Origin: Podarcis cretensis
Lineage: Eukaryota
Length of the DNA stretch: 64,000 nt
Assembly: GCA_951804945.1 (NCBI GenBank)
Contig: OX638152.1
Coordinates: 42,842,001-42,906,000, forward strand
Direction of reading: 5' to 3'
Shown: piece by piece, positions 1 through 64,000 of the stretch
How the letters are laid out: the number at the start of each line of letters is the position of its first letter
How positions within the stretch are numbered: the stretch's first letter is position 1
Position numbers and translations under genes: made by a program
Notes under the pieces: model-generated
What the model was told of the DNA's origin: nothing
The model's database searches: none
The model's input: only the letters and a program-made list of their open reading frames with translations

Positions 1-240
1 AAGAATGTAGGAGCCCTGCTGGAAAGACGCAAGGGTCTTTCTAGTACAGCATTCTTTTTCCAACTGTAGTCAACCAGACAGTTCTGGGAATTCAGGCAAA
101 AGTTCTCTTGTTGTTTGCCTACCCTCCAAGAACTGATATTCAAAGGAATGTCGTCTCTGAAATGGGAAGCTTCGTTTAGTAATTGTGGCTAGTGCCTGTT
201 CAAGGACCTGCCTCCCATGAAAATATCTAATCCCATTTTA
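1..240 (-). mobile_element. Degenerate CR1-type LINE 3'-end fragment
   Basis: Resembles the recurrent 'AAGAGCCTGCTGGATCAG...CTAGTCCAGCAT...GGCCAACCAGATGCC' motif, also seen at ~9215, ~47810 and, inverted, at ~55760-55880. Family assignment is by recognition. Confidence 0.45.
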
Positions 241-2559
241 AATAAATAAAGTTGATATGCTTTTAAACATTATAATCTTAATTCTTTATGTGTGTCTGTG
301 TGTTTTTTTAAAAAACTTTTTTGTTTTAGATTTCTAGTATGTTGCCTCCAGGCTGTCTTTGTAAGGCAACTAGCAAACTAAATAAAAATTAATAATAATA
401 AAATTATTTTAGGAGATCTGCTATCCAATAGTGTCTTTGAGTGTGAGCTGTGCAAAGAGGTTGCCCCAGCTGCAAACTTAGTGGGTGGATACAGGCAACT
501 GATGTGGAAACTGTATCTGCAATATGGGTGTAATAATGCTGACCTACTTTCGAGGAGTGTAACAAGAATCACAATGTGCATGGAGTGCTTGGAACACTAT
601 AAAGTGCAACATAAGTACTAAATATTATCATTATTACAACAGATTCTTAACCTGTGCTTTCTGAAAGACAGCCTCCCATTTACGTCCTGCACAATAATAT
701 TTGCAGGGCCTTTCAGATGTTTACGAAACATATTTAGAGAACCACATCTCAATGCTTCCATAAAGATGTGTATTTTGTTGTTATTAGATATTTTAGTCTT
801 GATCCTAATGCATATCACTTTGTTCTCTTTATCCGTTTATGATAGGACCATTTACTCAGCCTATTTGTGCATTTATTTCCTTCTCCACCAATGGGCACAG
901 GTTCTTGGGTGAGTGGGTGGGTCATGGGCAGATGAGCTCTATCTGCTCAGCATGCAAGTTACTTAAAAAACCCAAAAACCTTCTTTAAGACCTTATGAAA
1001 TATAAAATGCATACAGGTGATAACTTCTCAGAGGCTTGGAAATGGCACTGTAGAGCTGGCACAGCCTGTGGTAAACACATACACCATGGTCTATGGGCAA
1101 ACTGGTTTGGGAAGTTTTCAAAGGGCTTTAAATTGTACTGTGGAAAGTTGAAACTGGCCCCCCAAATCTTATTGGTGCAACAGATCTGCATGTTTGGGCT
1201 TGATTTCTGTGTGTACATGATAGAGTGCTCACAATGAGAACACACTTTTTGCTTTTTTTTAAAGTACGTGAAAGAATTCATGCTTAAATATATATCCTCA
1301 CGCACTATAGCCATTAAAAGCAGTTCAGAGCTACCTCTCCCTCTCCCCCATGTCCCACATGCTTCCTTTTTTTTGGCTGTGTGTGCCAGGCACTGTGTAT
1401 TCATTTCTGCAACCATAAGGGCTAGTAACTTGTTGTTTTTGTGTGTGTGTATGTTTTTGTAAGTGGAAGCCAAAGTTCTTAGGAAGCTAAATTACCACTT
1501 TCCATGTTCACATTCAGTGCTTGTTGTGTACTTCAGAAACATGACTTACAGACACATCTTTCCCCATCCTCCACTGTGGTGCCCATGATAGCCCCAGTGA
1601 ATTTCGGCTACAAAGGGAACTGAAGAACTGGCTGTTTCTGTTACTATTGGTTGGTGCCTCCAGTTCAAAATACAACGAAGGAGACAATGTGGATTTGCCT
1701 CCTGTATTCCATTATGCTCAAAATGGGAAGCTATATTCACAAAAGTTAGTGCCAATTCTGTTTTCTATCTCTTTGTTGTGGGGGTGGGTTTGAGAGGGGA
1801 TGGGCAAATGTAAGGTGCAAAATTCCCACTCGAATGTGAGGGTGAGGAAAGGAAACAGGAGGAAATATGTTAGGGGTTAGACTTGAGAATTGAACTTTAG
1901 TAAGAGTATATGGTGGAGAGGGTTAAGTCTCCTGCCTCCTAGAGACAAGAAAAGGAGGCACAAATTTTCATTTCATCTCATTGCCGTTTAATTGTAAAGA
2001 CGTGTGGAAATTAAAAATGCTGGAAGCTAATCCCTGCAAATTCATTATAACCACTGTGGTTTGTGGATATCTGTAGCTAGCCACAATCCACAGGCCAAGA
2101 GGAGCTGTATTAAATCAATATGAACATGGTTCCCCCGCCGCCTTTTGGCTTTTTTATGTCTGTTTTGCCAGCGAAGTGTCATACGGGTGCAATCCACATA
2201 CCTATCGAAACCAATGAGCACAATTCCATAGATTTTAATGGATCTGGAGTATACCTAGCAACATTAAAGCGTGAGATGCGTTTGGTTTGGTTGACAGCCC
2301 GCAGGGTTTATGTAATAGGGCACACAAGACGGGGGAGCGGGCGTGTGAGGTTGGAAGGAGAGAATAAATCTGGGAGCCGATCAGATTCGGGGGGCCGCCC
2401 GATCGCCGAGATGGAATGCGTCTCCTGAATTAATACAACGACCCTGACCTCCCGGCCAGAGAGCTCGGCTTTTAATTCTGCAAAATCCAATTTGTGCGCC
2501 TGCAATTGAGATGGATGGTGCAGACCTGCTCTTTAAATCAGTGTCTGCTATTTTGGGGG

Positions 2560-2654
2560 GGGGGGGCAAGTGGAGGCGGGAGGAGAACGTGTGTTCGCCC
2601 TGTGCTGCGCTGCAGCCCGACTCCCTGCCTCACTCGCCCTGTCTCTTGATTTTG
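2560..2654 (+). other. BCL9: Candidate BCL9 non-coding exon 1a (start approximate)
   Basis: Consensus splice donor TTG|GTAAGA (GT at 2655) at the 5' edge of the CpG island. The TSS cannot be determined from sequence. Confidence 0.45.
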
Positions 2655-3479
2655 GTAAGAGCCTGCTGCAGGCTTACGCATCTCAGCGCGGCGAGGTGTC
2701 GTGTGTGCTCTTGCAGCGTGCGGTGCGGCTGCCGTACCTGGGAGACGAGGGGCCCTGAGGTGTGGGAAGTGTGCAGAGCGTCCGTGTGTGTGTGTGTGTG
2801 TTTTGTGTGTGCGCGCCCTGCCTGGGTGTGGCTTAGGCTTGGGACGTGTGCCTCCCCCTCGCATTGCCACAGAGACACTTCTATGCCTTCTGATGCCTCG
2901 AAATAAACGTGCCGAGATTCCAGGTTGGCTCCGAGGAGTTCCTGGTGGAGATGGCTTTGCGGGGGGTGTGTGTGTGGTGGGGGGAAAAGAATATTTTTTT
3001 TAAAGGGCAGCATGTCGCTTTAAGAAGTGCCATTGGGTGGCTGCGTCTTTAAGAGGGAAGAGGCGGCGGAAAGAAAACTACCTTGAGGTATGGGGCTGGC
3101 CTATGCTAATTGCGGGGGCGGTGCCAGGATGAATGGAGGGAGGTGAGGGCGGTGCTGCTCTACAGGGGAGGAAGGACCCATGCATTCAAGGCCTGTCTCT
3201 TTAAGGAATCAGTTGATACCATTCCGAGAGAGAGGAAAGGGGGGGATCTAGCCCCCCCTCCTCTCCATCGGGACACTACCATTCCCGTTGCTGGGGAGGC
3301 GAGGCGGCCCCGATGGCTTGGAGAAGTCAAAGTCTGCCCGTGAGTGAGGAGGGGACGTTCCATTGATTGGGTGGGCCGGGAGGGTTGGGGGAAGCGCGCG
3401 CGATAGGCTGCTTCATTCGCGGGGAGCGGACGGGGAGGGGGGCGCGCGCAAGAGAAGGAGGGAGGCCGAGGGGCGATGG

Positions 3480-3689
3480 GCGGTACCATGTGGGAGAGGG
3501 GGAGGAGGAGAAGGCGGAGGGGGGAGGCTGGCTGGCTGGCGGACAATGGAGCCTGTGTGTGTTTGCGGGAAAGGAGCGAGTTCGCCGTCGCCGGGGGGAG
3601 ACGCTGCGCCGCCGCCGCCGCCTCCTGCCCGGGGCTGAGAGGTGCCCCCCGGCCAGGCCAGGCCCCTCCGCCCTTGGTGGGCAAGAGCG
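3480..3689 (+). other. BCL9: Candidate BCL9 alternative non-coding exon 1b (start approximate)
   Basis: Downstream of CCAAT/GC boxes. Donor GCG|GTGAGC (GT at 3690). Confidence 0.35.
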
Positions 3690-6556
3690 GTGAGCGCGCG
3701 GAGGGAGGCGGGCAGGAGGATCCTCCGCATGGTGCCAGCGGCACCCGTGGAAACTGCGGGCCGTGGGGAGGCGGGCTGTGCGCGCGCGTGTGTTGAGGTG
3801 GTGGGGGGGGGGCGACGCGGCGAGAGGACGAGGGGCCGCCGGGTAACCGCCCTCCCGCCTGCCTGTTCGGGGGAAAGTTTCGGAGTTTGGGGGCTGGTCG
3901 AAAAACCTGGCGCGGGCGGGCGCGGGGAGCGTGAGGTGGGGGCGCGGGCGGGAGGGAAAGAGGCGGGAGGGGTCGGCGATTGGCAAAGCGAGGCGGGGGT
4001 GGGGGCGGCTCCGAGTAGTCGCCCGAGGCGGGCAGGCGGGCGGGGGGGGGCGGGTTGGAAGGAGAGCCGTGGAGGAGGCCGGAGGGAGGAGGCGTGTCCA
4101 TCGCATGAGGGGAAGAACAAACGGCCCGGGGGGGGGGGAGAGAAACCTTGAGTGGGTGGGCTATCTGTGTACACGGAGTAGTATGTGGATGCGCTTGGGT
4201 ATGTGTGTGGATGGTGTGCGTGTTGTGGCAAGGCGGGTGTCTGGGCAGGAGATGCCAGCCCTTTTGGGGCGGGGGGGGGGGGCTCGTGCGTCTCTGTGGG
4301 TAACGGAGCAAGGCAGCCTGGGTTAGGAAAACAGGGTGGAAGGAACGGAGTGAGCCTGGGAATTTGGGGGTAAGCAACGCTGCACACTCCCCCACCCCCG
4401 TTTTCCTTCTCCCCATTTGAGTTAAATAAGGGGATTTGCCACTGTGGGTCGCCGCTGAAAGAGGGGAGGATTTTGCAGATGCTTCTGGAGGTGAGGAGCT
4501 GCTTTAGGCTTTGAGGTGGGGGGGGGGAGAGAGGAGAGGGACGGAGTGTGTGTTTGTGTCTTCTGGGCTGCCTAGGCAGTCGCCATGGGCCCAAGGGGGC
4601 AGTACAGAAGAATAAAAGTGCAAGGGGGTAAGAAAACGGCTTGTGGATCCAGTGCGTGGAAATGGGGTGGCCGTAGGCAACCCCCTGCAAGGCTGTTAAG
4701 AAAGGTGTGCAGAGCTGTTTAAGAGGTCTTTCTGTACATGACCAGAGAGCATAGTGCTCCCCCTTCCAACAATGCTGGTCAGAGGGATTGTGAACTAGGT
4801 GCCCAGTCTGCAAGGAGTACAATTCCACATTGCTAGTTAAAGGGAGCTGTAGATGGGGGGGGGGGGAGAGATAAAAATCAGGGGCTTGATAATTTCTCCT
4901 GAATTGTTGTGAATATTGGTTAGTCCCTGTTTGCTTAATTGCATGCGTAGGTAGATGGTACAAATCTGTTGACGTTATCTCCACCCTGGAAATTTACACG
5001 TTCAGTCATTTTTTAGTTCTGTAGTTAGAACCACATGCAGCTTAGATCATACTATGCATTGGTCTTAAAGTAATAGATTAATTGCTCTTACATTCCAAAA
5101 CCATTTTTGTAAATGGGGAGACAGACTTGCTCCTAAGTTTTGACCTGTGATATGTAGAGTTAGTACATAGTTTCAAAGCTGAATTAGGTAGGAGAGGCCA
5201 CACAATTCAGTAGGGCCTTTTCCCCCTAGCCTTTCTTGAGTCTGGTCTTTAGGTCACTTGAATGTTGATGTAGCATTGAAGGGGTAGTATACAAAGAGAA
5301 CTTGGTTTTTTTCTGAAATGCTAAATACTCTGGTGTGCTATCTTAACTTCAGATTGGCAGTCTTTGCATTCAGTTTATTCTACCTCCCTGTTTGCTACTT
5401 TTTTCTTACTAAACTAATGCTCCATTTAAATGAACAACAGAGTAGGCTGACTAAAATGCAGTCCATCAACTTGTGTTAAGATGAGAGGAAAAATGTCTAT
5501 TTTGGTTCGCACTGAAACTTGAGTTATTTTAATGTGTTGTAAAATGGTGGCAAGGTAGAAAACATTTGTGTAAAAGTAGTTAAAAGAAAAGCACATTGGA
5601 GTATAACAGCGTGGGCACATCATATCATCCACAAATACCACTTGCTTCCATTCAGCTTTATTTTTAATTCATATATTCAAGTGTACACAGTCTGTAGTCA
5701 TTGCAGCGATTCCTGGAGGGGTAGTTCCTCAGTACTTTCTATCTGAGGGGAACTGAGGGCACTTCCACAAATGAAGCTAAGAACTTCATTTATATATCAC
5801 TTTGAATACTGTTGTCTGAGTGTGGTGTGTTAAGAAATGCTTTTAAATGGCATGTATGTTCTCATTATTATGGCTCTTCCATTCAGCTTACAGATGAAAT
5901 GAAATTTAGCCAGTTGGAATAGTGTGATGAATGTGAGCTAGTTTTGCTCAAAACTACCTGGTAAATAAACCATAAACCAAATTTGGAATGTAAAACTAAT
6001 TCAACATACTGTACATTTATTTCCTCTTTATCTACTTGATTTTGCTTAGCTTGAGATAGGGCTCAGCAACCTGGTCAATGTATGCTGGGGGGGGGGGGGA
6101 AATCCAGCAGAAGAGCTGCAGCTAATTTACACTGATTTGCATTTATCTAAAGCGTGCCACTTGACATATTATTTTGGTGTCAAGTTAGATGTTGCATTTA
6201 TGAGTCATGTGTATTAAAATATGGTGAACATGGACTATCTTCATTGAACTTGGAAGATGTTGCACTCTTAAATAATGATGCTCAGGATTTTTGTTGTTCT
6301 CACTTATGGTTTTAAGCCAAATAAGAGTGACCTGGGACCTCATCTGGGTGTGTGTGTGTGAAGTGAAATGGTTCCTGATAAGAGGGAGTTGCCAAACTAA
6401 TACTAGTCATGTTGCTTTCTTAGCTGAGCAGTAGCATCTCATTTTGACTAGAGGAAGTAAAAACTTTTCTGCTTCTGCACTTCCCAATCCCTCCAGGTAA
6501 CAGTGAGCAGCTGAATTGAGGCATGGTGTTACCCTTGATGGGTGCTCCACAGCCTA

Positions 6557-6768
6557 GCAGTTCGAAAGCACGAATGGCAAGTAGATAAATAGGGAAGGTA
6601 AACGGTGTTTCCGTGTGCTGCTCTGGTTCGCCAGAAGCTGCTTAGTCATGCTGGCCACATGACCCAGAAGCTGTACGTCGGCTCCCTTGGCCAGTAAAGC
6701 GAGATGAGCGCCGCAACCCCAGAGTTGTCCACGACTGGACCTAACGTTCAGGGGTCTCTTAACCTTTA
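6557..6768 (+). mobile_element. 5'-truncated Sauria SINE with 10-bp TSD CCACAGCCTA (6547-6556 / 6769-6778)
   Basis: Core GCAGTTCGAAAGCAC...CAAGTAGATAAATAGG...GGTAAACGG matches the copies at 23815 and 60747. ACCTTTAC tail and direct-repeat flanks. Confidence 0.85.
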
Positions 6769-9209
6769 CCACAGCCTACTGTGCTTTCATCTGACAGCAT
6801 TCTATAGGCTATCTCATTATTGTAGTTGTGCCCTTTACCTTTAAAAAGCGATTGGTTAAATAGTTGACAAGTATGTGTAAGCATTAATCTTTTTAGAACA
6901 AAAAAGATACTTCAGTAATCAACAAGTTTGAGGCTTCTAATTTCAAAAACAAAGCAGTTCAGTTTGTCAGGGGCATACGAATTTTGTGTGGCCACCCAAA
7001 AAGTTGTGGCTTCCAAACATTATCACCATGCCCTTGCTTCAAGTGATGGGGACCCTTGCTTAGAGCTAAGGAGAGGCTTTAAGGATTCGTGGAAGGGGCC
7101 TGAGAACATCTCCAAAGCACTCTGCATCTCCTACTTCTTCATAAGCTCCAAGCTTGGGAATTGGATTTGTGTTCTTTGCATTTGATTTTTGTGTGCAAGT
7201 TGTTTATTTTTGAATATTTATATCTCATGTTTTGGGTTAAAAGAGTCTCCCCAAGGAGCTTAAAAATATATTAAAAACAAAGTATTGTAATAAAAGAGTA
7301 TTAAAACCCAGCAATAAATCATTTGTAGCAGCAGGATGCAAAGTTAAAAGATTTCAAAAACCAGGTTAAAAGAAGATATCGATCATCTATCTAAAGATTA
7401 TGAGAGTGTGAGCCAACTAGTTTTCCTGGGGAAGGTAATTACATAGCCTTGACACCACTTCTGAAAAGGCCTGTCCTATCCTCACCAATCATCCTACCAT
7501 CCATGGCTCTGAATGGAAAGGACATGGAGCAGGGGATCTGATGATTATCCTAAATGTTGGGAAGACTTGTGTGGGTGGATGTGTTCCATTAAATAACCTG
7601 GCTGCATACTATTTTGAGCTTCGTAGGTAATTGTGCCAAGTTACTAACAACCTTAGATTGTGCCAGGTTACTAATTGGAAGCCATGTGAGCTACAATAGC
7701 TTCCAGTTAATTTCCTGACATAGTAACATAGTGAATTGATTTAAATCAGCAAGGAACAAGGCCTATACAACTTCATATATTTCCTAAATCTGATGAGTAT
7801 ACCTTGTTGATTTACAACTAGAATATTATCTTCAGTGGTTTATTATTACAACCAGGCCTCCTTTCATTGATGTTGTCACAATGTGTAAATTTTGCATGCT
7901 TTAGGTTTTTTGTATCTATACAGAGACCATTCAATATAGGTTGTGTCTTACAACTCCCATAACAGTTTGAGTCTTGCACAAGACAGTGCAGTCTTGTAAT
8001 ATCTACTCAGAAGTAAATCCCATTGCGTTCAAAGGCATTTACTCCCCAGCAGCTGAGTCCAGGATTGCAGCCTAAGTGTGGGAATCTGCACACTGGGCAT
8101 TTTTTTTCTTTTCTTCTTTTTTCCAGTATTGCTCCTTTCTGTTTCATTCTGCCTTGGGCTAGCTCCACCCTCCTAAAAACAACAAAAAATAATACAAGAT
8201 TTGATAGTAACTGGACAGACAAGGGAAACTTATTTTCACCAGGTGAACATAAGCTTGTGTTTTGTGCAAGTATTCATATCTGATAAATGAGCAAATCATT
8301 TCTTCATTTACATAGAGAAGAATCCTTTAACTTGCTGTATCTGGAAGATACATTGATTTGCTTTAGTGATTAAGACTGCAACCCTAATGTTAGGGGAGGA
8401 GCAAAATCCAAAGGAGATTCAACAGCCTTAATTGAAAATCCTGCAAGTTGAGCTAGCAGGATGAAAGTGAGAGTGGTGGAAGGCCTTTGGGTTCTTCCGT
8501 CCATTTCCTGCTGTGTTTTTCTGTTTTGACATTTCCCTTTCCATTTTTGTTAGAGGGAGTGGAAGAAGAGATTTAAACGTGTTCAGAAGTGTTACTTAAA
8601 TAAATAAACCTGGTTTGGGTGTGTAACAGGAGACTGGGAGGACTCAGGATCTCAGCTCCTTCCTTCCGTATTCCTTCTTGGACCATCTAGTGTTGGATGT
8701 TGGTTGGGCCAGAATGCCGGAAGACTCATTGCAGTTAAATAAGAAGGCCTCAACATTGGATCTCTCACTCTCATGTTGGAGAGGTAGATCTGATCTATCC
8801 TAAGGCCCCTCAGATGCCCTCCAAGAGACCATAGTATTGCAGTCTGAACTATAGGACAAGCATGTGGATAATACATAACTGAATATTAATCTAATTATTT
8901 AAGAGAAGTATACATACATACATACATACATACATATGCACACATTTAAATACCATCCTTTATCCTGGTTGGATATTAAGGCAGTGTATAATCAAATTAT
9001 ATTGTAGTATGAGAAACAACTAGAAGATGATATCAAATAGAACCCCTAAAAGCAGAACTAGAAATAAAGCCAATTTAAATGCCTGGCTGAGTAAAACTTT
9101 TGCCTGGTGCTGAAAAGAGTGCAGCATAGGTGCCATGCCAAACCACTTTAGGGACGACATTCCATAAATGGGGTGCCAATGCTGAAAAAGCAAACTCCTT
9201 TGTGATTGA

Positions 9210-9925
9210 GTAAGAACAGAAGAAGAGCCCTTTAGCATCAGTTCAAAGGCCTGTCTAATCCAGCATCTGATTTCTCATAGTGGCCAACTAAATGCCTCCC
9301 AGAGTCCCAAAAGTAGGATATGAACAGAAAAGCACTCTCTGCTCTTCTGATACTGGTATTCAGTGGCTTGCTGCCTCTGATCCTGGAGCTCATAAGTAGC
9401 CATCATGATTAGTAACCCTTGGGAGACAAATTCATGGCAGATAAAACTAATTAAAACTCTAAATTGGTAGTCATTAATACATCTTGTTGCAGTGAATTCC
9501 AAAGTTTAACTCTGTTCTTTGTGAAGAAGTCCTTTTTTTTTGTCTGTCCTGAATCTCTCAGCTCTCAGCTTCATTGGATGACCCTTGCTTTTAGCATTAA
9601 GAGAGAAGAAGGAAAAACTTCTCTCTATTCACTTCCTCTACTTGGTGCTTAATTTTATTACACTTTTATCATGCCTGCCTTACTCTTCCACCACTCCACT
9701 ACCAACTGGGTTCAAATGGTGTAGCTGTTCCTTATAGGTGTCTTGCTGTAGCGCTCTGGTAATTTTTGTGGCTCTTTTCTTGCCCAACCTTGCCCAACTC
9801 TACAATATCTTCCTTGAGATGCAGCGACGAGAGTTGTACAGAGTTATCCAAATGTGGTTACACCACAGTTTTGGCAGCTTTCTTTTCAATCCCTTTCCCA
9901 CTGACCCCTAACATGCCTTCACCAC
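9210..9925 (-). mobile_element. CR1-type LINE 3' fragment (degenerate)
   Basis: CR1 3' tail motif plus antisense ORF2-end motif 'GAGATGCAGCGAC..GAGTTGTACAGAGTTATCCAAATGTGG'. Boundaries approximate. Confidence 0.55.
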
Positions 9926-10284
9926 TGATGGGGCACCTGGAGAAGGGCTTCAGCAGAATTCTCAAGGCACTGGCCAGTTGGTGTGGGAGTAGGTGTCATT
10001 CTGGTTTGCTGTGTGAAATGGATCTTGGCTGCCACTTTTTATACCAGCTTTAGTAAGGACCTGTTCATGTAAAGTATAACTTAATGGTATTAGGCAACGT
10101 TTTTACAATTGCGTGCAATTCACGGAAAAGTTCTCTTGGGCTTTTATCCTGGAACAGCCAACCTGAAGTTGCAGTACTTCAAAAAAATGAAGACAGAAAT
10201 AAAACCATATAGTAGCAACTATTAAACAAAAAACTTTTTTTCCTCAAAAAAAGACAGCTGTGCTAAATAAGCAGCTGGCCAAAT

Positions 10285-11224
10285 TTTCTTTCAAGAGATC
10301 TCAAGATACGGTAGTTTCAATCAGCACCCCCACCCTCCCAAAAAACCAAAAAGACTAGTATTCTGCTAGGAAAAATTCAGCTACTGTAAAGAGCTTTCTC
10401 AAAACATTTTCACAAAAGGAACATGCCTTCAAAGGGAGTGACCCCTAGTCTTGTGGAATATCGAAAATATTTGACCATGGTCAAATAATACATAGTCAAT
10501 TGACTGTTGACTAGTTAGTTAAGTGATGTGCCAGTCTCACCTATGTGTTGGAAGAGAAGGGGTTTGTTTTCTGGTCTGTCAGAGACCTTTTGGTGAGAGC
10601 TGATGTTTGCCTGCTGGAGGTGATGGTGCTCAGAGTGGGTCTACCCATGATTTTTTGATATGGGCTTGTATGAAGCTGTCAGGATTTTGAAAAGTAGAGG
10701 GTATTATTTTATATTATTTTATCTATTTTAAAGGGATGATCAGTGAGAGAGGCCAGTTTCCCTTTCATTTACTTGTGTGTTCCTCATGAGAGGAATTCAG
10801 TTTCCACTGTGTGGACCTCTTAGGTATTTTTTTATTAAGTGGTCTATAAGTTAAGTTAAAAATAAATAAATATTCCTTTCAGTGAAGAGGATTGGAAGAT
10901 GTAGAGGAGTGTTGGCTTGTTTGGTTGAAGGAAGTACAGTTAAAGCCTCCTTCATAATTATTTTGTGGTAGTTTAAGGTTTTCTGGGTGATAGTTGACTT
11001 GTTGAACAGGCCCTCTTTTAAGAGACTGGTGGGGAGGACCTTTTCTATGATAGCTCCAGGATCACTCCCTTTGAAGGCATGTTCCTTTTGTGAAAATGTT
11101 TTGAGAAAGCTCTTTCCAGGAGCTGAATTATTTTTTCCTAGCAGAAGTTACTAGTCTTTTTGGTTTTTTGGGAGGGTGGGGGTGCTGATTGAAACTACCG
11201 TATCTTGAGATCTCTTGAAAGAAA
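10285..11224. repeat. Long inverted repeat: arms 10285-10441 and 11062-11224, 620-nt spacer
   Basis: By direct comparison, the outer ~68 nt and inner ~54 nt are exact reverse complements. The middle has a few small indels and substitutions. Confidence 0.95.
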
Positions 11225-12654
11225 CTGCCTATAGGGGGCCATAACATCACTGCTCATGCTGAATGGTCCATCATCCTCTGCGGAGGATAATAAATCTCTT
11301 GGCCCTACTGGTGGAACATGGATATGTCTCCACAGTTATGCTGGACTATAGAATTACATGGAGCAGAGTAAGGAAAAGGGAACATTATTGCACCCTTCTC
11401 TATATCTAGAAAGGATTATTTGGGTTTGTCTTTTTGTCCCTTGGCTTCCAAAGTGCTCTTAGTGCATGAACAAGCTCTAGATATCTATTTTGTATTTATA
11501 TCCCACTTTATTTCCCTAACCCTACATGGTTTCACAGATATAGTTAAGTGGAGAAACAGGTATTGGCTGATTGAGGTGGGTTGTTGAACAGAGTCGCAAT
11601 CCTACTCTGAATCAAACAACTTCTCCACATTGGCTATCAGGGGGAAGCGGGATCATTCTAGAGGTTAGGCCAGACTACTGATGGTGCTGTGTGCACCTTG
11701 GGCTTCTACAACTGTAGGAATCATCTCTGATTTCTGCAAATCTGGGCTGGGGCTGAAGGCCAAAGTGCAGGAACAGCCCCACACCTGAGCTACATTTATA
11801 TTTGCAGGTCTGAGGAGCAGGGGATTTTTCTTGACCTTGGATAGAGAAGAGGAGAAAAGTCTTGGTGACCAAGTTGGCTAGCAAGACCAGCTAAGATTTC
11901 TAGACTTCGGGTTGCAGATGGGTGTTTTCTTCTCTCCCCACTTTAAGCAATATTCTTCTTTTGTGGTTTCCATAAACTGGAAAGTGGAGGAGATAATTGG
12001 AGCCCCAGAGAGAGGAGAGTCTGTGAACCCAGGGCAGAGCCCTAAGAGCCAAACCATGGTTTAGCCATACTATCAGAACCAGGCCATATGTGAGGCTTAG
12101 ATACCCGTGTGGCCAAGATTACAGCATGAAATGTTGCTTAGATTACATTGCTTCCCTTTACAGTGAGAGTGCTTGCATTTTATTTTAGCCAAAGCAAGTT
12201 TTCCTGTGGATGTGAAAAAAACTTATGTACAAAAAGCTTAGAAATGAGAGATGATAATGGCAGAACATCTAGTAGCTGAAGGTGGGGCTTTGTAAACCGT
12301 GTAGCCCAGGGCTTGGCAGCTGAAACTTAGTGCTGTTGTCTAGGAATCTAAAATCACTTCCCTTAAATTCCTTACCAAAAAATAAAAGTAAAAGTCTATC
12401 TTCTTGATCTTTACTACATGAGTATGACAAAGTTAACCTGGGCTTTGTTGGTTAATGTGCACAAGTTAGTCCCAGTTACGAAATCGGTTTTCTTGATCAC
12501 AGAACCATAAGCAGAATATTGATACTTCAGGATTCAGCTGCTGTGAAAAGAAACTTTGACTCCACTGTTTATACAGCTCTAAACATCTGTAGTGAGCCAT
12601 AGCTTTTACATTCAGTAGAGATACCTACTACATTCCTGTATCTTTTTCTCCTAG

Positions 12655-12741
12655 ACAACTAAATGCTGGACGTGTTTGTGAGACGAACTGCTCAAAGATA
12701 CCCAGAACTGATGCTGTACTTTGTTTAATATTCCGATCATG
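12655..12741 (+). other. BCL9: Candidate BCL9 5'UTR exon (87 nt)
   Basis: Polypyrimidine tract TCTTTTTCTCCTAG| acceptor and ATG|GTAAGA donor. Confidence 0.5.
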
Positions 12742-15700
12742 GTAAGATACACTTTTCTTCCTTATAGAATTTTATATCTTGACTTGTAGTTCTCTGTTTC
12801 CAAAGAACATTCATTTGCATGCTAATCTGTTGGAAATGCACTGTGTTTTGTCTTCCGTTGCTGTGTTTTAGGATAACATTGATATTTGCTGAGAAACATG
12901 GTGTGCTCTAATGTGTCGCTCACTAGTGCCTGTGGAGTTAGTACCACAAATGGGGGATGCACATTTGGCTGGTTTTTCTGTTACCAAAGCTTGCATTGTA
13001 CCCGGTGGTACATGTAGAAGACCCCAGGTTCTGCCTGTAGCATCTCCAGATTTAAAATAACCAGGGAAAGACCTTCTGCTTGAGGATCTAGTGTGTCTTT
13101 CAGTTGTAATAGATGGCACTGCCTAGTGAACCAGTAGTTTGAATTGATATAAAGCAGCTTTGTATGTTCTTATGTGAGACAGTGGCTTGGTTTGCACAAC
13201 AATCCGGTAAGCCAAACTATGGTGTACTGGGATTGTGTGAATGTATAGGAGCTCACACCCCAATTTGCTGTTCCCTGGTCCTTTTTGCTCCTGTGCCATA
13301 CTGAGTTAAGCAGAAATCTGCTGCTGGCTCCAGCCCATTGATAATGATGAGAAAATATAACCATGAGCCTGGGCTCAGGTGACACACTAAGCCAAACTTT
13401 GGCTTAGCTCAACATGCCATGAGACTGGGGAGCAGTAAAGTGCCTGCAAGATCCCCTCTGGGAGTCTGCATGCTTGCATGGTCCCTGCTAAGCCATATTT
13501 CAGATTACAGTGTCATGCAAACCAGTCCAGTGTTACATACTTGCTCCTTTAATTTTAATCAGGGATGGGCAACCTGTGGCCCTCCAAAACTTTTGTTGGA
13601 CCAGCCATGACCATTGGCCGTGCCAGCAGCATCTGAAGAGCAATAGGTTCTCCATCCCAGTTTTAGAATATAGCTTGTTCTTACGGTTACAGGAAAGCCC
13701 ACTATTAGGCCAGTTTAAGAAGTCAGTTCTCACATAATCCAAAAGAGGATATTTATTATGGTACTGCTTATAATTAACATATCAGCTATAGGTATGAAGG
13801 AAGCATCTTGTGAACTTTCTGATTTCAAATTCTACTTACGGATTTTCAGACATTCTTACACTGCTCTTTTACTGCTGTTCACCTGTAATTTAAACAGGCA
13901 CACTAGACCACAAGGTATTTATATGTCTTGTTACCAAGTTGGAGCTATTGTCACGTCTGTTTAGTATGGATTGAAATTGCTTATTCTTGGCCAAGAACTT
14001 GTGTGCAACATCTTCCAGCTATAGCAGTGAGAAGACTTCAACATAATGTGTAATAGTTATCACAGCACACTTTTGATACAGAATTTTAGGAGGTTGACTG
14101 TTGATGGACAAATTTTCAGTCTCGGGAGAATGTGATTTCACTGAACTTCAGCTAAATTTTGTACCTCTTCATTAATGTATAATTCAGAGTGTTTATTCAA
14201 AATACCTTGTAGGATCTTTCAATAAGCCACTCTAAGCTTGGGGGAGGGGGGGAAACATTCTCTTTTCTCCTCCACCCCCATATGAAATTGATCCTGCTAT
14301 TCTCAACATTTAAAGCACTAATAAGCAAGGGATGGATATTGAGTCTATTTTCCCCCAAATATATTGTAAATGTATTTGAGGGTAGGATGGCATTTAAAGA
14401 AGCTGTAGTGCACTTACTGGTTGCAAAGATAACATTCTGCTGTTAGGTTTCCTTACTGAAGAAACTGGAACCCTTTGACAAAGGGAACAGTGCAAATGTT
14501 GTCTTAACACAGCTTATTCTGCTAGTTATTTGAAAATGCTTTATAATTGAGTTTTAAGATTTGATGAAGAACTTCAGCAGTAGCTCTCAAGACAGTATTT
14601 CCTTTAGCAGATGTTAGGCTAGTTAATATTTACCTTGAGGGTACATGTCCTTACCATATGGCTTAATCTTTGGTATGGGTCTCATATCCATATCTTCTTA
14701 GGAAAGTCAAATATCCTTGCATAAGGAACTCCTTGGTTATTTTGAGGTTTGGGGCCTCTGAACCTTTATCACACAAATTTATTTGCTTAAATATCCATGT
14801 TAAAGTGCCTTATAGCAAATTATCCATCTGGACTAAAAGAATTATCTTAGTCTGGTCATTGAATGTAACATCTGAATATGGAAGTAGATGAGAATTCAGA
14901 CTGACAGTCCTACAATGTGCACGATAAGATTTGTTTGGCTCTTTTGTTTTCCCCATCTTTCGTGGGTGCTCTAAACTATGTACAAGCAGAACAATGATAC
15001 AAGGCACAACTGGTGTGTAGTATCGTACACCCCTCAGGCTAAAAGTTGGCTCCCTTCCAGTTGGAGGGTTTTTGGGTGTTGGGTATGCTGGTTCATCGCA
15101 CCCAGATCCCACAAATCACAGAAGGAACTGCAGATCCCTGTCAGTTCAAATGGCAGACTGGGAAATTGGTGGGGTTGGCAGAGGTAGTAAAGTCCAAACC
15201 ACAGAGTCCCCCAGGATGCTTGCAGAAGCCAGCTTGAAAATTTGTATCCTTTGTTTATCTTTAGCACTAAATCAGTAGCAGTTGCGGGAAGCTGTTGAAC
15301 ACAACCATAGCATCTGTACATTACAGTAAGATAAGTGACTGGCTATCCAAGCAGCAGAAACAACTGTGAAAACAGTGGGGTGGGAGACTGTTCACCATCA
15401 GCTTGAAACTTCGAAGAAACTGCTGATGTTTAAAGCTAGGGCAAGAGACTACATCTGTTAATTAGATAATTTACCTCTTTTGATATTGCAATTGTTTTAA
15501 ATACTGTAGTCACAGGGATTAGTTGAATGTCCAAGGACTTCCTTTTATAGGTGGTGTTGAATCCACCCATCCATTCTCAGCCTATTGGACAGTAAGTGTT
15601 GGCTAGTGCCTCTAGTATGTCAAAGAATCAAAATTTTATCTATCTCTAGGGCAGGCAGTTTGAAGCAGACCATGGCTGAAACTGTCAAAGTTATCCACCT

Positions 15701-18700
15701 GTTCAGACAACTGATCTTATTTATATTGGTGTTCTAACCACTAGCTTTGAAAACCTGTTTGCATTTATCCTTCAACAGGCAAAAACATCTTCACTTGAAT
15801 TATTTTTTTAAGCTCAATGTACTCTTTAATTATTTTTAGTGATTTTTAAATGTGAATGATGGAATTGTCTGTGCATATTGTTTACTGTTCAATTTTTAAA
15901 GTTACATTGCATCAACATACAGACAATTGTGCTTCACAAATCAATTCTATAAATTTTAAATCATAAAGAAAATATGTGCAAAGTATCGGAGCAATGTTGA
16001 GATCGTTGCCAAGGGTTAACAAAAGCCTTAAGTTACGGTAATTGGCACAAGATAGATATTTCTAAAATAAATGAATGAATCTTCTCAATGATTTTAATCC
16101 TGGCCATGGTCTTCATTTATCTCTGCTCTAACTCTCGGGCATCGGATCACATGCTAGCTACAGCAGTGCAAGCCAGTAGTCTTGATTCTTGTCCCTGTAA
16201 TGGCCATTGCTTGCATCACATCTGATGTTCTTTCCAGTTTCTCAGTTAAAGGGGAGCATTGATGTTAATGCACAGAAATTGAAAAGGGGTGGTGGGATGA
16301 ATCTAGAGAAAAGCCTGTGGAACAGGTTTAGAGGAAACAGGCTTTCCTACCCTGCTGAATGCAATAAGCTGTGGGATGAGGAGGCTGAGGAGGAAGGAAT
16401 GCCCCATAATAAGAGTGGAGGTATCTTTCTACTTTGGAGAAGGTGCCTCCTCTTGATTTTCAGGGATTTTCCTTCCTCCTCAAGACCTCCACCCACAATT
16501 CCTGAACCTTGGGAGAGACTGGTTTTTGGTGGGGGAACTGCAAGGAAATGAAATCAAAGCATTCCTGATATGCACATTTCTTCAATATCTCTCAGCATAG
16601 GGGATTTAGGCTGCAATCCTAGTCCTACTTAACTGGGAATAAGCCCTACTGGATTCAGTCAGACTTACTTTTGTGTAGACTTGGTTTCATTGTTCCATTA
16701 GGATCTTAAGGTTCCAGCTTTATCTTCTCCGCACCCTCCTGCCAACCAGACACAACTGGAACACAAAGTTGCATGGTTAAGAAACACACAGATCCCTACA
16801 TTACTTGCATTTTTCACCAAGCTAACATCTCTACTGCATACAAGCTATGATTACATGGTGTGACAAATTCTGTAACTTGAAAACTTGCATATTCTTTTTT
16901 TTAAAATGGAATACCTTTTCCTGGCATGTAGTATTATCTATCTTGTGGGAGCAGGCAAAATTACAGTTTTCGATTTAAAGTACCTGTTGTGTACACCTTC
17001 TGCATTGAAACTGCATAGTGAGCTGCCAAGATGGAGAGAAACCTGTTGCATTCTTCCCTGTGTGCTGCCACCTTTACATTCCTCTGCTATCATTTTTCTT
17101 TTATAGGTCTTCTAAAAGCCCTTTATTCTTGAAAAGTCAGTATTGGAGATGTGTATTAATGTCCTATGAAGGAGACTGTGTTGCAGAAGCAATTAAACTG
17201 CAACATACTTGGAAAACAGATCATATAGACTACACTTCCAAGTCTACGTACCTCATTGGTATATTTTGTGGATGTTAAAGAACTGTATAGGAACTGTGTA
17301 ACATGGACTTTGAGCGTTGGCAGACCAGAGTGTGTGTGTGTATGTGTGTGTGTCTGTCATAATGTATTTTTTATTGAACTATTGAAAGAAGTCTCTGCTT
17401 ATAGATCTTTATCATAGGACATTGTATGTCAGAGATATCAACCCTTGGCCATTCATCATCCAGTATTCTTAACAGTTGCTTCTGCCCAACTCAAACTCTC
17501 TTAATCATCTGAGAAAAGAGGTACACTGAGTGGGAGAGAATATTTCTTCTCTTTGTGTGCTGTAGATCCTTTATTCTTTGTCTGCCATAAAGGAAACCTG
17601 CAACTTCCAAAGTTTGCATGATGTAATTTTAACCTGTCTCAAACCAGGGATTTTGATTCATAAGAGAGAGTGGCTTAATATAGCTGCATCTTCTCCAAGA
17701 TTTTGAATGAAAATAGCACATCCAGTGGCCAATATATTTTTCACCCGAGGCTGCATTGTTGGTTAGCCACCTATCTTGAGGGCCACATGCTAGCCGTGGT
17801 AATGCCCTGTGCATACTTAGTGTGCATGTGTGCACGCTCACCCAACATACAGGCACCGAGCACACTCTCAGACATGCTAGCGTGCACATAGCCCTTTCCC
17901 CTATTTCCAAGGCAGAGCTCCACAGCACTGAGAGGGGGAGATAAAGTGCTTCAGAGATCAGTCTCTTAAATAGCAGGCAGAGTCCTTTATCTGACTACTT
18001 CTGCTCTCATAATAATATAATAATTTATTATTCATACCCCGCCCATCTGTCTGGGTTTCCCTAGTCACTCATTACTCCAGTGCTAAGGTCAAAGGAGTTG
18101 GTGGGCAACTTCTGCAATTTGCTGTGCTGGATCTGGACTACAGTTTAGTCACTTCTTTTATTCCTTGTATACTTGGCAGGATGCTTTTACATGTGTGTCC
18201 ACACATTTACCCTGACTCCAATTCTCCACCCAAACACTCCTGTACAGAGCAGGGTGGGAGAGGTAAGTACACATCTTGTTTAGGTTTAGGGCTAGATGAG
18301 CCTAATCCCAATCTAGCAATTACTAGTTTTCCGAGGTTCAGGTCTAGTCGAACAGGCAGTTTAACCATTTTGTGCTTTTCAGCTTACTACTCCACAACTG
18401 CTCACAGGTCTCCAATTTGTATTTTCTAAATCAGAATCTTCTAACTACTACCACTACTGCTACTAATGGTCTTTTCTAGGAGCCCTCAGTAGATATTGCA
18501 CTTTGCCATGTAGATCTTGCTCACTTGAATTGTGTGTGATGGTTTATTGCTGGGATTGAATATACTGTTGGGTTGCATTCTGCTTTGATTCCAGTAAGGT
18601 TTCCAGCTTCAGCATGAGCTGCGCTACCATTGGTGTATTGCTGCTGAAATAGAAGTGGGTTGTCATATTTGTGCAGATGCACTGCATTCCTATTCCTCTT

Positions 18701-20154
18701 CTAAGGTGTGAACTCTGTGCATTTCCATCTTAGATTCATCAGTGTGCCATCTCTAGACTCCTCCTCTGTCTAGGATCTGTTTTGATAAAGTTTTCTTTTG
18801 TAGACAGACACACTCACTCCAATGCACACAGTCACCGCACAAAAGAGAACAAGACAAAGGGGAAAAAATGAGAGAGGAAGGACAAAAAGGAAGATAGGCA
18901 GCAGAGCCATCAGTTTTCATGACTCAAGGAAGCTAACAATACTTTGTGAAAGAATTTGGGTTTTTGCGTCAGTTGAGCTCTATTTTTCTTCGCCTCTTGG
19001 TTTCAAAGGGTATTCCAGCTATTGTTCAACAGCTTGGCTATGAGTTGCCTTCTAGCACTGTAGAATCATTTCCATAGCATATCTTATAGATAACAGCAAC
19101 TCTCTGTATCTTATAGTAGGTGAAGAAGACAGTGATGGAATTGGAACATAATACGAAAATGCTGAAAATACATGCAATATTTAAAAATAATATTGACCCA
19201 ACCTTTCTCTAGAATTGTACCCCAGTTGGGAAATGCCACAGCAAGAGGTCTAGGTCATAATCAAGTTTTAGATCTCTTCAGAAATTACGTATCAGTCACT
19301 GAAACTTGGCTGGCGCAGTAGGCTGTAATATTTTTGCTTAATCAGCTACAGATCCAGGGATGACACATTTGTGATCACCCTTTCAATAGCAGCAGCATGA
19401 AGGATCTATCCTGTTTTTTTCTGTGTGTTTTGTACCTCGGACCTGGCTCAGAGTATCTAGTTTGTATTTCAATGGATCTATGAAAAGAACATAACAATTC
19501 AGAGTTGAATGTTGTTCCCATTAACTGTTGGGCAGAATAGATATTAAATGGCTAAAAGAGGATCGTAACTGCTGGAACAAGTATTCTGTTCAAGGCAGTA
19601 GACTTCTGTGCCCCTCAAGCATTCTTTACTTACCACTACATCTTTAATTTTGGGATGAGGATTTTGTCCCTTTTTCCATCCATCTCTCCATCATTTGGAT
19701 GAGACAGTTCTTCTGTTTCAGTGCAACTTGTTGAGCAATTGCCTCCTTAGCAGGTCTTTTGTAATACACCTTGTCTACCAATCCTTAAACATCAGGGCAG
19801 ATAAGCTGTCAAGTACTGTATGCTTCCAGATGCGGTGGGAGGAACACAATGTCATGCTGTTAACAATGTTTTGTCAGCGCAAGCTATCTGCTTGCATGAT
19901 GGAACAATCTCCCCTTTCTTCCCCTTGTTCTCTGTTGTGGGAGGGGGTCTCCCAACACACACACCTCAAGCCATTGAGGGGTGTGGGGCCCCCCCTGTTG
20001 CGCTACAGGAGACTTTGTTCAGGCTTCCAGTAGTGGAACTGGTTAGTTTAATTTGGCCCTGTATTTCCAAAACTGGATGGGTGTATTTTCTTTTGCTTTG
20101 GGCAAAACTCATTTTGCTGTGGATTTTGCTTGATGAAGCTTTGTCTTATTTCAG

Positions 20155-20231
20155 GTGATCTTTTTGTCTACAAAGGGCTTCTGAACCCATTTTCAGGATG
20201 ATCAGTACAATGTCGTGACACTGGAGTTCTG
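20155..20231 (+). other. BCL9: Candidate BCL9 5'UTR exon (77 nt)
   Basis: Acceptor TTTGTCTTATTTCAG| and donor CTG|GTAAGC. Lies ~2.2 kb upstream of the first coding exon. Confidence 0.6.
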
Positions 20232-22408
20232 GTAAGCTGCCTTTAGAAGCAAAGGGAACAGGCCAAAAGGCTTGCAGAAATACAGGGTTCCCTACATTAT
20301 ATTGAAGAATGAGCTACTGAAATTGGTTTTAATAATGGTCTGCTTGGCTGTAACATTTGACAGCATAATATTGTTGGCCTCCGTCTGTCTCTAGAGACAA
20401 TGGAGTGTGCCTCCAGGGATGAAGTCAAATGGCTGCGTATAATAAGTATATTACAAAAAGAACGAATGGACCATTGATGTCCTGATTGCAGTGAACTCTG
20501 CACTTTGGGTTGAAAGTAACTTTTGTGGATTGTTTCTTCTGAGACAGTGGCATTAACAGAAACGAGGCTGGCAAAGCTTGCTTTTCTAGAAGACATGTGC
20601 CCTGTCCAACATGTCCCAAAAGATGACTTGCATTTTAGCTTCATTAACCTAGAAAATAATAATAAAATTTTTCCTTTTGGGATTGATAAGTGAAATTAGT
20701 GCCCATTATATTGGGATGATTTGTGGTAGACAGGAGTGTTTGAATTCATCTCCTGCTTCATATTCTGTGTAGTCTGCTATGGTCTTTTGTCCTCACTGAA
20801 AGCATGCCTACCATCTTGTGTTTGAGTGTTTTACGGGTGAAGGGGTAGAAATACAGCCTGGCTTACAGCAGATTCAGATGTGGCACATCCAAAATGTTTA
20901 AATAAGCATGCCTGTCCACTTCTACTAATGCTTCTAGAAGTCTCGTTTCTCAAAACCACCAAGTCTAATTTGTGGGCATTAGCATATGCTCTCAGGCAGA
21001 ATGAGTCCTGTGCTTGTGAGAACAAGATCTCACAATAACTCTGTATTTGGCTTATGTAAAATACAGTTCTTTAATGCAGATTGGATTGTATTTCTTGTAG
21101 GTTCTTAAGCATCAACATTAGTAATAGCTGTCCTGTGACCTTATCTGAAATTTAATTGGCACAGTCCTCTCCTTGCAATGACCAAAAATAATAAATCTTT
21201 TTAAAATCTCTGTTGCCTTACATACTTCGAGTATGGGGATCCTTTGCCAAATTTGTAGGACTTCCTTCCTTCAGACCTGGAAGCATTTGAGGAAGGAATG
21301 GTAGAAGGAGGAAAAGAACTTAAATGTCCTGATGCTATCTTCTGATATTAAGATATGTTGATGCTGTGTCATAGAATGACAAAATTTAGTATTACGACAT
21401 TGTCATATGAAAAAGCTTGCAGTATGTTTAAGCAGCACAAAAGGGGTTTTTTGCTTTCAAAATAAACTGCTGTGTTTCAAAGAAATCTGACCAGTAAATA
21501 CTACTTTCTTATACTTTTACTTTCTTCATAGCTTATAAATTTATGAATTATGAAAAAATACTTAATTTGAATATTATCATCTAGTGTTAGAGGTTGGTAA
21601 TCTAGTTTTCATTCAGATACAAAAATTGTTCTGATATAAAAACTGTGATAATAAATTGAATCTTATAGAAAATTGTTCCAAAACTCTTCAGCATGAAGAA
21701 GAAAAACATTTTAGATTCCTTTACTAATAGTAGTGATGAATAAGCCCTGTGTTAAAATCTGCTCAAACACCATAATGTTCAATGTTTCTAACTTTTCATT
21801 TAAATGTAGATTGAGACATAGTATTTATAGACAGTAGTCTAGAAAATTGGGCCTAGCAACTTTGACATAGGATACTTAGCACTTCAATGCAGTAATTTTG
21901 ATGGTGGATATTGATTATTCAGAAGTCATGAAATGATCCCTCCTCCCATTACCATCTTGTGTTTCACTAGGGTAATTGTTACCTGTTTTTAAGATGTGCT
22001 AATAATTGTGTGATCTTCTAAAAATGTTGCTATATCTTTTTGCAGTGATGTGGCCTGCATAGTACTTTTAGAAAGCTTGAACTGATTGATACGAGCAACT
22101 TGCTTCTCTACACATAAATGTGTTTGTACATGATCTTGGATTGGAGTACAGAGAAACTTCCTCCCTCTCATCTGTTAGATCTAGCACACCTGGTTGTTGC
22201 TTACGTAGCTAATGCCGGAAAAGCGTTTATTTTATAATCGGAATGTACATTCAGCTTCCATCTGGTTGAGCTTTCTCATCTTGCCCTTCCAGTTAAAAAG
22301 GTGGAGAAAAAAAAGGCCATATACTGATCTCATTTAGTTCTAGATTCCTCCCCTTTTTAATAGTCTTTTTTTGTTCTTTGACTGGGTTTGGTTCAGTTTG
22401 CCCTGGAG

Positions 22409-22591
22409 ATGCGAGACTTCCTCACAACAGCAGGAGTCACACATTTGGAGAATGCTGGAGCTGCGAGAGGGAAAGGCCCAGTGCAACAACAGAGAGAAGC
22501 AAAAAGGAAAAAGACAAGCAGACCGACAGCACTGAGGAAAGCAAGGGACAGAAAGTGCTTCAGAACTGCCAGCAGCAACAGAGGAACTTGA
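22409..22591 (+). CDS. Upstream ORF (60 aa, basic) in the BCL9 first coding exon: MRDFLTTAGVTHLENAGAARGKGPVQQQREAKRKKTSRPTALRKARDRKCFRTASSNRGT
   Basis: ATG in GAGATGC context 12 nt after the acceptor (exon start 22397). TGA lies 49 nt before the BCL9 ATG. Translation is not shown by sequence alone. Confidence 0.5.
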   Translation: MRDFLTTAGVTHLENAGAARGKGPVQQQREAKRKKTSRPTALRKARDRKCFRTASSNRGT

Positions 22592-22640
22592 CAAGAAGCC
22601 CCCCTCAGTGCGTGTGGCTGTGTGCTTAGGATTTCTGTCA

Positions 22641-22693
22641 ATGCATTCCAGTAACCCCAAAGTGAGAAATTCCCCATCAGGAAATGCCCAGAG
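22641..22693 (+). CDS. BCL9: BCL9 coding exon 1 (exon starts 22397; MHSSNPKVRNSPSGNAQ)
   Basis: ATG at 22641, donor AG|GTAAAT, acceptor GGTTCAG| at 22396. Confidence 0.93.
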
Positions 22694-22700
22694 GTAAATA

Positions 22701-22738
<38 letters not shown>

Positions 22739-25700
22739 TCTCCCTCTCTGTATGTGTCTCTCTGGTGGCATTATTACATGAATCACTATTTGCCTTCTGT
22801 ACTTTAATTGGAACCCCATGTCATGTGAGTTTCATCTGCTGAGTGCTATTCAAGTTTATTCTGATACGGAGAATTCTCTTCATGTGCTGGTTCTATCTGC
22901 CTTTATATGATATTTCATAAGAAATTACATGTTTTTGCAATCTCTTTTGAGGTTCTTGATTTTGTAGTTGCTTATGTTTTCTTGTTGTTTTTTGCCCCCA
23001 TTGAGGATCTCTGGCTCAATCCTCTAATTTGACAAAACAGCCTTTGAGAGGGTGACAGTTTTGACCATTCCACTTGACAGCACACAGTGCTTCCACTTCC
23101 ATTTTATGGGGAAGGTAAATATTGGCACATAGAGGAAGTGTTCCCATGTCACTTCTGTTTTGGTGTTCAGGGGGCAAGCATATTCTTCGTATAGACGGAA
23201 CAAAAACATCCCCCCCCCCAAATAAGTAGAAGTGCAAAGAAACATCCTTAGAACACAAAATTGAATGGAAATTGTAGCTATTTTGCCTGAGGTAACCAGA
23301 TCTCTTAATTATTATTATTATTATTAGTTTATCAGAGCATTAATACCCCAAACTTCATGCCACTTAGGATAACTTACAATATAGAAAAACCAGTTTCATG
23401 AAAATGGTTGAAAATAATTGCAAAAGAGGCAGAGTTAGCAGTTTAAAAAAGCATTATCTGCCTCATATTATAAAAGCCTTCTGGGGAAAACTGGGGGGAA
23501 AAGCTGTGTAGGAAGTGACCAACCATGGGCCAAATGAATATGGTAATCTGGTTGTTGACATGGAGCAAGTCCTCTCATATCTTATCCAGCCACACTTCTA
23601 CCTTCGATGGGACACAGAGAAGGGTCTCTCCTTCTGATCTTAGGAATGGTATGAGTGGAGGGGATCCTTGAAGTATTCTGGACCTAATCCGTTTCAAAAG
23701 AATTGTGCCCAGAAGCAAATTTGTACCCAGTGTGTATTACTGGATTGTGGAAGGGGTGGGTAGGTTCCTTCTCAACTTTATTGCTGGGGTTTTTTTATTA
23801 CATTGTATCTGATAGGGACGCAGGTGGCGCTGTGGGTTAAAGCCTCAGCGCCTAGGACTTGCCGATCGAAAGGTCGGCGGTTCGAATCCCTGCGGCGGGG
23901 TGCGCTCCCGCTGCTCGGTCCCAGCGCCTGCCAACCTAGCAGTTCGAAAGCACCTCCGGGTGCAAGTAGATAAATAGGGACCGCTTACCAGCGGGAAGGT
24001 AAACGGCGTTTCCGTGTGCAGCTCTGGCTCGCCAGAGCAGCGATGTCACGCTGGCCACGTGACCCGGAAGTGTCTCCGGACAGCGCTGGCCCCTGGCCTC
24101 TTAAGTGAGATGGGCGCACAACCCCAGAGTCTGTCAAGACTGGCCCGTACGGGCAGGGGTACCTTTACCTTTACCTTTTTATCTGAGAGCTGATTCATAT
24201 CTTCTGCCACTCATGTGCATCTTACAGCTCTTTCAAGTAATCTACGACTCAAAGAAATTGAGTGATCTTACAGACCAGCTTCCATTATCAGGGAGGTCTA
24301 CCCCTGATCTGGTGTGTTCCTCTTCATGCAAGTTGGCTACATATACATTGTGGCTGCTGACTATAATTATGGATCAGTTCTGAGATTCAGCTCTTTTTTT
24401 CCAATATATTTCCCCCACATCTACTGTGCTGATGAAATCTAGTTCAGTGCTATTTTACAATATTCTTTTGCACTTGTTTTCAGAAAGATGCAATTTTTGC
24501 CTCTAACAGTTGAAAGTAACTGAAGCGAGCATTTTTAAAACTTACATTCTGCTGGCAGGTAATGGATAGAAATTCAGAGTTGTGTATAAATTCAGTTGAA
24601 TTTTCATGGAAAAACATCCCCCCCCCCGACAGTTGAGCTGTGTTCTTTGAATCCAGATGGGTGGCATTGTGAACTTTATGGTGCCCTGCTTATTTGCTTT
24701 GTGCTGGTCTTAGTGTGAGGCATGTCTTTGTACATAGAAACCATTGTCTTTATTGACAGAAGTGACAGAGGTACATCCCCATGTGACTGACTGGTTCCTA
24801 GGATCTGGGTAGTTGCTGCCTTTCTCTGTTTGCTTAAGTAGTAATACCTCAAGCTGGATAATAAGGCATTTTTTTAGATAACTGCTGGACAATATGCATG
24901 TGGATGAATTTAACTTACCGGTGCTGGCCACGCTCTGTAAAATAAGCTGAGCTGGTGGCTACTGCTGCGTAAATTGGCATTCGTATACCTTTTATTACAA
25001 ATTACTCTTCTTCCCCACCTTTCTTTTCCAGTAGTCCCAAATCAAAGCAGGAGGTGATGGTCCGTCCCCCTACAGTGATGTCCCCATCTGGCAACCCCCA
25101 GCTGGACTCTAAATTCTCCAACCAGGGTAAACAGGGGGGCTCAACTGGCCAATCCCAGCCCTCTCCCTGCGACCCCAAGAGTGGGGGCCACACACCAAAA
25201 GTGCTCCCAGGACAAGGAGGAAGCATGGGGTTGAAAAACGGGGCTGGCAATGGTTCAAAAGGGAAAGGAAAGAGAGAGAGGAGCATTTCAGCGGACTCAT
25301 TTGAACAAAGAGATGCTGGGACTCCCAGTGATGAATCTGAAATCAAAGGTATGTCTACATGTGAAGGGGCAGAAATATGAGTGGGTGCCAGCTTTTACTG
25401 AGAGCCTCTGTGATTTTTTTTTTAACTTGCTCTGAACCCTAGAAATTGTACCAGCCAAAATGAGTCAGTTTTGTATATTGGCATGAAGGAAGATTTTTGA
25501 CAATTGGATTGGAAGACTTGGAAAAAGCAGCTTCCTGCCAAAGCACATGTTCTGAAACTTGTCACAGTGACCCCCTTTTAAACTAATAGTTCCTCAAGTG
25601 TAAAAAGAGGCAAACAATTTGTCTTTTCAAGAGTGTTTTGTTTGATATGCTTGATAAGAAGGCAGGTCCCACGAACCCCACAGCATACTGTGGTCAGTTT

Positions 25701-28700
25701 TGATACGTGCCTAGCGGTGGGCCTTTCTTCCACTGCAGGCAAAGGGCTAATTTTCTCAGGAAAAGGGTGTCTTTTCCGTAGGTTTAAATGCAAGCACCAC
25801 ACTATAAAAAGGCCCAAGTGCCATTCGTAATTGACACGATCTGAGTGTATTCTGTGCTTGGGTATCTCTAGTGAATTATGTAATGTCGCATAAGGAGCAG
25901 CCATCAAATCTGAGCCTGTATTTCTGTAAGTGTTAAAAGAATGGGTTTTGCTTTGGTTCTCAAAAACGACACAATCTGTTGTTTGTGTGCAGGATATTTA
26001 AGTGGGTATTTTTGTTTTTTCTTTGTGTTGACATGTTAATTTCATAGATATGTTAATCCACTGAGACCCTCTTGGGATAGAGAGGGTTAAAAACTCAATA
26101 GAGGAACATTAGTCGTCTCAGAGAAGGCCTATAAGGAAAGGAATAGCTTGTGAAACAAAATTTGGAGTAGGACAGATGATAAATAGTCTGTTTCATAGGT
26201 TGGGAAGAACTAGGTTAATGCTGTGTATCCTTGCCCACTTCAAAATACGATTGGAGTAGTAAGGGGAGCTTAGCCCCCAGAGAGGAATTTTTGCTCTAGA
26301 GTAGTGCTTGTTCCTGTATATCCCAGCTCAGTAAGGCTGGTCTCTGAGCAGTCAGATATTTTCACAGCTTATAATTGTTGACCATCATTTCCACTCACTT
26401 GAAATATAGCTTTGATTGGGGTAGGGAAAGTCTTTCTGTTGTTACTGTATGGTGTCTTAGACTACAAGAATGCAGCTCCAATCTGTCAGTCTCAGAAGTC
26501 CTGTTCTGCTTGGAATATCATAGGCACTGTTCATGTTACGAGTGTTGTTGCACTTGTGGAAGTGCTGTTTATGTAAATCACATGTGCTTGGGACTGTCTT
26601 CAGTGGCTAACATAATTCGTGTGATAGTGGCCAGTGCTCTCCACATAAGCCCAAATGTGTCAAGCTTTGCTTGAATTCTACTCAGTCCTGAGGCTGCTGG
26701 GCTCAAGAGATTCACAGGGGCCACTAGCTGAATTCAAGCGAGCTGAAGCATGCAATTATATCTGGCGCCCCCCCCCCCAATTCCTCTTCTTCTCTTTTAT
26801 TTTACATTTTGCTTTCCCTTCTGTTATTTGATTGCAAGCCTACAGGTGAGATTATGTTGTGTATTTAATTTTTGCGCAGCACCTTCGAGTTTGGGGCGCT
26901 TTGATCATTACTGGTTCATAGCTGAAGATTAGGGCATTTTTTGTCCCATCGGCACTTTTTTCAATACGTGACTTGTTTCTCATTTTACTTGGCTTATGAT
27001 ATTTTGCAAAAAAATATATAAAAAAAATGTTTTGTATCGCCATATGTGGATCTTGAAACTTTATTACTTGATTACTGTGTGGTGTGGACTTCTTAAAGTT
27101 TCGGAAACCATTTGAATCTCACTTAGCCTCTGAACCAACTCCCATGTCTCATGTAAGAGCAATTTAAATGTGAAAATATTACACTAAATATGGTGAGAAA
27201 ATCTATACAGCCAAAATGCTCTGGCCTATGCATATGTTGCTTACACATCAGCTTTATACTGATTTTGAATAGACTCTAGGATTTGACTCCAGTGTATTTC
27301 TTGGGAAAGGCAATGAAGTGGTGTAAAGCTTCTAAGAACAATCTCCTGTGTGCTGTTGTCATTGCTGGTGTGTCAAGGTGGGAGCAGTTTTCCTAGGTTA
27401 GCCTTACCTTGGTAGAATTTATAGTATGTCTTCTAACATCTAAACAACTATGGGCAGGCCATCTCAGTTTGAGGCAAACTGTGGGAAAGTGTTTTATCTA
27501 GCTGAACAATTCAGTAGCTTTGCCGGTGGAGGATTCCACACACACTCCTGATTTGAAACCAGTCAGATTTTTTTTTACAACAGTTGTGACTGATCTGTTC
27601 TCTGCCCCCGAGATCCCAATGACTTTTGGCATCAATGGTGAAGGTGGGGGTGGGGGGTGGGGGGAGGAACCATGCACAATATTTTGGTGGGTGAAGCAGG
27701 GTACCCTGATGAGGATGGAGAATCACACCTTTCCTGTTTCGGGGGGGGGGGGAATCTTCATGGATCAGCTGAGGAGGGGTGAAAACATGTCCTTTGTGTG
27801 CGCACACATACGAAAGTTTTCATTAAAAGTGTATAGGTTTGTTATACCTGCTGCTGGCATGCAGACCCTGGAGGATTGGCCAAAGATGAATGTGGCCCTC
27901 AGGCCAAAATACTCTTAAGAGTTTTCCTTGTGGATGTGTGGAAATTGACAAATGTACAAGAGTATACTATGAATGACTGGATTTTAAATCACACAAAGTG
28001 TAATAGTAGAAGTTGTGGTGGAAATGGAAGAAAAAGCCTGAAGTTGTAAATGCCGGCTGTCAATATTAGGATGGGCATTCATAAGAAATAATTGTCTTAT
28101 ATAAATGCCAGAACAAATGAATCTTATGGTGGATGATTGTACTGTATCTAAAATGAAAGTGCTACTAAGTGAGCTACTGAAAGATGGGAATGGAATTTTG
28201 ATATCTTTTTTGAGACTGAGACCTCTCCACTACTTCCGTTTCAGATATTGGCTCTGCTGACCATGCAAAATCGCAAGAGTCCCAGCATACTGCACACTCC
28301 TTGGCTCCTTCAAATGCCTCAGCCCCAAGATCTTCCACGCCTTCTCATGGTCAGGCGGCCCCTTCAGAGCCAGGTAGTATGCAGAAGACTCCATCCAAAG
28401 TGGTCTATGTCTTTTCAACAGAGATGGCTAATAAGTAAGTGACACTTTAGTTTACATTGAATGTAGTAGTCACAGCCTCCGGTTTAGTTCTGTTTGCTGC
28501 TTATGCACGATGACAAGTTATATCCATTCATGGCTTCCACTTGCAACCATATCTGCTTAAATAGGTACCTGTATCTCCATCACATCACACGAGGAAGGGC
28601 ATGAATGTATGTTCTACGTTGGAAGAGAAACCTTCTAGGAAAATGAAAAACTGTGTTTTGCCTTGTGGACAATTTGGCACTTAATTGTGCATTTGTAAAG

Positions 28701-31700
28701 CACCCTGATAGAGGGTGGTATAGAAACCAATCAAATCATAAAATAACATCTTCGTTAGATGTTGCCCTCTTTAGTAGAGGTATATTACGTTTACAGGAAG
28801 AGGGCCTACTGAATGGTAACCGACAGATTTTGAATGCCATTTTTAATGGGGTGTGCCTGGCACCAGCAAGCTTTTTGCACCAGGGGAAGACCTTCCCATT
28901 TGCCAAGGTTTTATAGGTTTTAGATTATTTTCTTTTTAATTGTACTTTATCCTGATGTTAGTTCTTAAGATTTTATATTGTTTTGTATCTTGTTTGATTG
29001 TGCGAATTTCACTTAGTTTCGTACACTGTCCTGGAATCTTTCTATGAAGAGCGATTAAGAAAAAGGACAGCTAGTATGTTATCAATTACAGAAAGGGGTG
29101 TAGACTTTTGTTGACAGGGACTGATATGCCCTGTGATGTTTCAGCTGCTTGTGTTTGTCTTCAGGGCTGCAGAAGCTGTGCTGAAAGGACAAGTGGAAAC
29201 CATTGTATCTTTTCACATTCAGAACATCTCTAACAAGGTGGAACGAAACACTGCACCTTTGGTAAGTAACTTCACAGATGGAGAAGACAGTGTGGGCAGG
29301 AGGGGTGAGGCTGCCAGTGGCTTGACAGAGTGGTTAAAGCATGATTGGCGAAAGGTGAACTCAGAGCTTGGCCTTCCTTATTGCCCTAGAACTAGGCTTC
29401 ATTTGAGCCATGTGAAATTACTAACTTGTCTTCCTTTTTCTTCAGAACACTCAGATTCCACCACTTCGAAATGATACAAAGCCCCAAGCTCCATCGCAGC
29501 TGCCTGCTTCTCAAGAGCAGACTCCTCCCCAGAATGCCAAAATGCAGCAGACTCCACCCATTCCAGTGCCGGCACCAGCACCCAAACCTACTGGCCCTCC
29601 ATGTCCTATTGAGCAGGACAATCCTGGATTAGAAAGTAAAGTGATGTCAGCAGGAAGTCCTGCAAACTCCACCCCTCTACAAACTGAAGGATTTGGGCAA
29701 ACTTCAACCCCCAGTAATAGAGCCGTTAGTCCAGTTTCCCAGGGAAGTAACAGTTCCACTGCGGACCCTAAAGGTCCCAACCAGCAGGTATCTGGTGGGG
29801 ACCCACCAAATATGGGTGAAAATCCAGATGGACTGTCCCAGGAGCAGCTGGAGCATAGAGAACGTTCCCTGCAGACTCTGCGAGATATTCAGCGTATGCT
29901 TTTCCCAGATGAGAAGGAGTTCACTGGAGGCCAAGCTGGGCCTCCCCCGCCCAATTCTGGAGTGCTGGATGGTCCCCAAAAGAAGCCTGAAGGGCCAATC
30001 CAGGCCTTGATGGCTCAATCCCAAAGTTTAGGTAAAGGGCCAGGACCCCGGACAGAAGGAGGGGCTCCCTTTGGCCCTCCAGGGCACCGAGACATGCCCT
30101 TCTCACCAGATGAAGTTGGGCCACCATCCTTAAACTCTCAGTCTGGTCCTATAGGACCAGAGCACCTGGATCATATGACCCCCGAGCAGGTGGCCTGGCT
30201 GAAGTTGCAACAGGAGTTCTACGAAGAAAAGAGGAGGAAGCAGGAGCAGGTTGTACAGCAGTGTTCTTTACAAGACATGATGGTTCACCAGCATGGGCCT
30301 CGAGGATTGGTCAGAGGCCCCCCACCTCCATACCAGATGACCCCAGGCGAGGGCTGGGGTCCTGGGGGCCCAGAGCCCTTTCCTGAAAGTATGACTATGT
30401 CCCATTCACTGCCCCCAAGGGGCATGGCCCCCCATCCCAATGTGCCTGGTGGTCAGATGCGGCTGCCTGGGTTTGCTGGAATGATAAACCCTGACATAGA
30501 GGGTCCCAATGTCCCAAACGCCACTTCTAGACCCGGGCTTTCAGGTGTCCCTTGGCCGGAAGATGTGCCAAAAATGCCAGATGGCCGAAACTTCCCTCCT
30601 GGGCAAGGTGTGTTCAGTGGGCCTGGGCGAGGGGAGAGGTTCCCCAATCCTCAGGGCCTGCCTGAGGAGATCTTTCAACAGCAGCTGGCAGAAAAACAGC
30701 TAGGACTTCCCCCTGGCATGAGCATTGAAGGCATCAGGCCTGGCATGGAAATGAACCGGATGATTCCCTCTCAAAGACACATGGAGCCCGGCAATAACCC
30801 CATCTTCCCACGTATGCCGGTTGAAGGGTCCATGAGCCCCTCCAGGGGAGACTTCCCCAAAGGGATGCCACCTCAGATGGCAGCTGGTAGGGACTTGGAA
30901 TTTGGGATGGGCCCTGGTAGCATGAAGGGGGATGTGAATCTGAATGTCAACATGAGTTCCAATCCACCAATGTTACCTCAGAAGATGAGGGAAGCTGGAG
31001 TGGGCCCGGAGGAAATGATGAAAATGCGCCCAGGTGTCTCGGAGATACTCCCCTCGCAGCAGAAAATGGTGCCCATGCCATTTGGTGAGCATCCCCAGCA
31101 GGACTATGGAATGGGCCCGAGACCTTTCCATCCTATGTCTCAGGGCCCAGGTGTTGGTCTTCGGAATCACAGAGAACAAATGGGGCCCGACCAAAGGACT
31201 AACAACCGGCTTAGCCACATGCCACCACTACCTCTGAATCCCTCCAGCAACCCAAACAGCCTCAACACAGCTCCTCCTGTTCAACGCAACCTCGGACGCA
31301 AGCCCTTGGATGTTTCCGTTGGTGCCAGCCAGGTTCATTCTCCAGGCATAAATCCACTGAAGTCCCCCACCATGCGCCAGGTCCAGTCTCCCATGCTGGG
31401 TTCGCCCTCCGGGAACCTCAAGTCCCCCCAGACTCCATCCCAGCTGGCAGGGATACTCGCAGGGCCGACTGCAGCAGCTGCTGCTTCAATCAAATCTCCT
31501 CCTGTTATGGGCTCTGCTGCCGCTTCTCCTGTCCATCTCAAGTCTCCGTCCCTCCCTGCACCTTCTCCTGGATGGACTTCATCTCCAAAGCCCCCACTGC
31601 AGAGTCCTGGAATACCCCCCAACCACAAAGCGTCTCTTGCCATGTCTTCACCAGCCATGATGGGAAATGTTGAATCAGGTCAGTTGTGCTCGCCTTCTCT

Positions 31701-34700
31701 ACCATCCTTTTTCTTCACTATCTTTATAGTCAGTAAGGTGCTACCTTTCCTTTAAACAAACTCTGTTCTGATTCCTTTTATTGACAACCTGATGCACCAG
31801 ACTTGGCAGGCTAGCTTGTTACTTTCCGCTCCTAAACTGCTTTGTGTTGGGCACAAGACTGTAAAGGGTTGGGCACAACCCTGTAAAGATATTGTCATAG
31901 TACTAGTTGATGTATGGACATAATTGAACTGTGAAGAGATGGATGCACAAACTGATTACTCTCACTAGCTTAGAAACATAGTCTTTTGTACTAGTGTATC
32001 GTGTGTTGGGTAAATTGAGTTCTATTTGCAGAACACTCTGCTAGAGGCAGTTTCTTCTGTAGCTACTAGGGAGTTGAGGGACCTTCTGGAACACCATGGG
32101 AAGTGTTGTTGGAGGCCTCAGGGGTGGGGGGGACTTCAAAAATTGCTCTCCTTTCCTCCAGCAGGAACCTCTGCTGGATCTGAGATGTTTCTCAGAAGGG
32201 CATGCATGTCTGGATCCAACCTCATATGCCAAAGTGGAATAGATGTGAGAAGGGGGGCGGGGGAGTAAACTCCTTTGCCTTGTTCTGAAGCAAATTTGTT
32301 GCGGATTTGAGAGTTCCTCCCATGGAAACTTAGAACCAGCTCTCTTGCATATCACAAGCTGGTTCCTGTAGTATTTTTGTACTGTAAGGATTATTGCATA
32401 TAAATTCCTGAAACCATGACATTTTGTGAAGGGTTGTCCTCACTGAACAATTCAGATGGTAAACAGCATTTGGTAAACTTTGTGTCTTGCTTGGCTTCAC
32501 AGACCCCTCCTGGGAGGAAGTTGGTTTAACATTAGATCACAGATTTGGCTGTGAATGGTTTTTAGACAGATGTCAGCTGATTTCTGCAATGGTTTTTGCC
32601 TTTACACAAAATATAAGCCCCTTTCTTGGTTCACATGGTCCTGTTTGCCCTACAGAATTGCAAGTCTTATTGAATCTTTCAGATTTATAGCTTAAAGTCA
32701 ACTGGCTGTTCTCATCCTGCAAGGTTCTAATAAAGGAAGTCCCCAGGTGCGCAATGTTTGCATGCAGTCGTTTGATGGAGCCAGCCTTGGGAGCTCTTCA
32801 GTCTGTGAAATCACATTATTCCAGGAATTAGGAAGGCAACCAAGACAACACTTTGACTGCATTGCCCTCTACTGTTTCAGAGTAATCACTGCAATGGCAT
32901 GCTTTCCCCCACCCCTCTTTTTGGAGTTCTCCTGTAGCTCTGAGGCCCAGCTCTCCAATGGGTTTTATTGTGATAAAACATTTTTAGGTTTATTAGGACC
33001 TACATACATACACTTTATTCTAGACAAATAGTACACATTATCTAAGTTACATTTTGATAAAACTCAATAAGAGTTAGAAATAACTCTGAAACTATAGAAT
33101 AGCATTTGAGACCGCATTGAAAAACACTAGATTTGGAACAAATTTCTCTCCGTCTCCCCTCTCTCATCTTGATGCTTTGGTTGATGGTAGCTGGATTTGC
33201 AGCCAATGCATAGTCACTGCCATTTCTTCTGTCTGCAGACAAATCCAGACACTCCTGATTTCATTCCATCACAATTGGAATGAAATCTTGCTTGAGAGAC
33301 TTGGGTTGACAGTGGAAAACATTGACCTTGTCTGACATGTGTTAAAAATACGCAGTGATAGCTCATGGTGCATTGTTGAATAAGAAATGGAACTTTTAGT
33401 AAGCTGGTTAGTGCTCTTATGTGAAACAGCACATTTAATAATAGCGTTTAAACTTCTGAACTCTCCCAAGCTGTTCAGCTTTGCTTCATATATGCATCAC
33501 AGGGTAACTGTTCTATTTGTTGGGATTCCAACCATTAGGTAGCTGGAGGGTGTACATTTTTGCACAGGCAAGTTTGTTCTCTCCACTATTTAGGAAATTG
33601 AGCCTTTTTTTTTTTTTAAGGCACTTGCTCTCTTCCTGGTCTCTCTGTGAGCCAGGTCCTCCCTCCTTTGTCTCAGCAGCAGGCATTGCTGAATGGCATG
33701 AAGCATGCATGGATGTTTGGAGCTACTATGGCTGGTAGGGATGTCAAGGGGCATTATCCAGTTAGTGCCTGTCATTCTAGTCTTGAGAGATTCTGGTGTT
33801 CTGCACACAAAAAACCAGGCATAGTAGTTGCATTTCCTGGGCGTAAAATAGTTTTTCTAGCAGTTGTGATGATAATGAGCTGTCCAGATTGCTGAGAAAC
33901 TGGGATTTAGCAGGGAAAGTAGCATTTTGTTGAGATTCTGACACCTGGGCTCTCAAAAAGCAAATGGCTTGAAGGATCCAGTATGAAAATAACCTCTCCT
34001 CTTCCCTTTCCTGCAGTTTTTTTATTAGTTCTTCCTCTTCGTTGATTTGTCTGAATACCCTGATTCATATAATTATTTTGTAACAAGGTCTGAAATTCAG
34101 TTTATGGTAATACAGTGTGTATTTCGTGCATAACTGCAGATCATAGTACCATCCTTGTAAATACTTATGGGACTAGTGTTACCAGGAGAAAGTAGATCTA
34201 GTCCCTGATGTACATACACTCAAGCTTCATTTATGCAGAAAGACCATTGATGGACTGGGCTGTGTAGTTGCTATTGCTGTTATGGCTTGCTATTGTCCCA
34301 GAAATTTATTTATTTAAAATTTTATATCCTACGCTTTTAGTGCCTACCACATGGGACAGCTCACAACAACTTCATTGCAATACAGTTGTCTTAGTGGATT
34401 CAAGAGGGGACCAGAGTCCACTCCTTCTAGGGATGTGTGCTTTTCTCTGAGCATTTGGTATATTGGCAGAGAAGCCAGTGGGGGTGAACTTGTGGGCTTA
34501 TGATTGATGCCTCTTAAGTCAGAACCCTCTTCATCCAATGTAAGAGTGTCACAGCATCTTGAAGGCTTGGTTGTCCTCAGATACCTGGACTTTGTGGTAC
34601 ACAAGTGTTGTCCTTGTGTGTGGCTGAAAATGAACTTCCTGTTGCGTATAGTGTAGGGTAACGTGTGCGCCATCGAGAATGAAGCACTAAATAAACTGCA

Positions 34701-37700
34701 GACAGCTTGATTATGGAGCAGTTGCCTTGTGGTATATTGATGTACTGTGGTATGCATGAGAGAGGGGTGAGGGAGTGAAGGAGGGGCACAGTTCCCTTTT
34801 TCAGGGCTGGGGGGAAAGCGCTCTGCCTGAGGACAGCTGCTGCCAATCAGAGTAGACAGTAATACAGGGCCAGGTTAACCAGTGATATTATTTGATATAA
34901 ATAAGTTTCATATGGTCAAATTGGCATTTAACCCAGACCCAACAGGAAGCTGTTGAGTGAAACTTCCAAAGCATTCTAGGCAAGGCAACTAGTTGTTAAA
35001 GGCTAACTTGTATTTATTTATTTAGGTGGTGCACCCCCTTCAACGGTTAGCCAGGCTGCTCCTGTGACTCTTCCTGGAAATCTTCCTTCTAGCAGTCCAT
35101 ACACAATGCCCCCAGAGCCTACTCTCTCTCAAAATCCTCTCTCCATCATGATGTCCCGGATGTCCAAGTTTGCAATGCCCAGTTCTACTCCACTCTACCA
35201 TGACGCTATCAAGACTGTGGCTTCCTCAGATGATGACTCTCCTCCAGCACGTTCCCCAAACCTGCCACCTATGAACAATCTTTCGGGTAAGAAACAATTC
35301 TGTATAGGTGTGCTGTGGCTGGTAGCATGTGGTTTGGAGAATATCATAGGGAGAAGCTAATGAAATTGAAACTTGCATGTGGCAAAACAGTGACACACTG
35401 AAATAGCCTCACTGAAATTGAGTTGTCAGGAACTACTCACCTAGGATGGACAGCATAAGGTGTGGGCAGCAAACAGCCTGTGTAACTTAACCCAAGTGTT
35501 TGGCAGGAGGCTGCTGATGTAGGCAGTTACATAAATTATCATACCCTTCTCTCTTTTTTCACAATTTTAACTTTCCAACAGTAGTTATCCACATTGAAAA
35601 TGGAGCATTGTGACTTGCAAGTATAGCGCAAACTATTACATCAAGTATAATTTGTGAAAAAAGACTAGGGATTATGTCTCTGTGTGTCTCAAGTGATCAC
35701 GTTTTATCATAGCTTACATGAGAGCCACTTGCCAGTCTAAGAATCATTCTGATATTGATGTAGTGTGTTCTGTGACTTGCTTGTGGCTGTTTCAGTTGGG
35801 TCTTTCTTAGAACCCAGAAACAAGTTCTACCCAAGGAAGTGAGAAATGATGTCAGATTTTGTTTGACTCCAATTGGATTAAGAGGAGTTTTAAAAGCTGT
35901 TGAGTTTATGTCAAGATGACTTAGAAGAGTGACAACTTCTCTTCTTCACAGTAAGGTGTTGAGGCTTAGATTAAGTGTGTCCAGGTTCTTGATTCAGGTT
36001 CCAGGATGGTTAGACTTTAGGTGGTAGTACTTCTATTTTGAAAAAGCACACCTTTGCTCTTTTAACCAACCTGATGGAAATAGTGAGATAAATCGCTTCA
36101 AGTGACTAGAATCCTACAACAGTGAAATGTAGTGAGATGGTTGTGGAAGATTTGGAGCTTAGCTGTGCCAAGCAACTCCAGAATGACACCCTCTGCCTCT
36201 GTTCTGGACCCCCTCTTTTTGTAGGCAATGTTATTCCTGGAGACCTTTCCTATAACTGCCTTCTCCTTTAGTGGCTTCTTGTAGAAGGATTTGGAGTAAA
36301 CTTGCATCGTTTTCCCTTCTAGAGAAGGGTTAAATTCCATTGTTCTGCTGTTGTATCAGTCACCTATGGAATACTTCAAGGAAAAGACCAAATTGTTACC
36401 CCCATTCTTTTTAAGCTTGCGTAATACTTCTGATTCACCCTGGTGAAAATGGTGGATGTTTTCTAGGGCATACTTGGGGCTTCCCTTGTCCTCTGTGAAC
36501 CCTTGATCATGCCTTATTACAGTGTGACCGGGTTGCCTTGGCAGAGAAGTCAACAGTGGAAAACGTTCCCTCATTTCAGCAATTGTTGTTACTTTCACCA
36601 GCATGAAACCTCCCCTTTGACATTTGTCTTTGTATTGAGAGATTCCAGTATGTGCAACGGTCTCTGATGGAAAATACGTCAGCATTTGGGACAACCTCTT
36701 TGTGTTGGTGTGCTTTCGACGTGGTCCTTATTTTATGCGAGGCTGTAGTATAGCAAGGAGATATTTAGCTATCCATAGATTACTCATTTCCACATTAGAA
36801 GTCATTTATGCAGTACTTGCCATTCCTGAAAGCTTTTTGTATTATCACCTACTTGCTCTAATCTTAACCTTTCCCCCCTCCCATTCTCTCTAGGAATGGG
36901 CATTAATCCCCAGAATCCTCGCAGTTCAGGTCCCAACCAGGTGGGCCCGATGCCAACTCTTAGCCCAATGGGAATGACGCAGCCTCTAACTCACAGTAAC
37001 CAGATGCCCTCTCCAAATGCTATGGGACCCAGTATACCTCCTCATGGGGTCCCTGGCCTGATGTCACACAATCCAATGATGGGTCATGGTTCCCAGGATC
37101 CACCAATGGTACCTCAAGGACGCCTGGGCTTCCCACAGGGGTTTCCTCCAGTACAGTCCCCTCCCCAGCAGGTGCCATTTCCACATAATGGACCGAGTGG
37201 AGGACAAGGCAACTTCCCAGCTGGAATGAGCTTCCACGGTGAGGGACCTCTGGGACGTCCCACCAGCATGCCCCAAAGTTCAACGGATCCCGCACTTTGC
37301 AAGTCTGGAGGTCCCGGAGGACCCGATTCTTTCACTGTCCTAGGAAACAACATGCCTTCAGTTTTTACCGATCCGGAGCTGCAGGAAGTGATTCGCCCTG
37401 GAGCTACTGGAATACCAGAATTCGACCTGTCCAGGATTATTCCATCAGAGAAGCCTAGCCAGACACTACAGTATTTCCCTCGTGGGGAAGTACCGGGCCG
37501 CAAGCAGCCACAGGGTGTTGGGCCTGGGTTTTCTCACATGCAGGGAATGATGGCAGAACAGAATCCGAGAATGGGGCTGGCGTTAGCTGGCATGGGGGGG
37601 CCGGTGGGCGCACCTGATATTTCTCTTGGAGGAGCATCATCCATGCCAGGTCACAACCCAATGAGACCTCCTGCCTTCCTGCAACAAGGCATGATGGGAC

Positions 37701-37987
37701 CTCACCATCGGATGATGTCACCAGCACAACCAACCATGCCTGGCCAGCCCACTCTAATGAGCAACCCAGTAGGCATGATTCCAGGCAAGGACCGCGCTCC
37801 TACTGGGCTCTACAGCCATCCGGGACCTGTGGGTTCACCTGGTATGATGATGTCAATGCAGGGCATGATAGGACCCCAACAGAACATCATGATTCCTCCA
37901 CAGATGAGACCCCGGGGAATGGCTGCTGATGTAGGAATGGGAGGATTTAGCCAAGGCCCTGGAAATCCAGGGAACATGATGTTTTAA
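22641..37987 (+). CDS. BCL9: B-cell CLL/lymphoma 9 protein (Wnt/beta-catenin co-activator). join(22641..22693,25032..25348,28245..28434,29165..29261,29446..31678,35026..35286,36894..37987) = 4245 nt, 1414 aa
   Basis: Starts MHSSNPKVRNSPSGNAQSSPKSKQEVMVRPP. HD1 (VYVFSTEMANKAAEAVLKGQVETIVSFHI), HD2 (PDGLSQEQLEHRERSLQTLRDIQRMLFP), HD3 (TPEQVAWLKLQQEFYEEKRRK). Ends GPGNPGNMMF. All introns are GT-AG with consistent phases. Adjacent to ACP6 as in other vertebrates. Confidence 0.98.
22702..22731 (+). repeat. (CA)15 microsatellite
   Basis: Perfect dinucleotide run starting 8 nt into the intron. Confidence 0.97.
23815..24179 (+). mobile_element. Full-length Sauria SINE
   Basis: tRNA-like head GGGACGCAGGTGGCGCTGTGGG, B box GGTTCGAATCCC, (ACCTTT)n tail, imperfect TSD TATCTGA(T/G)A. 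Confidence 0.92.
25032..25348 (+). CDS. BCL9: BCL9 coding exon 2
   Basis: TTCCAG|TAGTCCC acceptor. Encodes SPKSKQEVMVRPP...SDESEIK. Donor G|GTATGT. Confidence 0.96.
28245..28434 (+). CDS. BCL9: BCL9 coding exon 3 (first half of HD1)
   Basis: TTTCAG| acceptor. Encodes DIGSADHAKSQ...VVYVFSTEMAN. Donor AA|GTAAGT. Confidence 0.96.
29165..29261 (+). CDS. BCL9: BCL9 coding exon 4 (second half of HD1, Pygopus binding)
   Basis: Encodes AAEAVLKGQVETIVSFHIQNISNKVERNTAPL. Donor TTG|GTAAGT. Confidence 0.96.
29446..31678 (+). CDS. BCL9: BCL9 large coding exon 5 (HD2 beta-catenin binding at ~29824-29907, HD3)
   Basis: Acceptor TTCTTCAG|AAC is in frame with the 737-aa ORF. Donor TCAG|GTCAGT. Confidence 0.97.
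35026..35286 (+). CDS. BCL9: BCL9 coding exon 6
   Basis: TTTAG|GT acceptor. Encodes ...QNPLSIMMSRMSKFAMPSSTPLYHDAIKTVASSDDDSP... Donor G|GTAAGA. Confidence 0.96.
36894..37987 (+). CDS. BCL9: BCL9 terminal coding exon
   Basis: CTCTCTAG| acceptor. Contains GIPEFDLSRIIPSEKPSQTLQYFP. TAA ends at 37987. Confidence 0.97.
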
Positions 37988-39050
37988 GCTGCTACATAAG
38001 ACTGGATGGTTCGATCCTTGTTGAGATGAGATTCCAGGTCCTGAGGGCTGCCTGAGAGCTCCAGGAGCACAGTTTGGCCATGCAATAGGTAAAAAAACAG
38101 ACCAGAGGATGCTTTGGGAAATCTCGAATGTATGGAATTACCTGAAAACAAATGAATTCATTTTAACAGGTTGTTTTTTTAAAATTTATTTTTTAAAAAT
38201 TATTTTTGTGTACTTGGATATCCTGTGATGGCACCTGCTTTGAGAATCTGTAGCTGTATTTTGAGAATTGCCATTTGTCACAAGTTGCACCATTCTCTCT
38301 GTATGTTTACGTCCTTTGGACTGGCTTCTCCCAGGACTCTTGGTTATTTTGGGGGGGGGGGTATTTTTGTGTACTGTACTATATTGTAAAAGGGATTTTA
38401 GCAGAGACTTTAGTCTTTGGGGTGAGAGGCTGTTTACTTTTAGGTGGAAAATCCATCTTCAGAACTTTGGACTATTTTCCTTCAACTCCAATGTATAGAA
38501 AAACCAAACTACGACCTCAGAGCAGAGTATTAATGAAAAGCACAAAAGGAACTTAAGTTCAGTGAGGGGGAATCTTAAAAAAAAAATAAGTTAAGGACAT
38601 ATTTTTCAAATTATGGAGTGCTGTCGAGCACCTTTGTCTCTCCCTCCCACTCTTAAAAAAAAAAAGGGCATCTTGCCCCCCCCCCCCTTTACTGTCTCCT
38701 CCTCTGGCAGCTGCAATACATTGTATTATTTTTGGGGAGTATATGTAGGAGAGCCCCTTCTCGTTCTGAGAGTGTTGCTACTTTCAGGAGGAGGCTGGAC
38801 TTTGACACTGTTACATACTACAGTAGTCTTACTGTTCGTTCTCCTTTTCTTAGGACACCCCCCCCCCCGGTGACTTTATTAATGTGGGAGTGGAACAGAC
38901 ACTAAAAGTTATCCTGACCTTTTTTTGTGGCTATCTTTTTTTTTTGTTCCCCAGCGTAAAACGTTCTCTGTGTAACCTCCATTAAATTTGGTACAAAACC
39001 ACTTGCCAGGGCTGTGGTGTCAGAAAAATAAAATATATTGTTTCTTACAA
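37988..39050 (+). promoter_or_regulatory. BCL9: BCL9 3'UTR with miRNA seed matches: miR-30 TGTTTAC (38304-38310, 38431-38437), miR-101 GTACTGTA (38371-38378), miR-218 AAGCACAA (38538-38545), miR-25/92 TGCAATA (38081, 38712)
   Basis: Seed strings read directly from the sequence. The end is set by the polyA signal. Confidence 0.7.
39027..39032 (+). terminator. BCL9: Polyadenylation signal AATAAA for BCL9 (variant ATTAAA at 38981-38986)
   Basis: AATAAA followed ~16 nt later by CA and a pyrimidine-rich downstream tract. Confidence 0.75.
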
Positions 39051-40870
39051 AAGCCATTTCTTTCCTCCTTTGCTACAGTCTAGCTTGCTTCTAAATATGC
39101 CCGTTTGTATCGGGTTTAAAGTGCTTGCGTATATGTGCGTTTCAGATCGCATCCTTCTGATAAGGTTTTTATGTTGCACACCAGGTAGGCTGCTTCTTAA
39201 ACCCCTTTCACCCTCTATCTTGGTGTAGAAGGGCATGGCTGTGCTACCGGTCTCACCTTGTCATGGGGGGCAGGTTAGCCTTAACATGGGTGCACAGGTG
39301 AAGATCCCATAGCGGTGAGCAGCTGCTCAGGAACAGAGATATCCACTCTAGTCAGGCAACTAGAAAATGAATTAAGTTATAAAATGTTTACCTTCAGTAA
39401 TCCAAAATAAGTTTCAGATGAAGATCTCCAACTCCAAAGCCTGAGTACTGATCAAGCTGTAGGTACTAACTCCCATTTCCTCGGAATCAGTTGTAATACA
39501 ATCATAGTATCAACTGAATATTTGAACAGCCATGAGTTTGGTATCTGTTTACATTCCTTAGGAAAGGGCCAGAGAGCAGGAACTAGCACCTTTGCATATA
39601 AAAACCCTTGAGACTTCTTACCTCTTTATTTTCAAGTCTGTTTCAACAACTAACCTCACCTACCCCAGTATTGCTTTGGAAGATCCATATTTGTGATGTG
39701 TCAAGTTTTCTCCAGCTACACAAAACAGGTTCTTCCAGGTTGCATTTCCCTTTTACTACAGGGAGCAAACTATTACCAACCCTATGTTTCAGGTACAGAG
39801 GTTGCTGTAGCATTCGCACTGATTCGGGTCGTCAATTTGTATTCCCTATAACCCACAGGGCACAACACCAATCTGATTCAACATGCTTCTGTTACAACAA
39901 GTAACAGCCATTTTGAATACCCAGGGACTATCCACCTGTCTTGTCTTTGGGTTGGTTATATTAACATTGCTGCCTGCTTTTAGCATTCAGTCTGACAAAG
40001 TGCTTGTATCCAATTACATCTTTCCAGGCTTCTATTGGCCCGCTTCCATGTTTTTGCATTTTAGCTAACTGTAGCATTTCCACAACAGTTCACCTCTGGC
40101 CTACCTAGCCGTATCAAGCAACACTACGGTTATAAAGTGAATATGGCAATAATTATAATAAAGCAGCTAGTTGAAGGTTCCAAGGAAAGAGACTTTGCCC
40201 TGCTAATGGCTGTAGCTTCTGACAGCAGCAAAGCTATATATAGGTGTACTGGAATGAAAGTTAAGCTCCAGTAAAACACTTTAATTGAGAATTTTGAAAG
40301 ACTAGTTTAGTGGTTCAGTTTAGCTGCTAAAGGACCACAGGGAACTTAAAACAAAGAGTAGCACTAGCTTCAGAACACTGAATGTCTTAGTGGAGGTCAA
40401 AAGCAAATGTAGCAGTAGGTACAGAGTGCTTGGTATCCAATTAATGTTCTCTTACTGACAGAGGCAATTTTCAGGAACCCCTCTTTTTCCAGGTTGGGAT
40501 CTTTTGGAGCAGCTTTGGCTAGGGGCAGGGATTATTTAAAATTGCCTCCCCTTTTCACTGGTGTATGCCATCTGTCAGAAGAGGGCCATCACTTGGCTGC
40601 CATCTGCAAGATTCCATTAATTTGAAAAACTGGGTTACAGTAACAATTTTTTGGATATTAAGCCACCACCAACTCTTACCGCAGCCAGGGACCCAATTTC
40701 CAAAATGTAGCAGCAGCATTCATCCCTGTTATACTTTACATTACTTGAACTGTCCTGTTAGCAAAGTTAAACCACAAGTGAATGACACTTTTCTTTATGG
40801 CGTTTGAAAAGACAAATGTTGTGAATAATGTTTTAGTATTACTAATCATTTATCTGTTCTACATCTCTTA

Positions 40871-40984
40871 TCACTGAGAGCAAAGCATTTTATATTCCTC
40901 TGGATTAGCACTGTAAGTTGAAAGGGCATTTAGAAAATCCTCCAGCGGACAGAGACCAGCTCTGCATCCTCTTGGAACCAGCTC
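40871..40984 (-). CDS. ACP6: ACP6 exon 10 ([37 protein letters not shown])
   Basis: TTTCCGCAG| acceptor. Tandem stops TGA TAA. Confidence 0.93.
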
Positions 40985-43900
40985 CTGCGGAAAGACAAGA
41001 CAAATCAACATTTACGTCACCCAAAAACTGCCATTACAAGAGGCCCTTGGGCAAAAAAAAAATAAATATCTCGTACACTTTGTGGTCCTCCAGATTCTAT
41101 TAGACTCCTAATAGTATCAGTCAGTGGTCAGAGATGATGGAATTTGTAGTCTAGTAACAACTAGAGGGCCAGAGTCCTGATATCCTGATATACAGCATCA
41201 CTACTGCCTTGCAAAGAGAGTTGCTTTAAAAGTTACCAAAAGGTAGCTTGAAACAGGTATGAGATCCCTGCATTCCAGATTCAGTGATTTATCTGTTAAC
41301 AGCCTTTGTATTTAGATGTTGTGCAAGCTAGAGTATGGAATTTGCCTCCTGCCCAAATCTCACTTGAGGTCCCATTTATATGTGTAACATCATCACCATG
41401 GAGCCTCCTACCTCTCCATTGTAGAGCAGCCGTATAAACCAGTCCTTGGAACGCTGGTAGAGTTCTATTGTCATGTCTGCTGCGTATGGAGGCCACTTGG
41501 AATCAAAGACCCCCAGAGCCAATAGCAGTGGGAAGAGGGTAACATCATGAATAGCATACAGAGCAAGCTTTCTAAAAAAAAAGAAGTGGTGACCAATAAT
41601 TCAGTCTTACTGATGACATACATTGTGTATAGCAGCCACTGCAGCTGCATTTTCCATTCACACTGAATCCCAAGTCAGTTGGTAGATGTAATAAGCTAAA
41701 TTGAGAATTATCAGGGTAATGGCACTCCTTCCTCTCCTTTTTGTTCTGTCTTCCACATGCGAGCACCTAGTTTGTATTTGTTCATATGAAACTGCTTTTG
41801 TGAGCCAAGTTCTACATAACTCCCGTATAAAGTTAGGATATTTACAAGTCACCTTTACCCAGTTAAAAATATATACACAAATCTTAAATGGTGCAATTGT
41901 CACTGTTCCATCAACACCTGCTCCCCTTTATTTGTCCCATTTCCCCTTTCAATGTTTTTAGCTTGTAGATGCTGCTCAATGGGATGTTCTGCCAAAACCG
42001 TAAATACCAATAATCTACATACCTGGCCTTGATTTCAGGAGAGGAAGGGTTCATTGCCGCCTTAATATTCTTCTCTATTATATTGAGTAGAGGACCAACT
42101 GACATCTTGAGAGTCTCTCTAGTCAGAAATATAACAAAACAGAGACCCATTTTTTTAAAAAAAATGTTTCTAACGAGTTGCAACATCTTTTAACAGTTCT
42201 AGATAACTGGCAGAACTTAATCGGAACAGGAGCAGGTTTAAAAGTAAAGGTTCCTGGCTAGCAGGGACACACATGACTAGTCTGTACAAGAAGTCCATGT
42301 TTTAAAACAGAAGAGTGATTCTGTGTTTTGTCTTGCAGATATCCCCACCCATACCATCCCTGGGACTGCTCACCTTAAATTCGATTTTGTGACATAAAGG
42401 AGTGAGTCTATAGCCCTCTGCTCGATCAGTTCCATGAAACTCTTCAGAATAGGGCAACTAGGCAAATCGTGTGCCTAAAAGACAGCATAGTGTGAATTAA
42501 AAGAACAACTCTAAGGCTGCAGTGACAAATGGCACCACTACTTTAGATCAGGCATGGACACACATGTGCTTATCATTAGATATCTTAACATGGACATGCA
42601 CTTGAATAAGTTGTGTTAGACAAGGAACTAGGCCATTCCTCTAAGTCTAAAGACGAAGAACAATATTACAATAAGCAAGTGAGTGATTCCCTTTAAAAAC
42701 GACAACAAGCCTTTAGTTTTAACTTGAACAACCTGAAAACATCTTCATGTAGTGGACAGATTTCAGTTCAAGACATATGAATGGTCCCATTCATATGTCT
42801 TGATTCCCATTTCCTCCCATGTCTTATGTTACCTACTACAATGCTGGCTGCCACAGTCAGGCAACGTAATTACCTAAAATGGCACAATATTCATTTTGTT
42901 TGTTTATTTAACAAATTTATATACTGCTTACTTCAAAAAGAAAGACCCAAGCAGTTTACAAAAGCAATATAAAAACCAAACAGCAAGTTACCGTATATAC
43001 TCGTGTATAAGCTGACCTTTTCAGCACATTTTTTATGCTGAAAAAGCTCTCCTCGGCTTATACTTGAGTGAGGGTTCCCTTTGCCACTGTCGGAGGCGGC
43101 GGAGGAACAAGCAGCCCGAAAGCAGCCCTTTCTGGCTGCTCCTTCCTCCTCCACCTTTGCCACTGTCAGTTTTCTGCTTATTTGCCTGTTAGTCGCCATC
43201 TACACGCACACACACTCCGGCCCATCAGGAGGTTTGTGGTGTGGTGAACTGGTTTATACTCGAGCCAATAAATTTTCCCAGTTTTTTTGTGGTAAAATTA
43301 GGTGCCTCGGCTTATATTCGGGTCGGCTTATACTCAAGTATATACGGTACATTAAAAAATTAAAATATAAAACCAGTAATTTTAAAACAATTGCATAATG
43401 GGTCAGTGCATCTGGCTGTTAACCAGAAGGTTGGTGGTTCGAGCCCACCCTGGCACAGCGGTGGGCAGGATTCCTGCATTGCAGGGGTTGGACTTGATGA
43501 ATCCCAGGACGTGCTCGCTTCGGCAGCACATATACTAAAATTGATGAATCCCAGGACCCCTTTCCAACCATACAATTCTATGAGACAGGATCAGAAGGAC
43601 AACAGCAGGATAGGGGAAAGTTTACAATGAGGAACCTGGGTTTCATTACACTTCATTTCCTACAAGTTTTAAGTATTCAGTTCAGTGAGTTCAGTTCAGT
43701 TCAGTTGTACAAAAATGGCTTTCAAACTCGGCTGCAGGAAACCCTGGGGTGGTTAGAAGCATCTCGGAGAAAGAAGCTCCATAATGATGTTGCACAGCTT
43801 TTTCAGACAAATCCATAAAGAAAGGGAGCCCTGAATGTTGAAAGCACACCTTTTTATTGCCGTTAAATGCTTTGCTTTTACTGATTGATAATTATACTGG

Positions 43901-46900
43901 TTTACGCAGCTAGAGCATTATTTTTCCTATTACAACATTTGTAGCCTACTCTATATCTATTGATCTCAGGATAAGATATAACAACAAAACAATCCTTGGC
44001 CACTTAAAAGGCTAAGCATCTGTAATAGTCATGTTCAGCATACAGTATTCAGTATTCCCTCTGCTGTAACTGATGTAACCCCTTAAAATGTCTTTGCATG
44101 CAAGCTTTTCCCACATCCAGTTTAATCTTTAGTGCCAAACCTGAGATAAAGTGGAGTAGCAGGCCTTTGCCAATATCCCACCTTGGACCATTTAGTCTGG
44201 CTAAGTCTAACTCGGTATGTGTTATCTGTTCATATGATGCACTGGGGATCAATCTAATATTGGGAGCACAGATACACCCTAAGGAGGGAATTACAGAATT
44301 GAGCCCAACCCCTGGTATGCTAACTGATTCATGTAACCTACTTCTGTGTCATCATGTCCTAGGTAAGATCTATTAAGAGAAATTCAGTCGATTAAATAAT
44401 TATACAAGCTACTTTGGAGATTTTCATAAGCAACAAGAAAGAGCTTATCTATTTTGCCAGTGTAATAGGCAACAATTTTTTTTTTTGGACGGAGAGAAAG
44501 ATAAAAAGGAAATGTTAAACAATTAAGCCAAAAGACAAAAAATGTGACATTTGAAGAGGGAGTTGAAGGAAGACACATAGTTTCCTCTCCTGCCAGAGCT
44601 GTCTTGGCCATTTTCCGATTTGCAACAAGAGCTACTCTGCTGAATAGTTGCTAGCACAGAAATGGTTAACACGTGGCCTTCCATACATTGCTTGACTACA
44701 ACTCCCATCATCCCTGGGCATGGGGTATTCTGGCTTGGGCTAATGGGAGCTGGAGCCCATCAGCACCTGGGCTGCCACACTGCTCTACTTCAGCACAGCT
44801 TCTCTCACAGACCTGCATGAATCAACTTGGATGGCTAAAGAAAACAGGCTTGCTCCTACAAAGGCACAGCGTACCTGTTCTGCAAAAATGTTGTCAAAAA
44901 GGAGAAAGAAGTCCGCCCTGTTCTTGCTGTCAAGGCCCATCTTCTCTTTAATGGTCTTCAGATCCTCTGCAATTCCTGGCTGCAAAAGAAGCACATTGGC
45001 CAGCCTCTCTCTGTCGAGGAAAAACGAAAGCGTCAGAATAATGCATAAATGGTAATCTGCACAAGCTACTATGCTTAGATCCCCCTGCTTGTTAGAAGGG
45101 GAAAAGGAGTGCAGGGCTGTTTGGCTTGAAATGATTGCTTGAGCAATAGACAACTAAATGCATCAGAATTAGGTACAAAAAAGCAAGAGGTCTTAAGCAC
45201 GTGAAAATAATTTTTCCTTAGTTGACTCGGATCTTTTTCAGGGCAAATAACTAAATAGCTCTTGCCTCACTAGGGAAGATGTTAATGACCAATGGCGCCC
45301 CAGATGTTGCTGGATCCCACCTCCCATCAGCCAGCATGGCCAGGAGTGATGGAATTTGAGAGCCCAGCAATATCTGGAAGGGACCACAGGTTAGCTGCAC
45401 CATTGTACAAGAGTAGCCTATGGACAGGGGCACCAAGGTGTGTGTGTGTGGGGGGGGGGGGTGCCGGCCATGGGCCAGGGCCATGGGGCATGCTTGCATC
45501 ATGTGTGCATGCCACACTGATGTTGCAGGGTCCCAGGCCCCTTGAATTGCAGGGACAAGGTGGCATGCTTGCCTACAGCCACCTTTGAAAATTCCTAATT
45601 TTGCCACAGCTTCCCTGAAAAGGAAACTGTTACCGATGCAGTTCTTAAAAGAGAAGCAGAATTGCATATGGGGTTGTTTTAGAATATAGTGATTATAATA
45701 GCATCGTATTGGCTCTGCCAGGAGTTAGGGAATTGGCGTTCACACTCTGTCCCACGGGCTTTTGACACAAGCATGATCATACTTGCTTTTATTTGAGCTA
45801 ACTGGGCACCAGTTACGCAGTTCACCGAATCACTAGAATTGTCAAGCAGCATATTAGAGAGCCCTTTCCCATCATAATCCCAGAGGAGCCTACAGCAAGC
45901 ACATTAGCCGCTCCACAAAATGCAACCGGATGCTACAGTATAAGTTTGGGGAAACAAATGTTATCATCTGAGCCGTTTAAATAGTCAAGCTGTGAGACAC
46001 AGAAGTATGGTAGGCTACTTCATAAGTTTTCATTCCAACTGCTTGCTTTTTTTAAATTGTTTGAAAATAGTTTATTCACAACATAGTTGGACAACTGCTC
46101 TAACATACAATAAGAGCATGATTTGCTTTGGCTATTTTGTTCTCGTCTCGCAGTCTTACACGTCAGCAGCTTTTAGGCTATGGCTAGATCTCACACAGCC
46201 ATTCCCTAAGGAGACTTTTGCAATGGCATAAAAGGTGCGGGGAAAGAGGTAAGGTAAGAATGGCAAGCCTGGGCTTGCTTCACAGAGGAACACTGGAACT
46301 GTTCTGTGAGGGATGCAACAAGCCAACCGCCCCCAGGAAGTCAGAAGGTGTCTTTCAGGTTCAAGCGTGTGTGAAGGCTCAAACTGAAGCATGTGAAAAT
46401 GTGCAGCTCCCCAGCCCAGCAAACCTTTGCATGTTGACTGCACAAGTTCCGGATAAAGATGATTCTGAATGCAGCTCAATCCTTCTTGCAAAAGGAGGAG
46501 CAGGGGTGGCTAAGCTCCTCTGCCCAGTTTGAACACTTCTCACATGTTCTTTTAAATGCTTGAACAGGTCCAGAACCGTTCACAGGGTTTAGGGGAGCAC
46601 ATTGCTTTTGGCAATCAACTGATGTCATGCATATAATTTAGGTCAAGGTCTTCTGAAAGGCCTTGCTGCAATAACTACTGCACCTTCTGTCTGCACAGTG
46701 GCACCAGACAGAATGTTTGTGGCAAGATACCTGTTCATGATTTTCAGTCCATGGCAGTTCACTGGGTTGGGATAAAGGATTTCAGAGTCTGCTTCATCTG
46801 TAACTATGGTAATGGGTCCTGTACAAGACAAAAAAACATTGAATGCACTTGCAATTCATGGTTTAAAGTTTCGGGCTGTTAAGAATTAATTCAAACACAT

Positions 46901-49900
46901 CTTGTACTGATTTAAAATAGTTTATAATCCTAGGACAATCTCTTACCCATCTCGACCCTCATTTGTGCAAAGCTCATTAGGGAACTTCCCCTGCACTTGG
47001 GAGCATACAAGTCTATGCTCCCAATTACATTTGTGCTTCAAGCAAACATTAAATCATGCCTGCAAACTAATAAGGCAAGAGCCCACTGTGCTAAATGCTC
47101 AGCAAAGCACACTTATTAACACATGCCTTCAGATACTTGTTGGTGATATATTCTGCTCTTACACAGAACGACTTACACCACATGATTCTCTTACTTGTAA
47201 ATTAATTTACACCACAGCATGCCATTATCTTAATCAAAGCAGTTTGTAACAGCCACCGTTGTAAACATTGGGGTTTACAAAACCAGAAGTAAGCGCAGCG
47301 CTCTTCCCTTCCTAATCATTTCCCAATAATCAGGTTTAACACAGTAAGAGTTTCTGCAAGAAATAGTGGTTTATGCACAAATGTTTTGGTAGCAGAACTT
47401 TGCAATTTACTTAATCCTAGTATCAAAACTTTTGAGATTTAACTTGTTTGTTCCATTCTTCTTCCTGGTCTCTGTGCAGCTCCACATATAAGTTTGGTGC
47501 CTGCTCAGAGCAGCATTTGAGAGCCGGGCCGGTTATCTGTGGCTCTCTGGATGTGGTTGGGAACTCTAGCTCCCATCCGCTCCAGCCAGCATGGGCAATG
47601 GCCAGGGATGGTGGGAGTTTTAGTCCAGCAACATCAAGAGGACCCAAGTTACCCATCTTTCTCTAAAGCTGGGCAACTAAAAGTTTTGAATAGAGGCTCA
47701 TTCCCAACCCTCAAGGTGCATGGCACAAGCAGTATGGCCATTGCCTTCCCATTTAAGTTTTGTTCTGGCTGCCAGTTTGTAATATCATTTCAAACCTTCT
47801 CCTTAGGAACATAAGAAGAGCCAGCTGGATTAGCTAAGGGCCCACCTAGTCCACAATGGCTGACCAGTTGCCTATGGGAAACCCTCAGGCAGGACCTGAG
47901 TGCAACAGTGCTCTGACCACCTGCGATTCCAAACAAATGGGACTAATAGCTGGGTCAGCCTTCCCCAATGTGCCCCCGCCCCCCATGTTTTGAACCACAA
48001 CTCTGATCATGGGAGTTGGGAGGAAGATGGAACTAGCCAATTTCCTTTTCTGCCCCACTTTTCCTTCTCATTTTTTCTCCCTGCTTTGTCTCTTTTTTTG
48101 TTCTGTAAATTTTGCATTTATTTACTTCAATAATATTAATAATATACCACCCCATGCCCAGAGGTCTCAGGGTGGTTTACAGAATAAAGTCAAAATATAA
48201 AACCACAAAATACATAATCAAAATACAGAACAACAACCCAATACCCCCCCCCAAAAGAACACATTTTAAAAGGGCATAGAATGCCAATCAAAGGCCTGGT
48301 TAAAAAGGAACGTTTTTGCCTGGTGTATAATGAAGGCGCCAGATGACCTTCCCTGGGGAGAGCATTCCACAGATGGGGAGCCACTGCAGAGAAGGCCTGT
48401 TCTCGTGTTGCCACCCTCCGGACCTCTCGAGGAGGAGGCACATGAAGGAGAGTCTCAGAAGATGATCTGAGAGACTAGTAGGTTCATATGGAAAGAGGCG
48501 GTCCTTGAGGTATTGTGGTCCTGAACTGTTTTAAGGCTTTATAGGTCAAAACCAGGACTTTGTATTGGGGGCCAGAAACTAATTGGTAGGCCAGTGCAGT
48601 CAGACTAGGTTCAGTGTAATATGCTCAGACCGTCTTGCTCCAGTGATCAACCTGGCTGCCGAATTTTCCATCTCCTTCAGTTTTCAAGGGTAGTAGGGTG
48701 CAATGGGTAATGGGCATGATTCAAGTTCTGCTGACTACGGGGGTCAAGCTCTCTGCTGTATCAGAAACTTATGATTGATGTTTGCCCTGCCTGGGTAAAG
48801 GGAGGCATGTAGAGAATACCTGCATGCATTAACAAAGGTCTGTGAAGCAGGCATGCAGCAAGAGGTATACTTGTGGGAGCAGCAGGGGTCTGGGCCCTTC
48901 TGAGGCCAGCTCTGCAACATGCTACTAGCTCCTGGGCCAGATGCAGTTGCCACGGTGAGCTCACCTACTGAAAACGTTCCCAAAATGATGCAGTGCATGA
49001 GCTGCACCCAGTTGCATGACTGTATAAATAAAAGCCCACCAACACCACAAACCTTGCAAACTACATCCTCTACCCTAGGAGTTGCAGCAAGGGAGCCAAC
49101 ATAGCACTCCTTTTCTGAGTAGTCACCAGTTCCTTCTAAACGTGAAATTCCTCATTTAGAGTGCAAGTGTAGCCTATCAGAATCCACTAGGGCAGTGTTT
49201 CTCAGGCTCAGGTCCCCAGCTGTTGTTAGACTACAACTCCCATCATTCCTGGCCACTGGTCCTGCTAGATAGGGATGATGGGAGTTGTAGTCCAACAACA
49301 GCTGTGGACCCAAGTCTGAGAAACACTGCACTAGGGTATGGCATAATAGACAGTGATAAACAGAAGAGCCAGAAAGAGAGAACAGTGGTGTAAAGGGCAA
49401 TGATCTCTGTTAGGAGAGAGACTCCAAGGCAGGACTGCGAACAGAGGAGCAAGGAGCTCCCCTTCATTGCTGACCTTCTTTCTGCTGTTGGAACAGCCCA
49501 GCTAGCAAACACCGCGTGGACTCCAGATTCCGAACAATGTTAGTGGAACGGACACTGAAAGACAGAAGGCAGCCAATGAAATGGGAGCACAGTGGGCTGC
49601 TCCCTGTACAAACTGACACGGGGTGGGACTTGAGGGATTTCAGCACTCCGAGCCACCAATATGGCAGTACCAAGCACTGCTATCTGTTCTAGCTGGAGAT
49701 TCTTAACATCAAACTGAACACAGTGGTGTGAGGGAGAAAGCAAGCGAGGACTTTGGATGAAACTTTGCTAAGGCTTATGATGCCGTGTGGGCTGGGAGGG
49801 AGCGGAACAGTCAGCAGGAAGAGCAAGAAAGCTGTTAGGAAGGAAACTGGAGTGTTCAGAGACTCACAAGACCTCAGAAGGTTTGAATGCTGGCGAGAGG

Positions 49901-52085
49901 AAATGGGTCTCCTCAATGTAACGTCTCCTTAGCCGTTTCCCCAGTGCAAACGTCTGCTGCATTCCTACTTTGGTCAGCTGGCCTGCATTCACTCCGCCCT
50001 GGGAAGAGAAAAGCTCTGTTGAATGGCTGAAAAAATAAACGGAGATGCAACATTTCCAAAGGAATACATGTTGGGTCACCTTCAGCACTGTTTTTTTGTA
50101 GCTTTCTTCGAAAGGAGAATAAGGTCTTGGCCCACCAGCCAGGTTCGTTACTGTGTAGTCAAACTTTGTTTCGGCAGGCGTCTCCAAAAGAGCAGGGTCC
50201 CATGCCACCTGTTCCAAAAACAAGGATGAAGGAAAAGAAAAAGCATTTGAGTAGGCAACTGGGACCTTCAAGTAGCTAGAAGAGGTTGACAACCCACTAC
50301 TGTGGAAAATCAAATTTATTTCAGTGGGCTTAGAGGCATGGCAAACTCTGCAAGCTTGGTGCTAAAACATCTCATTCAACGCTCAGGCTGTGCTGCTGCA
50401 AGAGGAGCGGGCAGTGACACATTTCACAATCTTCTTACTCCAGGATTTTGAAATATACAAAAACATCAATGTAGGCATACTTTCTGGGTGTGCCCATGAA
50501 TGCTCTAATGTCTTGAAAAAGAAAAAGTGGCTGCAGCCTCAGCAATGTTTTTACAATGGCAGTAGGGAGCGCTCTTACTCCCGTGTTTGGAGAAGCAGTC
50601 AGAGCATGGCAAGGCCTTCTTGGCTGACTCTGTTTTGTGTGTGTAATAAGAGGAGGAGCAGCAGCAGCAGCACTAGCAGCAAATAGCTTGTTCCTGTGTG
50701 TCATTCTTAGACTTAGACTTTGTGGAGGAGCAGGAGTGGGGTCAGCCTGTGAGGAGTTTTGGGTTTGCTTTGGGGATGACTCAGAAGCCATAATGCAAAG
50801 TATGGTATTGGGGGTGGGGGCGCAGATGGGCTTGTGGACTGGAGTCTCTGTGTCCTCACCTGTGTCTCCATCCCTTCTTTTTACCCCTCCCACTTTGTGT
50901 GTCTTTGTTGTTCTCCTGCCTTGTGCTCGCTCTCCCTTTGTTCGGCTTCATAAGAACTGTGTTTCAATTTAATTTACTGGGTAAGCACACCCCTAATGAA
51001 ATGTGCTGCACATGCCTTATGGACACCAACATCAGGAAGTCTTGCGAAAATGGATCTCTGCAGAACTGTCAGGGCTAAAATACTATATTCAACTCTTTTG
51101 CTGGTTAAAAAGTCAACAGAGGATTGCTTGCAATTCTTTTAGTCAGGGTTACAAATACAGAGAACCAAGTCATGGTCCTTGTTCAGTGCCTCAATTATAG
51201 CATTACCTACGGCAGGTGTTCCCACCCTGCTCAGCTGATTTGTGGAGGACAAGGCTATCAATGGCCACCAGCTATGGGGGCTACGTCTACCTCCACTGTC
51301 CGAAACAAAATACCTCTGAAGACCAGTTATGTGTGGTGAGAGCACTATTGCACTCAGGTTCTGCTTATGGTACTCCCATGGGCATCTGATGGCCACTGTG
51401 AGAACAGAGTGCTAGACTAGATGGGCTTCATCCAGCAGGGCTCTTAAGTTATTAAACAGCTGGTCCTTAGAGGAAAAGCTGGTAAGCTGGGTGGGGGGCT
51501 CCCAATCCTGGCCCTATTCCAAGCACTTGCCTTTGGAAACACTGCAACACAGAAAATACATATGAGGCTTGCACATATCTGGAATGTTTAAAATATCAGG
51601 GTTTCTCTGTATTCATCCTAAGAAGCATATCTTGCCATCAATAGTTCTTGGCCACTTCCCCAGAAATTCCACTTTAAAGTGTATGAGTTTAGGAACTTTA
51701 AAAAGAGCAATCTCAATTTCTTCACAACTGCACTTCCTACTGATCTAGGTGGTAAATCTGCCAAATCTGTTCCTCACCAGAAGTTATCACAAGTTGCTAG
51801 GTAGAGCCAAGAGAGGAACATGGTGTATAAGGAAAAATAAACACAACCATTAATTCTATTCCAGCTACAAAATCAAGAGGAAATGCAGGTGTTGGGTAAG
51901 TAGTTCATAAACTGGGTAAGTAGAAGCTGCAATGCCTTCTCTCATCACCTGTTTATGAAAGACAGTGACACAAACTTTGATCTGGTTGAAGCAGAGTGAA
52001 AATTTCCAAATCTGACTATACAGGTGCTTGGAGCCCAGCTTTGGCTGGGGCGGGCGGGCTATAAATAATAATAACAATAATAACA

Positions 52086-52123
<38 letters not shown>

Positions 52124-54543
52124 AGGCTGGTTGATGTTCACTGCTATCCTGCACTGATGCAAATGCATGTTTATGCATGCATCTCCTGAGGTTAAAAGGG
52201 CAAGAGGCAAGCACCCCAATCAAATTATTTATAGTACTTGGTTAGTTAGCCTATGGGTTGGTAACATTCAAGATAGGAGATGCACAAAACAAGGCTATAG
52301 AGAATTAGCACTATAAATGAGTCACTATTCTCACTCATCAATAGGCACATAACATACAATTTTGAATATCGCGGGGGGTTGTATTCCAACTTCCTTCAGC
52401 ATGGCCAGTGGTCAGGGATGATGATGGGAATTGTTGTCCAGCAATGTCTGCAGGACTGCACACTCCCCATCTCTGGCATACAGTTGTATTTACACCTTCC
52501 AGCACTCACTATTTGGGGCTGCAGCACCCAGCTGGTAATGAAGGAAGCGTCTCATTGTTGACAGGCAGCAGAGCAGCCCAAGCTAGCACACCCCACCAGT
52601 ATGAATGGCAGGCATTAAGCAAGTGACCACAATAGAGTTGACCTCACATGGAGCTCACTCCCTTAGCTCTGCAGCAGCCCACATTTTAACATAATTCCCA
52701 CGTTTGTTTCCATGTTCTCTAAATTTTATAGAATGCCAAGGCATTCTGGGGCAAATATCCACTTTATCAGATTGTGGGTTGGCGGTATGAAGGTGTATTA
52801 TTGCTGTACCTTCTGTACTTTGGCCTGCGTTCCGCTTGGTGGCTACTGGCACTGAGCGAAGCCAAATTTTTCACCTATGCTTCCTTCACCTGTTGCCTTG
52901 TGAAAATGCCTACACTCATAGCCCTGAGCTAGTAAGCTCAGCAACCTCTGCTGCTCCTCGGACCACTTCTGCTTCCTCCAACCTGCTCCTGGTGTGCCAA
53001 ATGGCTTTTTAGCTCAGCTGGGAAAAAAAGTGCAGCACCTTCTTTAGGAATTGATTGCTGTTAGCACCAGGAATTTCCAAGCCCAGGGCATCATCGGCCC
53101 CACTAGTATTTCTGCATGAACATGCCTGATGATTATTTGGCAAGCTGCTGCTTTTCATGCCAGTTTACAGCACTGGATTATAAATGCATTTTTTAAAATC
53201 ACAGGGGCATAATACCTGGTTGGGTTGTTACAAAGATTAGTGAAACAATGTAGCAAAGATGCTTTTAACACTTAAGGACACAATATTAACATGTTCTTTT
53301 AACCCCCCCCCCTTTTACCACTTTTACCACTATCACAACCAGGCACCCCCAACTAGCTGCCCCCCCCCAGTGTGATCTTGTCTGAGGCTTGCCTGTGTTG
53401 CCCAGATCCAGGGGCAGCATCAGAGGGGGAGGTACCAGGGGGCTACACTCAAAACCCCCACTTGCAGAGCCTCCTGGCCCTGCTGGACCTCCTTTTGTCA
53501 TTGCCCACCTGCCCTCTTAGGAACAGGAAAGTTTCAAAGCATCAGTTGCGCATGGAGGAAGTCCGAAGTTCAACCCTGGGCATTTCCTGGTAGGACTGGG
53601 GAAAGCTCCTGCCTGAAGCATAGCCAGTGTGGACAACGCATCAGTGGTCTGACTCTGTAGATCTTCCTAGCCCTCAAACAGGAGAGCAAAAGGGATCCCC
53701 ACCTTGTGATTTCCACTTGGGTGGTTGTGTGGATGGGTGTGTGTGCGCGCGCATGCATGCATGCAAGTAAATAGACAGCGGTTGTGAATGTGCTGGGGTG
53801 CTGACTTGAATAAAATACGGGGGGCAGGTGAGCCCCATGCCCATATAACTGATCACAAGGCACTGCAGACACACATACTATTTGAATCACAATGCCCATC
53901 AACTTGGGGGGACAGGCACCTCAAATACAGTATTTAAATAATATTTTATTGGGGGGACCTAGGAGTTGGCACCTATGGCAGGGGCAAGAAGCCAAGAGGG
54001 GTCGAGCCAACCCAGGGAGGGGGTATATTGCTGAATGTCGTCCCCCCACCCAAAGCTGATGCTTCCCCCATGGCCCTTGTTATTGGGAAGGGCCAGAGGG
54101 AAAGGGAAGCGGCATGTATGCATTGACTGCATTATTTCTGCCTGGGGTTCAAGGCGGCATAGATGGTTTCCCCTCTCCCCATTCCATCCCGACGACGACC
54201 CTGGGAGGCAGGTTCGGCTGGACGGCAGGCACTGCCTGGCCCAAGGTGACCCGCTGGTGGCCGAGTGGGACGGCCAGCCCTGCTCTGCCAGCTGCGTCCC
54301 TCTCCTTCCAACCCCGGGCGGGAGGCCCCTCACCTGCTCCACATCGGGGATGGGTCTCAGCGGAGTGCGGGCGCCGTGCCGGAAAAGAACCTGCACCAGC
54401 TTCAGCTCCAGCGGGTCGTCGTCGTCGCCGCCGCCGCTTCCGCGCGGCGCTTTGCTCCTCCTGGGCTCGGCCAGGGCTCTCCTCTTGCTCGCTACGCAGT
54501 ACGCCAGGGTGCCCAAGATGCCCACGCGAGCCCACAAACTCAT
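40871..54543 (-). CDS. ACP6: Lysophosphatidic acid phosphatase type 6 (histidine acid phosphatase). complement(join(40871..40984,41412..41571,42023..42118,42374..42474,44875..45010,46731..46818,49475..49554,49868..49998,50080..50208,54334..54543)) = 1245 nt, 414 aa
   Basis: RHGARTP catalytic motif, GQLT, RSTN.RN.ES, YAIHDVT (HD motif), WPPYAAD and [10 protein letters not shown]. Ten GT-AG-bounded exons with consistent phase. Synteny with BCL9. Confidence 0.97.
41412..41571 (-). CDS. ACP6: ACP6 exon 9 ([16 protein letters not shown]...[28 protein letters not shown])
   Basis: Translated by hand. Contains the catalytic HD. TTTTTAG| acceptor, GAG|GTAGGA donor. Confidence 0.94.
42023..42118 (-). 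CDS. ACP6: ACP6 exon 8 ([31 protein letters not shown])
   Basis: CTGACTAG| acceptor, AG|GTATGT donor. Confidence 0.92.
42374..42474 (-). CDS. ACP6: ACP6 exon 7 ([33 protein letters not shown])
   Basis: Translated by hand, as it is absent from the ORF track. TTTTAG| acceptor, AG|GTGAGC donor. Confidence 0.92.
42991..43347. mobile_element. Non-autonomous Tc1/mariner-superfamily (pogo/Tc2-like) MITE, 357 bp
   Basis: ~27-bp TIRs CCGTATATACTCGTGTATAAGCTGACC / GGTCGGCTTATACTCAAGTATATACGG, flanked by a TA duplication (42989-90, 43348-49). Confidence 0.88.
43393..43583 (+). mobile_element. tRNA-derived SINE with a CR1-like 3' tail, interrupted by a U6 retrocopy
   Basis: tRNA-like head (GGCTGTTAACCAGAAGGTTGGTGGTTCGAGCCCACCC, B box). 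Tail GGGGTTGGACTTGATGA...CCCTTTCCAAC...ATTCTATGA is typical of CR1 3' ends. Confidence 0.75.
43511..43543 (+). pseudogene. RNU6: U6 snRNA 5' fragment (nt 1-33), tailless retropseudogene
   Basis: GTGCTCGCTTCGGCAGCACATATACTAAAATTG is the vertebrate U6 5' end. Flanked by the 17-bp TSD TTGATGAATCCCAGGAC (43494-43510, 43541-43557). Confidence 0.95.
44875..45010 (-). CDS. ACP6: ACP6 exon 6 ([17 protein letters not shown]...DNIFAEQ)
   Basis: CTCGACAG| acceptor, CAG|GTACGC donor. Confidence 0.92.
46731..46818 (-). CDS. ACP6: ACP6 exon 5 ([29 protein letters not shown])
   Basis: TGTACAG| acceptor, AG|GTATCT donor. Confidence 0.93.
48110..48665 (-). mobile_element. LINE (L2-like) 3' fragment; related degenerate pieces at ~7200-7700, ~8940-9200 and ~23300-23740
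   Basis: Antisense peptide remnant '[17 protein letters not shown]', typical of the L2 ORF2 C-terminus, followed by an AT-rich tail. Confidence 0.65.
49193..49328. mobile_element. Palindromic hAT-type MITE (136 bp) with a perfect 8-bp TSD CACTAGGG
   Basis: TIRs CAGTGTTTCTCAG / CTGAGAAACACTG. TSD at 49185-49192 and 49329-49336. The whole element is an imperfect hairpin. Degenerate relatives at ~13560, ~41090, ~44680, ~45290, ~47520 and ~52390. Confidence 0.9.
49475..49554 (-). CDS. ACP6: ACP6 exon 4 ([26 protein letters not shown])
   Basis: TTTCAG| acceptor, G|GTCAGC donor. Confidence 0.93.
49868..49998 (-). CDS. ACP6: ACP6 exon 3 ([12 protein letters not shown]...KPSEV)
   Basis: TTCCCAG| acceptor, TT|GTGAGT donor. 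Confidence 0.93.
50080..50208 (-). CDS. ACP6: ACP6 exon 2 (VAWDPALL...YKKTVLK)
   Basis: AACAG|GTG acceptor, AAG|GTGACC donor. Confidence 0.92.
52062..52121. repeat. (AAT)n/(ATT)n microsatellite
   Basis: Direct reading. Confidence 0.9.
54334..54543 (-). CDS. ACP6: ACP6 exon 1 (MSLWARVG...[21 protein letters not shown])
   Basis: ATG at 54543, donor CAG|GTGAGG. Basic/hydrophobic N-terminus compatible with mitochondrial targeting. Confidence 0.92.
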
Positions 54544-54644
54544 GCTGACGGGGCGAGGCAGGTGGAGCGGGACCCTCGTAGCGAGTCCGAGAGCGGGGTA
54601 GCTCGCCGCTTGCGCAGCTGCCGGCAGAGTTGCGAAAGCAAAAG

Positions 54645-54678
54645 TTGCTGTTGCTGCTGCTGCTGCTGCTGCTGTTGC
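54645..54678 (-). repeat. (CAG/CAA)n trinucleotide tract upstream of the ACP6 ATG
   Basis: GTTGCTGTTGCTGCTGCTGCTGCTGCTGCTGTTG on the + strand. Confidence 0.9.
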
Positions 54679-56798
54679 CTCACGGGAAGCCCGGCTTCCT
54701 CTTCCACCGCTGGCGCGAGGAAACGCCGAGGCTCGCGGAACAGAGACCTCCTGCCTCCTCCCCCTTTTCAGCAACGCCGCCCGGGCGCAGCTGCTCGCCG
54801 GCAGGAGACTCGGCGCCACCCCCAGGAGGACCCTGGGAAATGCGGTTTCTTCAGCAGGGCGCCTGCCCCGGCCAGGAGCCACCAGAAGACTACATCTCCC
54901 AGCGGGCGTCGGGGCGCTCTTTCCCAGCCGGTCACGTGTATGGCGTGGGAGTTCCCACGGCCGAGCTTGTGAGCGGGTTGCTGCCGGCGAAGTGGGAGGA
55001 CAGCTTTGCCTTCGGGCTTAATCCGCCCTCTGGTTGGTCTCTGCAGCAAACAGGAGAGGCAGTGGGATCTGAGCGATGGCCATTCACTGAACCCATATGG
55101 GCGATCTTGTTGTATTCGTCTTATTTATGCTCTCCCATCTTGCTGGGTTTTGTAGTGTGTCCAGTTTTCAAATTATTAGTGAATGCGTTGGGCACTTTAT
55201 TCTGCTTTGTCCAGTTAGCTGCCATTCCTTGCCTCTGGGAAGTTCTGAACACTTTCAGCCGAATCCCATGTATGTAAGTCCAAATTTGTTCAGTGGAATT
55301 TACTTGCATAAACCTTTCCCCCATGATGGGGAGGAAATGCATACTGGATTCGCAAAACATTTGTACGCGCTTTTTATAAATGTAGATTTAGAAAGGATTT
55401 CTTTAAATAGGAAGACAGGCCATTTCACAGCAGTGTGGAAGACTATGATCAACCAGCTGTGCAGGTGCTAACTGTTGATGAGCAACTTCCAAAGTCCCTG
55501 CTTTCCATTCTTAAGGTTATCGAAACTCACTTGTTCTCAGTGGCTCCAACTGAGATGTATGGGTCAACCTGTATGGGATGCCACTGAGAGGGTGGTGAGT
55601 CATAGGACCTATTCCAGATGCTGGGCTCACCAGAGGCAAGAGTTTCTGCAATATACATGCCTGCCTATCATAATATGAGCATTTCACCCAGAAAGGAATA
55701 ATGCTGGCTTCCCATTTGATTATACTGGCATAGGCACACACACCTGGCAGATACAGTATACTTCTGAATACCAGTTGCTGGAAACAACAGGAGGTGAGAG
55801 TGCTGCTGTGCTCAGAGCCTTCTTGTGGGCTTCCCATAGGCATCTGGTTGGCCTGATCCAGAAGGCCTCTTCTTCTGTTCTTCTGCATGCATTCAGCATG
55901 ATCTAAGCTCTTGTCAAGTCAGAGGAATGTGTCGGTACAACCATTCATGCGCACACACCATATATAATGCTCCATGACACTCTGACTTGCCAAGGGCTTT
56001 TCACGAATCACTGGGTGAGTGGCATGGCATGGGTGTGGGCAGGGTGGCCCAAGGCATTTGCCACCTGGGGCAAAAATGCTCCACTCCCCTGCGATGGAGT
56101 CAGCAAACTCAGTAAGGATTGTCAAGAAGAAAGTAATCTTAGCAGGAGCGGAAGTGTTCCACTGAGCTTCGTTGCTGGTCCCTCTCTGTTCTTAGAGGCC
56201 AGGGAGACCAGTGGTAAATCTGTGTCGCGGAACTGGGGTGCCACGCTTTGAGGGATGCCTCATGGGTGGGCAAGGCTCTGAGTGGGGACTTGCCAAACCA
56301 GACTACTGCTCTCCTCTCAGCCCTTCTTGGAAGGGACGGAGGATAGGAACTAACTGTGATGGCCTGGGACTCGGGCTCGGACTTGGAACCAGAGGAGTCT
56401 CAGTCCGCACCAGATCCTTTGCCTCAGGTGGCATCTGAACCAAGTCTGGGGCCTGATTCTGAAGAGCCCCAGTCTGCACAGGTTCCCCCGCAACAAGCAT
56501 CAGCTGGGCCAAGTCTGGGGCCTGAGCCTGCCCTGGCTCCAGATGCGGGGATTACCTCGTTGCATTCAGCTGGGCCATCACTTACAGCTGCTCCACTACC
56601 AGTTGGGTCAGGAGAGGCTGAGGCGGCCTCTGGGTCTAGTAACCCACCGACACCTCCCAAGCTGCAGAGACTAAGGTCTGAGTGAAGGAGAGACCTGAGT
56701 ACTTGCAGGAGGAGTGCTTGCCTTCGGGCGAGACAGGGAGGTGAGTCACAGGGGGATCAGAACCAGCCGTTACCCCGACAAAGATAAAAGGCTGTCGG

Positions 56799-59279
56799 GA
56801 CTTCCGGGTTGGTGCCTCCGGTAATGGCGGAATTCCTCTGATCAGGAGGAATTTGCCTCGTGGGAATTTGGGTCTGGCCGCCATGGTGAAGGCGGAGACC
56901 CGCTAAAAATCACAGGCGGGAGAAGCCTGTGAGCATGGGATTCGGCGGGCACCCTTTGCGCCTCCCCTACTCGTGGGGAAACCCGGTTTTGGGGGTCCGG
57001 AGCAACGTGGGGTGAGCGGCGCGGTGCTTCGAATCGTCTGCTTCTTCCATGGAGCGAAGCCACATAGCTGTTGCCGGAAGGCGCTGACTTTTTCTTGTGG
57101 ACAATTTGACTTCAAAGTAATTACCCGTGAGTAGAGCTGAAGCGGGAGAATTGGATTTTTAAGCATCTAATTTGGTATCGTAATGGGGAGGTTCAACATA
57201 GGAAGTCCGCCTTCCCCTTTTGTAAATAGACTGAAGCAATGAGGCTGCAAGCTGAGGTCTTGGAAAGCCCTTTGTAAAATATTAAATTTCCATCGGTAAA
57301 GAACACTAAACCCCCCCTTGGAGGCAGGAGAAGAGGGGGGGGGGAGTTGTGGACTGAGTACGCCTGTAGGAGAGAGCAAAGAGAGCTAAAATACCGCCGC
57401 TCTGACCCTGGAAACGGGCTGCTAGCAGAACTGATGTCTTTTGGAATGTTCATTGACAGTGTTTAGAACGTTCATTGACAGCTAGCTAAATAAGAGAAAT
57501 ACATTGTTTCTACTGTTTCCGGCTGCTTTTAAAAAGGAGTAAAAAGTAACTGAAAACTGAAACTGTGTTTAAAAGAGGACATTACTGACTAATAGAAATA
57601 GAAACTGTACCCCCCCTAGTGGAAGTTTTTGAAACTGGTTGCTTTACAAGAGCTGGGCTAGGGGAATTTCCAGCTGCAAGATAAAAAAACTGTGAGACTC
57701 TGGGACTGACCTTGAATCTTTTGAGTGTTATGGCAAATGGAAAAGAAAAAACAGACCAGTCAACTGCTGAAAACACATTAAGGTCTGGGAGGACTTGGCA
57801 GCAACCCAGGAGAGGCTCAACATCAGGCCTCCCTGCTACTTCTGCTGCTGCTTTTGCACCAGTACACTCAAAACCAAGAGGAATGTCGACAGAAGAGGCC
57901 TTAGCGGTTGCATTAAATAAGATAAATGATTCACTGGAACAGCTTAACAAGAAAACAGACGTGATAAATGTGAAAGTGGATGCTGCAACTACTAAAATTG
58001 ACTTAATTACAGAAAGTATAAATATTCTGGGACAAAAGGTGAATACCAATACAGAAACCATCCAGAAATTGACACAGGAATCTACTTTGATACGGCAGAC
58101 TGCGGAAGAAGCCAGGGAGAAAGCTGTTGCTGCTGAATGTAAAGTAACACAACTTGAGAGAGTCCCAGCCCTACAGAGGCAACTTGATGAACATAAGTTG
58201 ACGCTTGTTATGATTGAACTTAAAGGAAAACAGACGAATTTGAGGATCAGAGCCCTACCTGAATTGGAGAAGAAAAGCTTGATAGATTTTCTCACACAGG
58301 AATTTGCTGACTTTTGGGACTTGGACTTGGGCCAAGAAGAGTTTAGAATTGTGAGGGCCTTCAGACTTGGAAGAGGAGGGAAAAAAGAGAAGAATAGAAT
58401 AAGAGACTGCTTGATCACTCTTCGAACTAAAGAAGAGAGAGATAGAATCTTGGGTTGGCATTACCAGAAGAACCTAGAAGTACAACAGTCAAGAGTGGAA
58501 ATTTTTAAACATGTCTCGAAATATCTTTTGGATTTTAGGCCTAACTACGGAGATATTGTTGCCCTGCTGAGAAGGAATAAAATCATCTTTAGGTGGGAGT
58601 TTTCCCCAAGGTTTATCCTTCAGTTTCAAAGGAAGGAATATAAAAATAAGATCAGTAGAAGATAAAGTAAAGTTTTTGAATGAATACGAAGAAGATCTGC
58701 AGAAGGGACTTGGAAAAGAGCCAAGAGCATCGGATAGAAGATCACCAGGATGAAGTTGATGGACTATATGGAACTGGCAGAAATGACCGGCAGAATCCGA
58801 GACCAGGGAGAAGAGTCGGTGGAAGAAGACTGGAAAAAGTTTAAAGATTTTTTATGGAAATACTGTAAAATTAATGAATGTTAGAAAAATGTTGGAATGA
58901 AGTTATATGGCTTTAGTAGAAATGTTATAAGGAATTAAGTATAAATAGATTAATAGAGTATCAAAGGAAAAAATAAGGTTAGAATGTGTTAAGATAATTA
59001 TAGGATAGAAAACAGAGGAAGATGGAAAGGAATTGCTGAAACAATTAATAGAGGTGGAATACAAAAAGGGAGGTGTGAGGAGGTCGTTGAAACAAGTGAA
59101 TGAAAGATAAGATACTGAAATTGGTTGATGTGTTTTAAATTGTTTTTGTTTTGTTTTGTTAGTTTAATGTGTTAGTGTTATGTAGTGTTTTTGTATTGTA
59201 TTGTATTGTTCTTCTTCTTTGTAGTGTTTAAATTGTTGGAAAAGTAATAAATATTATTTTTTAAAAAAAAAAGAAAAAG
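56799..59279 (+). mobile_element. L1-clade retroelement, 2.48 kb, with both ends present but lacking almost all of ORF2 (HAL1-like)
   Basis: 13-bp TSD AAAAGGCTGTCGG (56786-56798, 59280-59292), CpG-rich 5'UTR, ORF1, 44-codon ORF2 C-terminal remnant, AT-rich 3'UTR, AATAAA and an A-rich tail. Confidence 0.85.
57730..58753 (+). pseudogene. L1 ORF1p-like protein (coiled coil + RRM + CTD) with one +1 frameshift at ~58600-58603
   Basis: Heptad-rich helical region, then NLRIRALPE, RAFRLG, RDCLITL, VEIFKHVS and FRWEF(PQGLSFSFKG), which are L1 ORF1 (Transposase_22-like) motifs. The shifted frame continues to TGA at 58751-58753. Confidence 0.85.
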
Positions 59280-59511
59280 AAAAGGCTGTCGGATCCCACC
59301 CCAGGTTGCTGAAGCAACATAGGTGTTTGCCAGAACCTGCCTGAGACCTGTGCCTGACCTTGCCTGGTTTCCTGCCTTGTGTCCTTCCTGCCTTGGCCTT
59401 GTCGGACTGACTCCTCACAGAACCCTTGGATACGGGACCGGACCTGGACCACGTTGCTCGGGTTACCCCCGGGCCCAGCACACTAACCCAAGTTGAAAGC
59501 TGCTGCCTGGC

Positions 59512-59736
59512 TTTATTTATTTATCGCATTTATATATCTCAGTTTTCCTCCAAGGAGCTCAAGGTCGTGTTCATAGTTCTCTTCCCCGTTTTACCCTCAC
59601 AAAATTCCTGTTCAGTAGGTTTGGTTGAGAGTGAGTGGTTGGCCCAAGGCCACCCAGTAAGTTTCATGGCCAAGTGGGGATTTGAACTCCGATATCCCAG
59701 ATCCCAATCCAACACTCTAACCACTAAACCACACTG
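59512..59736 (-). mobile_element. tRNA-derived (MIR/Squam3-like) SINE
   Basis: The minus strand reads CAGTGTGGTTTAGTGGTTAGAGTGTTGGA...GAGTTCAAATCCCC (A/B boxes) and ends in (AAAT)n. Confidence 0.75.
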
Positions 59737-60475
59737 CAGAAAGCTTTTAACTTAGCTGGTCCTGTCACTGTGCAGAGGACATTCCCCACAAACCAGAGGC
59801 TTCTGGGATGTATTTTTACTTTATGCTTTTTGTGCCTTTATCCATTCTCTCTCCTTCCCCCCAAATCCCTGCTGCTGGTGTCAAGGAAAGGAGGAGGTAA
59901 GAGAAGTAGTAGTATCTAACAGGAAATTATAATGTGGGTTTGCATAAAGTGTTCAAAATCTTTTTGTCCACTAGAGAGCAATAGTGGGATTTGGAAATGG
60001 ACTGTACTGCTCAGTAAAAACTCTTCTGTTGGGTAGAAACCAAGAGTGGAAAACAGTTCCTTCTTCTTTTAAGTGGTAGAAAACAAAGCAAGATTTCCCA
60101 TCCAGCCAAGCTGGCTATTTCATGATCTATGCATTTAAGCAGTAGGCAAACTCTGTGGTGTAACAAAATGTTCCTGGGTTTAAACCGAATGCCCCAGAGA
60201 CAGGGGTGGGGGAAGAGGGTGTCATGGGGAAAGAAGTAGATAAGGAAAGTAATCTTCCTTCTTGTCAACAAGCAATCATAAAAAATATTTAGCAGCTGAC
60301 AGTTCCTAGTAAATAATATTTTATCAATGCAAAGCAGTTCCACTCCCGGGTTCCCTTCAAAACCTGTACATGAGAATGAGGGAAAATGAGTGGGAGAGTG
60401 CTAATAATTTGACACATTGTAGTGGCAATAGACCTATAAGCAGTCAGAGGTGCATATGGGGACCAAGTATGAAAA

Positions 60476-60486
60476 GTGTGTGTGTG

Positions 60487-60548
<62 letters not shown>
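60476..60548. repeat. Compound (GT)n(GA)n microsatellite
   Basis: Direct reading. Confidence 0.95.
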
Positions 60549-60551
<3 letters not shown>

Positions 60552-60746
60552 TGATCTGGTTGATGATGGGAAAGCAGGGCAGAGTGTGTGTGCGTACATT
60601 TTGAACTAGGCAAGTTTCTCAGATAATGTGTGTATGTGGTGAAGATCCAGCATTTAATAGGAAGAGGTGCACAGTTTCACAAATATTGCCTTGAATGGGT
60701 CAGTATAATTGATAAAAAAACATTTATAAGCCCTATGGCACTTTTA

Positions 60747-61117
60747 GGGACGCGGGTGGCACTGTGGGTAAAACCTCAGTGCCTAGGACTTGCTGATCGT
60801 AAGGTCGGCGGTTCGAATCCCCGCGACGGGGTGAGCTCCCGTCGTTCGGTCCCAGCTCCTGCCAACCTAGCAGTTCGAAAGCACCCCTAAGTGCAAGTAG
60901 ATAAATAGGGACCGCTTTATAGCGGGAAGGTAAACGGCGTTTCCGTGTGCGGCGCTGGTGCTGGCTCGCCAGATGCAGCTTCGTCACGCTGGCCACGTGA
61001 CCCGGAAGTGTCTTCGGACAGCGCCGGCTCCCGGCCTCTTGAGCGAGATGAGCGCGCAACCCTAGAGTCGGTCACGACTGGCCCTGATGGGCAGGGGTAC
61101 CTTTACCTTTTACCTTT
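60747..61117 (+). mobile_element. Full-length Sauria SINE with 11-bp TSD TATGGCACTTT (60734-60744 / 61118-61128)
   Basis: Highly similar to the copy at 23815. A/B boxes and (ACCTTT)n tail. Confidence 0.93.
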
Positions 61118-61578
61118 TATGGCACTTTAATTGTGAACTGTTTTATTGTGACTTCAGTAAAGGCTGAGCATTTCCACCTGCTCAGCTCCATTAAGAAGTT
61201 GCCTTCAGGTGGCTGCCGAAGGTATTATGCCAAAGGGAAATAACTGGGGAGCCAGTTTCTGCAACAAGTTCTTGACACAATAATACTGTATTATTGGTGG
61301 ATTTATTCTGCTTTAGGTTGTTCTGCAATGCTTCCCCAATGCTGCCACATTATTTCTACCTGGAGGGGATATAGTGCAGCAAAAGTGAGACAAAAATGAA
61401 ATGGGGTAGTTGTGATATAAAAACTTACGGGATTTTAGCAGGAAGTTAATGAATATGGACTGATCAGAAACGTAGCAGTGTGACCACCTTAAAACTTTGG
61501 CAGATTCAGACAGTATTGAAAGTGGGATCACAAATAATCATGAATGCACAATAAAAAGGGTGCCCAGAAGGGATCCTT

Positions 61579-61655
61579 GGTCACCCATCCAGACACTGAC
61601 CAGAGCCAAGCCTGCTTAGCTTCAGCAAGAGTGTTGGCCTCATGTACCTTCAGAC
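61579..61655 (-). mobile_element. 5S rRNA-derived fragment (5S-headed SINE remnant or 5S pseudogene)
   Basis: The minus strand GAAGCTAAGCAGGCTTGGCTCTGGTCAGTGTCTGGATGGGTGACC resembles the 5S internal control region (box A to box C). Confidence 0.6.
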
Positions 61656-64000
61656 CTGGGAAATTTGTAAGTGAAGGAACTATTACAAAGACACCTCAAA
61701 ATTCCATTGTTTCTCATCCATTTCTCAGGTAGCTGGGGAAGATTACATAACAATATAGGCGTCTCCCCACTTACACTTGTGTGACTTGCGCATGTCGCCG
61801 TATACATGTGGCACTTGGAAATAATTAAATAAATCAATTTAAACTGCAAAAAGGTGAGGACTGTGGGGAAATGGCTTGAAAAGAGTGAGAAAACTGAAAA
61901 AATGGCCCGAAAAGAGCGGGAAAACGTCTAGTAATCCAAAACATTTGGGGGTACCAGTCTACTTGTCTAATTCTGAATCACAGCCATGTACTTTGAGGTA
62001 CTGATCTACCCCATTTGTTGTTGCTTACACATTGTCCTTCAGTGATGAGGAAGACTGAGAGCCACCATTCTTGATAGTCTGGTGAATGCTGCTGGTTTTT
62101 TAAAAGGGGGTTTCAAGGTTTTACAGGCTTTTTGTGTGGTGTTCCCCACTATATGCGATTTCACATATATGCCCAGTACCCAAGAATGTAACCCCCATGC
62201 CTGTATGTTCAATCTTAAGCACTTATTTGCTGTCATATGTTTGTTCCAATGTGTAATGGTGTTGAAAAGCCTTCAGTCATTTTAAAGGTTTGAAAGGTAG
62301 TAGACTCCCGCTGCTGCTATACCCAAGAAGCAATTGATGTAAATAAAGTTTGGTACTCCTTTGTGGACCATGTTTCTCATCCCCTTCTGCACTGCTTTCT
62401 GTTTCCATTGCCATCCCACTACTGGACATGAGTGGGGATCCAGCAATGGATAGAGAGGGCTTTAGCCTTGTCTTAGGGATCATGGTATGCACATTCAAGA
62501 CATTGCTGGTCTTCCCAGCTGTTGCATGAGTGTTATTTTCAGAAGCTCAGTAATCCCTGGGGGGGGGGTGTCATGGGTGGAATTGTGTGAATATACCGGG
62601 TAGCTGATGTGCAGAGGCTCTGGGAGTCCCTAAGGCAAGAGCATTTCAAAGAGATGATATCAATTTGCAGCCTGGCAGAATCTTGAAGAAAAGAGCAAAA
62701 GATTGGGTAAGAGTAGGCATGACTTTTTGAAGGCAAGATACTGAAGGAGAAAAAAGAGGTTGCAATCCTATAATACTTGCCTGGGAGAATGTCCCATTCA
62801 ACTCAGTGAGACTTCTGAATATAGACAGTGCAAATCACCACTGGAATGCATAGGTTCCTTCCAAAGGGCTGTAAGAATACACTGGATTTATGAATGGCCA
62901 TGAGAATGCCTTAAATTAAACCAAGGGTGTGACCCATTTCGAGTTTTGTTTCCCAACAGCACCTGTCTCTTAACAATATCTATTTCTCCACTTCTGAACA
63001 TATTTTTAGCAGATATGTCTCAAACTGATCTGAAAGATGCTGCAGATTACAAGGGTGCCTGGCCAAGACAGCCAGAATAGTTATGTTTGTCAAAATTTCC
63101 ATTATAAATCTCCTTTTTTGAAAGGTTTATAACTTCTCATTCTATTTGTAGCTCACAAATACCCTCTTAACTTCTTTCCCTCTCTCTGTCTCTCTTTCTG
63201 CGTTCCTGCCCACTGATGGTTATCAGTTAGGCTTGAAATGGGGCTTTCTGAAGTTATCAGGAATTGTTGAATGTTTGGATGTCATCACCTTTACAATACT
63301 TGATCATCAGACAATGTCAGCTGTGCTTTCCTGCCAAGCAGACTGCGATTGGCAGCAGGTTGGTCTCCCTCCTGACAATGTTCTTGGGCAGGGCCGGCCC
63401 AGCCCTTAGGTGAGGTGAAGCCCATGCCTCAGGCGGCAGAAGTCCCAAGGCACTCCTGCCCTCCATGGGGTGGAGAAGTGGAACTCACAAGATCTTGACA
63501 AGATCTTTGCAAGATCTTACTGGAAATCAGTGATGCAACAGCAGGGCAAGGTGGCACTTCCCATTTTGCCTCAAATGATGAAATGAAATGTGCCGAAATG
63601 ACACTGTTCTTAGGTAACCCTGGAAGCACCCTGGTCAGGAGGGAGGTAAAGGCTTGGTTACGCAACCACCCCAGAACTAGCAGTAGAAGGTATTATGAGC
63701 TTCATTTTCCTGAAGGTGTCTCTTCCTCAGAGAGACAGACGTCTTCCTTCTTCAGGAGGAAGTTGCACAAAGAAGGGGGTGCCCCCAGGCCCCCCCACAC
63801 AGGAAGGAGACTTTTAAATGTCCAGCTTCTGAGTTCCAGAAAGTCCCCTTTCCCCCCCTTTCTCTCCCCAGTCCAACCCACCTTCTTCAGTTCTAATCAA
63901 TTTCTTCTCTCCCCTCTGATCTATTTAGTACTTTCCAGGTACCTATACAAATTTGAACTAAATCACACAGTTGAACTATGGAGCTCATTGCCACAAGAGG

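Follow-up and report, generated by a model that had tools for sequence, protein, structure and literature searches.

The predicted leader of the BCL9 mRNA of Podarcis cretensis carries two overlapping upstream reading frames that probably act together as a translational brake on BCL9, the outer one (uORF1) also likely yielding a basic, disordered peptide with a moderately selected core. uORF1 is, by its sequence, the squamate ortholog of human LOC128071544. It is not a discovery, being a known RefSeq gene in human and in many amniotes; the sole addition made here is the nested architecture that it forms with a second frame, uORF2. The features discussed lie in a window of 64,000 nucleotides, the whole stretch of DNA that was analysed:

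20155..20231, + strand: predicted 5'UTR exon upstream of the first coding exon, placed by a match to a rattlesnake model; its 5' bound is a prediction
22397..22693, + strand: first coding exon of BCL9, with predicted bounds that coincide with gene-model matches
22409..22591, + strand: uORF1, the outer frame of 60 codons, orthologous to human LOC128071544
22452..22535, + strand: uORF2, the inner frame (27 codons, A at -3), read in phase with BCL9; ATG 22452, stop 22533-22535
22502..22513, + strand: KRKK basic core of the uORF1 peptide (codons 32-35), a monopartite NLS-like pattern
22630..22640, + strand: segment behind a possible alternative acceptor (AG ending at 22629, junction implied by rattlesnake model P0007) that would skip uORF1 and uORF2
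22641..22693, + strand: BCL9 start ATG at 22641 in the weak context TCA ATG C, with the first 17 codons

The BCL9 leader and the family of uORF1

Translation of uORF1 gives 60 amino acids followed by a stop that closes 49 nt before the BCL9 ATG, as the earlier note had described; the start contexts that it gave, GAG ATG C for uORF1 and TCA ATG C for BCL9, are also those of the sequence. The two ATGs share a predicted exon and gene models, and that of BCL9 sits in the +1 frame relative to uORF1. A pyrimidine tract leads up to the AG at 22396 in front of the exon, and a GT donor follows at 22694; cobra and rattlesnake gene models align to the window from exactly 22397. Spliced to 25032 it encodes the BCL9 N-terminus MHSSNPKV...SSPKSKQEV, a stretch identical to the rattlesnake model at 46/46 residues and to the sheep model at 45/46, and the remaining BCL9 coding sequence extends to about 37600. 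A search of the P. cretensis genome returned a single match for the exon DNA, and a paralog search there with the uORF1 peptide returned only itself at E <0.4. The second coding exon opens on a tandem acceptor (CAG TAG, 25030-25035), whose alternative use would add or drop a single serine in BCL9. Elsewhere in the window, positions 57685-58662 hold a 326-codon open frame that presumably resembles LINE-1 ORF1.

The predicted upstream exon has an 8/8 match, ending at its GT donor, to the rattlesnake gene model (E 0.16 alone). Its in-frame stop, 15 codons above the uORF1 ATG, rules out an N-terminal extension of uORF1. The sheep and rattlesnake gene models join the uORF peptide to BCL9. Extended or BCL9-fused forms of this kind, which also include a cobra model, most likely arose when gene predictors made the joins, and a weak search among 8000 candidates found no longer or fused form. 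The same exon carries two mini-uORFs, mutually in frame, at ATG 20198 (6 codons) and ATG 20210 (2 codons), which after the predicted splicing stop (20198-20218) 25 nt before the uORF1 ATG. Far upstream, the presumed first exon of BCL9, which is rich in CpG, has a strong-context ATG (ACA ATG G, 3546-3569) that reads MEPVCVCG; the sheep gene model P0023 begins MEPMCACG, identical at 6/8 residues. Position 3546 is possibly an additional conserved upstream start.

The length of uORF1 by itself is only mildly unusual: dinucleotide shuffling of 22397-22640 produces a closed ATG frame of at least 60 codons in 108 of 5000 cases, and none of 64 intronic tiles holds one. We take the frame as real because it is conserved. 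Its human counterpart is RefSeq LOC128071544 (NP_001401821.1, UniProt A0A6Q8PHS2, 68 aa), whose annotation gives no function. The peptide is identical to NP_001401821.1 at 36/60 residues and to its Anolis carolinensis relative at 54/58; the nearest matches are the Anolis RefSeq entries named 'uncharacterized LOC128071544 homolog', with relatives in Pogona and snakes. The UniRef name '40S ribosomal protein S30' attached to the Pogona homolog has no Pfam support and was set aside. Profile searches gave seven matches among 1.84 billion representatives and 42 among 924 candidates, the latter with E values from 1e-31 to 1e-12. Named homologs come from squamates, turtles, alligator, birds, a marsupial (bilby) and placentals, including mouse and rat proteins, so that the peptide is conserved between distant taxa within the amniotes only. 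No amphibian or fish protein is among the named profile matches, which is weak evidence as the databases contain annotated ORFs only. The exact P. cretensis sequence is absent from the searched protein collection. With both homology to the human protein and the same position in the BCL9 leader, uORF1 is assigned on its sequence to the LOC128071544 family. The idea of a conserved amniote uORF put forward in the earlier note is thereby upheld. The human ORF that it placed at this position exists, already annotated as LOC128071544, and NP_001401821.1 contains all three features that it named (MRDF, ENAGAARGK and KRKK).

Family-wide comparisons used 78 of 103 fetched proteins, 65 of them unique over residues 1-45, a set biased by the fact that databases annotate intact ORFs. 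Two degenerate JGI copies, seven extended or fused models (one of them a bird form with a late frameshift), four 'low quality' models and 12 more ground-squirrel copies were left out. The homologous stop is used in 62/78 homologs, at lengths of 58-68 aa (58 recognised by script, 4 reclassified by eye). The other 16 end elsewhere: five after late frameshifts (birds), six over the BCL9 ATG, four in extensions (bats) and one at an early stop; the early stop of the bilby leaves a 36-aa form. Records whose frame has lost the stop and continues across the BCL9 ATG belong to Myotis, hedgehog, pocket gopher and three further entries (P0056, P0059, P0044, P0017, P0018, P0076), and are natural overlapping-uORF variants useful for comparison. 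In ground squirrels (Callospermophilus, Urocitellus) the peptide is present many times over, in near-identical copies that sit on different contigs, with one contig carrying two (P0039, P0090-P0103); either the BCL9 5' region has been amplified locally or the assemblies contain duplicates. JGI proteins P0012 and P0024 are degenerate spliced copies that carry a deletion and stop early; they probably derive from a processed pseudogene in host DNA. A metagenome scan for orthologous DNA gave 417 pattern matches, of which none was confirmed.

A second frame nested in the first

uORF2 lies within uORF1 in the frame of BCL9; its stop is 105 nt upstream of the BCL9 ATG and the frame is open between them. 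Its ATG spans N15-A16 of the uORF1 peptide and its stop spans L42-R43, and the conserved peptide motifs ENAG and ALR overlie this start and this stop, respectively. Part of the apparent conservation of the peptide thus coincides with signals of another frame, which the earlier note had overlooked.

In a codon-ambiguous, post hoc test, designed after the alignment had been viewed, the uORF2 ATG is possible in 65/65 unique sequences (five N>D and one A>V events) against 3/200 neutral simulations; its stop, a weak test by itself, is possible in 64/64 (L>V twice, L>I, R>K twice) against 43/200, and both are retained together in 1/200 neutral simulations. All 11 substitutions at the four peptide codons over this start and stop leave the uORF2 ATG and stop possible, and none of the exchanges that would break uORF2 (N>S, A>T, L>P, R>G) is found at these sites in the homolog set.

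The GENCODE catalogue of human Ribo-seq ORFs lists c1norep199, a 45-codon frame filed under BCL9, as 'conserved', with a PhyloCSF of -459 in mammals (PMC10032668). Compared with this entry, uORF2 is in the same frame and has its Met and stop at identical positions; the human frame is longer by 18 codons at its 5' end, its ATG corresponding to a TTG in P. cretensis. Compared by hand, this human overlapping frame filed under BCL9 fits the human LOC128071544 peptide at 42/42 codons. The catalogue treats c1norep199 as a separate ORF, and the rows examined describe no nesting with LOC128071544. Its PhyloCSF fits a regulatory role of the uORF2 frame. Inside uORF2 the codon-position-1 excess is 0.57 (bootstrap 0.43-0.70; neutral 0.42), which pointed to a conserved protein encoded in this frame. 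As the main reading this was rejected, human keeping 11/27 residues there versus 18/27 in frame 0 (hand count), together with the PhyloCSF of -459.

Two further sources bear on the human leader. According to one preprint, Ribo-seq reveals a smORF in the 5'UTR of human BCL9; its PhyloCSF is negative, it has mammalian BLASTp and tBLASTn similarity, and the text leaves its frame unstated (10.1101/523860). Another explains that the GENCODE Ribo-seq list omits ORFs with an existing coding annotation, 25 such being given in its Table S6 (10.1101/2021.06.10.447896); LOC128071544 may for this reason be missing from the list, where BCL9 has two rows.

Selection on the uORF1 peptide

On balance, a basic and disordered peptide seems to be under moderate constraint at particular sites, in addition to constraint on the nucleotides. 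Between the window and human, codons 2-42 differ by about 17 synonymous and 17 nonsynonymous changes counted by hand (15 and 19 along the least favourable paths). For this one pair the hand-counted dN/dS is 0.22-0.33, or 0.32-0.46 along the least favourable paths (kappa 1-4), with one-sided Fisher p from <0.001 to 0.032. Conserved-peptide uORFs are expected to have a Ka/Ks clearly below 1, with 0.5 as a cut-off. The third-position excess by itself (16/34, p 0.067) is not significant. Across the homologs, sites vary in rate more than under neutrality (variance/mean 3.2 vs 1.0), and R29, R33, E14, G17 and R2 are without change on the tree. The peptide-level selection that the earlier note proposed to check by dN/dS thus has moderate support from this hand count, against a neutral-like spectrum of exchanges: 193 reconstructed exchanges at residues 2-45 have a mean BLOSUM62 score of -0.42, versus -0.44±0.13 for neutral evolution and +0.2 to +0.7 for coding models. 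The C-terminal third is also labile, 16/78 homologs lacking the homologous stop. In a snake-sheep control the body of BCL9 is identical at 186/245 residues, with a score of +0.14, versus 25/45 and -0.55 for uORF1.

The monopartite NLS-like pattern of the basic core, K[KR]x[KR], occurs in 74/78 homologs, a conservation seen at the level of sequence. The bipartite NLS pattern, defined as two basic residues, a linker of 10-12 and three basic residues among five, is found in the window and in 26/78 homologs, mostly sauropsids. The bipartite-NLS-like stretch that the earlier note had pointed out is thus real in P. cretensis, but it is not a family-wide character and is absent in most mammals.

These data can be read as the mark of a stable nuclear or nucleolar microprotein acting in trans, which would be the main point of a bicistronic mRNA with only minor effects on BCL9 translation. 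We consider this unlikely. It agrees with the human protein's having a curated NP_ accession and an entry in UniProt, with a dN/dS below 0.5, with the monopartite pattern and the five invariant residues, and with length changes that preserve the frame. However, structure prediction gives no confident fold for the peptide (pLDDT 59, pTM 0.19), and searches found neither a Pfam family nor an Atlas match at 0.9 or above. The neutral-like exchanges, the labile C-terminus with its 36-aa bilby form and the patchy bipartite pattern also speak against it. A functional study of LOC128071544 or A0A6Q8PHS2 was not found in the searchable literature, which likewise returned no paper on the protein and, among the titles listed, only one that bears on the ORF (10.1101/523860); relevant Ribo-seq, peptide or screen results may exist in subscription papers and supplements outside that literature.

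The opposite reading, which we rate as rather improbable, makes the peptide a by-product: selection would preserve both starts and both stops, keep the frame open and maintain purine-rich exon signals, while conservation of the amino acids would result from constraint on the nucleotides. The neutral exchange spectrum and the placement of ENAG and ALR over the uORF2 start and stop agree with it, as do codons 14-18, where 15/15 bases are identical to human including wobble positions (hand count), and codons 26-37, which are 83% purine. The non-coding spacer, read in frame, is likewise identical at 7, 3 and 6 of 14 residues to three mammalian run-through forms. Against it, frame 0 keeps 30/45 residues with human and the overlapping frame 20/45 (partly a hand count), so that changes favour the wobble sites of frame 0, as also indicated by the Fisher p of 0.03 or lower. 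The RNA has no unusual fold (z -0.61) and no Rfam match.

That P. cretensis mostly splices the uORF out, at the 22630 acceptor or at a different AG further down, or leaves it untranslated is very improbable, for the AG at 22629 and its junction in one rattlesnake model stand against an acceptor at 22396 with a pyrimidine tract, whose equivalent serves the gene models of cobra, rattlesnake, sheep and vole, and against RefSeq models of three lizards that contain the complete uORF1.

A putative brake on BCL9 translation

We favour a brake formed by uORF1 and uORF2, together with a moderately selected peptide. In the scanning model, an upstream ATG in adequate context ahead of a weak main ATG captures many ribosomes; reinitiation is poor after a long uORF with a short gap, and better after a short uORF with a longer gap. 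The frames, start contexts, orthology and conservation pattern are those described above; repression, reinitiation, localisation and any role of the peptide are inferred. Scanning ribosomes would first reach the uORF1 ATG at 22409 (G at -3), and those leaking past it would reach 22452 (A at -3). Both frames terminate ahead of the weak BCL9 ATG. Translation of uORF1, with its 60 codons and 49-nt gap, would be followed by poor reinitiation and remove ribosomes, while uORF2 (27 codons, 105 nt) would catch the leakers and, through better reinitiation, send some of them on to BCL9. BCL9 output would then be set by the split between the two upstream ATGs and by leaky scanning. The uORF2 stop would in addition block a BCL9 longer by 63 residues from the 22452 start. 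Upstream of both, the mini-uORFs could let some ribosomes bypass uORF1. BCL9 leader ORFs are translated in human cells, according to the Ribo-seq reports at hand (10.1101/523860; PMC10032668).

A more elaborate proposal, which we hold as tentative, is an amniote-wide two-frame switch that would set BCL9 dosage. Use of the first upstream ATG would give a nuclear KRKK microprotein and turn BCL9 off; use of the nested ATG would lead to reinitiation or, on readthrough, to the BCL9 form with 63 more residues, the mini-uORFs biasing the choice.

The brake can be set beside known leaders. Its closest relatives are the LOC128071544 orthologs themselves, the same ORF at the same place above BCL9, with 68 aa in human versus 60 aa in P. 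cretensis; the second basic cluster of the P. cretensis peptide is absent in most mammalian members. Conserved-peptide uORFs, such as those reportedly collected in the ESUCA set, AMD1 MAGDIS and the CHOP uORF, likewise pair a short, conserved peptide with a regulatory main ORF further downstream. In stalling peptides the C-terminus is usually the conserved part, whereas in uORF1, known here from sequence alone, it is the least conserved. The ATF4-type leader works by delayed reinitiation and its inhibitory uORF overlaps the main start. The predicted mini-uORFs ahead of a longer, presumably inhibitory uORF recall this arrangement, but uORF1 closes 49 nt before the BCL9 start, overlap being confined to 6/78 homologs. 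ASDURF and MIEF1-MP are bicistronic uORF microproteins. So are HRURF and the ATXN1 uORF (10.1101/2021.06.10.447896), and STREMI, from SLC35A4, acts both as a protein and as a cis regulator (PMC13303939); the main text of neither source mentions BCL9. Like these five, uORF1 belongs to an annotated microprotein gene in a 5'UTR; it differs from them in having no predicted fold or domain and in its weaker selection. Overall, uORF1 would work like a conserved uORF.

With uORF1 a known gene gains one more ortholog, from a reptile; the number of genes stays the same. Its overlap with uORF2 is a warning that motifs taken for protein conservation in a uORF can be the start and stop codons of another frame. 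uORF2 offers a concrete and cheap handle, of four start/stop edits, on the dosing of the beta-catenin co-activator BCL9. If the two-frame switch were true, variants in these few codons would alter Wnt output.
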